A model generated the notes under the pieces. That model was not told where the DNA came from. It made no database searches and saw only the letters and a program-made list of their open reading frames with translations. Position numbers and translations under genes: made by a program. From Klebsiella phage HMGUkp2, in sequence record PV683292.1: a stretch of DNA of 64,000 nt; one strand, written 5' to 3'. Of this stretch, positions 1-64,000 are shown piece by piece. Positions within the stretch are counted from its first letter, which is position 1; every line of letters starts with the position of its first letter.

Positions 1-20
1 TGGTTCGAAGTTGATATCAC

Positions 21-320
21 ATGAAGATCTGCCGTGTAGTGAATAAATACCACTCCGACTTCGATGTAAACATTCATCGAGGTACTATGTGGGGGAACGA
101 GGTAGGTAAGAATGCTGGCAGTCGTGAGGCTGCCATTCTTGCATTTAAGAAAGAGTTTTATAATAAACTCAGAACCGGAGTAATCAAAAAGGAACATCTT
201 GAGACTTTACGTGGAATGCGTCTAGGATGCACATGTAAACCTAAGCCATGTCATGGTGATATAATTGCTCAGGTGGTTAACAAATTATTCAAAGATGAAT
301 TCACTATAGAGGATCTATGA
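21..320 (+). CDS. small conserved hypothetical protein (Cys/His-containing, DUF4326-like) upstream of nrdA
   Basis: ORF with 4-nt overlap to nrdA start; position corresponds to nrdA-proximal small genes in T4-like phages. Confidence 0.4.
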   Translation: MKICRVVNKYHSDFDVNIHRGTMWGNEVGKNAGSREAAILAFKKEFYNKLRTGVIKKEHLETLRGMRLGCTCKPKPCHGDIIAQVVNKLFKDEFTIEDL

Positions 321-2572
321 ACGTAGTAAAATCCAGCGGCTGCAGCCAAGTTTTCACTCCAAATAAAATTATCCAAGTTCTTACTTGGGCTACAGCTAAT
401 ACCTCAGTAGACCCGTACGAATTGTACGAGCGAATTAAGCCTTATATTGTTGACAACATGAGTACTCGCGATATCCAAATCGCTTGTGTTAAAGTTGCTG
501 CTAACAGTATCTCTATTAATGAACCGGACTATCAATATGTTGCTTCTAATCTGGCTATGTTTGCGCTCCGCAAAGATGTATACGGTCAGTTCGAGCCTCC
601 CGCGTTCATTGATCATATCACTCGTGTTGTTAACGAAGGTCTATATGACACGGAAATCTTGTCTAAGTACTCAGCAGAAGAGATCGGTTATCTTGATACC
701 ATTATCGACCACAACCGAGATTTCGAACTGACTTATGCAGGGACTATGCAGCTTAAAGAGAAATATCTCGTTAAGAACCGTAGTACAGGTGTAATCTATG
801 AAACGCCGCAGTTTGCCTTTATGCTGATCGGTATGTGTCTGCACCAAGATGAACCTACTGATCGTTTGCTGCACGTTGTTCGTTTCTACCATGCAGTAAG
901 TAAACGCCAGATCTCTTTGCCAACTCCGATTATGGCTGGTGTTCGTACTCCGACACGGCAGTTTAGTTCTTGCGTGGTTATTGAAGCAGGCGATTCTTTA
1001 GATAGCATTAATGAAGCCGCTAACTCGATCATCAAGTATATTTCTAAACGTGCCGGTATTGGAATCAATGGTGGCATGATTCGTGCTGAAGGTTCTAAGA
1101 TCGGCGCAGGCGAAGTCAAGCATACTGGTGTTATTCCATTCTGGAAACACTTCCAGACTGCAGTGAAATCCTGTTCTCAGGGTGGCGTTCGTGGTGGCGC
1201 GGCTACTATGTACTATCCGATGTGGCACTTAGAAGTTGAAAACCTACTTGTTCTGAAGAACAATAAAGGTATCGATGAGAACCGCATTCGTCATATGGAC
1301 TACGGCCTTCAGATCGGTGACCTGATGATTGAACGCCTTCTGAATGATGATTACATTACTTTGTTCAGTCCAGATATTGCAAACGGTGAACTGTACACTT
1401 CTTATTTCGGCGACCCAGAAAAATTCAAACACCTGTACGAGTCATTAGAAAAGAACCCAGCGGTTCGTAAGAAACGCATCAAGGCTCTTGAACTGTGGGA
1501 ACTGTTCTTTACAGAACGTGCTGGTACAGCAAGGATCTATCCGTTCTTTAACGATAACGTTAATAAACACGGTCCGTTTATTCCTGAGATTGCTCCTGTT
1601 AAGCAGAGCAACCTTTGTTGTGAAATTGCATTGCCTACTAAGGACGTTGGTGGCGATGATCCGGAAGTAGCTCTCTGTACTCTGGCCGCATTTGTATTAG
1701 ATAACTTTGATTATCAAGACCAAGATGAAGTGAATACTCTAGCTGAAATCATGGTTCGTGCACTTGACAATCTTTTAGATTACCAGAGTTATCCTGTTCA
1801 TCAGGCTCTGAAAGCTAAAAAGCGCCGTGCATTAGGTATTGGTGTAACGAACTATGCCGGGTTCCTTGCTTCTAACTTTGCTACTTATGATGATGCTAAT
1901 GATTTAACTCATGAACTATTTGAACGGCTTCAATTCGGACTTATTACAGCATCAGTTAAACTGGCCAAAGAAAAAGGTCGCTGTGATTATTTCGAAGAAA
2001 CTCGCTGGTCCCGTGGTGAACTGCCGATTGACTGGTACAACAAACGCGTTGACACCGTTGTGGCGCCGAACTATGTTTGTGACTGGGCGTCGTTGCGGGA
2101 AGACTTGGTTAAGTACGGTATTCGTAACAGCACCCTTTCTGCATTAATGCCATGCGAATCATCTAGCCAGGTATCCAACTCTACTAACGGTATTGAGCCT
2201 CCGCGCGGCCCGGTAAGTGTTAAAGAATCTAAAGAAGGTTCATTTAACCAGGTCGTGCCGAATATCGAACACAACATCGATTTGTACGATTATCTGTGGC
2301 GCATGACCAAACGTGGTATGAGAGGTTACTTGACACAAGCGGCTATTATGCAGAAGTTTGTTTGTCAAAGTATTTCTACCAACTTTAGTTACGACCCGGC
2401 GGTGTTCCCTAAAGGCAAGGTTCCTATGTCTGTGATGATCCGTGATATGTTGTATTTTTGGTCTCTTGGCGGTAAGACTGCTTATTACCATAATACTCGT
2501 GATGGGTCCGGTACAGATGATTATGAAATTGAACAGCCTTCAGCAGAAGAATGTTCGTCCTGTAAGTTGTAG
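317..2572 (+). CDS. nrdA: aerobic ribonucleoside-diphosphate reductase large subunit
   Basis: 751 aa; N-terminus and overall size match T4/E. coli NrdA; followed by nrdB as in T4. Confidence 0.95.
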   Translation: MNVVKSSGCSQVFTPNKIIQVLTWATANTSVDPYELYERIKPYIVDNMSTRDIQIACVKVAANSISINEPDYQYVASNLAMFALRKDVYGQFEPPAFIDHITRVVNEGLYDTEILSKYSAEEIGYLDTIIDHNRDFELTYAGTMQLKEKYLVKNRSTGVIYETPQFAFMLIGMCLHQDEPTDRLLHVVRFYHAVSKRQISLPTPIMAGVRTPTRQFSSCVVIEAGDSLDSINEAANSIIKYISKRAGIGINGGMIRAEGSKIGAGEVKHTGVIPFWKHFQTAVKSCSQGGVRGGAATMYYPMWHLEVENLLVLKNNKGIDENRIRHMDYGLQIGDLMIERLLNDDYITLFSPDIANGELYTSYFGDPEKFKHLYESLEKNPAVRKKRIKALELWELFFTERAGTARIYPFFNDNVNKHGPFIPEIAPVKQSNLCCEIALPTKDVGGDDPEVALCTLAAFVLDNFDYQDQDEVNTLAEIMVRALDNLLDYQSYPVHQALKAKKRRALGIGVTNYAGFLASNFATYDDANDLTHELFERLQFGLITASVKLAKEKGRCDYFEETRWSRGELPIDWYNKRVDTVVAPNYVCDWASLREDLVKYGIRNSTLSALMPCESSSQVSNSTNGIEPPRGPVSVKESKEGSFNQVVPNIEHNIDLYDYLWRMTKRGMRGYLTQAAIMQKFVCQSISTNFSYDPAVFPKGKVPMSVMIRDMLYFWSLGGKTAYYHNTRDGSGTDDYEIEQPSAEECSSCKL

Positions 2573-2740
2573 TATAGTACTTGCACGAATTATCAAAAAT
2601 ATATGATAGCTTAGTGGAGGGGCTTTACGCCCCTCCCTTCATCGCCTGCTGAGTATCCACAGTGCTGGCACTGCGGTAAAAATTAACAAAGGTAATGCTC
2701 TTCGTTGGCATTATGATAAATGCAAATTCAAGGATTCTAA

Positions 2741-3883
2741 ATGACAACAGTTTTTAACACCAAGCAAGTAGATATCATGACCGAACCGATGTTCCTTGGT
2801 TCAGGACTAGGTATTGCACGATATGATCAGCAGCGACACAAAGTTTTTGAAGACCTTATTGAAAAGCAGTTATCATTTTTTTGGCGTCCAGAAGAAGTCA
2901 ACCTAATGATGGACCGAGGACAATTTGAAAAGCTGCCGGAACACCAACAGAACCTGTTTACAGATAACCTGAAGTATCAAAGTCTTCTCGATTCAATTCA
3001 AGGCCGGGCACCTTCAGCAGTATTTGCTCCGCTGATTTCTGATCCGAGCCTTGATACTTGGTTCCAGACCTGGACATTCAGTGAAACAATTCACTCTCGT
3101 TCTTATACGCATATTATGCGTAACTTATTCACTGATCCGGCTAAAGTCTTCGACGAAATTGTTCTCGACAAAGCCATCATGAAACGGGCTGAATCAATCG
3201 GTGTTTACTATGATGCTGTTACTGAAGCTCATCGTCGGTATCAGAATGCTCAAGAACGTTGCTTTAATCCAAATAATATTGAGATTAAACAAGCTAAACA
3301 TGATCTGATGAAGGCAATGTACCTTTGCATGCATGTAGTGAACGCTCTTGAAGCTATTCGCTTCTATGTTTCTTTTGCCTGTACATTTAATTTCCATAAG
3401 AACATGGAAATCATGGAAGGCAATGCTAAGATTATGAAGTTCATCGCCCGTGATGAACAGCTTCACCTGAAAGGAACCCAGTACCAGATTCGTCAATGGC
3501 AACTTGGTACTGATGGCGACGAATGGGTCCAAGTAGCAAAAGAATGTGAAGAAGAAGCTGTTCGTATCTTCATGGAAGTTAATCAGCAGGAAAAAGACTG
3601 GGCCATCCATCTTTTCCGTGCTGGAGGTCTTCCAGGGCTTAATGTTGAGATTTTACACAAGTTTATTGATTATCTTACTGTTTCTCGTATGAAGGCTGTC
3701 GGGCTGCCATGCTCTATCGTTCTTGAAAGTACTCACCATCCTATTCCATGGATTCGAGAATACTTAAATAGTGATACAGTACAATCCGCCCCACAAGAAG
3801 TAGAAATCTCTTCTTATCTTGTAGCCCAAATCGATAACGATGTGGATTCTGAAGTACTGGCCAGAATTCGCAAATCTTTATAA
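2741..3883 (+). CDS. nrdB: ribonucleotide reductase small subunit (uninterrupted, no intron)
   Basis: 380 aa continuous ORF; di-iron RNR R2-type protein, T4 synteny nrdA-nrdB-denA. Confidence 0.95.
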   Translation: MTTVFNTKQVDIMTEPMFLGSGLGIARYDQQRHKVFEDLIEKQLSFFWRPEEVNLMMDRGQFEKLPEHQQNLFTDNLKYQSLLDSIQGRAPSAVFAPLISDPSLDTWFQTWTFSETIHSRSYTHIMRNLFTDPAKVFDEIVLDKAIMKRAESIGVYYDAVTEAHRRYQNAQERCFNPNNIEIKQAKHDLMKAMYLCMHVVNALEAIRFYVSFACTFNFHKNMEIMEGNAKIMKFIARDEQLHLKGTQYQIRQWQLGTDGDEWVQVAKECEEEAVRIFMEVNQQEKDWAIHLFRAGGLPGLNVEILHKFIDYLTVSRMKAVGLPCSIVLESTHHPIPWIREYLNSDTVQSAPQEVEISSYLVAQIDNDVDSEVLARIRKSL

Positions 3884-3888
3884 GGATA

Positions 3889-3908
3889 GGGGCTTCGGCC
3901 CCTTTGTT
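3889..3908 (+). terminator. intrinsic terminator GGGGCUUCGGCCCC + UUUGUU after nrdB
   Basis: perfect 5-bp GC stem with UUCG tetraloop and U-rich tail. Confidence 0.7.
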
Positions 3909-3910
3909 AT

Positions 3911-4327
3911 ATGAAAGAAATCGCAGATGAATTTAGCTTCATTAAGTATGTTAGTCTAGAACTGGATGAATCAGACTGTACTATAAAGCAGCTGGAGGTA
4001 CCAAACAAATTTAATGTAGTATACGCCATAGCAGTCGATGATGAACTAGTCTACATAGGTAAAACTAAGAATCTTCGCAAACGTATCAATTACTACCGGA
4101 CATCGATTAACAGACGAGACACTAACTCAGATTCTGTCAAATCTGCTAAAATTTTTGACGCGTTAATATCCGGTAAAAAGGTTGAATTCTATGCACGTCA
4201 GTGTTTCAACCTACTCATTAACAATGAACTTGGTGAGATGTCGATTTCGACTATGGATCTTGAGGAACCTATGTTCATCAAAAAGTTCAATCCACCTTGG
4301 AACACCCAACACAGGATAAAGAAATGA
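3911..4327 (+). CDS. denA: endonuclease II (GIY-YIG-like nicking endonuclease)
   Basis: 138 aa (T4 DenA 136 aa); VYIGKT...R..YY motif; position between nrdB and rnlA as in T4. Confidence 0.8.
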   Translation: MKEIADEFSFIKYVSLELDESDCTIKQLEVPNKFNVVYAIAVDDELVYIGKTKNLRKRINYYRTSINRRDTNSDSVKSAKIFDALISGKKVEFYARQCFNLLINNELGEMSISTMDLEEPMFIKKFNPPWNTQHRIKK

Positions 4328-5481
4328 TCGAATTATACGATAATCTCATGGCGGTCTGCAATAAGACTGAAGCCTCTAAGTTCTTTTATAAAGATGTTAC
4401 AGGACGCTACGGGACTAAGTTCCGTATCTTCAGCTATCACTATGCTTCGTACAGCGATTGGCTCTTAGACGGCGCCCTGGAAGCCCGAGGCATTATGTTT
4501 GAGATGGACGACAACGGTCCTGTTCGCATTGCCTCTCGCCCTATGGAAAAGTTCTTTAATCTGAACGAAAATCCATTGACGATGAACTTAGATCTTTCTA
4601 AAATCCAATACGTTATGGATAAGGCCGACGGTTCTTTGATTTCGACTTATTGCGAAGGCGATAAAGTTCTTGTGAAATCTAAAACTTCTACTACTTCAGA
4701 GCAGGCTTTTGCTGCCGAACGTCTTCTGTACCAAGATAAGTACCTTCCTTTGTATCTTAAGATGGAAGAACTGGTGCCTAAAGGCTATACGTTTAACTTA
4801 GAATACGCGGCCCCAAACAACAGGGTTGTTTTATATTATGAAGAGCCAACTATCTTCCTGCTGAACGTGCGACATAATGATACCGGCGAGTATGTTCCTT
4901 ATGCTGACCTTTATGCCGATGCTGTTCTACGTCAATATCTGATTCCTTCTCATGTAATTGATGACGGTGAAGCCTGGGTCAAAGAAACCCGCAAAGCAGA
5001 AGGTATCGAAGGCTATATTGCTGTTCTTGAAAGCGGCCAACGGTTCAAGCTTAAAACTGATTGGTACTGCCTGCTTCATCATACTAAAGACTCGATTACT
5101 TCTAATGAACGTCTGTATGAAGCAATCGTAGGTGGTGCTGCTGATGATCTTCGTGCTATGTTTGATGGTGATACTTATGCTGTCTCTAAAATTGCGGCAT
5201 TTGAAAGCGAGTATATTCAGTATTTGTCTAGTGCACTGCTAGAAGTCCAAGGTTACTACGACGTCATGCGCGGGCGAGAGCGTAAAGACTATGCCATCAA
5301 AGGCCAGGAAACAGCTACAAAAAATGGTAAGCCTGAACTGTTCAGCCTTATGATGCAGATGTACTCAGGTACTATGAGCTCTGAAGCTATTGTTAAAGGT
5401 ATTGAAAAGGCCTTCTTGAAGGTCTGGCCAAAATACGTGCCTGCCCTTTATAGTAAAGAAATCAAAATGGTTGAAGAGTAG
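4324..5481 (+). CDS. rnlA: RNA ligase 1 / tail fiber attachment catalyst (gp63)
   Basis: Strong similarity to T4 Rnl1 (MIELYDNLM...YRIFSYNYASYSDWLL...RGIMFEMD...RIASRPMEKFFNLNENP). Start set at the ATG in the ATGA overlap with the denA stop (T4 N-terminus MQELFNNLM); ORF-track start 4297 probably too far upstream. Confidence 0.9.
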   Translation: MIELYDNLMAVCNKTEASKFFYKDVTGRYGTKFRIFSYHYASYSDWLLDGALEARGIMFEMDDNGPVRIASRPMEKFFNLNENPLTMNLDLSKIQYVMDKADGSLISTYCEGDKVLVKSKTSTTSEQAFAAERLLYQDKYLPLYLKMEELVPKGYTFNLEYAAPNNRVVLYYEEPTIFLLNVRHNDTGEYVPYADLYADAVLRQYLIPSHVIDDGEAWVKETRKAEGIEGYIAVLESGQRFKLKTDWYCLLHHTKDSITSNERLYEAIVGGAADDLRAMFDGDTYAVSKIAAFESEYIQYLSSALLEVQGYYDVMRGRERKDYAIKGQETATKNGKPELFSLMMQMYSGTMSSEAIVKGIEKAFLKVWPKYVPALYSKEIKMVEE

Positions 5482-5531
5482 TTTACAACCTCGTTTGTTC
5501 GTGTTATGATACCCATATACCAACAAACGAG
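5482..5531 (+). promoter_or_regulatory. T4-type early promoter (GTTTAC-N18-TATGAT) embedded in stem-loop (PeSL-like); 11-bp perfect stem CCTCGTTTGTT/AACAAACGAGG whose 3' arm contains the SD
   Basis: seen in sequence; upstream of alc-like gene. Confidence 0.65.
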
Positions 5532-5539
5532 GAACCAAA

Positions 5540-6049
5540 ATGAACCTACAAACCATTTCTAATGATGATGTTGTTGCCCACTTCGAAGGTACTTCTCATG
5601 ACGGGATCTATGTCTATAAAGGCCAAAAGAAACTTGGATTCATTACGGACCTGCGCGTTACCATGGGTCGAAAACTGGCTACGAAGTTTAAGCAAAAACA
5701 GTATTCAACTAAGCAAGCCGAAGAACGCCGAGAAGCAATGCCGGCCGCAGTAGAAGAAATGCATTCATTTCTTGAAAATCAGTTGACTAAGTACGGAGCT
5801 GAAGTGAAAATCAATATCACCCAGCCTAATGTTCACCTGAATGGTCATAAATGCTATATTATTTGTGATCCTCTTTCTGACAAGTTCAATCGCTTAGGTA
5901 TTAAGCATTTGTATAAAACCAGCGAGGATATGGCCCTTGAACTCGACGGCTATAAAATCCAGGTAGACAAAGCTCCTAAGCATATTCTCGTCAACAACTT
6001 GTCTCGTGATGAGATTGTTGAGGTAATCAAAAAGTTATGTCTAAACTAA
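5540..6049 (+). CDS. alc: Alc-like protein (inhibitor of host transcription on C-containing DNA), by size and synteny
   Basis: 169 aa vs T4 Alc 167 aa; located between rnlA and the spanin genes exactly as T4 alc; preceded by early promoter. Confidence 0.5.
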   Translation: MNLQTISNDDVVAHFEGTSHDGIYVYKGQKKLGFITDLRVTMGRKLATKFKQKQYSTKQAEERREAMPAAVEEMHSFLENQLTKYGAEVKINITQPNVHLNGHKCYIICDPLSDKFNRLGIKHLYKTSEDMALELDGYKIQVDKAPKHILVNNLSRDEIVEVIKKLCLN

Positions 6050-6387
6050 AAATTTACATTATAGTCGGTCTACTAATTGCAGGTCTATTCGGTACTACAA
6101 AGTACCTGAGTTATCGAGTAGATACGCTAAAAGAACAAGTAGCCCAGATTGAAGGTGTAGCAAAAGCTCAGCAGCTGCAGATTGATCTTATTGCTACACA
6201 GCTGCAAGGTATCCAAGCTCTTACAGAAAAGAACAAGGCTGCTATCGATGCTCGTAATGCAAAAGATAAAACCTTGACCGCTAATAAAAAGCGTGAAGCT
6301 GAATTAGTAGACCCTAAAGCAGTAAAAGAAATAATAAACGATCCATTTAATGAGTTCGCTAGAGAGCTCCAGGAAGCGACCAGATGA
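6037..6387 (+). CDS. i-spanin (inner-membrane spanin subunit, PseT.3-like)
   Basis: N-terminal TM helix (KIYIIVGLLIAGLFG) followed by coiled-coil-like periplasmic region; overlaps downstream lipoprotein gene; T4 spanins are PseT.3/PseT.2 at this locus. Confidence 0.6.
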   Translation: MSKLKIYIIVGLLIAGLFGTTKYLSYRVDTLKEQVAQIEGVAKAQQLQIDLIATQLQGIQALTEKNKAAIDARNAKDKTLTANKKREAELVDPKAVKEIINDPFNEFARELQEATR

Positions 6388-6677
6388 AAAGAATGATATC
6401 GGCTGTATGTTTATCTCTTGCTCTGGTAGGATGCTCTCAGGCGATTCCTGAAGTGAAACCTGCGCCGAGAGTTGATGCTACCTGGCCGGATCCGATTAAA
6501 GAATACCAAGCCGAATGGCAGGTACATGAGATTGATGGACAGAAATGGGTCGGCATGCCGTTTACCGAGTTCCAGGATTTTCGTATCTGGACTAACGACA
6601 TCCTTCGGTATGTACAACAATCTAATAACGTGATATGTTATTATCGCGCTCCGTTAAAAGAGCCGAAATGTCAGTGA
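6384..6677 (+). CDS. o-spanin (outer-membrane lipoprotein spanin subunit, PseT.2-like)
   Basis: Signal peptide with lipobox LALVGC; 97 aa; start overlaps i-spanin stop (ATGA). Confidence 0.65.
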   Translation: MKRMISAVCLSLALVGCSQAIPEVKPAPRVDATWPDPIKEYQAEWQVHEIDGQKWVGMPFTEFQDFRIWTNDILRYVQQSNNVICYYRAPLKEPKCQ

Positions 6678-6720
6678 GGCTTCGGCCTCACTCGGATGAT
6701 AAAATTTTGAGGAACTTGTT

Positions 6721-7206
6721 ATGACTCTTCGTTCTAACTCTTTCGTTGCAGAACCATCCTATCTGTCTAACGTAAAAGTCACTTCTCTTCGCAAAATCAT
6801 GATGATTGGTTCTTGCGCTCTTACACCCCTTGAAAAGAAAGCAACCTTCAGTTACGAATGGAAAAATATCGACGGCATTGATTGTGTCACTAAAGTGATG
6901 TATTATGCCCCAGGTCAAGATTACGTGTCTCGTGTATATGATCTGAATCCGCAGACATACATTCGCTTATCCAAGTGGTATGCTATGATGCATCCGGTGT
7001 TTGACTACCCTCAGTTCTATGAAGATGCCGTAGAACGTAAACGTGTCCAAGATGTAGTTAAATGCTTTGAAGAAGCCGCTATTCAGCACGGTCAGCGTAA
7101 AGCAGCAGTGGCGAATGGCTTTATTTCTGATGTAGAATCTTATCTTCGCGGATCCGGTAAAATTTTGAAAGAAGCCCGCGAAGCTCTGTATGAGGAACTC
7201 TTTTAA
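6721..7206 (+). CDS. hypothetical protein (pseT.1-region)
   Basis: 161-aa ORF with good RBS context, T4-like early region. Confidence 0.5.
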   Translation: MTLRSNSFVAEPSYLSNVKVTSLRKIMMIGSCALTPLEKKATFSYEWKNIDGIDCVTKVMYYAPGQDYVSRVYDLNPQTYIRLSKWYAMMHPVFDYPQFYEDAVERKRVQDVVKCFEEAAIQHGQRKAAVANGFISDVESYLRGSGKILKEAREALYEELF

Positions 7207-7411
7207 TGACTAAAGAACAACTTGAAGAACTACGCGGCCTTATTTCCGAAGTTGAAATGAAATGCCTTATTTATGGACGAGCTTGCGAGCGCCATGATTT
7301 GAACGATGAATACTCTCGGTTCCCAGCTTTAAAGAAATATCGAACCGATAAACACCAAGCTTGGACCGAAGCATCTAATAAGTTGCATGTCTTTTTAAAC
7401 GGGTTAGTAAA

Positions 7412-7415
<4 letters not shown>
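7206..7415 (+). CDS. hypothetical small protein
   Basis: 69-aa ORF, start overlaps previous stop. Confidence 0.4.
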
Positions 7416-8779
<1,364 letters not shown>

Positions 8780-8780
<1 letters not shown>

Positions 8781-8818
8781 TTTACAACGGCTGGAAGGCA
8801 TGATATGATGTACTTCCA
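8780..8818 (+). promoter_or_regulatory. T4-type early promoter GTTTAC-N18-TATGAT with -10 in loop of 7-bp stem CTGGAAG/CTTCCAG (PeSL-like)
   Basis: seen in sequence. Confidence 0.6.
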
Positions 8819-8844
8819 GTCTACTTGTACTTGAGGAAAATGAT

Positions 8845-9060
8845 ATGTACAATAAGCATCATGAAGTTGAAGAAGAAGCTTACAAAATGCTTCGGAAATG
8901 TGTTGGAATGAGCATAACCCCAGCTTTGATTAATGAACTGGCGCGTATTCGTACAGACCTGAATACTCGTTACAAAGATGAGTACCACGTTGAGTTTTTG
9001 CCTCTTTCTGATGTTAATACGCATTTCGTTGTTAATGTTAAAGTACACACCGTTCATTAA
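8845..9060 (+). CDS. hypothetical protein
   Basis: 71-aa ORF downstream of early promoter/stem-loop at 8780-8818. Confidence 0.45.
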   Translation: MYNKHHEVEEEAYKMLRKCVGMSITPALINELARIRTDLNTRYKDEYHVEFLPLSDVNTHFVVNVKVHTVH

Positions 9061-9069
9061 GGAAAAGCT

Positions 9070-9348
9070 ATGTTCCCTAAATATTCTGAAGTAGTTAAAG
9101 TTGTTGCCTTGCAGGTTGTTGGTAATTACTGTGCTGATACCCTTGACAACTCCTTGAAAGCTAAAATGCACGCGGATTTCACAAGTGCTATTAATACGCT
9201 TATTCCAAATCATGGTAAAGTATCTCTCGAAGTAAATAGCATTGGCCTTCAGGCAGTTGTCGAAATTGTCTTTGAAGGCGGTGGTGGATTCACTGTTGAA
9301 GTAACAGGCATTTTCGGCACCCAAGAGGTTAATGTTTATGTACAGTGA
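9070..9348 (+). CDS. hypothetical protein
   Basis: 92-aa ORF with SD (aagga) upstream. Confidence 0.45.
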   Translation: MFPKYSEVVKVVALQVVGNYCADTLDNSLKAKMHADFTSAINTLIPNHGKVSLEVNSIGLQAVVEIVFEGGGGFTVEVTGIFGTQEVNVYVQ

Positions 9349-9568
9349 TAAGACCTTCACAGCTTCAGAGTTTGCCGAGCTAATTCCTAAGTTTGCTCAA
9401 TCTTTGATTAATAAGATATCTGAACGTAACCCAAGCGCAAAGCTAAATGTGACGCAGGAAACACCTGCGTCTTATCTATTTACCGTTAAAGGTTTCAAGT
9501 CAGAGTACTACTTGATTGAGTTATTGCCTAATAATCATATTCAATCTACCTCAGTATATGCTTTCTAA
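9332..9568 (+). CDS. hypothetical protein
   Basis: 78-aa ORF followed by GC hairpin 9566-9583. Confidence 0.45.
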   Translation: MFMYSDKTFTASEFAELIPKFAQSLINKISERNPSAKLNVTQETPASYLFTVKGFKSEYYLIELLPNNHIQSTSVYAF

Positions 9569-9611
9569 GGGCTTCGGCCCTTACTGGAGAATAATGTAAA
9601 TAAGGAACAAT

Positions 9612-10604
9612 ATGAGACCTTTAGTCGAAAGAATGATAAGCCCGGCTGAACTTGAGCGTCGTTGTAGGATTTCTCCAGAGCTGCAAAATCAAGTCAGTTT
9701 ACACCGCCAAGAAATCGATAAGATTATGACTGGGCACGATAAACGCCGTCTGGTTGTAGTAGGACCTTGTTCAATCCATGACGTAGTTGCTGCAGTTGAT
9801 TATGGTGAGCGCTTGGCTGAACTCCAAAAAGAACTTCCTAATCTTCTGCTTTGTATGCGTGTTTATTTTGAAAAACCTCGTACAACTGTCGGTTGGAAAG
9901 GTCTTATCAATGACCCATTCTTAGACGGCTCGTTTGAAATTAATGCTGGACTGGGTATTGCTCGCACCTTATGTCGCAAGCTTTTGCGAATGGGCCTACC
10001 GCTGGCAACAGAAGTTCTTGATCCGTTCACAATCAAATATCTGTCCGGTATTTTCTCTTGGGTCGCTATTGGCGCTCGCACTACCGAATCACAGACTCAT
10101 CGCGAAATCGCCTCAGGCCTGCCAATGACTGTCGGTTTTAAGAACGGGACAAATGGCTCTATTAAGGTTGCTACTGACGCTATGCAATCTGCGGCGTTCC
10201 CACACCACTATATGGGAATGGACCAAAACGGTGTGGTAGGCATTGTCTCAGCGCCAGGTAACAAGAGTACTCATATTGTTCTGCGTGGCGGTTCAGAAGG
10301 AACTAACTACGATAAAGAATCGGTTTTTGATGCTATCTCTCAGGCCCAGAAGGCCGGGGTTAACCAATACTTGATGGTTGATTGCTCTCATGCTAACGCC
10401 CAAGGTTCTTTCTTGAACCAGGTTGCAGTTTGTGCTGAAGCAGCAGAACTAGCGAACGTTCGAGGAATTATGTTAGAATCTAACCTTAAACAAGGTAATC
10501 AAAAGATTTCTACAGACCTTGAATATGGTGTATCAATTACTGATGCGTGTATTGGCTGGGAAACCACTGAAATGGTTCTCCGTAATCTGAATAACAAAGG
10601 TTAA
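9612..10604 (+). CDS. 3-deoxy-D-arabino-heptulosonate-7-phosphate (DAHP) synthase, class I (AroG/AroF/AroH type)
   Basis: 330 aa; diagnostic class-I DAHP synthase motifs RVYFEKPRTTVGWKGLINDP, IGARTTESQ.HRE.ASGL, GFKNGT.G, SITDACIGWE; alignable along full length with E. coli AroG. Confidence 0.9.
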   Translation: MRPLVERMISPAELERRCRISPELQNQVSLHRQEIDKIMTGHDKRRLVVVGPCSIHDVVAAVDYGERLAELQKELPNLLLCMRVYFEKPRTTVGWKGLINDPFLDGSFEINAGLGIARTLCRKLLRMGLPLATEVLDPFTIKYLSGIFSWVAIGARTTESQTHREIASGLPMTVGFKNGTNGSIKVATDAMQSAAFPHHYMGMDQNGVVGIVSAPGNKSTHIVLRGGSEGTNYDKESVFDAISQAQKAGVNQYLMVDCSHANAQGSFLNQVAVCAEAAELANVRGIMLESNLKQGNQKISTDLEYGVSITDACIGWETTEMVLRNLNNKG

Positions 10605-10606
10605 AA

Positions 10607-11167
10607 ATGAAAGCATCTACCTATCTTCAAATCGCATACCTGATTTCCCAAGAATCAAAATGCTGCTCTTGGAAAGTAGGTGCGGTTATCGAAAAAGATG
10701 GTCGCATCATTTCTACAGGGTATAACGGTTCTCCGGCCGGCGGAACTAACTGTTGTGACCATGCCGCACAGCAAGGTTGGACCAAGTTTATTCCTAATTC
10801 TGGGTCTGGCCGAATTTCAGGCAAAGGTGGACAAGTTGTTCTGGCTAAAGAACACAGACCCGCACATAGTGAATGGTCTTCTAAAAATGAAATCCACGCC
10901 GAACTGAACGCTATTTTGTTCGCGGCCCGTAAAGGTTCTTCAATTGAAGGCTCCACTCTGTATTGCACTGCATCTCCTTGCCCTGATTGTACTAAAGCTA
11001 TTTCTCAGTCAGGTATTAAAAAGGTTGTTTATGCGGAGCGCTATGATCGCTCTCCTGATGACTGGGCTGATATTCTGGTTGAAGCCGGAATTGAAGTTAT
11101 TGAATATAACCGTAAGAATCTTAACTCTCTGAACTGGGAACAGATTCGTAATTTTTGTGGTGAATAA
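10607..11167 (+). CDS. cd: dCMP deaminase
   Basis: 186 aa; zinc-binding HAE...PCxxC motifs (HAELNAI, SPCPDCTKAI); T4 synteny before 31.2/31.1/31. Confidence 0.9.
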   Translation: MKASTYLQIAYLISQESKCCSWKVGAVIEKDGRIISTGYNGSPAGGTNCCDHAAQQGWTKFIPNSGSGRISGKGGQVVLAKEHRPAHSEWSSKNEIHAELNAILFAARKGSSIEGSTLYCTASPCPDCTKAISQSGIKKVVYAERYDRSPDDWADILVEAGIEVIEYNRKNLNSLNWEQIRNFCGE

Positions 11168-11502
11168 TGAATCTTAACGAATTCGACTCTATCGTAAGCA
11201 TCAACCCGCCTATGCCAGAGCCTGTAGATGCAACTGAAAAATTTGCATTTATGCTCAAAGCTGCCGGTATTAATGTAATTGTTATCGGCGCTCCTTCGTT
11301 TTCTGTACAAACTATAAAACGTGGCGAGCGTTACAAAGTTGATATTGCATCTTTCAAGGCCCAGGATCTGGATCATCTGGTTTCTGAGATCGTGAAATTT
11401 AATCCGGATGTAGTTTATCTGCGTGAAGTAAAAGACTTTACTGAAATTGAAGGTAAACCTGCATACACTGTTCGCTTTAACTTTATTAAGGTAGAAGTAT
11501 GA
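11167..11502 (+). CDS. hypothetical protein (31.2-position)
   Basis: 111-aa ORF, ATGA overlap with cd. Confidence 0.5.
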   Translation: MNLNEFDSIVSINPPMPEPVDATEKFAFMLKAAGINVIVIGAPSFSVQTIKRGERYKVDIASFKAQDLDHLVSEIVKFNPDVVYLREVKDFTEIEGKPAYTVRFNFIKVEV

Positions 11503-11822
11503 AATTAACTACTGACCAAAAAATTGCTCTGCGTGAAGTTCTGAAAGTCAAACTATCCATGGGCGTATCAGATATAGTTTTCGAAAAAGCAGACGGCACT
11601 ATTCGTACTATGAAAGGTACCCGTGATAAAGATGTAGTTTCTTCTCTAGTTGGCGCCGAGATCTATGAAAGTTATGTGAATCCTTCTAAGCCACGTAAAG
11701 AATCCACCGATATGGTTCCTCTGTTTGATACCGAATTAAAACAATGGCGTGGATTCAGCATTGACAAACTGATCTCTGTTAACGGCATGAAAGCAGAACA
11801 TTTACTCCAATTTGTTGGCTAA
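11499..11822 (+). CDS. hypothetical protein (31.1-position)
   Basis: 107-aa ORF overlapping upstream gene. Confidence 0.5.
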   Translation: MKLTTDQKIALREVLKVKLSMGVSDIVFEKADGTIRTMKGTRDKDVVSSLVGAEIYESYVNPSKPRKESTDMVPLFDTELKQWRGFSIDKLISVNGMKAEHLLQFVG

Positions 11823-11828
11823 TCTGTT

Positions 11829-11860
11829 ATATGCTTTAAGAATGTTTTGATATTATTATT
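11829..11860 (+). promoter_or_regulatory. MotA-dependent middle promoter candidate for gene 31 (MotA box TATGCTTTA, 12-nt spacer, -10 TATTAT)
   Basis: seen in sequence; T4 gene 31 is known to have a middle promoter. Confidence 0.5.
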
Positions 11861-11886
11861 CTATCCTAACAACAAAAGAGATAACT

Positions 11887-12216
11887 ATGACTGATTTACC
11901 AATTCGTGCTCTTGGTGAGTATGTTATTTTAGTGTCTGAACCTGCCCAGGCTGGTGAGCCAGAAGTTTCTGCTGGCGGCATTATCATTGAACAACGCCGC
12001 TCTCAAGGCGAAGTTCCTGAACTGTGTGAAATCTATTCTATCGGTGAAGATGTTCCTAAAGGTTTCGTTGAAGTTGGCGATCTGACTCCAACCCCTTTAG
12101 GCAGCATCAAACATGTGACTCATCCTTTGGTTGCGGCTGGTATAGCTAAAGCTAAAGATATTAAGCAGAAATTCGTCACTGTACATTATAAAAATTTGAC
12201 GTGTGTTTACAAGTGA
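11887..12216 (+). CDS. 31: head assembly co-chaperonin (GroES analogue)
   Basis: 109 aa; near-identical core to T4 gp31 ([21 protein letters not shown]...G.II...R.QGEVPELC......G.DVP.GF.EVGDLT). Confidence 0.9.
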
Positions 12217-12221
12217 TATAA
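12214..12221 (+). promoter_or_regulatory. late promoter TATAAATA upstream of rIII
   Basis: exact 8-mer; ~130 nt upstream of rIII start. Confidence 0.35.
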
Positions 12222-12284
12222 ATAAAAGTATGAAGTGATGTGAGAACTACCTCCAAAAAGGGCATGTCACATTAACTTCTATGC

Positions 12285-12332
12285 GGTGGAGATGCGTTAA
12301 GCCGAATGGGTCTTAAGGCTCCACCTTTTATT
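12285..12332 (+). terminator. hairpin (7-bp stem GGTGGAG/CTCCACC, 27-nt loop) followed by UUUUAUU between gene 31 and rIII
   Basis: seen in sequence; atypical long loop. Confidence 0.35.
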
Positions 12333-12353
12333 CACCTCACTTGAGGTTCTATA

Positions 12354-12602
12354 ATGAAAGATACTATCAAATTTGTACTTGACATCCAGCGTCAATCCTG
12401 GAATAACGGCCACGAGAACTACGGCGCCTCCATCGATGTAGAAGCAGCAATGCTTGATCTGCTCGGTTATTTCAAACATCTGAACCCAGCTCAGAAAGCT
12501 CTTGAAGCCGAACTAGCTGCTAAAGATGAACTGAAATATGCTAAGCCGCTGTGTGCTAAGGCTCATAAAGCTGTTCGCCACTTTGTGGTAACGCTGAAGT
12601 AA
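12354..12602 (+). CDS. rIII: lysis-inhibition accessory protein rIII-like (by size/synteny)
   Basis: 82 aa as T4 rIII; immediately downstream of gene 31 as in T4. Confidence 0.5.
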   Translation: MKDTIKFVLDIQRQSWNNGHENYGASIDVEAAMLDLLGYFKHLNPAQKALEAELAAKDELKYAKPLCAKAHKAVRHFVVTLK

Positions 12603-12941
12603 TTTGTACGCCCACCATGTGTACGCATGGGTAACGTATGATGTGGACGTTGTTGGTTATCCCCACGTAAAACATCCGAAACCAACGGTGATTTGCTACC
12701 AAAGTGCAGCTAGAAAATAAACGGCAAGTGCATGCTACCCCGAGGCGATGGCTAATCGGGAGTACGCCTCAAGGCCTATACATCCATCGGTGTATATCTT
12801 ATCCCCGATAAATCGGACCCGGAACCTTTAAGCTAACGGTGTGCAACAGATAAGAGTTTAAACGTACCCCTTTGAGGGCTTGCGGGAGCTACAACCGAAA
12901 GAACTGTCGAAAGAAGTTGAACCTCGGAAGAACGTGCTCCC
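12603..12941 (+). other. 340-bp GC-enriched noncoding region with multiple local hairpins (e.g. CGTTGGTT...AACCAACG, GAGGCG...CGCCTC, CCATG...CATGG); candidate structured RNA / leader
   Basis: no ORF with RBS on either strand; composition and hairpin density differ from surrounding AT-rich DNA. Confidence 0.3.
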
Positions 12942-12971
12942 ATGTATTTCTCCAAAATGGAAGACTTTATA

Positions 12972-13154
12972 ATGGCTAAACAAGCAAAAGCAAAAGCAAA
13001 AACTGCAGTAAAAGAAGTTGTTGGTACCTCTAAACGCGCTGGCTACAAGCGTGCGTCGAACAAGCGTATCAATCAGACGGTTGAGAAAATCATGCGTCGG
13101 GCTCGTGCGGTTCTTCGCGATGATGCTTCTCGTTTTGGTAAGCCGAAGGCATAA
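12972..13154 (+). CDS. very basic small protein (60 aa, K/R-rich), function unknown
   Basis: ATG at 12972 has a GGAAG SD 8 nt upstream; ORF-track start 12942 lacks SD; followed by a strong terminator at 13160-13185. Confidence 0.4.
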   Translation: MAKQAKAKAKTAVKEVVGTSKRAGYKRASNKRINQTVEKIMRRARAVLRDDASRFGKPKA

Positions 13155-13159
13155 GTTTA

Positions 13160-13187
13160 GGGACTCCTACGGGAGTCCCTTTTTTGT
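13160..13187 (+). terminator. intrinsic terminator GGGACUCC-UACG-GGAGUCCC + UUUUUUGUUUU
   Basis: 8-bp stem, tetraloop, 6-U tail. Confidence 0.8.
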
Positions 13188-13200
13188 TTTAGTAGAAGGT

Positions 13201-13245
13201 GTTTACATCAGCTTTAGGTTGTGGTATAGTACTCTTACACCAACA
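13201..13245 (+). promoter_or_regulatory. T4-type early promoter GTTTAC-N18-TATAGT followed by conserved leader CTCTTACACCAACAAACCGGAG
   Basis: seen in sequence; near-identical 27-nt block repeated at 14706-14732. Confidence 0.65.
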
Positions 13246-13259
13246 AACCGGAGAATAAA

Positions 13260-13625
13260 ATGAAAATCAATCTGAATGCTACTGTTAAGTGCAAAGACCA
13301 TGACGGCTATAAAGCCCAAGTAGTTCATGAAGCCCAGTGGATGCTTAGCAAAGAGCAATTCGAACTGGTTTACTGTATGACTCCTGAGGGCCCTTCAGAT
13401 GATTTCTCATGGAAAATTCGTTTGACTAATTTCTTCACCGGTGAAGAGTATGTTTTGAAAACCCTTGTTGTTGGTAAAATCATTTCCGAGACTTACGAAG
13501 ATGAAGACGGTTACTCAGAAGATGTAACGTACTACAAAAACGGCCGTCAAGTGGCTGATGACCTGATTGAAAAAATGAAAGCTAAAGGTCTTATTGATTT
13601 AACTCATTGGACCTTTATCGGTTAA
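13260..13625 (+). CDS. hypothetical early protein
   Basis: 121-aa ORF directly downstream of early promoter 13201 with gagga SD. Confidence 0.5.
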   Translation: MKINLNATVKCKDHDGYKAQVVHEAQWMLSKEQFELVYCMTPEGPSDDFSWKIRLTNFFTGEEYVLKTLVVGKIISETYEDEDGYSEDVTYYKNGRQVADDLIEKMKAKGLIDLTHWTFIG

Positions 13626-13631
13626 TTGACT

Positions 13632-13651
13632 GGGGCTTCGGCCCCTCCTTT
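13632..13651 (+). terminator. terminator GGGGCUUCGGCCCC + UCCUUUU
   Basis: seen in sequence. Confidence 0.6.
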
Positions 13652-13664
13652 TGAGGAAATAGAA

Positions 13665-14195
13665 ATGCGTAATTATGAACTGGATGCAACTTATAAGCTT
13701 TCCGACGAAGCGGTCAAGCGGTTCTCTGAAAGTAGCCATAAAGGATTAAATTACTGCCTGGCTCGTGAAATTGGTACTCGTCTTTGGAAGCCGGTTTCTC
13801 TCGATTCAAGTGGGTGTGTTCAAGCTATTGAAATGGTTGGCACCGGGCGAGTCATTGCACCTAAAGACCTTAACTGCGCTGATATCAAAGGCCGCGAACA
13901 ATCATATGTAATGTTTACCTGTGGTGAGCTTGATGTTGGCACTGTTGAGCGGTACATTGAACGTAATCCGGTTCAGGTAGAAGTCGAGCCTCTGTATCTT
14001 GTTCTAGAACGTTCTAAAAACTTTGAACGGGCTTCTATTGCTTATCGCGGCAATCAGTGTGCTTTCACTCTTGAAGAAGCAAAACAGATGGTTGCAGAAC
14101 TCTGTCTGATTGCTCCTGTTGAAACAACGTACGAGTTGTACAAATTCTACGGCACTGCAAAGCCTGTTGTTACCACCGTAATCGAAGTTAAATAA
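13665..14195 (+). CDS. hypothetical protein, member A of a tandem paralogous trio
   Basis: Start moved to ATG 13665 because ORF-track start 13626 overlaps the terminator hairpin 13632-13645; C-terminal region resembles ORFs 14205-14681 and 15139-15618. Confidence 0.45.
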   Translation: MRNYELDATYKLSDEAVKRFSESSHKGLNYCLAREIGTRLWKPVSLDSSGCVQAIEMVGTGRVIAPKDLNCADIKGREQSYVMFTCGELDVGTVERYIERNPVQVEVEPLYLVLERSKNFERASIAYRGNQCAFTLEEAKQMVAELCLIAPVETTYELYKFYGTAKPVVTTVIEVK

Positions 14196-14204
14196 GGAAC
14201 TAAA

Positions 14205-14681
14205 ATGGAACTCTATAAATTTGCATCAGAAGACGCTCGTCAGAAATTCGAACTCAGTAGCTGGGAAATCGATAATGCACTGGCTAAATTGCTGAAAGGT
14301 AAAATTTTTAGCTTAACTGAAAAGAAGGCTAATGGTACGGTTATAGCCATCGAAGTTGAAGGTGAACACTACAACTCTGATCGCCTTCGTAAAGAATACC
14401 CTGAGTTCGGAATTGATGAATACGCTGAAGCTCTGTTTACTGGCGATGAAATCGGTACATTGGTCGTTAAGGTTCCTGAACCGGTTGAAAAGTTCTGTGT
14501 AATGACTGCTGACGGAAATAGTGGGTTCTTGATTCGTGCTCATGATATGACTCTGGAACGGGCAGAAGAAGTTGCGGCTCTCTACGTACGCGACAACGAA
14601 GACTCACAGGCAATAGTTATCAAAAAGATTTCGTCGTTTACTGCAAAGAAAGAAATCGTGATAGATAAAGTTCAATACTAA
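14205..14681 (+). CDS. hypothetical protein, member B of paralogous trio
   Basis: 158 aa; shared motifs with A and C (G.VIAIEV.G, C-terminal EEA..A..V...VIK). Confidence 0.45.
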   Translation: MELYKFASEDARQKFELSSWEIDNALAKLLKGKIFSLTEKKANGTVIAIEVEGEHYNSDRLRKEYPEFGIDEYAEALFTGDEIGTLVVKVPEPVEKFCVMTADGNSGFLIRAHDMTLERAEEVAALYVRDNEDSQAIVIKKISSFTAKKEIVIDKVQY

Positions 14682-14692
14682 GTGTTTACAAT

Positions 14693-14735
14693 GGTGTAGG
14701 AGTATGGTATAGTACTCTTACACCAACAAATGAGG
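14693..14735 (+). promoter_or_regulatory. T4-type early promoter GTTTAC-N18-TATAGT within 12-bp imperfect stem GGTGTAGGAGTA/TACTCTTACACC (PeSL-like)
   Basis: seen in sequence. Confidence 0.65.
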
Positions 14736-14743
14736 ATAAAATA

Positions 14744-15100
14744 ATGAACTTCACCAACTTCGAACGCAAATATGTTCATGATTTCGATCAATCGCCTATC
14801 TGCCTCTGGAAACATAATAACGGTGTTGTAGCTCAGATCGATATGTACTGGGAAGATAACTATGTTTTCATCAGCTTTGAGAACGGTCCTACTCTAGATA
14901 TTAAACTGGAAGGTTCCATGATTAAAGTTGGTTTTCACGATGATGTTCGTGTTCGCAACTTTGCTACACATCCATCATGGCACGGTGATAATCGCAAAAC
15001 TTTGGTTAAGCTTTATCTGCGCCATGTGCTCGGTTTAAGAACTACTGAAGAACAGCGTGAAGCAATCTGGGATATCGTTTCAAACGAATTCACAATTTAA
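14744..15100 (+). CDS. hypothetical early protein
   Basis: 118-aa ORF downstream of early promoter 14693; followed by terminator 15107-15120. Confidence 0.5.
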   Translation: MNFTNFERKYVHDFDQSPICLWKHNNGVVAQIDMYWEDNYVFISFENGPTLDIKLEGSMIKVGFHDDVRVRNFATHPSWHGDNRKTLVKLYLRHVLGLRTTEEQREAIWDIVSNEFTI

Positions 15101-15106
15101 TCGAAC

Positions 15107-15126
15107 GGGGCTTCGGCCCCATCTTT
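15107..15126 (+). terminator. hairpin GGGGCUUCGGCCCC + AUCUUUG (weak U tail)
   Basis: seen in sequence. Confidence 0.5.
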
Positions 15127-15138
15127 GAGGAAATTACT

Positions 15139-15618
15139 ATGAACGTTACTGGCAAAACATTTAAACTGTCTACAGAGAAGTTCAACGAATACTTAAGTCG
15201 TTATAGTAAAATAGCTGAAGTTTTTGTTGAGTGTAATCCTACCAATTTACCATTCAAGGTTTTGTCTTCTGATGAAGGTGGTAACATTCTAGCTATCGAA
15301 ATCCCTGGCGGCAAAGTCCTTCAAGCCTATGAAGGTGAGCTTTCTGATTACTGGTGTATTTTCTTAGATACTGCGTACAATAAGGCTATTCCGGGTTTCC
15401 ATTTGATTGAGACAGATCCCGTAGTGGCTCCTTCTGAAGAAGAAACCGGTTATTACGTTCTTACCATTAACAAAGACTCCAAAGCTATTTTGGGTCCTTT
15501 GACTTCTAAAGATGCTTATGAGTTCGCTGAGCGTCAAGCTCTTAACGCTGTTCCTGAAGTAGTTGTTCAGGTTCTGAAAATCGAAGCCACTGCATCTGTA
15601 GAGGTAAAATTCAAATGA
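15139..15618 (+). CDS. hypothetical protein, member C of paralogous trio
   Basis: 159 aa; resembles 14205-14681. Confidence 0.45.
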   Translation: MNVTGKTFKLSTEKFNEYLSRYSKIAEVFVECNPTNLPFKVLSSDEGGNILAIEIPGGKVLQAYEGELSDYWCIFLDTAYNKAIPGFHLIETDPVVAPSEEETGYYVLTINKDSKAILGPLTSKDAYEFAERQALNAVPEVVVQVLKIEATASVEVKFK

Positions 15619-15899
15619 TCGTATCAAGCTTCTGGAACGAAAAACGTGGAAGCATCGAAACTATCATCAGCGATACCTTCGATGGCAAAGTACCTACTGT
15701 TGATGCCGTTCGTAAGTACATCGATAAGTACTGCCCTGTAGAGTTTCGTCTTATCAACGGCGCTGACTCTTTGCAAATCAACTATATCAACGCACGTCTG
15801 GAAAAATTAGTTACAGATCGACCTGTAGGTTATTCTGACGACAACGGTGATAACGCCGTTATGCCTAAAGAGCCTAATAAATTCAAAACTAAGTTCTGA
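15615..15899 (+). CDS. hypothetical protein
   Basis: 94-aa ORF, ATGA overlap. Confidence 0.45.
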   Translation: MIVSSFWNEKRGSIETIISDTFDGKVPTVDAVRKYIDKYCPVEFRLINGADSLQINYINARLEKLVTDRPVGYSDDNGDNAVMPKEPNKFKTKF

Positions 15900-15909
15900 G
15901 GAAAATATT

Positions 15910-16074
15910 ATGCGTGTTTCTGTTCCTAAAGCCCAAGCTCCGCGCCTGGCTCGTTGCTTGATGAACAATGAAATGATCGAAGTTATTAGTTGTGAAGTTG
16001 AAAGTAATAAAGTGGTTTATTACGTAGATGCTCCAGAGTTCTTTGAATTTCCTAACTGGGTTACAGTGCAATGA
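15910..16074 (+). CDS. hypothetical small protein (54 aa)
   Basis: ATG at 15910 with gagga SD; ORF-track 15847 start lies inside upstream gene. Confidence 0.35.
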   Translation: MRVSVPKAQAPRLARCLMNNEMIEVISCEVESNKVVYYVDAPEFFEFPNWVTVQ

Positions 16075-16253
16075 TTCAAGTAGCTAATGGTTTTAAACAA
16101 GGCGAAATCCATCTAATCTCGGCTGGGTTGCCTAAATCAGGCTTCTATATGGAAGTCCTGAAGAAACGACTCGAACAAGGAAATTACATAGTTATAACGG
16201 ACTTCGAGTCATCTGTAGACTTTGAAAAATTAAAGGATTTCTATGCGCTTTAG
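16071..16253 (+). CDS. hypothetical small protein
   Basis: 60-aa ORF with ATGA overlap. Confidence 0.35.
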   Translation: MIQVANGFKQGEIHLISAGLPKSGFYMEVLKKRLEQGNYIVITDFESSVDFEKLKDFYAL

Positions 16254-16455
16254 AAGACATGATACAGTCTCATTAGGCCTCTCTGGTATCCCAGGTGTTG
16301 TTATCTATTGTTTAGAAGCAATTCCACAGTACCACATCGAACCGTGGTATAATGTAAACTGGGTTGATGGTAATACTTCACTGCACGCTGAAAGCGAGCT
16401 TTTTAAAATATCTAAACTAAGAGATCTAACTAATGAAGAAGGTTATTCTTACTGA
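16243..16455 (+). CDS. hypothetical small protein
   Basis: 70-aa ORF overlapping neighbours. Confidence 0.35.
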   Translation: MRFRRHDTVSLGLSGIPGVVIYCLEAIPQYHIEPWYNVNWVDGNTSLHAESELFKISKLRDLTNEEGYSY

Positions 16456-17275
16456 TATCGATGGTGTGGTTATCCAGTGGCAATCAGGCCTGGCTTATTT
16501 TGCACACAAATATGGTATCAAAACTGACGTCATTATTGAGATGATTTCAGACGAAAAGTTCCGGTGCGCTTCGGATATTTTCCAAACTGATCTTGCTACC
16601 GGAAAGCAGCTTATGGAAAAGTACAATAACTCCGATTTTATTCGATACCTTGCCGCGTATAAAGATGCCCTGAAGGTTATCAATGACCTAAAGAAAGACT
16701 ACGAATTTGTAGCTATAACTGCGCTAGGCAACAGTATTGATGCCAAGCTGAATAGACAGTTCAATCTGAATTCTTTGTTCCCTGGCGCATTCCAGGAAAT
16801 CCTGATGTGTGGTCATTCAGAGTCTAAGGATGCCCTTCTTTCTCAGGCTAAAGAAAAATATGGATCTCGGATTGTTTGTTATATCGATGATCTGCCTTCT
16901 CACTGTGAAGCTGCCATGAAGGTATTCAAAGGAACGGATGTCGATGTGTTCTTTATGCCTCGCGGCGAAAGAGCCGAGAAAACAGGTGCTTATTTTGTTA
17001 AAGACTGGGCTGAAGTTCAGTATATGATTTCTAAGCGTTCTTCTGATATTGGGAACCTGGCTACTCTTCATAAAATAGCAGGTACTCCTGGGACCCGTAA
17101 AGATCATGAAGATGCCATTTGGGAAGTAATCCGTAAGGCCCAAGAAGCTAATAAAAATAAGCCTTGGGCCCAAACACCTTTACGCCCGGTTGTCCCATTT
17201 ACTCCAGAGCCGTACATCAATTGCAGAGACAAATGGACCATTAAAAGTCCGTCCTCTTTAAGGGCATCCTTCTGA
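16433..17275 (+). CDS. HAD-superfamily hydrolase-like protein (possible nucleotidase/phosphatase)
   Basis: N-terminal motif I VILTDIDGVV typical of haloacid dehalogenase-like phosphatases; 280 aa; in 30.x region. Confidence 0.5.
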   Translation: MKKVILTDIDGVVIQWQSGLAYFAHKYGIKTDVIIEMISDEKFRCASDIFQTDLATGKQLMEKYNNSDFIRYLAAYKDALKVINDLKKDYEFVAITALGNSIDAKLNRQFNLNSLFPGAFQEILMCGHSESKDALLSQAKEKYGSRIVCYIDDLPSHCEAAMKVFKGTDVDVFFMPRGERAEKTGAYFVKDWAEVQYMISKRSSDIGNLATLHKIAGTPGTRKDHEDAIWEVIRKAQEANKNKPWAQTPLRPVVPFTPEPYINCRDKWTIKSPSSLRASF

Positions 17276-17282
17276 GGTAGCT

Positions 17283-17558
17283 ATGTTCGTGGTTCATACT
17301 CTTATAGACGGAAAACATAGTACACGTGACTTCGGTCACGTTAACATGTTCTTCCGTGAAAACCCTTTGTTCAGACAAGCTAAGGATGAAGAAATCTTTA
17401 AACAATGTGTTGAGCAAGGGTTCATTTATATAAGCGAATACCTCTGCGATACCGTTAATGGCCGGAGAGCTATGATTACTTATCATAAGAAGCTAGATCT
17501 GCTTCTGGATGAAGTAGCTTATAATAAGACTACTTATAACGGAAGGCGAATTAAATGA
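17283..17558 (+). CDS. hypothetical protein
   Basis: 91-aa ORF immediately upstream of and overlapping ligase gene. Confidence 0.45.
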   Translation: MFVVHTLIDGKHSTRDFGHVNMFFRENPLFRQAKDEEIFKQCVEQGFIYISEYLCDTVNGRRAMITYHKKLDLLLDEVAYNKTTYNGRRIK

Positions 17559-19033
17559 TTTTAGATATCCTTAACGAACTTGCTGCTACAGATTCAACCA
17601 ACGAAAAGAAAGCGATTATGAATCGCGAAAAGAATAATGAACTTCTGAAGCGTGTATTCAGAATGACATATTCTCGTCGTTTGAACTACGGTATCAAAAA
17701 ATGGCCTCAGGCCGGTGAACCCACACAAGCTGCAGGCCTTTTAACTCTAGAAGATTGCTTAGATTTCGCAGAGTTTACTTTAGCTCCTAGAAAGGTAACA
17801 GGTAATGCGGCCATTGCTGAGTTAGCCTCGTATATCGCAGATGGTTCTCCGGAAATTATAGAAGTTTTACGCCGTGTTCTGATGCGGGATCTTGAATGTG
17901 GCACAGGTACAACGATTGCTAATAAAACCTGGAAAAACCTCATTCCTGAGTACCCACAGATGTTGGCTTCATCTTTTGACGAAGCCAAAATTAAAAAGCA
18001 TATTAAGTTTCCAGCGTATGCCCAGCTAAAGGCTGATGGTGCACGGTGCTTTGCCGAAGTACGTGATGATGGGGTTTTGTTCTTTTCTCGCTCTGGTAAC
18101 AATTATCTAGGTCTTGATAAATTGGCTGAACAGCTAATGGAAATGACTAAAGAAGCCCGCGAGAAACACCCCGGCGGTGTAATGATTGATGGTGAGCTAG
18201 TTTATCATGCTCCAGCCAATTTCAAAGAGAAAGATTCTCTTGACTTCCTGTTCGGCGACGTTGTTGAAGAACAAGAAGAGACTGTTGCTGACCGCAGCAC
18301 TTCAAATGGGTTAGCAAACAAATCTCTGAAGGGCACAATTACCACTGAAGAAGCCGAAGGTATGAAATTCCAGGTCTGGGATTACGTTCCTCTGGATGTA
18401 ATTTATTCTGAAGGTAAACTCAAGAGCTTTAAGTACGATGTACGTTTCCGTGCATTAGAACTTATGGCTGAATCCTTCAGCCAGATTATTCTTATCGAAA
18501 ATCATTTGGTTAATAGCCTTGAAGAAGCTCGGGCTGTTTACCAGAAATACCGTGACCAGGGCTTAGAAGGCATTATTCTTAAGAATATGGATGGTCTGTG
18601 GGAAGATGCTCGCTCTAAGAACCAGTTCAAGTTCAAAGCAGTAATAGATATTGCTTTACGAGTTACTGGGTACTATGCTCACTCTAAAGATCCGAATAAA
18701 ATTGGCGGTGTTAACCTAGCTTCTGAGTGTGGACGTATTACTACTGACTGTGGTTCAGGTTTCACAGATACAACTCATAAGAAAATTGATGGTGAATGGA
18801 TTCTGATTCCTATCGACCAACGCGGCGAACTTGACCGTGAATCTCTGATGCAAGATGCTATTGCTGGTAAGTTAATTGACCGTATTGCCGATTGTGAATG
18901 TAATGGTTGGACGACTTCTAAAGGCCGTAAAGACGGAACTGTAGGCGTGTTTTTACCAATTATTAAAGGCTGGCGATTTGACAAAGAAAAAGCCGATACC
19001 TTTGAAGAGGTGTTTGGTGATTGGCCATTCTAA
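17555..19033 (+). CDS. 30: ATP-dependent DNA ligase
   Basis: 492 aa; strong similarity to T4 DNA ligase incl. adenylation motif KADGAR (KAD..R) and MILDILNE...LLKRV..TYSR N-terminus. Confidence 0.95.
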   Translation: MILDILNELAATDSTNEKKAIMNREKNNELLKRVFRMTYSRRLNYGIKKWPQAGEPTQAAGLLTLEDCLDFAEFTLAPRKVTGNAAIAELASYIADGSPEIIEVLRRVLMRDLECGTGTTIANKTWKNLIPEYPQMLASSFDEAKIKKHIKFPAYAQLKADGARCFAEVRDDGVLFFSRSGNNYLGLDKLAEQLMEMTKEAREKHPGGVMIDGELVYHAPANFKEKDSLDFLFGDVVEEQEETVADRSTSNGLANKSLKGTITTEEAEGMKFQVWDYVPLDVIYSEGKLKSFKYDVRFRALELMAESFSQIILIENHLVNSLEEARAVYQKYRDQGLEGIILKNMDGLWEDARSKNQFKFKAVIDIALRVTGYYAHSKDPNKIGGVNLASECGRITTDCGSGFTDTTHKKIDGEWILIPIDQRGELDRESLMQDAIAGKLIDRIADCECNGWTTSKGRKDGTVGVFLPIIKGWRFDKEKADTFEEVFGDWPF

Positions 19034-19037
19034 TTAA

Positions 19038-19059
19038 GGAGCCTTCGGGCTCCTTTTTG
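19038..19059 (+). terminator. terminator GGAGCCUUCGGGCUCC + UUUUUGG after ligase gene
   Basis: seen in sequence. Confidence 0.75.
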
Positions 19060-19060
19060 G

Positions 19061-19068
19061 CATAAATA
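19061..19068 (+). promoter_or_regulatory. variant late promoter CATAAATA 25 nt upstream of alt
   Basis: 7/8 match, correct spacing to SD aagggga/ATG. Confidence 0.3.
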
Positions 19069-19093
19069 GTAGTATCTTATAAGGGGAATAATT

Positions 19094-21238
19094 ATGTCTG
19101 AACAACTTAACGAAGTTTTCGACTCTGATAGTGATAAGAACTATCCTGTCGTGAACTTGAATTTGAAATCTAAAGTACCGCAGATCTGGGCTATTAAAGT
19201 ACCTGGAAATGAAAACTTAGTAGCTAGAATGGTATCATACCAATCTGAAGGCGATGCTATTAAACAGGTTAAAATGGGTGACAAATATGCCCATTTAATT
19301 TTAATGTCTCTTAGTGCTAAAGGGGCCCCAGCCGAGCTTAAAGGTGGCTTGGGTAGTAATCCAATCGGGGCAATTAATACAATTTTTGATACGGTTTATG
19401 AGCAGGTAAAACAGTTAAGAATGGATGCCGTGATGTTCCGGTTCCCGACTAAAAAGATGAAAGGTCAAGGTCCTGTTCTGCAACGTCTTATTGCCCGTCT
19501 GTGTATGTCCCGCACTGGTGGTAAATTTAAAGTCCTGGATGCTCTCTATAACTTTACCGGTAAACATACATATATTCTTATCTACCGTAAAAATAAACCC
19601 TTAGAGGACATCTCTGGGATTCCTGGCATCAATACTGAGCTATATACTAAAGTTGATTCTGCTGTAGGTGATGTATGGGTATCCAAGAAAGACGGTATTC
19701 AAGTCACTAAAGATGAAGCTATCGCCGGCTCTATTGCCGAGGTAGAGAAAACTCGTACAGATATCGCTGTTATTCGTCGTACTAAAATTTCTCGTCGGCA
19801 AGTTGCAGCTAGCCAGGCTCTTTCTACTGATGTGGTTATGGACCCTTCTAAGTTTGAAGAATATGAAGCTTCTGCTATAGAATTCATTAAGCCTAGTACT
19901 GCCCAGGAAATTCCTGAAGCAGCCCAAATATTAGACTCTGTCAGTTCTAAAGCTTCTAGGGCCCAATCCGCCAAATTAGCGGCATCTGGTGCAGCTTTCC
20001 AATTAAGCTCTTTAATTACTATTAAACTAAGCGAAAGAGATCAGTTTGAAGAGTATTTCTCTAAAGAGCTTATTAAAAGAATAGGCAATGCCCCGTTAAC
20101 TTCTGTTAAGAGCATGCAGGCTTATGCTCAGACTCTTTTAGATGCTTTAGCTGAACGTGAATACGAGGCTATGGAGCACATTATGACTCGTACTCCAGAA
20201 TACCTGGAACAGTCTGAACGCGAAGCTATGGCCAGAAATCTTTGGAACATTGAACGGACCAAACTAATCAAAGCAGCTCTCCAAGGGTATGCCAAAAATG
20301 TTTCTTCAGGAATTGAGTTAATTACAATGACTCGCAGTCCTGCTCAGTATACTCCTGCAGAAAAGCGTGGAATTAGAGAATACGTAGGTTCTGGGTACAC
20401 TGATATCAATAATATGCTTCTTGGAAGATATACAGAAGACAACTATGATACATTAAGCGCTAAAGAAGTTACAACGGCTATTAAAAATCTTGATGATGCA
20501 TTTAAGAAAGGTGACCGTTTACCAGAAGGACTTACTTTATGGCGCTCTCAGACTGTCCGTCAGCCTATTTTTGAATCTCTTGTTAAAAATAGGGTATTTT
20601 ATTTCCGAAACTACGTTTCGACGTCTTTGATGCCTATTATTTTTGGTGGTTGGAAAGGTAATCAATCTGTAGCAATGACTTCAGATAATACTAGGGCTGT
20701 TTTAAACACTCCCGGCAATAGTGCAGAAACAGTTAAACCAGCCAGTTGGCTTAACGCCGAGGTAGATACTAATGGTGAAAGTGAGGTTGTCGATAACCGT
20801 AAGCAGGCCGAACTTAATAAAGTTATGATCGGTTGGGCTATTGAAGGTGGCCATAAAACCAACGTCGTTTATCCAGGCGACTTAAGTAATATGTCCGGTG
20901 AAATGGAAGTTATCTTGCCGCGAGGGACTATGCTTCAAATTAATAAGATTGTAGATGCATCTTATTCTGACGGCATAGTACATGATAACCAAAAATTCAT
21001 TCAGGCCGAGGTTATGACTTCAGACCAAATTGAAGAATCTATGGTTGTTTATGACGGCGATGTTCTGGTAGAATCTGGTGAACTGGTTCCGGTAGGCTCT
21101 GGTACTATCGTTACTGTTGACGGCGAAGATACTGATATCAGTGCTTCTACGTTCTTGACTACTAAACGGGACATCCTTAGCATCTTGGCTTCGTTTATCG
21201 ATATTGAAGATACTCCGGAAAAATTTGTACAAGGCTAG
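19094..21238 (+). CDS. alt: ADP-ribosyltransferase Alt (packaged internal head protein)
   Basis: 714 aa; similarity to T4 Alt (KMGDK..H...., FYFRN.VSTSL.P, ILPRGT motifs); located after gene 30 as in T4. Confidence 0.8.
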   Translation: MSEQLNEVFDSDSDKNYPVVNLNLKSKVPQIWAIKVPGNENLVARMVSYQSEGDAIKQVKMGDKYAHLILMSLSAKGAPAELKGGLGSNPIGAINTIFDTVYEQVKQLRMDAVMFRFPTKKMKGQGPVLQRLIARLCMSRTGGKFKVLDALYNFTGKHTYILIYRKNKPLEDISGIPGINTELYTKVDSAVGDVWVSKKDGIQVTKDEAIAGSIAEVEKTRTDIAVIRRTKISRRQVAASQALSTDVVMDPSKFEEYEASAIEFIKPSTAQEIPEAAQILDSVSSKASRAQSAKLAASGAAFQLSSLITIKLSERDQFEEYFSKELIKRIGNAPLTSVKSMQAYAQTLLDALAEREYEAMEHIMTRTPEYLEQSEREAMARNLWNIERTKLIKAALQGYAKNVSSGIELITMTRSPAQYTPAEKRGIREYVGSGYTDINNMLLGRYTEDNYDTLSAKEVTTAIKNLDDAFKKGDRLPEGLTLWRSQTVRQPIFESLVKNRVFYFRNYVSTSLMPIIFGGWKGNQSVAMTSDNTRAVLNTPGNSAETVKPASWLNAEVDTNGESEVVDNRKQAELNKVMIGWAIEGGHKTNVVYPGDLSNMSGEMEVILPRGTMLQINKIVDASYSDGIVHDNQKFIQAEVMTSDQIEESMVVYDGDVLVESGELVPVGSGTIVTVDGEDTDISASTFLTTKRDILSILASFIDIEDTPEKFVQG

Positions 21239-21285
21239 TTTACAACACCACATGGATGTGGTATAGTCTGTATTACACAAACAAA
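21237..21285 (+). promoter_or_regulatory. T4-type early promoter GTTTAC-N18-TATAGT with inverted repeat CCACAT/ATGTGG and conserved ACAAACAAATGAGGA leader
   Basis: seen in sequence. Confidence 0.6.
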
Positions 21286-21298
21286 TGAGGAAATCAAA

Positions 21299-21586
21299 AT
21301 GCGTTCATTCATCCGTTTAAATGGTATCGAAGCTTCTATCGATGACGTTATCCCTGCTTCAGAGCAGTTCAATGAAGTTGTAGTAAAAGAGTTGCAGAAA
21401 GTCTATGGCGATAAATTCTTTGCTTTCGCCCCGATGCAAAACTTTACCAATCCGGACCAAACAGATACTATCTTTGCTGGTATTATATCTGGTCAGCTTG
21501 AATCTGAAGCTCCGGTTCAGATTCAGGTTGCTGATGAAACTGGCTTAATCGCCACTTCTACCGCGTTTTTTGGTTTCCGTAAATAA
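21299..21586 (+). CDS. hypothetical protein
   Basis: 95-aa ORF downstream of early promoter 21237, followed by bidirectional terminator 21597-21614. Confidence 0.45.
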   Translation: MRSFIRLNGIEASIDDVIPASEQFNEVVVKELQKVYGDKFFAFAPMQNFTNPDQTDTIFAGIISGQLESEAPVQIQVADETGLIATSTAFFGFRK

Positions 21587-21596
21587 ACCCCCTAAG

Positions 21597-21621
21597 GGAG
21601 CCGTGAGGCTCCCTTTTTTAG
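21597..21621. terminator. bidirectional terminator GGGAGCCGUGAGGCUCCC + UUUUUUA between convergent ORF 21299-21586 and gene 54
   Basis: 7-bp GC-rich stem, GUGA loop, U run on + strand and A run on the other side. Confidence 0.75.
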
Positions 21622-22535
21622 GTTAAAATCTTACTAAGTCCATTCCCAACACCTGCAACACGGCTTAATCTACTTGAAATACTACCTAAACCTTGGGCAC
21701 TTAGATTTGGGTTAATAGTATCAATCTTCTGAACAGTCTTATCTTCTAACCAATCCAATGCCGCTTGTTTACCTACAGCACCGATCTGTGCAACTCTGTA
21801 AGCGAAGGTGACTTCGAACGTAGCTATCTGATTATTATCTTCATAGCTAAATTGAGGTGCACTGACGCCCACAGGGATGCATCCTGTGTACATACACACT
21901 GTATGCGGTAGTCCATTTCGGGCATGCAAGTTAACTTGGATATCCGCTTCAACATCAGAAGGCAGGGCTCTTAATCCTGTTACAGGATCTTCAACGGCGT
22001 TTACCCAATCTTGCATAGCACGGAAATTACTGGCCTCTGAATCCATACGGAATGTTATAACTAACGGAGCATATTCCCGACCAGTGATTTTGATGTTAGG
22101 ACTGTTATGGAAGGTGTCCATTTCATGGGCTAATCTATTTTCAGGAATCTGAACAGAATGGATCAATAATCCTGTAGTAGGGAAAGCCATATTAAAGAAG
22201 TCAAGCAGATAGGTCCCTACGGTGAATTCCCCTAATAACGATTGGATGGTGCGTTGAGTCATGGCTCCTATCAAAAATTTACTCACGCCTGATTTTCTAA
22301 CCAAGCGCTGCGTCCCGGCAGTAATAAGAGATGTAACACCTCTCGTAAATTCACCTTGGGTTAATCCGAGCCAGTTATCATTAAGACCCACGTTATTATA
22401 AAGTTCCCCACCAAATTCATTTAGTAGAGTCTGAGTTTTACTCGATGGCGCCGTAGCAAAAATAACAGAGAACATGTTAGTTCTCTGAAAATCACTATTA
22501 GCAGCCTGTGTCACGAATTCATCTAAAGTATACAT
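21618..22535 (-). CDS. 54: baseplate tail tube initiator
   Basis: 305 aa; N-terminus MYTLDEF..QA...DFQR.NMFS..FAT.PS matches T4 gp54. Confidence 0.85.
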   Translation of the reverse strand: MYTLDEFVTQAANSDFQRTNMFSVIFATAPSSKTQTLLNEFGGELYNNVGLNDNWLGLTQGEFTRGVTSLITAGTQRLVRKSGVSKFLIGAMTQRTIQSLLGEFTVGTYLLDFFNMAFPTTGLLIHSVQIPENRLAHEMDTFHNSPNIKITGREYAPLVITFRMDSEASNFRAMQDWVNAVEDPVTGLRALPSDVEADIQVNLHARNGLPHTVCMYTGCIPVGVSAPQFSYEDNNQIATFEVTFAYRVAQIGAVGKQAALDWLEDKTVQKIDTINPNLSAQGLGSISSRLSRVAGVGNGLSKILT

Positions 22536-23590
22536 TACGATTGGAATCCTTTAGAATATAGAGAACTACGGTTCAAAGTCAAGATTTCTCTCATGGTTAA
22601 TTCAAGGGTAAAAGTGCTAGGCAAGTTAGGAGCAATAGCCAGACCATTGAAGTGACCATTAGGAGTTTTATCGAACCTAAGACTTTGAATTTGGCAGGGC
22701 CCGAATATATCTTCTCTCCCGTCATAAGAACTAGTGTATCCGAAGTTACGAACCGTCCAAATAGTTGGGTTGCTTACAACAATTACATTAGTAAGGAAAG
22801 AAGTAATAGACTCAAACATAGTCCCGCTTTTAGAGGACCCTTCCGGAGTGGCGTACTCTAAAGTGCTTTTATACCATTCATCTATTTGTTCTTTAACTTC
22901 TTTAGCAAAGTCTGATGTTCCTGTGGCACCATAAGAATAATAGTTAAAGATCTCATAGATTTTAACAATTTGAATAAGGTCTTGGGGAGTTCTTGGCGTA
23001 AGATCCCAAGTAAAAACCTTAGTTCTATTTTCTGCACCGGCATACATACTGCGGGCAGTATTATAGATCTGTTCCCCTTTATCTGCCATCACTCCATGGG
23101 TTAGAGATTCCAACCCGCCGAATACAGCGGTAGAAGCCACATTACTTAAAACACCGGTAGCAGAGCCGCCGCCTCGTGTGATCAGGGATTCGCCTACATC
23201 ATTAAATTTGTGAGACACAGAATCTACATCAGATTTAGACTTAGGCAACAGGATGTTAGCTACAGGGGCTTTAGAAAGTCTCTGGGAGCCTGTGTTAGTT
23301 TTTTCTGGGGCATCAAAAACAGATGATTTACTAACGGCACTTCGGAAATCTCGTAGGTCCGGAGAAACACGAGATTTAAAATCGTATGCAGTAAACAAAA
23401 GCCCGTTCTGATACAAATCATGAACTCTCATGTCTTGACTTGAATCGTTCCCGGCAGAACGTTCTGCCGGGTATTGAGCTGTCACGGTGCTGGCAGCATT
23501 TTTTAAAGTGTGCTTAGATGTACCTTGAGAAATCTTAGAACCGGATTTCTTAATATTCTCTAGCCCATCTTTTAATTCTTCGAAAAACAT
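22535..23590 (-). CDS. 48: baseplate tail-tube cap/junction protein
   Basis: 351 aa (T4 gp48 364 aa); synteny 29-48-54. Confidence 0.6.
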   Translation of the reverse strand: MFFEELKDGLENIKKSGSKISQGTSKHTLKNAASTVTAQYPAERSAGNDSSQDMRVHDLYQNGLLFTAYDFKSRVSPDLRDFRSAVSKSSVFDAPEKTNTGSQRLSKAPVANILLPKSKSDVDSVSHKFNDVGESLITRGGGSATGVLSNVASTAVFGGLESLTHGVMADKGEQIYNTARSMYAGAENRTKVFTWDLTPRTPQDLIQIVKIYEIFNYYSYGATGTSDFAKEVKEQIDEWYKSTLEYATPEGSSKSGTMFESITSFLTNVIVVSNPTIWTVRNFGYTSSYDGREDIFGPCQIQSLRFDKTPNGHFNGLAIAPNLPSTFTLELTMREILTLNRSSLYSKGFQS

Positions 23591-23599
23591 AAAGAATCC

Positions 23600-25300
23600 T
23601 TAATTAGACTTTGTAAATCCGACCATACCTGGAGCTGGAGAACTAGTAACCGGCTGCATAGGCATAACAGTAGTGTTATTTTTGTTAATGGCTGTGTTAA
23701 CATTCACAGAAGCTTGAGAAGCTAGTTTATCACCAACTTTATGTTGGGCTTCGATTTTCTCAATAACCTTAACTTGCTGGGATTCTTGCTTGTCTTCTGC
23801 CGGTTCTGGACTAACAGCCGGGAATCGTTTTTTGTTCCACTCATCCTGCATAAAGCGATACTGAGGCTCTAGTTCTTTAGCTAGACTAGGATTATTCTTC
23901 TTGAACTCTTCAAAGTTCTTAGAAGCTTTAGCAACAGCGTTAGCGGCAGACTCCATACGCTCGGTATTTTCAGGTCGAGTGTTCTGGGCATATTCAGAAG
24001 TTCTTTTTAATTCAGCCTGCATTTTGCCTTGGGCTTTATACATTTCTAAGCGCTGTTCACGGGTTTTACCTTCAAAGGCCGGGTCTTTAGTATCAGAATC
24101 AGCTAATTTCATACGTTTTTCGTATTCAGCATCATCAATCTTACCAAGTAAATATCTATCGCCCCAAGCAGTAATTTTACGTTCCAACGGAGAATCCTGC
24201 TCTTCTTTCAAGCGCTGATTATCTTTATATTTAGCTACGTAATCTTGGTCTTCTTCAGAAAGTTCGGCCCCGGTACGATACTGGAAACGATCTGCAGCTG
24301 CACCGCGAATATTATCAGCGGCATCGCCCATACCAGGAACTTTACTAAGAACAGCAGCAACCAATTTAGAAAGACCAAACATAATTGTTTCGCCTAAAGT
24401 ATCTAAAACGCCGACAAGACCTTTAACAATAGCTTCAGCTAATCCTAACCAAGAACCTTCATTAAAAGTATCTTGAATGCTTTGAGCCATTTCACTTATA
24501 GCTGTTAACACAGGTGCCCAAGTCCCGGCCAGTTTAGTGAACTCTTCAAAGTTTGATTTGAACAACTCAGTCCAGTATTTGAAATGGATTTTGATAATAT
24601 CAATAGCCATAATCAAAGCTAAAACCATAGCGGCTGTTTTGGCCATATTAGCAACAGCTGTCACAGTATAGCTAAAAAGCATACTGGAAATTCTGTCAGT
24701 TAACGAAATTGATTTCTTAAACCCGGATTTAGTGGTATCTAAAAGGGCTTTAAGAAGGTCTGTATCACCCTTCTTGTTCTTTTCCTCATCTTCCTTTTTT
24801 GGAATTACTTTAGGTTCTTCCTGTGGTAATACATCAGAATCTGGGCGTCTGTTTTCATGCGGTGGAATAAGGTCTTGAAGAAGATCGTCTAACGATGGAA
24901 TCTCCGGAACCGGCTCAGGAATAGAATCCTGTACAACCTCGACAGACGGAACATTTGCTGTCTGCGGAGTTGCTTGTTCGACTTTTACTCCTAGTTTTTC
25001 AGCCAATTTATTGATTCTGTCACTTATTAAAGAGGCTGTGGTATTAAGAGCACTTAATTCATCTAACTGAAGTTCGATGCCAGCATTAGTATCGGATAAA
25101 GAATTTCCTACATTAGCAAGACCATTCTCTGTAGCTTCGGCACCCATTTCAGCAGCAGCTTGGATCCCTTCAAGGGTTCCATTAATAGTGCCTAGCGAAT
25201 TGTTTTGTTCTTCTTGTAGTGCTTCGTTACGTTTTTGTGGGGCTGCGTCGGCGATTACCCGACGCAGAGATTGTGTTTTACTGTTTACTTTTCTAGCCAT
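23600..25300 (-). CDS. 29: baseplate hub subunit / tail length determinator (tape measure)
   Basis: 566 aa (T4 gp29 590 aa); hydrophobic central segment and coiled-coil regions; synteny. Confidence 0.65.
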   Translation of the reverse strand: MARKVNSKTQSLRRVIADAAPQKRNEALQEEQNNSLGTINGTLEGIQAAAEMGAEATENGLANVGNSLSDTNAGIELQLDELSALNTTASLISDRINKLAEKLGVKVEQATPQTANVPSVEVVQDSIPEPVPEIPSLDDLLQDLIPPHENRRPDSDVLPQEEPKVIPKKEDEEKNKKGDTDLLKALLDTTKSGFKKSISLTDRISSMLFSYTVTAVANMAKTAAMVLALIMAIDIIKIHFKYWTELFKSNFEEFTKLAGTWAPVLTAISEMAQSIQDTFNEGSWLGLAEAIVKGLVGVLDTLGETIMFGLSKLVAAVLSKVPGMGDAADNIRGAAADRFQYRTGAELSEEDQDYVAKYKDNQRLKEEQDSPLERKITAWGDRYLLGKIDDAEYEKRMKLADSDTKDPAFEGKTREQRLEMYKAQGKMQAELKRTSEYAQNTRPENTERMESAANAVAKASKNFEEFKKNNPSLAKELEPQYRFMQDEWNKKRFPAVSPEPAEDKQESQQVKVIEKIEAQHKVGDKLASQASVNVNTAINKNNTTVMPMQPVTSSPAPGMVGFTKSN

Positions 25301-25827
25301 TATTCAAAGAGCCTTATTATATTGCCAATTCCTTTTATAGGGCCATTAGGGCCAGGAATAGCTACAGTGTTAACGATACCGTCAACCCATTTAATTACGA
25401 ATGCTGGAAGCTTCATAAAATCAGGCTTCTCTGTTCTGCCGTCTACAGAAGAAAAATACTTGTCAAGAATTGCGTCGGCCGAGCCGAATTTACTAAACCT
25501 TTCGGGGGCATTAAATTTATATTCTTGACCGTTTAAACGGTGTGTTAATATACGGCATCCGTACACATCTGATAAGCGATAAGTGAATCCGTCCTTTTCA
25601 ACTTCTTCTTTAATCTTACCGTTAAAGGCCAAAAGTTGTAATAGAACAATATCGCTTTGTACAGCATCTAGACCTGGTTTAATAGAATCTAAAAGAATTG
25701 CCAGATTTTCGTCCGGCATTTTTACTTCTTTCATTAAGTTGTGGTGCTTAAGTCCAAGCTTAGGTAATGAAATTTCAATACCATCAATTGTAATTTTCTT
25801 AATAGGCAGAATCACGTTTAAGTTCAT
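25300..25827 (-). CDS. 28: baseplate hub distal subunit
   Basis: 175 aa (T4 gp28 177 aa); synteny between 27 and 29. Confidence 0.6.
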
Positions 25828-26941
25828 TTTTTACCTTCGCTATTTGAACTGGTTCAATAGTAGAACCGTTAGTAAACATATAGATGTTGGTGATTGAATG
25901 GTTATTACTGATTTCATGGATAACTTCATCAACATAAAAATCAGTACGGAACTGTTCTTTAGGATCGTAGAAGTTTAACTTCATTCCAGGAGTCACTTCA
26001 AAGTTACCGTATATTTTAGCAGACGCGTAGCCATCGTACTGAGACATAGTAACGATGCGGTTAGCTTCTTCGTAACCATTACGATAAATCATTTCTGAAT
26101 AACCGCCGCTTCTATTAATATAGATACTATTAGAACCTTCACCTACAGTTATTTTTGTGATTTCTTTATCTGTAAAACTTTGGGCATAGAATGTAGCGTC
26201 TTTGAACGGGTTTCTAGTATAAGCGTTAGCTTTTACGAGCCATTCAAAATCCCAAGCTAAAGATACCGGCAACTGGTCTGCGAATTGCCCGATAGTCTGA
26301 GGCGCGCCGACAACAAAAGATGCCGCGTTCTGGGCAATCATCGCATTATAGTCCATCATGTTTATACCGGTTATGTCTTCCCAAGCAAAAACAAACTGGT
26401 CACTTTCTACAGATAGACCTACATCTCGGATATATTGCATGAAGTCCTTTATATTAGAAGTCCAAGGAATCCTAGGAACATATGTGTTTATTCCGTTTAT
26501 AGGCGGAGCCAGCTTAGGATATTTTTGGTAAATCACGCCTATCATTTCAACCAGGGTTTCATAAGCTGAACTGAAGAAGCAACGGCTGAACTTCAAATTC
26601 ATTATATCATGGAGCGTACTAAGCTGGATAGCTATAATATTATCGCCCTTATCATCGACTCGAACTGTGAAATGTTTTATTCCATAGATTCGTGTTTGTG
26701 TTCTCGATGTATTGCTATTAGAAACAGAGATCTGAATAATTTGGTCTCCGTTCATCTTGTTGTGAATATTTTTAGAATCATAGAACTGAAGCATACCTTC
26801 ATTAATACCAGACAAACTATCTCTCATGGTCAAGGTGGTAAATGTGGCGCCGAGTTCAACGAAGCTATTATCAAGCCACTTATCATAGTTTTGATAAAGC
26901 TTAATACTAACATTTGGAAATCCGGGGCGTTGTGAAATCAT
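25799..26941 (-). CDS. 27: baseplate hub subunit
   Basis: 380 aa; N-terminus M.SQRPG.PN.S.KL...[33 protein letters not shown] matches T4 gp27. Confidence 0.9.
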
Positions 26942-27696
26942 TTTTGTGCTAGGTCCTTTTCAATCAGAGATAACGTGATGCTTCGCTCGATAGGAATCAT
27001 ATTCATAACAGAAGAAAGGTCGTAGCCTTGTTTAACTATCAAGTGATTGATTTTATAAAATGTAAATACTTCGTCTGGGTTCAGAAGAAGCTTAAAGATA
27101 TCCATAAAATTAGTGTAATGGATCTCATGAGAATCGCAGCACGAGTATTTTAGTACAAAGTCAAATATGTTCAATTTTTTGATTATAAGTTCTAAGGTTT
27201 CTATATCAATAGCTTCAACAACTTGAACTTTGTTTTCTGTAGACAGCTCAGACCACTGATAGACCCCATTAGAATCTTCTACTGTCAAAATGTTTTCTGT
27301 TACTAGCCCAGCTATGTTTTCTTTATAGTTTTTAGATGGGTGCTTAAATTTAAGTCGAAGCCCGGACACTTCGACTACAGGAAGCTCAACTGCTTCTTGG
27401 TGGAAATTAATCAGCACCATTTTAGCTTTTCCACATTTAGGGCATTCAACCTTAACCGGGATTTTAGTCTTACCTATGCTAGATAAATAGACTTTTAAGA
27501 ACACAAATGCCCTGTATTCTTTAGGGATATCACTGAAGTAGTCGTTTTGGAGTTCTTCAATAAGTTTTTCTTGATCTTCTGGAGACTTAGTGTTCATGTC
27601 GTTCCGTACCAGAAGAAAATCTCTATAATCAGAGACTGTGAACGGAGAGAATCGATGAACACCGTCTGGTAATTCACATCTTACGATATTAGCCAT
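26938..27696 (-). CDS. 51: baseplate hub assembly catalyst
   Basis: Start set at ATG (MANIV...) 27696 with gagga SD, giving 252 aa (T4 gp51 249 aa); ORF-track start 27753 is a TTG; late promoter 27719-27726 upstream. Confidence 0.6.
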
Positions 27697-27718
27697 AAGG
27701 AGTCCTCTTATTTTATTG

Positions 27719-27730
27719 TATTTATAAATA
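27719..27730. promoter_or_regulatory. overlapping divergent late promoters (TATTTATAAATA): TATAAATA on + for gene 26, and on - for gene 51
   Basis: exact motifs, 16 nt and 22 nt from respective start codons. Confidence 0.6.
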
Positions 27731-27746
27731 CGTCTAGAGGTAATAT

Positions 27747-28373
27747 ATGACAACTTATAATTTTGACCTAACTATAAATGGCAAAAATATTTCTTGCCGA
27801 GCGTTTACACTAGAAGAATATTTGAATCTTATAAAAGCTAAAGCTGATAAGGTTCTTGATAAAACGATTAAGCAGCTGATTAAAGATTGTACTAATGCTA
27901 AAGGCTTAAATAAACATGAATCTGAACTTCTTCTAGTTAATCTGTGGGCCCATTCATTAGGTGAAGTTAATCATACAGCCACCTGGGTGTGCGAGTGTGG
28001 CAACGAAATCGACGTGCCAATTAATACTAACCGTATTCAAATCGTGGGCTCTAGCGATCTCTTATATTCCCTAGGCGAACTTCGTATCCAGTTCAAATAC
28101 CCTGAATTATTTGATGATAATGATATCGCTTTAATGATAGCTAAGTCTATCGATTACATTATTGTTAACGGTGAGCAGATCTTTGTTGATGATTTATCTG
28201 ACCAAGAGATAGATGACCTTTATTCTGCTATAACTACCGAAGATGTGCTGAAAATAAAAGATATGCTACTGAAGCCACAGATACAGCTGGCAGTTCCTAT
28301 TTCTTGCAAGTGTGGGAAGAATCATGTACACCAAATTACCGGACTCAAAGAGTTCTTTAAGGTTATCCAATGA
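27747..28373 (+). CDS. 26: baseplate hub subunit
   Basis: 208 aa (T4 gp26 208 aa); divergent from 51 as in T4; late promoter TATAAATA 27723-27730 and AGAGG SD. Confidence 0.7.
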   Translation: MTTYNFDLTINGKNISCRAFTLEEYLNLIKAKADKVLDKTIKQLIKDCTNAKGLNKHESELLLVNLWAHSLGEVNHTATWVCECGNEIDVPINTNRIQIVGSSDLLYSLGELRIQFKYPELFDDNDIALMIAKSIDYIIVNGEQIFVDDLSDQEIDDLYSAITTEDVLKIKDMLLKPQIQLAVPISCKCGKNHVHQITGLKEFFKVIQ

Positions 28374-28762
28374 ATATAGACAACATGTATTCGGACTTAG
28401 ACCCGGACCTTAGAATGGCCTGGGATAAAGACGTTGCAAGAACTGTAGGCGCAAGAGCAGTAAAAAATAGCATCTTAGGGATTATCACTACAAGAAAGGG
28501 CAGTCGCCCTTTCAATCCAGACTTTGGGTGTAGCCTTTCGGATGAGTTGTTCGAAAATATGACTCCGTTAACTGCTGATACTATCCAGCGTAATATTGTA
28601 TCAGCCATTCAAACCTACGAGCCGCGGGTAGAACGTCTACGTGTTGAGGTCTTGGCCTTATACGATGATAACGCTGTAGTCGTTACAGTGATGTTTTCTA
28701 TCGTCGACGACCCGGATGTCTTAGAACGCATCAAGATCAAATTACGTGCTTCTCGTCAATAG
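28370..28762 (+). CDS. 25: baseplate wedge protein gp25 (gpW/lysozyme-like fold)
   Basis: 130 aa; IITTRKGSRPF.P.FGC.LSD.LFENMTPLTADT matches T4 gp25. Confidence 0.9.
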   Translation: MNIDNMYSDLDPDLRMAWDKDVARTVGARAVKNSILGIITTRKGSRPFNPDFGCSLSDELFENMTPLTADTIQRNIVSAIQTYEPRVERLRVEVLALYDDNAVVVTVMFSIVDDPDVLERIKIKLRASRQ

Positions 28763-28772
28763 TGTGTATAAT
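28742..28772 (+). promoter_or_regulatory. middle promoter candidate upstream of uvsY (TGCTTCT box, 13-nt spacer, extended -10 TGTGTATAAT); corresponds to oriF position in T4
   Basis: seen in sequence plus T4 knowledge (oriF lies at uvsY middle promoter). Confidence 0.45.
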
Positions 28773-28806
28773 GGTTTAGGTCCTTTAAATTGAGATTGGT
28801 GATTAA

Positions 28807-29226
28807 ATGAAGTTGGAAGATTTACAAGATGAATTAGACCGGGATTTAGTTATTGACCAGACAAAACTTCAGTATGAAGCTGCCAATAATCCTGTTGTCT
28901 ATGGGCGGTGGGTACGTAAGCACTCTATATGCCGTAAAGAAATGCTCCGTATTGAAGCCATGAAGAAACAAGCTATGAAGAAAAGACTTGATTACTACAC
29001 GGGACGTGTAGAGCCTGGCGAAGAAGTGTGTATGGATTCGTATGAAAAGTCTGAACTAAAAACTGTAATGGCTGCAGATGAAACCATCTTAGGAACTGAA
29101 ACCAAACTTCAGTACTGGGGTATTCTGCTTGAGTTCTGTAGTGATGCTATGGATGCTATTAAAGCTCGCGGATTCGCAATAAAAGCAATTATTGATCTTC
29201 GTAAATTCGAAGCAGGTGAAGCGTAA
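28807..29226 (+). CDS. uvsY: recombination mediator protein UvsY
   Basis: 139 aa; M.LEDLQ.EL......ID.TKLQYEAANN....Y..W..KHS...KEMLRIEA.KK.A.K.RLDYY.GR; ...KSE.KTV..AD...L...T.LQYWGILL.FCS.A.DAIK.RGFAIK matches T4 UvsY. Confidence 0.95.
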   Translation: MKLEDLQDELDRDLVIDQTKLQYEAANNPVVYGRWVRKHSICRKEMLRIEAMKKQAMKKRLDYYTGRVEPGEEVCMDSYEKSELKTVMAADETILGTETKLQYWGILLEFCSDAMDAIKARGFAIKAIIDLRKFEAGEA

Positions 29227-29256
29227 TAAATAAGTTTATTAACAGAGGAGACAACC

Positions 29257-29421
29257 ATGTCGTGTATTTGTGTCGTCTGTAAGACTCCAATCGATGATGT
29301 ATTGGTTGTTCAATCAGACAAAGGTCCGGTTCATCCCGGTCAATGCTATAATCATGCAGTTGAGATGCCAGTTACTGAGAATACAGAACAGCAACTTAAC
29401 GAAGTGCAGCTTTTAATCTAG
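29257..29421 (+). CDS. small Cys-rich protein (54 aa; CxxC...C motif, possible zinc ribbon), uvsY.-1/-2 position
   Basis: ATG 29257 preceded by gagga SD; not in ORF track (<60 aa); ends just before bidirectional terminator 29446-29472. Confidence 0.35.
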   Translation: MSCICVVCKTPIDDVLVVQSDKGPVHPGQCYNHAVEMPVTENTEQQLNEVQLLI

Positions 29422-29445
29422 TGTGTAACCTTATTGGTTATTCTT

Positions 29446-29472
29446 GGCTCTCCGTAAGGAGAGCCTTTTTTG
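29446..29472. terminator. bidirectional terminator GGCUCUCC-GUAA-GGAGAGCC + UUUUUUG between uvsY region and uvsW.1
   Basis: seen in sequence. Confidence 0.75.
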
Positions 29473-29482
29473 TATCTAGAGA

Positions 29483-29710
29483 TTAGAAGTTTTCTTCTTC
29501 CTCGTCAGAATCTATTGATTCCAGTTCTGCGCGTTTACCGGCCAAAGCATCGCGAATAGTGATATCATCAGAATCTTTCAAATCAGCTTCTTTTACACGC
29601 TTTTTGTAATATTTTTCCAGCTCATTAAGGCCATCAAGGGTCTGGCAAGAGTTTACTTTAGACATAAAATCTTCAATGGCGGCTTCGTATAAAAATTGTT
29701 TAAAGTCCAT
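29483..29710 (-). CDS. uvsW.1: UvsW.1 (C-terminal helicase-associated small protein)
   Basis: 75 aa; immediately downstream of uvsW as in T4. Confidence 0.7.
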   Translation of the reverse strand: MDFKQFLYEAAIEDFMSKVNSCQTLDGLNELEKYYKKRVKEADLKDSDDITIRDALAGKRAELESIDSDEEEENF

Positions 29711-29719
29711 AGCGGTTCC

Positions 29720-31219
29720 TTAGAGTTCGACAAGTTTCATGACGTAATCGAATTTCTCATCAGCATAACGCTGGATACGTTCTAAGCCATGTTTGAGCAA
29801 ATAGTTAATGTGAGTGTAAGTCTTTTTGGCATTAGCAGATTTAGGTTTAACACCACAGTCATCGATGATGTCCCAAACAGTTGCTACATCTTTAGAGCCA
29901 TGCTTACGAAGTACTCGACCTATAGTCTGAAGTACAATAATCTTTGATTTAACACCGTGCGCTAAAATAACATGGTGTAGATTCTTAATACTGATTCCGG
30001 TAGAGAATACGCCGTACGATGCGACAACAATAATTCCAGCTTCGTTTTCTGCCATCTTTTTAAGAGCAGTACGAGTATCTGTATCAATTTCACCGGATAC
30101 ATAGAATACTTTGTCGTGACCCAGGTCTTTAATCATCTGGAATAATTCTTTGCCGTGGCTGATGTTCTTGAACATCACGAAGGCGTTTTGGTTTTTATTA
30201 GCTAATTTAACGGCTAGATTTGCAATCCATTTATTACGGCGTTTAACTGAAGTGATATATTTAATCTCTTCTTGGTAAGTTTTACCTTTCAAAGCAACAG
30301 TAACGTTATCTGGATACCGAAGTCTGATAGCGTTAATTTTAAGCTCAGTAACAGCGCCTTCTTCCATCAACTGCGAAGTTGATACTGGTTTAAAGATATC
30401 ACCAAACAGACCTTGATACTGCATCAAATTAGCTTTGCCGTCTTTCAAAGAACCGGAAAGTCCGAATTTGAACATGCAGTTATTTAACCCGGCAATAATG
30501 GTAGAGATAGATTTACCTGTCGCAAGATGACATTCATCGTTCATCATAAGACCGAACTGGCTAAACCATTCTTTAGGCTGTTTAATAGCAGTCTGCCAAG
30601 TACTAACATAAACAACTGCAGAAGAATCTTTCTTAGTACCGCTTCTGATACCAAGCATATTGTCTCTTTTGAACAAACGATAATCACAGAAGTCGTCTAT
30701 CATTTGATCAACAAGGGCGGTAGTAGGAACAATTATCAGAATTTTACCTTCATAGTTCTCTACGTAATAACGACTCAGGAGCGCCTGGATCAATGATTTA
30801 CCTGCCGATGTAGGTAAATTCAGCAGAGCACGTCTTTCTTTAAGACCCTTAAACACGGCTTCTTTCTGGTACCAATGAGGTGTAATCTTAGTCAATCCAG
30901 AATAGATTTCTTTAGAATCGAGCCATTTATCAAAAGATTCTTGAGTGATTTCTTCTTTTTCAAAAATCACAGGGTCTGCATGGATTTTATAACCCATGTT
31001 GTTGGCGAATTTCTGTACCTGGTTCACCAGACCGAATGGAAGTAATCTGTCGTAACCTAATAGACGAATACGCCCGTCCCATTGACCATAACGAAATTTT
31101 GGATTAAACTTATAGCCTTCGGCTTCGAAGGAGAAAAAGTCTCTTAGTTCGTAGAAGATGCCTTCATCGCATTCAACCAGAACGTGACTAAAATCATGAA
31201 ATTTTAATTTGATGTCCAC
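29720..31219 (-). CDS. uvsW: RNA-DNA/DNA-DNA helicase UvsW (SF2)
   Basis: 499 aa; very high similarity to T4 UvsW incl. Walker A LPTSAGKS, DECH box, HGVKSKIIVLQTIGRVLRKHGSK. Confidence 0.95.
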   Translation of the reverse strand: MDIKLKFHDFSHVLVECDEGIFYELRDFFSFEAEGYKFNPKFRYGQWDGRIRLLGYDRLLPFGLVNQVQKFANNMGYKIHADPVIFEKEEITQESFDKWLDSKEIYSGLTKITPHWYQKEAVFKGLKERRALLNLPTSAGKSLIQALLSRYYVENYEGKILIIVPTTALVDQMIDDFCDYRLFKRDNMLGIRSGTKKDSSAVVYVSTWQTAIKQPKEWFSQFGLMMNDECHLATGKSISTIIAGLNNCMFKFGLSGSLKDGKANLMQYQGLFGDIFKPVSTSQLMEEGAVTELKINAIRLRYPDNVTVALKGKTYQEEIKYITSVKRRNKWIANLAVKLANKNQNAFVMFKNISHGKELFQMIKDLGHDKVFYVSGEIDTDTRTALKKMAENEAGIIVVASYGVFSTGISIKNLHHVILAHGVKSKIIVLQTIGRVLRKHGSKDVATVWDIIDDCGVKPKSANAKKTYTHINYLLKHGLERIQRYADEKFDYVMKLVEL

Positions 31220-31235
31220 AGCGTATAGCCTCAGT

Positions 31236-31257
31236 TATAAATACATACATATTTATA
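31236..31257. promoter_or_regulatory. back-to-back late promoters: TATAAATA (+, 31236-31243) for inh/hoc and TATAAATA (-, 31250-31257) for uvsW
   Basis: exact motifs 33 nt and 30 nt upstream of start codons. Confidence 0.6.
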
Positions 31258-31276
31258 CACTAGAAAGAGAGACACT

Positions 31277-31996
31277 ATGGACAAGCAATATATAGATGAC
31301 CTTCGCGGTCTTGAAAATAAAAAAGAAGCTAAAGCCAAACTTATTGAATATGCTGAAGGATTTAATATCCGACTGAAAAAGAGTAAAGGCTTTGAAAACC
31401 TAGTCTTAGACATCGAAGCAGCTTTTAAAAAGATGGCAGAAGAGCCTATGCCGGAAGATAACGAAGGTCTGAGTATTAGCGATCTTATTGCTGCTGATGA
31501 CGAACTTGAAGGCAGGAATGATTTTGTAATCAGTGATGAAGAAGCTAAGCCTGAAGCTAAACTGCTATTTGATTCTCCAGAAATTCCTGTATCTATTCAC
31601 GAAATCAAAGAAACCGTTCAAGATCAATCAGTTATTGAAGAAAAAGCTATTCATATTGAGGCGCCTATAGGTGAATTCTCCGAACCCAAGGCTAAGCTTT
31701 CTGAAAATACCTTTGAAGAAGCTGTATCTAAAATTATCGCTGATGAAACTACTTTTGAACTACCGGAAAACTTTAGCCCTCATTTTATTCTGATGGGACG
31801 TAATCCAGGGTACGTGACATTACCGTGGTGGATTTACAAGTGGATTAAAGATACCCCTGATTGGAAATCTAGACCTACCAGTTTCCCACATCCTAGTGCA
31901 CACCAGACACTGTTTAGTTTAATTTATTACATCAAAAGAAACGGATCTATTATGATTCGTGAAACCCGTAATTCTTCGTTTGTAACTTTAAAATAA
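31277..31996 (+). CDS. Inh-like protein (inhibitor of prohead protease) by position
   Basis: 239 aa (T4 Inh 226 aa); between uvsW and hoc as in T4; late promoter 31236-31243. Confidence 0.4.
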   Translation: MDKQYIDDLRGLENKKEAKAKLIEYAEGFNIRLKKSKGFENLVLDIEAAFKKMAEEPMPEDNEGLSISDLIAADDELEGRNDFVISDEEAKPEAKLLFDSPEIPVSIHEIKETVQDQSVIEEKAIHIEAPIGEFSEPKAKLSENTFEEAVSKIIADETTFELPENFSPHFILMGRNPGYVTLPWWIYKWIKDTPDWKSRPTSFPHPSAHQTLFSLIYYIKRNGSIMIRETRNSSFVTLK

Positions 31997-32005
31997 GGAC
32001 CGACT

Positions 32006-33139
32006 ATGGCTTATAGCGTATCTATTGCTCCTTTGGCTGCCTCAGCAGTCATTGGGGCTACAACTAATTTTACTGCAACCACGTCTGGTGCTGCGGTCGA
32101 AGGCACAGAAACATTTGAGTGGACTGTAAATGGCGTAAAGCAATCTTCTGTTACTGCAGCTATGAATTATGTTGCTGCAGGACCTGCAGGTAGTAAGACT
32201 GTTAAAGTAGTTGCTACCGTCACTCCAGCTGAAGGCGATCCTGAAACGGCCGAAGCAGAAACTACTCTGACGGTTAAGAACAAAACCATGCCTGCTATTA
32301 CTTTAACTTTGAGCCCAACTTCAGTTTCTAAAGAAATTGGCCAATCTCAAGTAGTTACAGCGGATGTTAGCGGGGCACCGGCGGGAGCAAGCATTGCTTA
32401 CGTGTGGAAACGTGGTACTACTGTTATTGCAGGCCAAACAGGTAAAACAATTACCTTAACTGAATCAGCGGAAACTAGCTATACACTTAATTGTGAAGTA
32501 ACGGTTTCTGCGCCAGATTATAATAATGGAACTGCAACTAAAGGTATCACTGTTGCTTTTACTAAAAAGACCATGAGCGGTGTTTCTGTTACTTTGACTC
32601 CTGAGTCTATTACGACCGAACAAGGGTCTGAAGCATCTTTTAAAGCCAATGTTATCGGCGCACCTTCAGGCGCATCTGTAGCTTATTCATGGACTAAAGA
32701 CGGTTCTCCTATTGAAGGATCAACAAGTACTCTAGAAATTGATACATCTACCATAGGGCCACAAGTAATCGGGGTTTCGGCTGTTGTTTCTGCTCCAGAT
32801 TATAAACCAGCTACAGTTACTAAAACCGGTAATGTAACTATTACTAAAAGGGTAGCCCCTACTCCTGACGGAGAACTTCCATACGTTCATCCGCTCCCGT
32901 TCAGAGGTTCAGCTTATATCTGGTGCGGATGGTGGGTAATGGATGAAATCCAACAAATGACTCTTGAAGGCAAAGATTGGAAACTGGATGATCCTGACAG
33001 CGATTATTACTTGCATCGGTATACCCTGGCTAAAATGCTAGAAGAGTACCCTGAAGTCGATGTCCAAGAATCTAGAAATGGCCGTGTTGTTCACCGGTCC
33101 GCTCTTGATGTTGGAATAATCTACGACTATATCTACTAA
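32006..33139 (+). CDS. hoc: highly immunogenic outer capsid protein Hoc (tandem Ig-like domains)
   Basis: 377 aa (T4 Hoc 376 aa); three internal ~95-aa repeats with Ig-like pattern (TLT..S..V....Q....A.V.GAP.GAS.AY.W......I.G.T...); synteny. Confidence 0.8.
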   Translation: MAYSVSIAPLAASAVIGATTNFTATTSGAAVEGTETFEWTVNGVKQSSVTAAMNYVAAGPAGSKTVKVVATVTPAEGDPETAEAETTLTVKNKTMPAITLTLSPTSVSKEIGQSQVVTADVSGAPAGASIAYVWKRGTTVIAGQTGKTITLTESAETSYTLNCEVTVSAPDYNNGTATKGITVAFTKKTMSGVSVTLTPESITTEQGSEASFKANVIGAPSGASVAYSWTKDGSPIEGSTSTLEIDTSTIGPQVIGVSAVVSAPDYKPATVTKTGNVTITKRVAPTPDGELPYVHPLPFRGSAYIWCGWWVMDEIQQMTLEGKDWKLDDPDSDYYLHRYTLAKMLEEYPEVDVQESRNGRVVHRSALDVGIIYDYIY

Positions 33140-33142
33140 TAG

Positions 33143-33200
33143 TGGGGCTTCGGCCCCACACGGGCATCTAAAGGCTCCGGAGTTAGCTTTAAAACTTTTA
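33143..33200 (+). terminator. hairpin GUGGGGCUUCGGCCCCAC followed by second palindrome CTCCGGAG and U-rich run, after hoc
   Basis: seen in sequence. Confidence 0.55.
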
Positions 33201-33226
33201 TGATTTAATAACCCCAACATCACTAA

Positions 33227-33457
33227 GTGGAGCTAACCATGCAAGCATTAAAGATTCATATGATGCATGAAACTGGTACTAGTTTTATTGACATCGCTAA
33301 ACAGTTTGGTATCAGTGCTAAAGAAGCTATGCAGGAATGGATAAAAGTCGAAAAAGCTAGAGAGCGAGCCAAAGCCCGTGAGCGTGTGGTTTATCGTAAA
33401 CGGCTTATTACAGACCATACTAAATTAGTTGAAAAAATGAGGTGTTATAATGCATGA
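33227..33457 (+). CDS. small putative HTH DNA-binding protein
   Basis: 76 aa; segment SFIDIAKQFGISAKEAMQEW resembles a helix-turn-helix. Confidence 0.4.
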   Translation: MELTMQALKIHMMHETGTSFIDIAKQFGISAKEAMQEWIKVEKARERAKARERVVYRKRLITDHTKLVEKMRCYNA

Positions 33458-33812
33458 TTCTGTATTTCAATCAGATGTAAAATCTCGGCGTATTCAAGGA
33501 TGGGACGAATCAGGGCAACCTATTGGCGGCCTGAAGGCACTCGTTAACGAGCCACGTGTTTCTACATTAGTAGAACACTATGGTGCCCTGGCGGACTCTG
33601 TCGCTACGACCGAATTGAAAAAAGCCAAAGACGAAGTTGAACTGGAATTTAAAACTCATGCTCTGAAAGGCAAACGCCAGTTTAATTGGTATCCATCCTC
33701 GTTGGCAAAGAAATATAAAGACCAGCTGATTAAATGGATGCAAGACGACGGCGTGGTAGTTAATTGGAAGCATGATCAACGAGATGGTGACTGGGTAGAA
33801 ATTACATTCTAA
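33450..33812 (+). CDS. hypothetical protein (24.2/24.3-position)
   Basis: 120-aa ORF overlapping upstream gene. Confidence 0.4.
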   Translation: MHDSVFQSDVKSRRIQGWDESGQPIGGLKALVNEPRVSTLVEHYGALADSVATTELKKAKDEVELEFKTHALKGKRQFNWYPSSLAKKYKDQLIKWMQDDGVVVNWKHDQRDGDWVEITF

Positions 33813-33926
33813 TATGCTTTAAAAATTTTTGTGATATATTCGGTATAATGGGTTTAAGCTAAGAGTACTGGCGGTAGAAGTCTTTACTCTTTTAATTATG
33901 TTTGTTCTGATATTTAAAGGTGAAAT

Positions 33927-34925
33927 GTGTTTGAGAAATATTCTAGTCTTGAGAATCACTACAATAATAAATTTATTGAAAAGATTCGACACCACGGTTA
34001 TGATGTAACTGAAGGCTGGTGTGCACGTGAAAAGATTCATGGTACCAACTTTTCTATTATCATTGAACGTGACGCAGTCACATGCGCGAAGCGCACAGGC
34101 CCTATCCTTCCAGCTGAAGATTTCTTTGGGTACACGGTTATTCTGAAGAAATACAATGACTCTATTAAAGCCGTACAAAATACAATTAAAGAAGGCTGCA
34201 GCATGCAGATCTTCGGCGAATTCGCTGGCACTGGTATCCAGAAAGGTGTTGATTACGGCGAGAAAGACTTCTATGTCTTTGATATCTTGGTTAAAACTGA
34301 TAAAGGTACTAACCAGTTCGTAGATGACTTTACGATGGAACAGATGTGTTGCACCTTTGGTTTTAAGGTTGCACCTCTGATGGGCCGTGGTTCATTTGAT
34401 GAACTAATTAAACTGCCTAATGAGTTCCAGATTAACGTTAAACGTTACAACGAAGCCGCGGCTGAAGATCTCAGAAATGCTAATACCCGAGTCTGGTCGG
34501 CCGAAGAAGCCACAGATAACACGGCAGAAGGTTATGTACTGAAACCTAACTATCCACGGTTCCTGGCTAACGGCAGTCGTGTGGCTATCAAGTGTAAGAA
34601 CTCTAAGTTCAGCGAAAAAGCTAAATCTGATAAGCCTATTAAGCCTAAAGCTGTTCTGGGTGAAATTGACAAAGAGGTTCTGCAGAAATTCTCTGAATAC
34701 GTTACTATTCAGCGTGTAAATAACGTTATTAGTAAGATCGGTAAGGTTGGTCCTAAAGACTTTGGAAAGGTTATGGGCTTGACAGTTCAAGATATCCTTA
34801 TTGAAGCTGAACGAGAAGGGCTCGAGGTAATTCAAGCAGAACAACCTGATATCGTGAAGAAAGAAATTACTAAGCTGGTACAAGACGTGCTTCGCCCAGC
34901 TTGGATTGAATTGGTAAGTAATTAA
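33927..34925 (+). CDS. rnlB: RNA ligase 2
   Basis: 332 aa; very high similarity to T4 Rnl2 ([17 protein letters not shown]..., [52 protein letters not shown]); GTG inferred as start (codon after GTG matches T4 MFKKYSS). Confidence 0.9.
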
Positions 34926-35469
34926 TGAGAGTGGCGCTTATTGGTTCTCGAAAGGCGCCCCGCAAAGTTCTTGATTTGATGATATCTATAGGTGAAAACT
35001 TTTCAAATAAAGGGTATTTAGCTTATAGTGGCGGAGCTCCTGGTTCAGATGAAGCCTGGCTGGCAAAATACGATAGGTCTAAATCTTTAAGAATAATACC
35101 TTACAACGGGTTCTGCGGGCACTTTGTAGGCCCAGGGGTTGTAAGTTTTGAAAACTTACCAGCAGACGTTCAAACTGCTAGTTATAGAATAGCTCAATCA
35201 GTTACCTCGTACTGGGAAAACTGTTCAGATATAGTTAGAAAGTTGTTTGCTCGTAACGCGTGTCAAGTTCTTGGATTAACCTGTCAAAACCCTGTGGATT
35301 TAGTTTTATACTGGGCCCGGTTAGAAACGGTAGAGTTAAAGGCGGGACTAGAGTTGCAGTTGATATAGCTAAAAAGTATGGTATCAAATGTATTAATCTG
35401 AACAATTCAGAAGTATTTAAAAAATTCGAAGATAAGTATAGGCCGAAGTTTGATATTTTCAGTTTATAA
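34925..35469 (+). pseudogene. DprA/Smf-like Rossmann-fold (SLOG-type) protein gene split by a -1 frameshift near 35305-35315 (34925-35368 frame 2; 35260-35469 frame 1)
   Basis: Two overlapping ORFs in adjacent frames together reconstruct a DprA-like domain (ALIGSRKAP...YSGGAPGSDEAWL ... FARNACQVLGLT...VDLVLYW | PVRNGRVKGGTRVAVDIAKKYGIKCINL); shift occurs at homopolymeric tgggcccgg. Confidence 0.55.
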
Positions 35470-35490
35470 GGGAGCCATAAGGCCCCATTT

Positions 35491-36759
35491 TTATTTCTCG
35501 AGCGGTGGTAACTTAACGCCGAGGTAAGAACTTAATAGACTCTGACCAGCCATCTTATCCATATCAGAACCATCGATGATTCGAGCTTCTTTTTCATCTT
35601 TAGCAACAGTGTAAGGATTAGCAGACAAAGCATAACGTGCGAGTAAAGAAATAGTAGGCTGTAAAGAATCAGGGTCGACAACTATCTTGAATTCGCCCAT
35701 TTGATCTACATCATCTTCTACATCCATACCTTCAGTATACGGCGCGTAATATAATGATGCCACCGTCTGGCCTTCACCCATATCTGCATTAACACCAACA
35801 ATCACATATTCTGCCGGCGTATTCATATCCGCATAAAGAGGCAGACCATTCTTCAGATAGCCGTAGGCTAACTCATCACCGTCATCTCGTTTTTCAACCC
35901 AGCCAGAAGCAGCTAAAATAGCCGCACAGCGAGAACTAGCCACAGCATATGTCCCGGCGAACGAAGTATTGCGTTGGACGGCAGAATTCATCTCACACAT
36001 ATAGTAATACAACGTACGTGCACGATCCTGGGCATTATCATATTTAGGGTCCGTAAGGTCTAAAACCCCTTTAGACGACACACCGCGAACTTTAAACCTA
36101 CTAGAAACTGTAACCAACGATTGAAGAATGTCTTTGTTTACTTCTTCAGCCATCTGGATACCTAGCATATCGTCTAAGAAATCAGGGGCATCGAATCCAT
36201 TAGCTTCTAGGTCTTGGGCTAATTCAACAGTAACAGAAGTTTTAAGTTTACGGGATTTAACTGTAGTTTGCCATTTATCGACACGGAACCCGGCTTCAGC
36301 TATTTCAGGGTGCCCGGCCTCAAACTGAGCAGTAGGGGCAGCGTCAGAAACCATGCGGATAGTTCCAGCCGCAATAGCTTCAGAAATAAGCTCATCATGG
36401 CTGGTTTCAGTAGATCCAGCAAAAGGATTATCTTCAAGGGCTTTAAAGACAACAGAGTTATGCTTGAACAGGTCACCTTTATTATATGGGGCTTGGCCGA
36501 CGAATTCCGGTGTATTGGCCCTGGATTCAGGACCCATAAGTCCGCCAAATGTAGCGCCGCCTACATAAGTCATATTATCTTCAGGGTTCAGAACTCTGAT
36601 ACCATATAAAGCGGCAACCGGCTGACGAGTGCGCTGTTCTGCCACAAGGGCCTTAAAGATTCTTTTATTAGTTGCTTTGGTGTATGAAAGTAAATCAGGC
36701 CTCCCGGCCTGATTAGAAGAGGTTAAAGTACTTTCTTGGATTAATCGATCTATTTTCAT
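35491..36759 (-). CDS. second, divergent paralog of head vertex protein gp24
   Basis: 422 aa; shares TQPVAALYG, VELAQDLEANGFDA, FKVVVDPDSLQPTISL..RYALSANPYTVAKDEKEAR.ID blocks with gp24 at 36759-38030 but is clearly diverged; start overlaps upstream gp24 stop (TAATG). Confidence 0.8.
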   Translation of the reverse strand: MKIDRLIQESTLTSSNQAGRPDLLSYTKATNKRIFKALVAEQRTRQPVAALYGIRVLNPEDNMTYVGGATFGGLMGPESRANTPEFVGQAPYNKGDLFKHNSVVFKALEDNPFAGSTETSHDELISEAIAAGTIRMVSDAAPTAQFEAGHPEIAEAGFRVDKWQTTVKSRKLKTSVTVELAQDLEANGFDAPDFLDDMLGIQMAEEVNKDILQSLVTVSSRFKVRGVSSKGVLDLTDPKYDNAQDRARTLYYYMCEMNSAVQRNTSFAGTYAVASSRCAAILAASGWVEKRDDGDELAYGYLKNGLPLYADMNTPAEYVIVGVNADMGEGQTVASLYYAPYTEGMDVEDDVDQMGEFKIVVDPDSLQPTISLLARYALSANPYTVAKDEKEARIIDGSDMDKMAGQSLLSSYLGVKLPPLEK

Positions 36760-38030
36760 TATGGCTCACTTAAAATAGCAGGGAGTTTAACACCCAGAAG
36801 GACAGACATGTCGCTTTGACCCGCCATCTTATCCATATTGGTTGCATCAATATCTCGAGCTTCTTTTTCATCTTTAGCAACGGTATATGGGTTAGCAGAC
36901 AACGCGTACCGAACCATCAACGAAATAGTAGGCTGTAAAGAATCCGGGTCGACAACTACCTTAAAGGCGCCGACATGTTCATCATTATCAAGATCAAGGC
37001 CTTCAGTATAAGGTGCATAGAACAAAGATCCGATAACTTCACTGCCGCCGAAGGATTCTTTAACACCTACAGTGACATAATCTAATGGGCTATTAACATC
37101 AACAAATACCGGAAGACCATTAGCCAGGAACCCGTACGCAGATTCTGCAAGGTATTCATCATCTTCAGGGCGGTGTTTCAGCCATCCAGACCCAGCCAGA
37201 ACAGCAGCAGCACGAGCACTAGCAACGACAAAGGTCCCAGAATAAGAAGTTTTACTTTGAATATGGCTGTTCATTTCGCAAACTAATTGGTAAAGTTTAC
37301 GGGCCGCTTCAGGGGCGCTTGAATAAGATAAATCGACAGATCCGTCGTCAGAAACGCCTGCAACTTTATAACGTTTAGAAACTGTAATCAAGGATTGAAG
37401 AACGTCCTTATTGATTTCATCGGCCATTGTTGTTGCAAGAAGATCTTCAAGAAACATATTAGCATCAAAGCCGTTAGCTTCTAGATCCTGGGCCAGTTCA
37501 ACCGTCAGAGAAGTTTTCAGCTTACGGGTTTTAACTCGAGCGTTCCATTTGTTAACAGTGAAATTAGCAGAACTAATTTCTACATTATTAGATTCAAATT
37601 TAGCCGTTTCAGCGGCCTCAGAATAAAAACGAAGCTTTAAAGTGATAAGGGCTTCAGACAGCGCCTCGTCAATCGTAGCGCCGTTTAGAGCACCCGATTC
37701 TAAGGCCTTATAAACCACATTGTTATACTTATAAAGTGTCCCTGCCGTCACAGAGTGTGTTGCAGAAGTAATTTCTTCTATACTATCCCGGTCAGATGCA
37801 GAAGCAGCACCGCCGTAAGTAGCACCTGTTTTAAAAGAGAGTTCATCGTCTGGGGTTTCGTATTTAACACCATACAGAGCAGCAACAGGCTGAGTAGTAC
37901 GTTGTTCGGCGACGATGTCAGTGTAAACCAATTTAGTAGTAGCGCGGGTCAATGCAACGAGATTCGGGCGACCATATTGGATGCTATTCGTTACAGTTGA
38001 TTCGCGCAGAAGTTCGTTAATTTTAGCCAT
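36759..38030 (-). CDS. 24: head vertex protein
   Basis: 423 aa; N-terminus MAKINELLRESTVTNS..GRPNLVALTRATTKL.Y.DIVA.QRT.QPVAA.YG near-identical to T4 gp24; late promoter 38058-38065. Confidence 0.9.
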   Translation of the reverse strand: MAKINELLRESTVTNSIQYGRPNLVALTRATTKLVYTDIVAEQRTTQPVAALYGVKYETPDDELSFKTGATYGGAASASDRDSIEEITSATHSVTAGTLYKYNNVVYKALESGALNGATIDEALSEALITLKLRFYSEAAETAKFESNNVEISSANFTVNKWNARVKTRKLKTSLTVELAQDLEANGFDANMFLEDLLATTMADEINKDVLQSLITVSKRYKVAGVSDDGSVDLSYSSAPEAARKLYQLVCEMNSHIQSKTSYSGTFVVASARAAAVLAGSGWLKHRPEDDEYLAESAYGFLANGLPVFVDVNSPLDYVTVGVKESFGGSEVIGSLFYAPYTEGLDLDNDEHVGAFKVVVDPDSLQPTISLMVRYALSANPYTVAKDEKEARDIDATNMDKMAGQSDMSVLLGVKLPAILSEP

Positions 38031-38057
38031 TGCGCTTTCCTCGGGTTGATATAATTC

Positions 38058-38065
38058 TATTTATA
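38058..38065 (-). promoter_or_regulatory. late promoter TATAAATA for gene 24
   Basis: 27 nt upstream of gp24 ATG; immediately downstream of gp23 terminator. Confidence 0.65.
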
Positions 38066-38078
38066 AAGGTCTACAAAC

Positions 38079-38104
38079 AAAAATGGGAGAGCGAAAGCTC
38101 TCCC
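38079..38104 (-). terminator. terminator after gene 23: GGGAGAGC-UUUC-GCUCUCCC + AUUUUUGUUUGU (read on - strand)
   Basis: 8-bp stem + U-run; immediately followed by gene 24 late promoter. Confidence 0.8.
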
Positions 38105-38120
38105 ATAAAGGTTTTTAAAA

Positions 38121-39686
38121 TTACAGGCCCTTGACCCATACGCGCCGGAAGTAGGCGTTTTTACCAACGGAGTTAACGATGGACGGCATACCAGACTGAA
38201 TACGTGCACCAGGAGCTTGCAGTTTAGAATCAGCGAACGGGTTAATACCAATACCGTAGCGGGTTTTGAAGCCCATGACCGGCTGGAAGTTCTTAGGATC
38301 AGAACCACGCAGCGGGGTCAGCGCGACATACGGAGCATAGTAGATACCGGCATCCATTTCGTTGCTGCCTTTATAACCGATGGTGAAGTAGTCCTGCGGA
38401 GCATACTGGTCAATGTAGACGCGGTATTTGCCGCCAAGAACACCTGCAAACACGGATTTAGTGGTGTCAACGTTATAGCCTTTACCGAGGCCTTGAGCAG
38501 CATAGGTGATACCAGAATCGGTAGCAGCCAGCGCGTTTACAACGTTACGGGAAGCGATAATGAAGTTACCTTCACCGCGACCGGTCTGACGAGCGATTTC
38601 AGCAGATTCTTTGTCGATCTGGAACAGGAGAGCTTTAAAGCTTTCACCGGCCCAACGAGCGCCACGGATATCAATCGGATCCTGGAAGTCGAACACACCT
38701 GCTTTAGAACCAATGGTCTGGGTCATGCCGGTTTTACCAGGCTGAGCAGAGTAGTTGATCCAGTCAACAACTTCACGGTTGATTTCCAGCATAATTTCAG
38801 TAGCCAGAATAGAACTCAGTTCGGCGTCTGCATCCATACCATGAACAGCGCGCAGATCCTGTGCCAGTTCGATGGAGTATTGAGCTTTCAGCTGACGAGA
38901 TTTAGCTTCGATAACTTGCTTATCGATACGGAAGCCCATTTCGTTCCACGGGTTATCTTTCGAACCGTTGAAGCCTTCCTGCAGTTCAGCGATAGAAGTA
39001 GCCATACCTTCGGCCAGTTCAGCCAGTTTACCGGCTTCAACCAGACCCATAACAACTGCATCCAGTGCGGCGGCGTCAGCGGCAGCTCCCGGGGTTACGG
39101 TTTCAACAGCCTGGAAGTAAGCAATACCGGTTTCCTGGAATACATGCTTAACAATATCACCTTCGGTGATTTCAGTGCCTGCTTTAATTTCAGGGAATGC
39201 ACGACCCTGAGCAGTAGCACCCTGGCCTGAATACATTGCATCCGGAGCAAACATCGGATGGAAAGCTTCTTTAGCACCCGGTGCAATCGGATCTTTACCG
39301 TATACTGCACGCAGTGCAAATACCTGACCAGTCGGGCTGGACATCGGCTGAACGCCACAGATATCAAAAGCAATCAGATTAGGAATAGCACGACGAACCA
39401 TACCCATTACGGCCGGGCCGATCTGAGTGATAGCACCAGAGGTCTGGCCTGCTGCGATATTCTGAGCATCGTAACCGTGGTCACCGCCAATTTCTGCTTC
39501 GCTCAGGAAAGAACCAAAAGCTTCAGCAATTTTTTCGTCACGGAAAGCCGGTTCAGTCTGAATAGCTGCTTCCTGGTTTTCCATAATTTTTGCAATCAGT
39601 GCTTTCTTACCGGCGCCAACGATTTCCGGCAGACCTTCACCTTCAAGCAGCGGAGTCCATTTTTCTACGAGTTTGTTAGTTTTCAT
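38121..39686 (-). CDS. 23: major capsid protein
   Basis: 521 aa; extensive identity with T4 gp23 (KW.PLLEGEGLPEI, AQAFGSFL.EAEIGGDHGY.A.NIAAGQTSGA.TQIGPAVMGMVRRAIPNLIAFDICGVQPM.SPTGQVFALRAVYGKDP). Confidence 0.97.
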   Translation of the reverse strand: MKTNKLVEKWTPLLEGEGLPEIVGAGKKALIAKIMENQEAAIQTEPAFRDEKIAEAFGSFLSEAEIGGDHGYDAQNIAAGQTSGAITQIGPAVMGMVRRAIPNLIAFDICGVQPMSSPTGQVFALRAVYGKDPIAPGAKEAFHPMFAPDAMYSGQGATAQGRAFPEIKAGTEITEGDIVKHVFQETGIAYFQAVETVTPGAAADAAALDAVVMGLVEAGKLAELAEGMATSIAELQEGFNGSKDNPWNEMGFRIDKQVIEAKSRQLKAQYSIELAQDLRAVHGMDADAELSSILATEIMLEINREVVDWINYSAQPGKTGMTQTIGSKAGVFDFQDPIDIRGARWAGESFKALLFQIDKESAEIARQTGRGEGNFIIASRNVVNALAATDSGITYAAQGLGKGYNVDTTKSVFAGVLGGKYRVYIDQYAPQDYFTIGYKGSNEMDAGIYYAPYVALTPLRGSDPKNFQPVMGFKTRYGIGINPFADSKLQAPGARIQSGMPSIVNSVGKNAYFRRVWVKGL

Positions 39687-39706
39687 GTGTTAATAACCTT
39701 TTTAAA

Positions 39707-40525
39707 TTAAGAAATACGAGCCGCTGAAGCGACATATGCAGCCATCAGGCCACCGGATTGTTTAGGAGTTTCTTCGGGTTCTACAGCTTCGACAGTGAAG
39801 TTAAGACCCTCAGCATCTTTGTCAATAGTATTTATATCAGCACTTTCGACAATTGCTGAAGCTTCAGCGGAGGACTGTACCATTTCTACGATGGCGGCCA
39901 GTTTAGTACCGAATGCATCAGAATATTCCAAACCTTCAGTCAGAGAAATAACTTTCTCTTTCTGGGATTCAGTTAAGTCGCGGGTAGCTTCGTTCATAGC
40001 AGTTTCGCGTTGAACGTAATTGATATAAGCATCGCGCATGTTTACTTCTTCAAACAGACGCGCAGTTTCAGCTTTCTGTTCAGCGATTTCTTCTTGGAGT
40101 TCTGCAACAACATCTACAGCATCTTCCGGAACCACAACGTTATGTTCGACGAACAGATCTTTCAGACCGACAACCATGGATTCGAATAAGTCAGCTTTAA
40201 TACCACGATCTACAGCCAGTTTGTTTTCGGCAAGCCATTCTTTGGCGACGTGGTCGAGGAACTTAGCGGCAGATTCAGCGATTTTTTTCTCAGCTTTTTC
40301 TTCGGCTTTTTCCTTTTCTTCTTCGACTTTTTCTTCGGCCAGGGTGGCGATTTTTTCGATGTGAGATTCAGCCAGCTTTACAGCGGCGGCTTTTACAGCA
40401 GTTTCGTAAACAGTTTCAAACTTAGCCTTAACATCGGCAGACAGTTCAACTGATTCGAAAATGCTATCTAGTTCGACTTTAGCATCAATAGTCTGAGCTT
40501 CGGTCATCAGAAGTTCTTTAAGCAT
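39707..40525 (-). CDS. 22: prohead core scaffolding protein
   Basis: 272 aa (T4 269), highly acidic/K-E-rich coiled coil, synteny 21-22-23; late promoter 40555-40562. Confidence 0.8.
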   Translation of the reverse strand: MLKELLMTEAQTIDAKVELDSIFESVELSADVKAKFETVYETAVKAAAVKLAESHIEKIATLAEEKVEEEKEKAEEKAEKKIAESAAKFLDHVAKEWLAENKLAVDRGIKADLFESMVVGLKDLFVEHNVVVPEDAVDVVAELQEEIAEQKAETARLFEEVNMRDAYINYVQRETAMNEATRDLTESQKEKVISLTEGLEYSDAFGTKLAAIVEMVQSSAEASAIVESADINTIDKDAEGLNFTVEAVEPEETPKQSGGLMAAYVASAARIS

Positions 40526-40553
40526 TTTGGTGTCCTGTTGTTAAGTTACATTA

Positions 40554-41219
40554 TTATTTATAATGCTTTTCTAGGCTCTCGATTAGAGCGGTAAATGCTT
40601 TATCAGCATTCATCTTGGCAGTTTCTTCTACCTTTTCTGTAGACTCACGAATTTCTCGTGGTGCTACAAACGCATCTGGAGCTGAGGGACCCCAAACTGC
40701 ATCAACACCTACCGTCAGGCGAAAACCTTCTTGTACGATGTTATATCCTTTACCTGAATCTTTTAATGTGCCCAGGCCTCTACTAGACACTCCAGGAATC
40801 CATCCTGCTCGGATGTTAGCAGCCAATTTATCTCCCGGTCCGTGGTCACCTTCGATGACGCGTGCGCGACCATAAACGTTATTACCCTTCCACCACATAT
40901 CCTCAATAATGATAGCAGCTTGCATCGGGTCGACGTTTGCACGAGGAGGATGATTTAGTTCTCCTAATGACTGCTTAGTTTTAACTTGTTCGGTTATATA
41001 CCGGTCAATGGCACGCTCTAGGACAGCTTTCGGGTATAACCGTTTATTACGGTTTACCACTTCGGCTTGAAGGAAAATACCCTCAATATACAGCCCTGGC
41101 TTTAAACCGCTCGACCCGTCTGAAGGCTGTTCAAACGATTCGAGCATAGGTTTTCCATCAATGATTTCACCCGGTATTCCCCAGTTCTCAATTAAGAGTT
41201 GTTCATTGACGTTTGACAT
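40554..41219 (-). CDS. 21: prohead core protein protease
   Basis: 221 aa; matches T4 gp21 (QLLIE.WG.PGEIIDG.PMLES, LNHPPRANVDPMQAAIIIEDMWWKGN.VYGRARVIEGDHGPGDKLAANIRAGWIPGVSSRGLG). Confidence 0.95.
   Translation of the reverse strand: MSNVNEQLLIENWGIPGEIIDGKPMLESFEQPSDGSSGLKPGLYIEGIFLQAEVVNRNKRLYPKAVLERAIDRYITEQVKTKQSLGELNHPPRANVDPMQAAIIIEDMWWKGNNVYGRARVIEGDHGPGDKLAANIRAGWIPGVSSRGLGTLKDSGKGYNIVQEGFRLTVGVDAVWGPSAPDAFVAPREIRESTEKVEETAKMNADKAFTALIESLEKHYK
40555..40562 (-). promoter_or_regulatory. late promoter TATAAATA for gene 22 (overlaps gp21 stop)
   Basis: 29 nt upstream of gp22 ATG. Confidence 0.6.
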
Positions 41220-41644
41220 TAGCTCAGTCCTAGTGCTTGACGGCGTTTAATAGCTTTCTTTTGTTTGCGAATACCACGAGTTATTATGCTCGGGTTCGCC
41301 CGTTTAGATTTGACCGCTTTTCGAGCAATTTGACGACGCTTCGATTTAGAAAGACCTGTAGTTTGGTAAGCATTACGCTCGCGCGTTTTTCGGTCTTTAA
41401 GGCGGGTCACTTCACCGCGGCTATTGACGTGCTTAACGATAAATTCATTAAGTTGTATATCTTCATTGAGAGCACCCATTGCGATGGCCAGTTCGGTTTC
41501 GCTAGCCATCATGTTCTCTACAATTGTATTTATACCGTCTTTATCGAATGCTTTAGACAAATGGTCGATGCGGCCCTGAGCTTCTTGAATTTTGCTTTCA
41601 ACGTTCTCGATAACTAATTCGAAATTTTCAGGGAGTATCAACAT
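41219..41644 (-). CDS. 68: prohead core protein
   Basis: 141 aa (T4 gp68 141 aa); synteny. Confidence 0.7.
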
Positions 41645-41904
41645 TATTCGTCGTCCTCATCATCGTCATCGTCGTCGCCTTCATCGGCGTCGTCATCATT
41701 TTTATTTTCTTTTTTCTCGTCATCGTCATCGGCGTCATCCTCCGAATCTTCTTCAGGTTCTTCGCCTTCGATCATGACTGAGCTTGCAATTTTGACTTTA
41801 AGCTCTTCAATTAAACTAGACGTCCGTTCTTGCAGCAGTGGAGCCACGGCTTTACGTACTGCAACGAGGTCGTTAGCCTTAATTGCTTCCATTAATTCTT
41901 CCAT
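41644..41904 (-). CDS. 67: prohead core protein with poly-acidic C-terminus
   Basis: 86 aa (T4 gp67 80 aa); C-terminal D/E run; synteny. Confidence 0.7.
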
Positions 41905-43472
41905 TAGAAGTCCTCTACATTTTCTGGGTCTTGGAAACGAGCCTCTTTAGACTCTAATTCAATTTGCTTAGCTTCTTGATCAATCTGTTCATCAGACATC
42001 TGCAAGAAAGTTTTCATGGCATACTGGTGAGAAATGTATTTCCCAATAAACGGTTCAGCCATGGTTAGCATATTGATTCTACGTTCCATCACTTCTGCAT
42101 CCTTCATTTCTGTGAAGTATGAGTCTTGGTGGAACACAACTTTAATATTATTTATCTCTTTATTCCACTCATCTTCTGTAATAACTTTCTTCAAAAGAAG
42201 ATTGGTTTTCAGAGGATCAAGCAGAATTTCTTCAAACTTATGTTGAAGATCTCGGATAAATTTACGGAAATCTAATTCTTCGCGAGTGATACCGGTTCCG
42301 GCATCGAACTGCACCCCACCTTGATTGTTAAGGTCCGGCATACGAGATAACGGAACACGAAGAGCCATATAAAGAGCTGCACGGAAATAACGTACATCAT
42401 CCATATCGCTCATATTAGTGGCACCCGGTAGGGTATCAACTTCTGTTACTGCTTTACCATCACGTCGTTGCAACCAATAGTCTTCAGTCATAGACATATT
42501 GTGCTGTTGGTTTTTAATTTTACCGGTAGAAGCGTCATATACAACACGATTTTTCATTGTGTTCATAATATGCTGCATATGTGCTGCCGCCTTACGAGAA
42601 GGCATATTCCCGGTATCAATATAAAAGATACGGCGGTCCGGTGCACGCGTGATACGGTAAATTACTAATGCATCTTCTAAGAGTTTAAGCTGGTTAGCAG
42701 GCTTAACTGCACGATGAAGATAACCGATAATGCTTTTACCACAGCAATCAACTAAACCTGAATGAGCATACGTAATAGCTGACCGCGGAATTTTAATCTT
42801 AGTGTTGGCAGAATAAACTTTGTTATTTACGCAGTAGCTTTCGTTAGCTGTATCGTAGATAAAGTATTCTTTATAGCCTTTAACGACTTTAACACCGGCT
42901 TCTTCTTTTGTGATTAGTTCACGAACATACTGAAGGTTACGTGGATCTAAACGACGAAGCTCTTTAATACCCTCTCTAGGGCGCTTAAGATCGATAATTT
43001 TATGGAAGAAGATGCGCGAGTCTACATACCAACGTCGGAAATGGTCACTACCTTTTCTTTCAAAATCAAGACAGTTCAAAATTTCTTTGAATTCGTCCAT
43101 CATTCGTTCTTTTATATTTGCACTAAAGTTGGTAGAGTCGAGATTTAAAGATACTACATCGTGACCATCTTCATAAACGATGGAATCCGAAATAATATCC
43201 TGGACTGCGTTATCTACTTCATAGTTGTTCATCAAACTACGGTAAGTATCAATAAGCTCACGAGTAGTTTTCATTCCCGGTAACTGCGTACCAAACATCA
43301 TTTGGTTAAACGCGTTATACGGGGCATCTTGCTCATTAGTTTCTACTTCATGAGCTCCATCATCGAATTTGGGTCCGGTAATGGATTCTAAATCGTCTCT
43401 AATTTGTTGTTTATATTCGGACTCATCGTGTTTTTCCCACGGAGCGAATAAACTTAGAATGTTGAAATTCAT
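41904..43472 (-). CDS. 20: portal vertex protein
   Basis: Near-identical to T4 gp20 over most of length; start set at ATG ([13 protein letters not shown]4 MKFNVLSLFAPW) 43472; ORF-track start 43484 is a TTG. Confidence 0.95.
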
Positions 43473-43500
43473 TACTTTCTCCAATAATGATTCTTACTAC

Positions 43501-43508
43501 TATTTATA
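43501..43508 (-). promoter_or_regulatory. late promoter TATAAATA for gene 20
   Basis: 28 nt upstream of corrected gp20 ATG (43472). Confidence 0.6.
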
Positions 43509-43570
43509 TCGCTATTTCGTAGGATCATTCGCTTAAGAAATAGCGATAGGGCCCGAAGACCCTACCAGAA

Positions 43571-44062
43571 TTACAGCCACCAGTCAAGGGCAAAGGTAGC
43601 TTCAAATGTTTCAACTTCGTTATTGCTATCCCAATCGAGGGCAACTTCACCTACGTTGGTCGGCCAAAGGCCTACGATTTCGTGTTCATTAGTGACAGTT
43701 TTACCATCACGGGAGAATTGACGAACTTTAGCAGTTTTCTTATATTCAGCAGGGGTAGAACCTGTAATTTCATTACCCTGGGAATGAGCCATGGCAGCCC
43801 AAGCAATAATAGCTTTACGAACTTCATGAGCGTCATCGTTATAAATTGTGATAGTCCAATCGTCGAATGTACGGTCTCCGGCAATATTAATTTTGCGGTT
43901 CATATATCCAACAGGAACTTTTTCTACAATACCGGCAGGCATAGTAGCAGCTTTACACTGGAAGCTGAAGTTACGGCCAAGGAATGGGATTTCAACTTCA
44001 AACAGGTTAGGACGAGCGAAGTCACCGGATTCGAACGCTTTGGTGATGTCTGTAAGCTCCAT
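43571..44062 (-). CDS. 19: tail tube protein
   Basis: 163 aa (T4 163 aa); AFESGDFARPNLF.VEI..LG.NF.FQCKA...PAGIVEK.PVG.MNRKIN.AGDRTFDDWT matches T4 gp19. Confidence 0.95.
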   Translation of the reverse strand: MELTDITKAFESGDFARPNLFEVEIPFLGRNFSFQCKAATMPAGIVEKVPVGYMNRKINIAGDRTFDDWTITIYNDDAHEVRKAIIAWAAMAHSQGNEITGSTPAEYKKTAKVRQFSRDGKTVTNEHEIVGLWPTNVGEVALDWDSNNEVETFEATFALDWWL

Positions 44063-44065
44063 AAG

Positions 44066-44749
44066 TTATTGTTTCCTATCATATTTTTTGATTAAAAGGT
44101 TAAGTGTTTCTAGGTCAACACTATTTTTAGAATCTTTTTGTCGATTCTGTTCCCAAGGAATCATTTCAAGGTTGCAAATATGCCCAATTATTTCAGGTGG
44201 AATATTATTTTCGAACCCATATTTGATAGATACCTTATGGTCTAATTGGTAAGCTCCTTTAATACCGGACTTACCGGATAATTCAAAATTTGGCAATTCC
44301 TTTATTTGGTGTTTGAAATTCTTAAGGGTAAAAGAACGAACTTTATAGTAGTATTTTCTTTTATTATCCTTATTAGGATTCCACCTACCATTATTCGCGC
44401 CGCAGCATGCTTCAACCCTTACACCTTTCTTAGATTTAGAAATCTTAGGGCCTTTAGACTTTCTTATTTCTAATCCAATATCAGAATTCCAATATTTCTT
44501 TCTTTCTTTAGAATAAACTTCCCAACGGTGTTTCATACAAAATTTTATGTTGGTTTCATTAAGCTTAGCTTTAGTTACAGTATATTCTTCGGCACACTTA
44601 TCGCATTTACACGTCACACGAGTTTTGTCAGGACAATCTTCAAGTTTAATTAAATGCGGATTACCACTTTTGACATCGTATCCTAGCGATTTAAAAGAAG
44701 TAACGTTCCTATTTGTTATCGGAACTATAAAATGTGTACTAGTAATCAT
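44066..44749 (-). CDS. free-standing HNH homing endonuclease (Mob-like)
   Basis: 227 aa; HNH motif AYQLDHKVSIKYGFENNIPPEIIGHICNLEMIPWEQNRQK; Cys cluster (CKCDKC...C); inserted between genes 18 and 19, absent at this position in T4. Confidence 0.7.
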   Translation of the reverse strand: MITSTHFIVPITNRNVTSFKSLGYDVKSGNPHLIKLEDCPDKTRVTCKCDKCAEEYTVTKAKLNETNIKFCMKHRWEVYSKERKKYWNSDIGLEIRKSKGPKISKSKKGVRVEACCGANNGRWNPNKDNKRKYYYKVRSFTLKNFKHQIKELPNFELSGKSGIKGAYQLDHKVSIKYGFENNIPPEIIGHICNLEMIPWEQNRQKDSKNSVDLETLNLLIKKYDRKQ

Positions 44750-44754
44750 AATAC

Positions 44755-44762
44755 TATTTATA
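44755..44762 (-). promoter_or_regulatory. late promoter TATAAATA located 5 nt upstream of HNH ORF start (likely the ancestral gene-19 late promoter, now separated from 19 by the HNH insertion)
   Basis: exact motif; too close to HNH ATG for a normal leader. Confidence 0.45.
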
Positions 44763-44914
44763 GTGGCCCTGGAATCAGCCAGGGATAATTTAAATTGTGG
44801 TTAATATAATTTATTATCCTCTAAAAAGGATTCGCCTGGCGGCGTCCTACGGATTTATTGCTAAACCTGAAGCCATAGTATAATGACTTCAGGTCTTTCC
44901 GGTAGGTGATTATA

Positions 44915-46897
44915 TTATTGTTGAACACCAATCAGTTCATCAAAGTCTGCACCGGTTGCAGTAGCAACAAAGTTCAGAGTAATGAAGTTGATAGAACGAG
45001 CCGGCTTGATGTAGAACGACGCAACGAATTCATTACGATCGATGACCGCAGGGGTGTTGTTGGTAGTATCACAAACGACACGGAAATCATACACACCACC
45101 AAGAGCTTTAATGTTCGCTAAGTATTGACCTGTTTCCATACGGAACGAGGAACGAGTGAAGTTATCGTTCAACTCGAAGATTTGATACTTAGAACTATCA
45201 CCGATATTGGTTTTCAGCATGTTAAACAGACGACGAACGTTAATACGATCGAACGGAGTCGGAACCGTAGTAGCGGTTTTATCACCAAACAAGATGAAAC
45301 CTTCACCTGTACCTTGACCGATAACAGGGTTAATACCTACCTGATACATGCGATCACGCGCTGATTGACGAGGTTCAATAGCCAGTTTAATGCAGTTCAG
45401 GATCTGGCCGCGACGGTATCCAGCCGGAGACATCCAAGGCTGAGAAGTTGTGTCGGTACGAGCACAGAGACCTGCAATATCAGCAGCTAAAGGAACCCAA
45501 CGGTTAACGTCGTTATATTTATCGTATTGATACTTATAGTTACCGTCAATTGCTGCGTATGTGGTATTAATGTTCATGTTCGAATCGGTATAAGAACCAG
45601 TACCTTCACGCCAATCAATCAGATTGTCAACAGCACGCGTTAGCGGAACATTAACAAGAGCAGAACGAGGCGGAGAAATAAGAACTAAACAGTCTTGACG
45701 TTCATCGCCGATAGAAACGACGTGTTTCTGTACGGTAGAAGAAACTTCAGCTTCTTCACCGGCGCATGCACCAGCAATAAGCAGGTTAACACGCAGTGCT
45801 TCACGGTCACCAAACAGATCCCAACCTTTCATCAGATCCGCAGCAGTAACAGATTCATTAGCAGAAACGCCGCCATTTAACTGAATAATACCACTGAAAT
45901 CTTTAGGCCAGCCTTCTGAAGTAGCAAAAATGAACTTAGAAGAACCGTTGGCAAAATAATCATCCATAAAGATGTTATTACCGTACATATCCTTATCACC
46001 ACGTTTAGTGGATAGGATAACATTTTCTACTAAAGTCCCGTCACGGCGAACGATAATAGCATATTGATCTGGTGTTTGAGGGCCGTAGCCGAATACAGAC
46101 TTGGCCGTTGACGCGCGAGTACCACCACCCGGATACATATCTAACAGAGAAACTGCATTAGCATCGTAGGTAGCTTTAGAAACAATTTCTACTTCCAAAG
46201 TAGAACCGATTTCACCAGGATAAACCGCCACAACACCGGGCATACCATACTTAGATAGTGCAGTTTGGAAGGTAGTATTAGTTATTTTTTCATCGGCCGT
46301 TTCTGTATCGGTCAACAGAATACCAGAATCAACGATAATTTTACCTAAGCTAATACCGCCAGAAACGCCCGCAGAAGTTCCTGCGATTTCAACGGTCCAA
46401 GAACTGCCTAAATCTGGATACTGGTTGATGGATTTCGCATAAGCGATAATTTTTGCAGTCGGGATAAAGACCGAAATGATTTTACCGTCGGTGTCTACTT
46501 TAGTGATACGACCTTCTGTCTCAACATCCGTGGTCAGATATTTTACGGTCAGTTTATCACCTACAGAGTAGTTAGTACCTGCGGTATCAATTGTCCATTC
46601 AATGTTACCAGCGATTGGGCTTGCGTTTTTAGCAGCCTCTTCGTTTACAACACGTACGGTACGAAGATCGTTACCATACTGAAGGAAGTTCATACCGGAC
46701 ATAAAATAGTCAGCGGTCTGGTTGTTCGGACCACCAAACAGGTCAACAAGTTCTACTTCGTTAGTAACCTGAGTAACTTGGTATGCCGGGCCCCATTGAA
46801 ACTTACCAACTAATGCAGCACGACCTGTAGCGTTAATGACTACCGTGCTTTGGACGCTCGTTTCTTTGAGCTCAATTCCAGGAGAGATTAAAGCCAT
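44915..46897 (-). CDS. 18: tail sheath protein
   Basis: 660 aa; near-identical to T4 gp18 along full length. Confidence 0.97.
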   Translation of the reverse strand: MALISPGIELKETSVQSTVVINATGRAALVGKFQWGPAYQVTQVTNEVELVDLFGGPNNQTADYFMSGMNFLQYGNDLRTVRVVNEEAAKNASPIAGNIEWTIDTAGTNYSVGDKLTVKYLTTDVETEGRITKVDTDGKIISVFIPTAKIIAYAKSINQYPDLGSSWTVEIAGTSAGVSGGISLGKIIVDSGILLTDTETADEKITNTTFQTALSKYGMPGVVAVYPGEIGSTLEVEIVSKATYDANAVSLLDMYPGGGTRASTAKSVFGYGPQTPDQYAIIVRRDGTLVENVILSTKRGDKDMYGNNIFMDDYFANGSSKFIFATSEGWPKDFSGIIQLNGGVSANESVTAADLMKGWDLFGDREALRVNLLIAGACAGEEAEVSSTVQKHVVSIGDERQDCLVLISPPRSALVNVPLTRAVDNLIDWREGTGSYTDSNMNINTTYAAIDGNYKYQYDKYNDVNRWVPLAADIAGLCARTDTTSQPWMSPAGYRRGQILNCIKLAIEPRQSARDRMYQVGINPVIGQGTGEGFILFGDKTATTVPTPFDRINVRRLFNMLKTNIGDSSKYQIFELNDNFTRSSFRMETGQYLANIKALGGVYDFRVVCDTTNNTPAVIDRNEFVASFYIKPARSINFITLNFVATATGADFDELIGVQQ

Positions 46898-46926
46898 GAT
46901 TATTCCTCAAAGTGATTTGCTTTATC

Positions 46927-49243
<2,317 letters not shown>

Positions 49244-49251
<8 letters not shown>

Positions 49252-50044
49252 TTTGCCTCACTCCAGGAGGAACATCTCCTGACGGAATAGGAATATTTTG
49301 AGAATAACTTTGTTCATATGAACCATCCCATTCAGCAGATTCTATATGCCTAGGGACTACTTCTGTATCAACAGATTCAAAATTATCGTTGTGGGAAAGT
49401 TCTTTACTGTTTGCAAAGAAGTCCAAATAAATCGTTTTGATCTCACCTTCAAGTTCAGCAACAGGTGGATAAAGCCAGCCATTTACTTCAAACATAATAG
49501 ACCACTCAAGGCGACGTCTTGAATTAGCATCACCGTCAACCTGCTCGTCAGGCGCAATACTTTGAAGAACTATTTTGATATCACGCTTGAATTGGATATT
49601 GTTAGGATAAAGCTCGTGAATGGTTGTATTAAAGTGTGGCTGAAAATAAGGTAAAATTTGCTCGACAATCTGATACATATCATCTTGATGACGAGTATAG
49701 ATTCCAAGCTCAAAAATCATCTTAATAGGAGTAGGGTTATATTGTGAGACAGGAGTTTTACCGTCTTGAGTCTGAGATTTAGTCCTATTAAGCTGAGAAG
49801 TTTTAAAAGCTGCATTGTATTGCATATCTACTAAATGAAGATTCATTCTTGGGAGAATAGTTTCTATTTTTGCTTTATCTTCAGTAGATTGAACAGCTGT
49901 CCACTTATTAAGTTGCAACATAAATTTTTCTTTAGATGCATACGAAATAGGGACTTTAATATATTTAAGGCCTTTGTCATTGCGTAGACGTGCTACTTGG
50001 ACATGGGAAAACAAATCACCCATCAACACGATGTATCTACGCAA
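49244..50044 (-). CDS. 15: tail sheath stabilizer / tail completion protein
   Basis: 266 aa (T4 272); synteny 13-14-15-16. Confidence 0.8.
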
Positions 50045-50083
50045 GGACGAATTGTACCAGAAACCAAAAATAAACCACCCCCA

Positions 50084-50671
50084 TTAATCTTCTTTAAATT
50101 TACAGTTATTGTTATGCCATCTGTTAATTAGGTTATAAGGAACCATCTTGTGACAATGAGGACATTCCAGTTTTCTTTTTGGAACACCTTTTTGAGCCTG
50201 GCCAAATGATTTGGCGTGCTCTTTACTAAGCTTTTTACCTTTATGGGTTTCACTAATACGCCTTTTAGCATAATCGCCGTGGTGCTTGCCAAAGAATGAA
50301 TTTAGTTCACCTACCCTAGTTTTACCCCATTCAGATTTAACTCGTTTCATTTCTACACGGGCTTTTTCATATTTAGTTTTTAACTCATCTTCAGATAAAT
50401 CAAGATTTCTTCGCTCTGAGCTACTAAACATAATCCAAAAGGCCATGATCATTTTAGGATTTTTAGTTTTAGCCAATACTTCATGAGCTTCTAAATGGTC
50501 TAAAATGTCTAGAGAAACTATATTTTCTTGGCAAGATTCATATTCCGGAAATAAAGAACGAGGTAGAATATGATGCTTTTCGGTGTGTTTAGTTTTAGGT
50601 GGCCTGGTGACCACCGACAGATATTCATCTGCTAAATCACCAAGCCATAGTCCTACTTTATCCTTTATCAT
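50084..50671 (-). CDS. free-standing HNH-family homing endonuclease with C-terminal zinc ribbon
   Basis: 195 aa; HHILPRSLFPEY...N....D..DHLEAH resembles HNH_3-type nucleases; C-terminal CPHCHK...NNNC; inserted between genes 15 and 14. Confidence 0.6.
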   Translation of the reverse strand: MIKDKVGLWLGDLADEYLSVVTRPPKTKHTEKHHILPRSLFPEYESCQENIVSLDILDHLEAHEVLAKTKNPKMIMAFWIMFSSSERRNLDLSEDELKTKYEKARVEMKRVKSEWGKTRVGELNSFFGKHHGDYAKRRISETHKGKKLSKEHAKSFGQAQKGVPKRKLECPHCHKMVPYNLINRWHNNNCKFKED

Positions 50672-50680
50672 ATAGATTAT

Positions 50681-51484
50681 TTAATCATCTAAGAACCCAT
50701 CGTCAAAAGGAGAAGATTTAGGTGGAGCATAATTTCCTCTTCCGTTATTGACATAGAAAGGTTCTACATATTGGGCCGCTTCAGCATTAATCTCTTCTGT
50801 TTCAGCGTACTGATCATTGTTGATATCAGCTAATCCATCAATATTTTTAATAGGCTGAAGATCGAGTTCACTGAACTCAGGAATATTGATACCTTCATTA
50901 CGCTGTAGTTCAGGCTGCATTTCTTCACCAGAATAGACATATTTCTGAGCAGTTATTTTACGCATGGCATTTTGACCTACTTGATAAAACGGGTCGTAAG
51001 GTTCTACCCAGGTTATTTCAAATAGGCTATTATCCATCGGAAAATAAACCAGGTCGCCTGCGATAGGTTCTTTTCCGCCAGCTTGATGCTTAAACAACCT
51101 TGGATTAATAGTGAATGTAACTTCGTCATTAACGGACATACCGAACTTACTAAAGAACGTATTGTCACCTGAATACCCGTCAAAACTATTTAAATAAGCA
51201 GCAAACATCCAAGCCTTATTAAAGCTTGATTGTGGGTCTTCTCCAAATAGAAGATCTGGATTGTTAAACTGGCGTGGCAGATAATAAAGCTCTATTCCAC
51301 GCATCTGAATACTCTCGGCTACTAGTACATCAGCTAGAGTTTGGGTGTTAGTATACTTGTTGAAGTTAACAAATGGGTTCAAAATCTCAGTTTCATTGGT
51401 CCTAGCATAGCCAGAACGGTCTTCGAGCTTAGCAAATAGATTTGAATTATAAGTGCTCATTATTACCCCAGCAAAATAGGACAT
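50681..51484 (-). CDS. 14: neck protein
   Basis: 267 aa (T4 256); synteny. Confidence 0.8.
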
Positions 51485-52407
51485 CCAGGATCAAGCAGAT
51501 CAAGCTCGGTGCGTAAAGCTTCTTTTTCTATACGAGCTTCTTCGATTAAACGAGTCCCGTCAACAGTTACACCACCCGGAAGCATCATGCCTTGGTGTTT
51601 GGCTAAAATCTGTCCATTAAGTTCTTTAGCTAAACAGTGGGCATAATCTTTTACCCAACGATTATTATAGGCACCTTCACGGTTCTGGTTCTGTTCACCA
51701 GCAAATTGGCCTGTGATTCCTTTATTAGGATTGTCATATACTTCACCAAGGCCCCATTGGTTAGCGTTATTAGAACCAGCGTAACCGTACCCGGCAGTAT
51801 TACCTACAGCCCAATCTACGTTGTTATAAGATTTAGTCCATACCTCACAAACGATTATATCACCCTTCATAAAGTTACCCATTATTTTGAGCAACTCCGT
51901 ATCAGAGTTATACCAGTAGTCCGGAAGTGGAGATAAAAGGTCCTGCATCATCGACCAGTAAGTCATCAGCTGTGTAAAATACCCGAGGTCAGCTCCGAAC
52001 GCATTAGGCCCGTATCCTTTTTGACAAGATGAACCCATACCACCATTGATGCCAGCCATACCCATAAGAAAGTCTGTAAACCAAGGGTAAGTAGTATTTC
52101 CGTCCATTGAAGTAATCGAGCCAACATTAGTACGTACTATCTGAGAAATAGCAAATATATTACGGCCTTGGAGATTAAACACCCCATTCAAGAACTGGGC
52201 GTTATCCGATTCTTCCGTGCCAATGTAGAAAACCTGATATCCTTTGTTCAGACCGTTAAAATGGTATTCACCGTAGAGCTCTAGAGCTCGCTGGATACAA
52301 TCATATATTTGGTCAGTAGTTAATTCAACATTTACGATTGGTGCGCCCATGCGACGCAAGATAAGGTCCTTCAGTTCAGAAGGATTATTAGCAACTTGTC
52401 CGGCCAT
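51463..52407 (-). CDS. 13: neck protein
   Basis: 314 aa (T4 309); late promoter 52431-52438 upstream; synteny. Confidence 0.8.
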
Positions 52408-52430
52408 AAAAAGTCCTCATATAATAACTA

Positions 52431-52438
52431 TATTTATA
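52431..52438 (-). promoter_or_regulatory. late promoter TATAAATA for gene 13
   Basis: 23 nt upstream of gp13 ATG, just downstream of wac terminator. Confidence 0.65.
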
Positions 52439-52439
52439 C

Positions 52440-52463
52440 AAAAATGGGAGACCGAAGTCTCCC
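52440..52463 (-). terminator. terminator after wac: GGGAGAC-UUCG-GUCUCCC + AUUUUUGU
   Basis: seen in sequence; followed by gene 13 late promoter. Confidence 0.75.
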
Positions 52464-52468
52464 TAATT

Positions 52469-54235
52469 TTAGCGCGCTGGAACTACAGTAATATCAACAG
52501 CTTCTACATTTAAAACAACTTGAGAAGCCGGTTCAACAGCTTTAATAGCCATTCGTAAACGATCCGTTTCTTCTAACAGTCCAAGCCAATCAAAGCTAAC
52601 AACTTGGTAACCTGCTACAGTTTTAACACCTACAGAGTTAACATCCACAGAAACGTCATCAACATAAAACACTAAGTCAAGAACTTTATCTGCATGGGCT
52701 TTTTCGATAATAACCGAAGCTGATACACTATAAATTGCAGTGTCGTCGATAACGATTTCGCTATTAATAACGCGAATCTGATTATTAAAATCAGCCGCTA
52801 CAAGACCAGGACCGAACGAATATTCAAAATCATCGCCGGTTAAATCTGCCTGAAGGTCTTTACCTTTAAATGAACCCATCGCCATGGATTTTTTGATCCA
52901 TTGGTCTTTTGTACGGAGATAAGCATTCAGGTCAGTTACATCCTGCACATAATTTGAATTTATCTTTTTAACAGACTCTAAAAGACCACTCTTTTCAATA
53001 GGGTCTGCAGCGCTAGAATTACCGTAAACAGTTTTACGAACTTCATTTAATTGGCCTGTGATACCGTTAGTACCATTACCCAGTTCAGCCTGAATATCTT
53101 GAATAGATGATTGCTGTTGAGACTGGACACCGATAACTTCAGTCAAACGACCTTCAATAGAACTAGGATCAGGAGTTTCGCCAGGGCCAACAATGCCTGT
53201 TTTCTGCTGAATCCAAGCTATCTGCCCGCGCATGCCAGAAGAAGCATCTTCGCCAACAACAGTCTTAATTTCGTCTTGGGTAGTTTGAATCGCATCTAAT
53301 CTACCTAAAATGCTGTACGGTTCTGAAGCTGATCCGATTTTTACTTCAATGGCACCTACTTTATCAACAAGACCGGTTCCAGCTGAATTAACGGTAGCAT
53401 CAATAGATAGAGTACGTGATTCTAAATTAGATACTCTAGAAGAAATTGTTTCAGGACCTGTTAAATTAATGGCGGCAGAAATATTTTCCTGCGTGGTTTT
53501 AAGAAGACCAATATCGTTGTCAGCCTTAATTATTCTGCTGTAAATGGAAGTCCCATTCGCTAAGGTTTTAGGACCTATTTCAGTACGAATTTCATCAATT
53601 CTGCCTGATAAAGCACCTACATCAGAATCGATAAAATTGTCTTCAAGATCTTGGACTCTAGCAGTAACTTTAGAAATGGCGTCACTGTTAGAAATGATAC
53701 GGAGTTTCATGCCGGAACCAGGAGAATTTAAATCAACTTCACCGTTTTTATTCTGTCCGGGATAAGAACCCATTTCATCTTTGATGAATACAATATCTCC
53801 GCGTATAGTACGGTGTTTAGGATCTAAGTTCGGATTATACACTCCGACTTCAGCCGTTAATTTTATCGAAGATTCTTTTAAAGAAGCTATTTCTTGCTCG
53901 TGAAGATCTAGCTCAGAATTAACCAGTACAATGTCATCACGGTTTTTATAAACCTGAGTTACTGCATCAACATCAGTGGTAATTTCTAAAGATTCTTTAA
54001 TAGATTCAATTTCAGAGCTGTTTTTGTTTACTTGCTCTACAGTTCGTTCTACTTCACGGTGAACGAATTCGATGTTCTCTTGGAGTTGAACGCCGACTCG
54101 GTTAAGTTCGCCTTCATGTCCGTAACGAGTAGAAGCCGCATTAAGCGGCTCTCCATTTTTAATCCAGGCAATTCGTTTTTGAGACTCGCCTGGGTCTTTA
54201 GTTACATTGGGTAAAGTTTCAAGCTTGATAATCAT
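52469..54235 (-). CDS. wac: fibritin (neck whiskers), N-terminal domain T4-like, C-terminal domain different from T4 foldon
   Basis: 588 aa; N-terminus (G.SQ.RI.WIKNGE.L.A.T.YG.EG..NR) matches T4 Wac; central coiled-coil heptads; C-terminal ~150 aa without [21 protein letters not shown] foldon motif. Confidence 0.75.
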   Translation of the reverse strand: MIIKLETLPNVTKDPGESQKRIAWIKNGEPLNAASTRYGHEGELNRVGVQLQENIEFVHREVERTVEQVNKNSSEIESIKESLEITTDVDAVTQVYKNRDDIVLVNSELDLHEQEIASLKESSIKLTAEVGVYNPNLDPKHRTIRGDIVFIKDEMGSYPGQNKNGEVDLNSPGSGMKLRIISNSDAISKVTARVQDLEDNFIDSDVGALSGRIDEIRTEIGPKTLANGTSIYSRIIKADNDIGLLKTTQENISAAINLTGPETISSRVSNLESRTLSIDATVNSAGTGLVDKVGAIEVKIGSASEPYSILGRLDAIQTTQDEIKTVVGEDASSGMRGQIAWIQQKTGIVGPGETPDPSSIEGRLTEVIGVQSQQQSSIQDIQAELGNGTNGITGQLNEVRKTVYGNSSAADPIEKSGLLESVKKINSNYVQDVTDLNAYLRTKDQWIKKSMAMGSFKGKDLQADLTGDDFEYSFGPGLVAADFNNQIRVINSEIVIDDTAIYSVSASVIIEKAHADKVLDLVFYVDDVSVDVNSVGVKTVAGYQVVSFDWLGLLEETDRLRMAIKAVEPASQVVLNVEAVDITVVPAR

Positions 54236-54244
54236 TAAGAATCC

Positions 54245-55600
54245 TTAATTTGTGCAGAATGTGGCCAATACGTCTACATGTAAAACTCGGTGCCATTGAA
54301 CAGGTTCAAGGTCAACTCTAGCTCCTGGAGGAATATTGCCGAACCGGAAATTACCCGACGCATACGCCTCGAATCTCCAGGAATGACCATTTCTTCCGCC
54401 TTTAGTATTTTCTATATTTAATGTAAGTATTCCGCCTTGTCTTTGCCCATTAACGCGAACATAGAACTGGAAAATACGGTTATCACCGCCGTCGTTGTTT
54501 CTTTCAAATTTACAAACAACGTTCATACCTACAGTAGAAAAGCCTTCCCACGGACTTTGACAATACCAAGTATCAGGACTACCATTATTTCCTCTGTAGT
54601 TAAGATATGTGGCTCCTTCAATGCGAGTAATATTACCAACCATCCTGTCTTTAGGCATAAAGCGGTTATCAGCTTCACCTTTAGACCAAGCATTTACGTC
54701 CCCGGCACTTAAAGTAATATTTCCGGATAAAGGCTTACCATTTACAGTAGTTGTTTTAAACACGACGGCATCAGCTCTTGCGGCAGTTTGCCCGGACTGA
54801 GGAACACCGGATAGCTGGACTAACCCGTATTGGGATGTAGAACCGCGCAAGGCCATCAATTGCTTAGGAGAAACTGCTACAGAATCTAAAGTCCCGGCGG
54901 CTGTTTCAGATGCAGTAGATAAACGAATAACACCAAATTTAGATTCAGATGCTTTAGCACCAAGCAACCCTTTAGGTGATATAGCGTATCCATCTCCTAA
55001 AGTCCCTTGTTGAATTTGAGCACTAGTAGCTAATTTAACTAATCCTAAATTAGTTTCTGTAGCCATTGTATATGAAGGAGGATTGGCCGAATGGGCCGCA
55101 ATCATTTCTACAACTCGCTTCGGAGTCACCGCTGTAGTATCATCGGTACCAGCTTGTCCCATATCATAAGTGGCCCGCTTAATAGTACCAAATCTAGTTT
55201 CAGTAGCCGTTACATTAGTAAAAACATGGCCTAATGCAGAAGGAACTATAGCGGCATTACCGATAGCGAATCCAGCCGCTTCAGCATTAGTAGCATATCT
55301 GGTTAAGCCTTTTACTGTGGTCGTTGCATCTGGTCTGGTGATAACAGATTTTAATGTGGCCGGGCTAACAAATTTATTTGTTACTGTGCCAGCATCTACT
55401 TCAGTTTGAGTAGCTATAGCCACAATACCTGGAGTTGTAGGAGTTGCTACAGGTAAACCTACGTCAGTACGAGACCAGTCGCCGATCATTGATAATGCTT
55501 TTTGGACATTATCTACAGAAGTCGGCCAATCTGTATTAGCCGGCTTAAAAATTGTGTATTCAGCTAAGTCACTATAGTGCTGAAAGTTATTTTGAGCCAT
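54245..55600 (-). CDS. 12: short tail fiber protein
   Basis: 451 aa; repeated T..GVV.LAT / AI.PATL modules and N-terminus (N..QH.S.....V.F.P.DT) like T4 gp12. Confidence 0.85.
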   Translation of the reverse strand: MAQNNFQHYSDLAEYTIFKPANTDWPTSVDNVQKALSMIGDWSRTDVGLPVATPTTPGIVAIATQTEVDAGTVTNKFVSPATLKSVITRPDATTTVKGLTRYATNAEAAGFAIGNAAIVPSALGHVFTNVTATETRFGTIKRATYDMGQAGTDDTTAVTPKRVVEMIAAHSANPPSYTMATETNLGLVKLATSAQIQQGTLGDGYAISPKGLLGAKASESKFGVIRLSTASETAAGTLDSVAVSPKQLMALRGSTSQYGLVQLSGVPQSGQTAARADAVVFKTTTVNGKPLSGNITLSAGDVNAWSKGEADNRFMPKDRMVGNITRIEGATYLNYRGNNGSPDTWYCQSPWEGFSTVGMNVVCKFERNNDGGDNRIFQFYVRVNGQRQGGILTLNIENTKGGRNGHSWRFEAYASGNFRFGNIPPGARVDLEPVQWHRVLHVDVLATFCTN

Positions 55601-56253
55601 TACGAGATCCTCTGGAAATAATGGAAGCGAACAGTATTACTAGCAAATACTTTATCTTCGCTACCTAAAAAGTTCCAACTTCCGTAACCTTGTTTAGCAG
55701 GAGACAAAACACTAAAGTTAACTGTAATACCGTTCCATTTAAAAGTTTCGAAAGTATGGTTCTGGTAATCCAGGTGAGTAATATCTACGATATTCTGGGT
55801 AGAAGCAGAGCTAAAAACTGCTGCAATAGCAACCTTATCAGCAACCATAGACTCAAGGATGTTGAGCCATTTAGCAGCAGCTATCTCGGCAGTATCACCG
55901 TTTTTAAGTTTAACGGCAACACCTAGAATCTCAACTATTTCTTCAGAGGTTTCGTCTTCTAATTTGACAACGCCTGAAAAAACGGCTCGAGTGATCTGTT
56001 GTGTTTTTCCTGGACTAATACCTGTTACATTAGTAACAACTTCTCCGACATCGCTAGGGATCATCGCACGGACATCATCTATTGCTGCCTGGATATTAGG
56101 ATACCAAACGCCGTGTTGTGTTTGTTTTAGTGTGACCGACCCATAAGGAACTTGATCACCTACAGAAATATCTTCAGGATCTAATTCAAACTGAAGATAG
56201 TTAGCTTCTCTTGAAGGGACCTTAGCCCCTTCACGTGTTTTAGTAAAAATCAT
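55600..56253 (-). CDS. 11: baseplate wedge / short tail fiber attachment protein
   Basis: 217 aa (T4 219); synteny. Confidence 0.8.
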   Translation of the reverse strand: MIFTKTREGAKVPSREANYLQFELDPEDISVGDQVPYGSVTLKQTQHGVWYPNIQAAIDDVRAMIPSDVGEVVTNVTGISPGKTQQITRAVFSGVVKLEDETSEEIVEILGVAVKLKNGDTAEIAAAKWLNILESMVADKVAIAAVFSSASTQNIVDITHLDYQNHTFETFKWNGITVNFSVLSPAKQGYGSWNFLGSEDKVFASNTVRFHYFQRIS

Positions 56254-58064
56254 TATGCCACCCTTATCCAGCGATAGACAGTTATAGAAGGTTGAACGTT
56301 AGAAATAGGTAAGCCACCAGCGCCTTTGTTTACGGTGATAGAACCTTCTCTATATTTGGAATACCCAGGACCAGATGCATCAGGATCTAATTGGCACCCG
56401 CCGATAACTACGGTACCATTATCATCAGCAATAAGAACCGTATCATCAGATTTAAGTTCGGGGATGTTATTTGCTGAAATCTGGAATTCAACTTCGCCGA
56501 CCGTGCCTCCAGCGCTATGAGACGGCCTACCTGAACTGTCTAGGTCATTATTATTTAATGCAAAGTAAGGATTACTTATATCAGAAGCCCACCCTACAGA
56601 TGCATGGCCTTCACCGTACATCTTCCATACACCCATACCCATGTAATCTCGAGGATTAGCCGGGTTATGAGCATTTTCATAAATTGTTCCTATAGGATAA
56701 ATTGAGTCAAAAAATGCTGAGATGTTAGATAACCGAACATCGTACTCATTAGGCACATCAACTTTAGTTTTTTGGCTCGGGTTCTGATAATCAGTGTATT
56801 CGATTCTGTTTTTAAGGTCTACTGTTTCTTCGGCATTCATATAAATCAGATCTGTCTCAGAAACAATATCATCCATGGACATCGTGGTCCCGATGTTGTT
56901 ATTATACCAACGGACAGTAATGATATCCTGGTCTTCAAACGGTTGACCGAATCTAATACCAGAAACTTTAATCCCGTCACTATCAAATATCAAACGATAA
57001 TCGGAGTCCGATTGGACCCAAGTCCCACCATTAGCTATACAATCTTGTAAAGATTCACCAGGGGCACCTTCACAAATAAACTCCGGAAGACCACCTGTCC
57101 CTGCTTCAACCTGGCTTTTACCGTTTATTTCTACCTCGATAGAATTTGGATTCATGTCTATACCAGGAAGAACACCTAAATCTGCGACGCTAAGTTCACG
57201 CAGGGTACTCAAGTCGGCTACAATTTTAGAGCCTTGGACTGTTTTCTCAGAGGTAAGTTTGTTACTGCGAACCATAACAGTAACTTTGTTGTATGAGCTA
57301 CGCCATACACCAATACCATCTAAAAAGGTTTCGAAAATAATTACATCGCCTGCAGAACAAGGCTTAACTAACCGAACATCTTTTTTATTCAAAGCCACAA
57401 TAGTATTGTTTGGGCCAGGAGAACCGTAATCTGCATTAACCGGGTCAAATCCATTCTCACCGTAAAACAGCATATTACCACGGCGATAGACATTCAGAGA
57501 TTCTGGATTATATTCTTCACCATCAAAAATGTCTAAGAAGTCAGTTTGGCCTTCAGTGGCAATAATTGATTTCTTAGAAACTGTAGCTAAATCGCCATTA
57601 GTAAATTTTTCAATGGTTTTACCGTTGATGTATTCCCATCTACCAGGAGAGCAATAAACCAGCTCAAGATCTTGATAGTTAGTATTAAAGGTCTTAGGAG
57701 ATGCAGAGCCTTTAATAGTATCGCCTGAGGCAGGAACCACAGTCACAGGGGACAACCGCCAGGTAGACCATACATCACGTAGACGAATAACGCTGTTGTA
57801 GTCCGAAGGTTTACCTTTAGGAAGATAAACTGTTACACGAGCCGCCTGTGTATTAATCGCGAAACTATCACCCATTTTAGGGTCAAGTCGAATAGAAGTA
57901 GCTGCTGAGTGGGTTTTCCAAGCACCAGCAGCGTGAGGATAAGTACCATCGCCTAATTGATAGTACAGTTCGTCAAAGTTGTTATTAATCTTTTGGCCAC
58001 CAAGGCGGAGATAATCTCCGCTGCCGTCGTCGACTACTTGGCCAATATTTAAATTTTGTTTCAT
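56253..58064 (-). CDS. 10: baseplate wedge protein
   Basis: 603 aa (T4 602); synteny. Confidence 0.8.
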   Translation of the reverse strand: MKQNLNIGQVVDDGSGDYLRLGGQKINNNFDELYYQLGDGTYPHAAGAWKTHSAATSIRLDPKMGDSFAINTQAARVTVYLPKGKPSDYNSVIRLRDVWSTWRLSPVTVVPASGDTIKGSASPKTFNTNYQDLELVYCSPGRWEYINGKTIEKFTNGDLATVSKKSIIATEGQTDFLDIFDGEEYNPESLNVYRRGNMLFYGENGFDPVNADYGSPGPNNTIVALNKKDVRLVKPCSAGDVIIFETFLDGIGVWRSSYNKVTVMVRSNKLTSEKTVQGSKIVADLSTLRELSVADLGVLPGIDMNPNSIEVEINGKSQVEAGTGGLPEFICEGAPGESLQDCIANGGTWVQSDSDYRLIFDSDGIKVSGIRFGQPFEDQDIITVRWYNNNIGTTMSMDDIVSETDLIYMNAEETVDLKNRIEYTDYQNPSQKTKVDVPNEYDVRLSNISAFFDSIYPIGTIYENAHNPANPRDYMGMGVWKMYGEGHASVGWASDISNPYFALNNNDLDSSGRPSHSAGGTVGEVEFQISANNIPELKSDDTVLIADDNGTVVIGGCQLDPDASGPGYSKYREGSITVNKGAGGLPISNVQPSITVYRWIRVA

Positions 58065-58066
58065 TA

Positions 58067-58951
58067 TTAGATTCCTGTACCGACGGTCTGAGTACCGATA
58101 GATTTAATTGCCAGTCTAGCGTTAGAGTAATTTGATTTCACGGTAAGCACTACTTTACCTGCAGAATTTACTGAATAGGTAGCATCGTAAAAGAATTCAT
58201 CTTCACCTTTTTCACCACCAATTCTTATAACAGCATATTCAGTAGAATAAACCTGGTTCATGCTAGAATCAATTAACAAAAGGGTTTCAGAAGACTGTCT
58301 GATATTTTTACCAGGTGGTGTTGCTACATAACTCATTAGAAGCTTAATAGAGTTAAATTCTCTAACCCCAGCAATAACAATGTCAGTTCCTGTTTGGTTA
58401 ATTGTAAACGTTCTTTCTAAAGGAACGTGCTGCTGGCCAAACATACTTGTAATAGAGTAATCCCAAATACAATTACCTGAGGTATCTTTAGAAATACACC
58501 AGACTTCAACCCTAGTATACGGAGAAACTATTTCAATTTTATTACCGCCTGAAGCGAATCCGTCATTAGCACTAGTTGTTATTGTAAGACTGGTTTCTGC
58601 CGAAATAGAACCGTCAGCATTTACAAAGTAAATAGCTTCACCAACGTTGCCTTTAGCTATAGTAACATTGAGCTTTTGGCCGTTGGTAGAAATGTCGTGA
58701 CAAGTTCCTAAAGCTATTTCACTACTGCTATAATCGGCAAATGACAACTTTTGGTAATATCCGGTTGCATGGATTATCTGGGTGTTTTCGCCATCAGCAG
58801 CCGCAAAAAGCCGTTGGTCGCCGAAAGCATTAAAAATATCTGAGAAGTTGTTGTTTATTTTAACGCCGCCATCGTATAAGATATCGCCTGTTGAGGCGTT
58901 ACCAATCTCACCTACGTTTACGACTTCTTTTGGAATTTGTGTGAATGCCAT
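58067..58951 (-). CDS. 9: baseplate wedge protein / long tail fiber socket
   Basis: Start set at ATG 58951 (MAFTQIPKEV..GEIGNASTGDIL.DGG.KIN..F..I.NAFGDQR matches T4 gp9 MFIQEPKKLIDTGEIGNASTGDILFDGGNKIN); ORF-track start 59005 is a GTG inside the upstream terminator hairpin. Confidence 0.9.
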   Translation of the reverse strand: MAFTQIPKEVVNVGEIGNASTGDILYDGGVKINNNFSDIFNAFGDQRLFAAADGENTQIIHATGYYQKLSFADYSSSEIALGTCHDISTNGQKLNVTIAKGNVGEAIYFVNADGSISAETSLTITTSANDGFASGGNKIEIVSPYTRVEVWCISKDTSGNCIWDYSITSMFGQQHVPLERTFTINQTGTDIVIAGVREFNSIKLLMSYVATPPGKNIRQSSETLLLIDSSMNQVYSTEYAVIRIGGEKGEDEFFYDATYSVNSAGKVVLTVKSNYSNARLAIKSIGTQTVGTGI

Positions 58952-58977
58952 AGTGTACCTCAATATGTTTATAGAGA

Positions 58978-58985
58978 TATTTATA
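58978..58985 (-). promoter_or_regulatory. late promoter TATAAATA for gene 9
   Basis: 26 nt upstream of corrected gp9 ATG, just downstream of gp8 terminator. Confidence 0.65.
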
Positions 58986-58988
58986 AAC

Positions 58989-59012
58989 AAAAATGGGAGC
59001 CTCACGGCTCCC
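58989..59012 (-). terminator. terminator after gene 8: GGGAGCC-GUGA-GGCUCCC + AUUUUUGUUU
   Basis: seen in sequence; same hairpin sequence as 21597-21614; followed by gene 9 late promoter. Confidence 0.75.
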
Positions 59013-59015
59013 TAG

Positions 59016-60047
59016 TTAAAATTCAAAGATAATACTAACTTCTTCAGTTTGGTCCATTGATCTAATGATCGGTTGTCTATTTTCCATATAAATGATTTCA
59101 CCGGACTGTCTAAACAAACTTACCGCCGGATAAGATCCTTTAGTAGCCTTAACATTAGGGTCATTAGGATTCTTTTTAGCTTCTAAAGGATTACTAATTA
59201 CAGAAATCTGTCTAAATCCGGTATTACCCGGTAAACTAAACTCCGGGAAATAGACCGAGTCCAGGAAAGCTTTAAACCGCACGCAGTTGGCTTTAAGGCG
59301 GTAAATGATGTCGTAGTCATATTGTTGCCAGCTGATGTTATTATGATAACCCCAACGTTGAGGGTCCGCAGCCACTTCATCCGGCCATGGAACGACAATA
59401 TATTCATTAGTACAGCGGTTAATAGAAACATCTGGCGGGATCTCATAAAGATATTCCCAATAGTACCCATCTCCTGTATCTATGATACCGTTAGTACCAC
59501 CACTAGTATCTGCTCGGCCGCTAGGAACAATAGTAGAAGTTCTTGAAGGAGACCACTTACCGCCTAGCGCAAGGCATTCATCTTTATTAGACAACTGGCC
59601 TATAGAACACATACCTTCTTTTGGAACATCAACACATTTATAAATTAGCCAACCGGCGCCGACTTCTGTTTTATTATACGGGGCGTTATTAGTAACTACA
59701 ATATCACCAATTAAAAATGTTGAGTTATCGTAACGCGAATCACCCCAATCACGCCTTGGAATAACACAGTCTAGCATGCTTGGGTCAACTTTAACAGCGC
59801 CCATCATATTAGTCCAGACATCAACAACCCCGTCAGTACTATCTGAAGGGTATGGAGGGGCAAATCCTGGCTCGTTTTCATTAGCAGACCATGGAGTAGA
59901 TTTGCCAAAGCTTATATACAATGTATTTTGTTCTGGTCCATCTCCTACGGATTTATAGAACGTGTACATTTTTTCAGTACGAAATTTAGAAGTAATAACA
60001 GCGCGATAAATCGCGCTGTTCACTGATGCTAACGCAGATGTAGACAT
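59016..60047 (-). CDS. 8: baseplate wedge protein
   Basis: 343 aa (T4 334); synteny; followed by terminator 58995-59012. Confidence 0.8.
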   Translation of the reverse strand: MSTSALASVNSAIYRAVITSKFRTEKMYTFYKSVGDGPEQNTLYISFGKSTPWSANENEPGFAPPYPSDSTDGVVDVWTNMMGAVKVDPSMLDCVIPRRDWGDSRYDNSTFLIGDIVVTNNAPYNKTEVGAGWLIYKCVDVPKEGMCSIGQLSNKDECLALGGKWSPSRTSTIVPSGRADTSGGTNGIIDTGDGYYWEYLYEIPPDVSINRCTNEYIVVPWPDEVAADPQRWGYHNNISWQQYDYDIIYRLKANCVRFKAFLDSVYFPEFSLPGNTGFRQISVISNPLEAKKNPNDPNVKATKGSYPAVSLFRQSGEIIYMENRQPIIRSMDQTEEVSIIFEF

Positions 60048-63000
60048 TTATTCACCTATATTGACCTGGGTTGGATTCTCAGGATCACGAGGATTTCCTA
60101 CATTATCTTTAAGCCGTTCATCTACCAGCTCTCTATAACAAGAGAATGTTACTGCAGACTGGTCAAATAAAGGACTGTGCCGCTTACGTCTTTCACAAGG
60201 ACCTTGACCTTGGAATTGGCTATTATTATTCTCTGTGATATATTCTTGAGTACATGGGTAAGGAACACCTTTGTTTACATTATCGTAGTAAATAGGGTCA
60301 CCCCATGCGTCTCGTTCTATAGTTCCACTAGGAGAAATTGCGGCATTTCTGTCAGGATAATACGAAGGAATGCCTGAGTCCCACTTATAGTTCTTGAGTT
60401 TATTTATGGTGGTTTCAACGTGTTTCATACTAAGCCCAGCATTAATAAACATCGTGATCAAAGTAATACCGATGAAGCCGAAACCTACCGGATGAACAAA
60501 TCTCAGTACGTCATCTCTGTATCTAGAAGTAGGAAGAGAAGAACGAATTTTCATCACATAATAAGAACGAGAACGGTTAATATATTCTATGGTATTAGAA
60601 ATAAGTTCTTTACCACGAACACCCACAACAATCATACCTTCAAAAGAGGTCTTTTCAGATTTAACTTCTTGACCAGCGACAAATCGACCTATCATATTAT
60701 GAATAGTCATACGCCATAGAAGCTTACCGTCAACATATTCGCGCTCAATATATGTCACATTGCAACGACCTGAAGCTGTGTAAATCGTACGACCCACAAT
60801 ATCGTCATTGATATTATCAGAGTCAACAACTATATCATACTCGGTGCTGTTTTTAGATTCGATGTCAATTTCAACATCCTCATTATATAAAAGCTTGAAC
60901 AGAAACTTGTAGCTTTCTTCAATACCTTTTGTGGCGTAGAAGTCATTTTTACGAGCTTCAAAGAAACGTACTACAGCATCTCTCCGCTCCTTTGACAGGT
61001 AGATATTACGCTTATAAACTTCAGACCATAAGTATTCCCAAGCATGTTCTTCTCTAGGGTACTTATCACGAACAAGGTTCAGAAGCTTATTATAATGCGT
61101 TCCATATCCTTTAGAAATGAATTGTAAATAATAATTACTGAAAGCTTCAAAGTTAGTATCTTGAAGCAAATAACTATCTGGCATCATTTTACGAACTAAA
61201 GGAACTAAATCAGGATCTTGGAGACCAGTATCTTCTGTCGGGGTCCACGGAACTTCATGCTCTTGGTTTTGTAAAAACGCCTTAAACATTACATTTTTAG
61301 GCTTCCAAGTAATCTTAACATAATCTCTGACTCTGTATTCAAATTCATAGAATCCTACCAAAGTACCATCAGGTTCGTGGAACATGATACCAGAGGCATA
61401 TTTTAAGAAGCTATCGAACTCTACGTTAGGACAATAGAATACACCATCGCCTTTATTCCAAACTTCATGCAAAATACGGTTAGGATCTGTTAAAGACAGA
61501 GTATCAACATACTTGGTATAAGTAGTGTTGTTATAAACTACTAAAGCATGGTCCGTAGTAGTAACCCAGTTTCTATTTCCAGAACGGGCCATCCAGTTAA
61601 ACCAAGGCTCGGCATAAAATTTCATACGTCCAGGTTTAAACTCTTCCCAACCGCTATTTTCGTTAGATCGGAAGCTCATCATGTGCCAATGTTTATCATG
61701 ATGGTACTGGTAAGGCGCATAATACGAAATAGCTTCTGTAACCTTGGCAGGGTATTCTAAAGGAAGTTCATTATCAGGAACATATTCGTTATACCGAAAG
61801 TCGCCAGAGCTAAAGAACAGTTCTTGCCCATCAGTAGACATGCTAGACCAACCATGTTCAATTCTTCTACGTTCTTCTGCTGTGGTACCAAAAACTCTTC
61901 TAAAGCTTAAAGTATCTTCGTCAAATACGTAAACGCCTTTAATTGCTTCAGCTTCTTTAGATACACATTCAACATTTTTAGGGTCGGATGCATCAAGCCC
62001 TGCGGATTTTAAACGGCCTGTAATAAGAGCAAAGATTTTGCCGCCGATAGAATCCATTTTATAACAAACAGCTAGGTCATCACCGGTTATTCTGATTATT
62101 TCAGGCTCAAATAACTTTTCACCGAATGTAGGGGATCCGATAACTGTATCAACAGGGGCTTGTTTTAATTTAATTCTGCGAACTGTGTCTCTGGCTACAC
62201 CGTATAAGTGTGTATTGTTAACGGTCATAGCTTCTACTCTAGTATTAAGAATACCAGGCCATGAAGCATATACACCGAAGATTTCTACTTCGAACCCTAA
62301 ATTAAGCTGGTCACCTAACTTAGTAAATGTCACTTCGTTATCACTAAATCGAACTTCATCCGACGACCATCGAACATCGCTAGATTTACGCCCATAGAAC
62401 ACTTTATTATAGCCCAGGACGTATGTAGTAGTATTGGATTGATAAACACAGGTCCTTGAAACAGGATTGCCTACGCGATCACTAAAGAGGCGTACGTAAT
62501 GCCAGTTCTGGCCTTTATCATTAGATACTTTGACCATGTGCTGGAAACGTTCAAACAGATAGAGGTTGCCATCTATTTCAGCAAGCATGGTTCTGTCTTT
62601 ATCTACGCAGACCGCTTCTATAGGCCCTTGAATTTCATGGAATTCATCTTCACCTAAAACATATTGCTTAACTTGTGAAAGATCTTTATATTCAGTAGAG
62701 ATAGGAAAGTTTTCAGCCATCAGTGATGCTTGTAATGCAGCCGTATTGAAGTTAACATAGTTCATACGGTTCTTAATGAACTTTTCTTCAATGAACGGTT
62801 TCATAAGCATGAATTGGCTCATCTGTTCAAATGTGTAGGCGTTAACTTCAAATGTTTCAAAGTCTTCAGTTTCTACCCATTCCGAAGGTTCGAATCCCGC
62901 CGCGGTCGATTGTACACGCATTCTGTACGTGGTCATAGGACGCAAGTTATTTGCGAACCATTCGTTTTCAGTGGTATAACCTAGTGCACGCCAACTTAAA

Positions 63001-63155
63001 GAAGAACGGTCGAGAAGTCGACCGTTTTCATCTTCGATCTCGGCTATTTCTACAAAATAGTAGAAGTTTGCACCAACGTCATCCCAACGAATATTGACCT
63101 GGTTCGCTGATAGCTTGTGAATACGTAAGCTGGTGACGAAAGGTGCAATTGTCAT
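60048..63155 (-). CDS. 7: baseplate wedge initiator protein
   Basis: 1035 aa (T4 gp7 1032 aa); synteny between 6 and 8. Confidence 0.85.
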   Translation of the reverse strand: MTIAPFVTSLRIHKLSANQVNIRWDDVGANFYYFVEIAEIEDENGRLLDRSSLSWRALGYTTENEWFANNLRPMTTYRMRVQSTAAGFEPSEWVETEDFETFEVNAYTFEQMSQFMLMKPFIEEKFIKNRMNYVNFNTAALQASLMAENFPISTEYKDLSQVKQYVLGEDEFHEIQGPIEAVCVDKDRTMLAEIDGNLYLFERFQHMVKVSNDKGQNWHYVRLFSDRVGNPVSRTCVYQSNTTTYVLGYNKVFYGRKSSDVRWSSDEVRFSDNEVTFTKLGDQLNLGFEVEIFGVYASWPGILNTRVEAMTVNNTHLYGVARDTVRRIKLKQAPVDTVIGSPTFGEKLFEPEIIRITGDDLAVCYKMDSIGGKIFALITGRLKSAGLDASDPKNVECVSKEAEAIKGVYVFDEDTLSFRRVFGTTAEERRRIEHGWSSMSTDGQELFFSSGDFRYNEYVPDNELPLEYPAKVTEAISYYAPYQYHHDKHWHMMSFRSNENSGWEEFKPGRMKFYAEPWFNWMARSGNRNWVTTTDHALVVYNNTTYTKYVDTLSLTDPNRILHEVWNKGDGVFYCPNVEFDSFLKYASGIMFHEPDGTLVGFYEFEYRVRDYVKITWKPKNVMFKAFLQNQEHEVPWTPTEDTGLQDPDLVPLVRKMMPDSYLLQDTNFEAFSNYYLQFISKGYGTHYNKLLNLVRDKYPREEHAWEYLWSEVYKRNIYLSKERRDAVVRFFEARKNDFYATKGIEESYKFLFKLLYNEDVEIDIESKNSTEYDIVVDSDNINDDIVGRTIYTASGRCNVTYIEREYVDGKLLWRMTIHNMIGRFVAGQEVKSEKTSFEGMIVVGVRGKELISNTIEYINRSRSYYVMKIRSSLPTSRYRDDVLRFVHPVGFGFIGITLITMFINAGLSMKHVETTINKLKNYKWDSGIPSYYPDRNAAISPSGTIERDAWGDPIYYDNVNKGVPYPCTQEYITENNNSQFQGQGPCERRKRHSPLFDQSAVTFSCYRELVDERLKDNVGNPRDPENPTQVNIGE

Positions 63156-64000
63156 TGAGTAATTGGCTCCAATGTGATAGTTGTGTATTGAGGGCGTAAA
63201 TCGTTCTCAAATACGATAAGTGTTCCATCTCTTGAGAAGATAATATCTTGACCTGGCGTAGAATAAAGCTCGATGCTTTGGTCTTCAAAACGATCTGAAG
63301 TTACACCAAGAGCCCCAAGGTTCCAATAGATGTTATCACCCGGATAAGAGATTTCGCCGACTTTATAAAATTTAGTACGACCTTCTATAATAGGCTTGTT
63401 AAAATCAGATCCTGTGTACGGCTTAATATATGCATTCTCAACAATATCGCCGTCTCGGAAAGGCCCTATAACAATATTCCCTTTTCCTAACTCATCAGGG
63501 TCCGCTCCGTAAATTCTAACAGGATAACTCAACTCGGAATTAGCCACAAAAGAAATGTCGCTTGACTCTAAAGTCCGCTTATTAATTTGATTATAGTATT
63601 TAATACCACTTTCAGGCAGAACAAAATAATTAACAACTTCGCGAACCAATTGAATCGTGGCAGACGAACCTAAAATACTAATATTTGCATCATCTACATA
63701 AGTCAGCATTTTAGACTTACTAAATGAGCTATTGAAGATTTCTACTTCGTCACGATAATAGGTATCGATCTGATCTAAAATTTTATTTTCAAGCCACTGC
63801 TCAGATTCTTGTAACTTGTTCATAGCATAAGAAACTTTAACATTTTGCTTGATGAACAAATAATCCGGAGACATAATAGCAGGAGTAATAGGAGCTAATG
63901 TAAACGGCTCTAAATAAGCTTTAATGTCTTCACGTTGGACCGCTGTCAGTTGTAGACCTGATTTTGGTTTAATTGCAATAAATGCGTACCCTGGTTTATC
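63152..64000 (-). CDS. 6: baseplate wedge protein gp6, C-terminal part (gene continues past window end)
   Basis: In-frame ORF reaching the window edge on the - strand, upstream of and overlapping gene 7 as in T4. Confidence 0.65.
   Translation of the reverse strand, partial: DKPGYAFIAIKPKSGLQLTAVQREDIKAYLEPFTLAPITPAIMSPDYLFIKQNVKVSYAMNKLQESEQWLENKILDQIDTYYRDEVEIFNSSFSKSKMLTYVDDANISILGSSATIQLVREVVNYFVLPESGIKYYNQINKRTLESSDISFVANSELSYPVRIYGADPDELGKGNIVIGPFRDGDIVENAYIKPYTGSDFNKPIIEGRTKFYKVGEISYPGDNIYWNLGALGVTSDRFEDQSIELYSTPGQDIIFSRDGTLIVFENDLRPQYTTITLEPITQ

Follow-up and report, generated by a model that had tools for sequence, protein, structure and literature searches.

A Klebsiella Marfavirus probably carries the conserved late operon for two different gp24-type head vertex proteins

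In T4, gp24 is the pentamer protein of the mature head, whose 11 non-portal vertices it occupies. T4 gp24 probably arose from the major capsid protein gp23 by duplication, and its first 10 residues are removed by the prohead protease, which cuts after Glu (PMC9958956). Structures of gp24 in the PDB come from T4 only (1YUE, 5VF3 chain a, 7VS5; Pfam PF07068). T4 and most of its relatives have one gene 24. The closest described counterparts of the locus analysed here are gene 24 pairs already annotated in other T4-like phages, all direct orthologs of our pair: "24" and "24b" in JS98 and IME08, "24(2)" in VR7, "capsid vertex protein I/II" in VR5, VR20, and VR26, "head vertex protein I/II" in CGG4-1, gp108/gp109 in S16, gp188/gp189 in Marfa, and gp235/gp234 in F48. 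Both genes are called "capsid vertex protein" in the records of Marfa, F48, STML-198, S16, JS98, CIP9, Kosakonia 305, and Cronus, and the downstream gene also appears in phage records as "24b", "24(2)", or "vertex protein II". The gene pair is thus already known: about 116 GenBank phage records, spread over five genera, have it annotated, and JS98 is the earliest of them. A literature search turned up no proteomic, genetic, or cryo-EM study of a phage with two gp24 proteins, and no discussion of the second gp24 or report of its detection.

The DNA analysed here (the window) is a stretch of 64,000 nucleotides from Klebsiella phage HMGUkp2 (PV683292.1) that carries two genes 24, designated 24A (upstream) and 24B (downstream). 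The window belongs to a Marfavirus: the region has 96.5–97.5% nucleotide identity with Klebsiella phages EI, Marfa, and Clarke_MM3, and 24B is 99.3% identical to the Marfa copy, 97% to that of F48, 79% to JS98 24b, and 77% to S16 gp109. The annotated pairs match the window in gene order, coupling, and promoter layout, with no difference of substance; the window is another, near-identical Marfavirus isolate, and as a genome feature the pair adds nothing to the more than 100 public genomes in which it is annotated. Our reading, which we hold to be likely, is that the window contains, in its Marfavirus form, a conserved late operon of two genes, comprising late promoter, 24A, 24B, and terminator, that specifies two different vertex proteins. 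The features of the locus are as follows:

38121–39686, minus strand: gene 23, major capsid protein, 521 aa, a distant paralog of 24A and 24B
38083–38106, minus strand: terminator-like hairpin with a 10-bp stem containing 6 GC pairs, followed by TTTTTGTTTGT (promoter/terminator scan)
38058–38065, minus strand: late promoter, T4-type consensus TATAAATA, 28 nt 5′ of the 24A ATG (DNA motif search)
38039–38042, minus strand: 24A Shine-Dalgarno sequence GAGG, 8 nt 5′ of the ATG (read in gaggaaagcgcaATG)
36759–38030, minus strand: 24A, capsid vertex protein, 423 aa, ATG start (ORF listing and gp24 homology)
36757–36761, minus strand: TAATG junction, in which the 24A TAA (36761–36759) and the 24B ATG (36759–36757) have one base in common
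35491–36759, minus strand: 24B, second vertex-protein paralog, 422 aa, ATG start (ORF listing and gp24 homology)
35470–35486, minus strand: imperfect hairpin GGGGCC-TTAT-GGCTCCC immediately after the 24B stop (read from the sequence)

The order of elements in the window is gp22, gp23, terminator, late promoter, 24A, 24B, which places both genes directly 3′ of gene 23 in the late head-gene cluster and behind a late promoter, the position of a vertex gene. In particular, the hairpin at 38083–38106 lies 3′ of gp23, parts gp23 from the gene 24 operon, and has an equivalent in Marfa that is annotated as a terminator, while Marfa also has an annotated RBS at the place of the 24A Shine-Dalgarno sequence. 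A DNA motif search of 35400–38057 found no second copy of the late-promoter consensus. A late-promoter box is present at the matching place 5′ of 24A in all ten loci compared (TATAAATA in nine, CATAAATA in locus L024), and in none of the ten is there a box inside 24A. The box upstream of 24A is the predicted sole late promoter serving both genes. In all ten loci, which represent five genera and metagenomes, the 24B start lies −4 to +1 nt from the 24A stop, and in the window the stop/start overlap itself indicates translational coupling of 24A and 24B; the junction is TAATG in the window and ATGA in F48. The Shine-Dalgarno sequence of 24B is weak in the window (GTGAG), and is GAGG in JS98, S16, and CIP9. 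A sequence-only reading of this DNA had proposed a late promoter for the upstream copy and a downstream copy coupled through TAATG with no promoter of its own, and the junction, the motif search, and the ten loci agree with it on each point. The hairpin at 35470–35486 separates the convergent 24B and dprA-like genes and probably terminates the operon; we infer this function, since a consensus scan gave no call there. The corresponding hairpin is perfect in F48 (GGGAGCC-TTAC-GGCTCCC) and has one mismatch in the window, is annotated as a terminator in Marfa, and has a GC-hairpin counterpart in every other locus compared.

Both proteins belong to the gp24 family. 24A and 24B are 54% identical over 424 columns (BLASTP, E 6e-166), a similarity that lies far above chance and marks them as paralogs, and each is 24–26% identical to gp23 of the window (BLASTP, E 2e-20). 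Against the PDB, 24A scores 639 bits with T4 gp24 (1YUE) and 48 bits with gp23, and 24B scores 504 bits with T4 gp24 (1YUE) and 45 bits with gp23; 24B is not, then, nearer to gp23, the outcome that would have counted against its assignment in the sequence-only reading. 24A is 69% identical to gp24 of the T4-like phage RB27, and these comparisons identify it as an ordinary T4 gp24 ortholog; it is T4-like at the N-terminus, as had been noticed (MAKINELLRESTVTNS in 24A, MAKINELLRESTTTNS in T4 gp24, PDB 1YUE). 24B is 56% identical to T4 gp24. It keeps the conserved blocks VELAQDLEANGFDA, VVDPDSLQPTISL, and RYALSANPYTVAKDEKEAR, all of which are present in both proteins, as had been claimed for it, except that the block TQPVAALYG, exact in 24A, reads RQPVAALYG in 24B. 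Pfam PF07068 ("Gp23") matches both proteins, a match that by itself cannot discriminate between gp23 and gp24, since the model takes in both.

An AlphaFold2 model of 24B, of moderate confidence (pLDDT 72.6, pTM 0.69), has as its best Foldseek match the T4 gp24 chain 5vf3_a (TM 0.81/0.83, E 1e-47), with 1yue and 7vrt_he also matched, and scores lower with gp23 chains (TM about 0.55–0.6). The model thus predicts for 24B an HK97-type fold with the gp24 insertion domain. T4 gp24 is a full-length homolog of both 24A and 24B and resembles them in length, in place after gene 23, in late-promoter control, in the L/I-x-E↓S motif, and in the HK97-type fold with an insertion domain (predicted; 24B alone modelled). 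gp23 is about 520 aa long, with a ~65-residue propeptide. A gp23 identity for 24A or 24B is out: the two are 423 and 422 aa, have no long N-terminal extension, and are ~25% identical to gp23.

The predicted propeptides are short. 24A begins MAKINELLRE↓S, with the gp21 cleavage motif LLRE↓S at residues 7–11, and 24B begins MKIDRLIQE↓S, keeping the I-x-E↓S motif, with LIQE↓S at residues 6–10; both sites are predicted. The [L/I/M]-x-E-S motif is kept in 15 of 15 A and 15 of 15 B sequences, and in a few B copies the motif Ser is replaced by Asn or Val. 24A and 24B would each shed about 9–10 N-terminal residues to the gp21 protease.

To place the two genes in the gp24 family, we built neighbour-joining trees from Kimura distances with a vectorised bootstrap for 33 and for 100 taxa. 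In both trees the B copies form one clade (bootstrap 96% with 33 taxa, 98% with 100), in which 24B of the window falls together with the downstream genes of Dhaka-, Gelderland-, Kanagawa-, and Roskildeviruses and those on metagenomic contigs, being monophyletic with JS98 24b, S16 gp109, and the downstream copies of CIP9 and Cronus. 24B is 66–79% identical to the B proteins of JS98, S16, CIP9, and Cronus and at most 64% identical to any other gp24, and it shares the placement of the clade, −4 to +1 nt after an A gene and with no promoter of its own. The B clade branches deep in the gp24 tree, where backbone support, from neighbour joining only, is weak (41–57%); a crown clade comprising the A proteins from four genera, with neither B nor the Roskildevirus-type A, has 92% support, or 87% when Cronus A is added. 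The trees indicate common descent of all B copies.

These results bear on the local duplication implied by the sequence-only reading, a recent, lineage-specific tandem duplication of the window's gene 24 with fast divergence of the downstream copy, and leave it scarcely credible. The two genes are adjacent, co-oriented, of equal length, and 54% identical, their last ~120 nt are 82% identical, and identical residues share their codon in 68% of cases within Marfavirus, compared with about 50% between genomes, all of which a recent event could explain. 24B clusters, however, with its downstream counterparts in four other genera and not with its own 24A. Moreover, A–B identity is about 55% in every genome, whereas B orthologs are 66–84% identical across genera; 24B is no closer to its own 24A (~55%) than to other Tevenvirinae gp24 (55–64%, with 61–64% to the single-copy gp24 of Jiaodavirus); and the N-arm residues of 24B match those of the outgroups Krisch-, Slopek-, and Tulanevirus. 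"Strongly diverged" is accordingly apt for 24B relative to T4 gp24 and not among its own orthologs, where it is as conserved as 24A. The single B clade, the ~55% identity to its own A, the outgroup-like N-arm, and the tight selection described below together argue that 24B represents an old, conserved second vertex-protein lineage.

For gene conversion between 24A and 24B there is a weak hint, which does not amount to concerted evolution. Specifically, within-genome codon identity at identical residues rises in the last 45 codons in Marfavirus only (62–75% against ~50%, ~35 codons), and over the whole gene there is no within-genome A–B excess. We also considered whether the single gp24 of a Jiaodavirus, Mexia, which is A-like, then B-like, then A-like along its length, could have arisen by collapse of an A/B pair through unequal crossing-over. 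A simple collapse is rejected, since a deletion would give an A-type N-terminus joined to a B-type C-terminus. Winklervirus gp24 shows a weaker form of the same pattern, and for Mexia it is possible that the pattern reflects mosaic recombination or shared ancestral states.

The B lineage is a minority within the family. gp24 matches were found in 1,416 phage records at 1,534 places, a surplus of about 118 over one place per record, and 116 of these records carry a B-type gene (E ≤ 1e-170), so that the surplus fits two copies in the B-type records. About 1,300 of the 1,416 have a single place, as does the Tequatrovirus RB27 with its one gene 24, in keeping with the single gene 24 noted earlier for T4. 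Roughly 8% of the T4-like phages sequenced thus have B; they are Marfa-, Dhaka-, Gelderland-, and Roskildeviruses and a part of the Kanagawaviruses. 24B always lies just 3′ of a 24A-type gene, and in five of the five metagenomic contigs examined B directly follows A. No constant companion gene of B was found, and the downstream neighbours vary by lineage: a dprA-like pseudogene in the window, unrelated hypothetical genes in Marfa, kv8, and L025, and collagen-repeat and Hoc-C-domain genes in Cronus.

This distribution could have arisen in either of two ways: by an ancient in-situ tandem duplication that occurred once and was followed by repeated loss of B, or by lateral acquisition of B and its spread by recombination. 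In the second case, which we regard as plausible though somewhat short of an even chance, B would be the gp24 of an unsampled deep-branching T4-like lineage, inserted behind a resident gene 24 and spread by homologous recombination. Several observations point this way: B is patchy even within Kanagawavirus (PEi20 has one gp24, CIP9 and Kosakonia 305 have two); its partners come from no fewer than four 24A lineages, the nearest relatives of which have one gp24 (the A protein of L025 is 77% identical to Karamvirus gp24, that of L026 76% to PEi20 and PM2 gp24); the main B subclade is star-like, at 73–84% identity; and the 3′ end of gene 24 is highly conserved, with a 27-nt identical run that could serve as a crossover site. 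Set against them, no B-only phage appears among the 1,416 isolate records, as judged by counts alone, or among 142 database clusters, and the Cronus-type A and B are each the most divergent member of their own clade, as vertical co-descent predicts. The two accounts compete over the origin of B only, not over its function.

Both genes are under strong purifying selection, 24B as tightly as 24A or more so: dN/dS within Marfavirus is 0.045–0.068 for 24A and 0.023–0.049 for 24B, and between CIP9 and Kosakonia 305 it is 0.028 for A and 0.022 for B. Conservation profiles over 28 inter-genus pairs differ between the two. The propeptide and N-arm are conserved at 80–85% in A and 60–72% in B, whereas the insertion-domain region (50% in A, 62% in B) and the A-domain region (69% in A, 77% in B) are better conserved in B, in 25 and 26 of the 28 pairs, respectively. 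A and B are most alike in the E-loop/spine-helix region and the C-terminal P-domain region (71% identity). The B clade differs from all T4-type gp24 at 33 clade-specific alignment columns, concentrated in the N-arm, where 7 cluster in residues 24–35. Fixed differences between the two proteins include Tyr57 in A for Val56 in B, Pro240 in A for Gln244 in B, three residues inserted in B at 238–240, and four residues deleted in B near residue 293 of A. In contrast, no column of the alignment separates partnered A proteins from single-copy crown gp24, and a subfunctionalisation signature in A is rejected, there being no residues peculiar to partnered A proteins.

Since their conservation profiles differ, 24A and 24B would not be redundant. 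It is very improbable that 24B is instead a spare, or in decay, and lacks a separate role. Many close relatives get by with one gp24, and 24B lacks its own promoter and has a weak Shine-Dalgarno sequence in the window, as a dispensable copy might; yet the B reading frame is intact in all 15 genes examined, its dN/dS of 0.02–0.05 is below that of A, it has been kept across five genera with its own pattern of constraint and its own clade-specific residues, and in JS98, S16, and CIP9 it is preceded by a GAGG Shine-Dalgarno sequence.

In the two-vertex-protein reading that we favour, 24A and 24B would be made late in a fixed ratio, both would join the prohead, and both would be pentamer-forming subunits at non-portal vertices. 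The gp23/gp24 duplication in T4 is a comparable case of capsid-gene duplication followed by specialisation within one head-gene cluster, although gp23 and gp24 are ~25% identical and have proven separate roles, in hexamers and pentamers, respectively, whereas 24A and 24B are 54% identical. 24B is evolutionarily dispensable, in that close relatives of the partnered A proteins work alone (PEi20, Karamvirus, and PM2 have a single gp24), which argues against an obligatory role such as a geometrically required special vertex. The F48 head is an ordinary prolate one of 120 × 80 nm (PMC6163469), so a second vertex protein is not called for by unusual geometry.

The two proteins could be arranged in the head in different ways, and the sequence-only reading had raised heteromeric or specialised vertices as possibilities. 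Co-assembly of 24A and 24B into mixed, heteromeric pentamers at every vertex is unlikely: the tight coupling conserved in all loci would supply both subunits together at a fixed ratio, and the regions most similar between A and B are the E-loop/spine-helix and C-terminal P-domain regions, but two subunit types cannot sit symmetrically in a five-fold ring, B has partners from four or more A lineages, and A carries no partner-linked residue change of the kind that co-adaptation of an interface would be expected to leave. We lean, weakly, towards an arrangement in which each protein forms its own homopentamers and the two kinds occupy separate subsets of the prolate head's 11 vertices. A more specific version, which we regard as doubtful, assigns the separate homopentamers to geometrically different vertex classes, for example a single apical vertex or a five-vertex ring as against the rest. 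The better-conserved outer surface of a B pentamer, formed by the insertion and A domains, could then dock another factor.

Our analysis narrows the question posed by the paired genes: A is unaltered by its partner, and B, an accessory lineage of long standing, is set apart by its N-arm and by the stronger conservation of its outer surface. Strong selection has long maintained this second vertex protein, with its own constraint, and yet close relatives lost it or never acquired it. If the assignment to vertex classes is true, the T4-type capsid of these phages would be built of three specialised shell proteins and have corners that differ chemically.

The two gene 24 copies, 24A (the upstream copy and T4 gp24 ortholog) and 24B (the downstream, second copy), are arranged as follows:

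36759..38030, minus strand: 24A, ORF of 423 aa
35491..36759, minus strand: 24B, ORF of 422 aa
38121..39686: gene for gp23, the major capsid protein, just upstream of the pair
36761-36757, minus strand: TAATG junction of the 24A stop and 24B start codons, with one base common to both
38106-38083, minus strand: terminator-like hairpin 3′ of the gp23 gene (promoter/terminator scan)
38058-38065, minus strand: T4 late-promoter consensus TATAAATA, 28 nt ahead of the 24A ATG

The products of 24A and 24B are 54% identical across their full length (BLASTP, E 6e-166), versus 24-26% for gp23 against either product. A search of the window sequence revealed no second copy of the late-promoter consensus inside 24A or ahead of 24B. 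The sequence-only reading had described adjacent gp24-family ORFs, a late promoter for the upstream copy and none for the downstream copy, and a TAATG overlap; it is confirmed in every particular, and the conserved blocks it quoted are present in both proteins, with one substitution in 24B (RQPVAALYG). GC content peaks over gene 23 (0.48 at 38001-40000, versus 0.37-0.44 in the remainder of the window), probably through codon bias, this being the late gene with the highest expression.

Both products match Pfam PF07068 and PHROG 138, models that span gp23 and gp24 alike and have no power to tell them apart. Against PDB sequences, 24A scores 639 bits to T4 gp24 (1YUE) and 48 bits to gp23, and 24B scores 504 bits and 45 bits, respectively. 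An AlphaFold2 model of 24B (pLDDT 72.6, pTM 0.69) superposes best on T4 gp24 chain 5vf3_a (TM 0.81/0.83, E 1e-47) and next best on gp23 chains (TM ~0.55-0.6). The PDB scores and the model place 24B with gp24, rather than with gp23 or another fold, as the earlier assignment had it.

Judged by nucleotide identity, the window nearly duplicates Marfavirus genomes already published: the region shares 96.5-97.5% identity with the Klebsiella phages EI, Clarke_MM3, and Marfa, all of genus Marfavirus, and ~89-90% with F48 and related phages. Both genes are already labelled capsid vertex proteins in these records, and the pair is annotated in Dhakavirus ('24' and '24b' in JS98 and IME08; '24(2)' in VR7; 'capsid vertex protein I/II' in VR5, VR20, and VR26), Gelderlandvirus (S16 gp108/gp109, STML-198, and CGG4-1 'head vertex protein I/II'), Kanagawavirus (CIP9 and Kosakonia phage 305), and Roskildevirus (Erwinia phage Cronus); the pair is therefore a genome feature already known. 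T4-type phages have a single gene 24 copy (RB27 checked). With 24B as tblastn query, 116 records have a B-type gene (E <= 1e-170) and 1,416 records have any gp24, at 1,534 places in total (E <= 1e-40); the ~118 places above the record count fit two copies in ~8% of sequenced T4-like phages. In Klebsiella phage PhiKpNIH-6 (Marfavirus; MN395284.1, 135062-138478), a homing endonuclease gene is annotated inside the gp23/gene 24 region and cuts the nucleotide match in two.

Where synonymous sites are unsaturated, dN/dS is 0.045-0.068 for A (the 24A protein type) and 0.023-0.049 for B (the 24B type) in Marfavirus, and 0.028 and 0.022, respectively, for CIP9 versus Kosakonia 305. The operon layout is constant in 10 of 10 loci: each has one late-promoter box ahead of A (TATAAATA in nine loci and CATAAATA in L024) and none within A, the A stop and B start are -4 to +1 nt apart, and a GC hairpin lies 3′ of B. 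An [L/I/M]-x-E-S motif at residues ~6-11 is kept in 15/15 A and 15/15 B sequences, although a few B copies have Asn or Val in place of the Ser; in T4 gp24, the gp21 prohead protease cuts at this motif, behind residue 10 (PMC9958956). Taken together, dN/dS, layout, and motif suggest that A and B are both made late, enter the prohead, and mature like gp24.

Neighbour-joining trees, rooted on gp23, drew on the gene 24 regions of 19 isolate phage records (L001-L020; STML-198 twice) and six metagenomic loci from five samples, with 120 database proteins added. All B copies fall in one clade (bootstrap 96% with 33 taxa, 98% with 100 taxa), which stands apart from the A copies and splits off close to the root of Tevenvirinae-type gp24, where backbone support is weak (41-57%). 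A crown clade without B comprises T4, Karam-, Gapriver-, and Mosugukvirus, Edwardsiella phage PEi20, and the A copies of four genera (92%; 87% when enlarged by Cronus A). Within each genome, A and B share ~55% identity; for B, identity is 55-58% with T4-type gp24, 61-64% with Jiaodavirus gp24, and 66-84% among its own orthologs. Several B N-arm residues (Ser25, Asn31, Phe35, and Arg55, B numbering) match the outgroups Krisch-, Slopek-, and Tulanevirus, at positions where A-type and single-copy Tevenvirinae proteins have a common different residue. The clade, its deep branching, the identities, and the outgroup-like residues indicate that B is an old lineage and no recent derivative of the window's gene 24. 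The sequence-only interpretation is right about paralogous, co-transcribed, and coupled vertex proteins; the local duplication that it implies, with one of the copies decaying, does not hold.

The single gp24 of Klebsiella phage Mexia (Jiaodavirus; L008, 1495-2775) and of Serratia phage CHI14 (L010, 1495-2748) is A-like at both ends and leans to B in its middle third (alignment columns ~100-300), which in Mexia has the otherwise B-specific residues F105, A130, M136, and C278 (B numbering); the pattern may stem from mosaic recombination involving a B-type gene or from ancestral states that were kept. Over the last ~45 codons, 24B (35552-35690) and 24A (36820-36960) are 81% identical in nucleotide sequence, with a 27-nt identical run, versus ~55% elsewhere; in the 3′ ends of the Marfavirus gene 24 copies, 62-75% of identical residues are encoded by the same codon, versus ~50% between genomes. 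The 3′ similarity weakly hints at local gene conversion or a recombination hotspot.

B is directly 3′ of an A in every locus inspected, the five most informative metagenomic contigs included, and none of these loci has B without an A partner. In two metagenomic contigs, the A proteins ahead of B have single-copy nearest relatives (L025 A, with 77% identity to Karamvirus gp24 and 76% to that of T4-type phages; L026 A, with 76% identity to PEi20 and PM2 gp24), so that B partners at least four A lineages. Within Kanagawavirus, one ICTV genus, PEi20 has one gene 24 copy and CIP9 and Kosakonia 305 have two, and the A-type protein of PEi20 (L012) lies in a different clade from those of CIP9 (L005) and Kosakonia 305 (L020), which indicates that head-gene modules are exchanged inside the genus. 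B may go back to a single ancient duplication, with independent losses in several lineages afterwards, or it may have moved among head-gene modules via recombination.

A and B differ in where they are conserved.

Conservation of A and B by region in 28 inter-genus comparisons
Propeptide and N-arm: A 80-85%, B 60-72%
Residues 56-155: A 50%, B 62% (B above A in 25/28 pairs)
A-domain region: A 69%, B 77% (B above A in 26/28 pairs)

Residues 56-155 are probably the surface-exposed insertion domain, to judge from model secondary structure and the T4 structure. Thirty-three alignment columns are B-specific, including seven within N-arm residues 24-35, and the alignment comparison revealed no column separating partnered A from single-copy gp24; A is thus unmodified gp24 and B an accessory protein with its own constraints. 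After expansion, gp24* N-arms are ordered on the outer surface and touch neighbouring subunits (PMC9958956); a distinct B N-arm would thus mean different neighbour contacts.

Convergent with 24B is a DprA-like recombination-mediator gene (34925-35469, plus strand), split into two overlapping ORFs:

34925..35368, plus strand: DprA-like ORF 1, 147 aa
35260..35469, plus strand: DprA-like ORF 2, 69 aa

The split follows from the loss of 1 nt after 35316 as compared with F48, a site that intact S16 and Mexia homologs span in two frames; either the gene is a pseudogene or the deletion is a sequencing error. At this position, the F48 annotation lists only a fragment of 59 aa, and Marfa carries an unrelated gene. 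A Hoc-like head decoration protein with Ig-like repeats (32006-33139, plus strand; 377 aa; PHROG 1149, E 2e-115) is one ORF in the window and annotated as two in F48, so that the decoration gene also varies inside the genus. In Cronus (L006, 4821-6336), 24B is directly followed by two same-strand genes that are absent from the window. One encodes a collagen-repeat protein of 337 aa (PF01391; PHROG 'tail fiber'), the other a protein of 166 aa whose match is limited to the capsid-binding C-terminal part of Hoc; together they could form a collagen-like head decoration split over two genes. L021 (4890-6427) and L024 (6326-7841) have a Cronus-like layout, judged only by gene length and position.

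We consider it probable that A and B are a functional pair of non-redundant paralogs, both being vertex subunits. Separate homopentamers of A and of B at geometrically different vertex classes are the arrangement that we weakly prefer, though at a low probability. An obligatory geometric role for B is at odds with close relatives that manage without it and with the ordinary prolate head of F48 (120 x 80 nm; PMC6163469). Mixed pentamers of A and B appear more doubtful still, since two subunit types cannot fit a five-fold ring symmetrically, A has no partner-linked changes, and B pairs with four different A lineages. Other arrangements, such as both homopentamers without a fixed pattern or a role outside the mature shell, take the remaining probability. 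Literature searches yielded no virion proteomics, genetics, or structure for two-copy phages, and a PDB sequence search yielded gp24 from T4 only. The gene pair itself does not open the question; the role of the second vertex protein is of moderate interest for capsid structural biologists.
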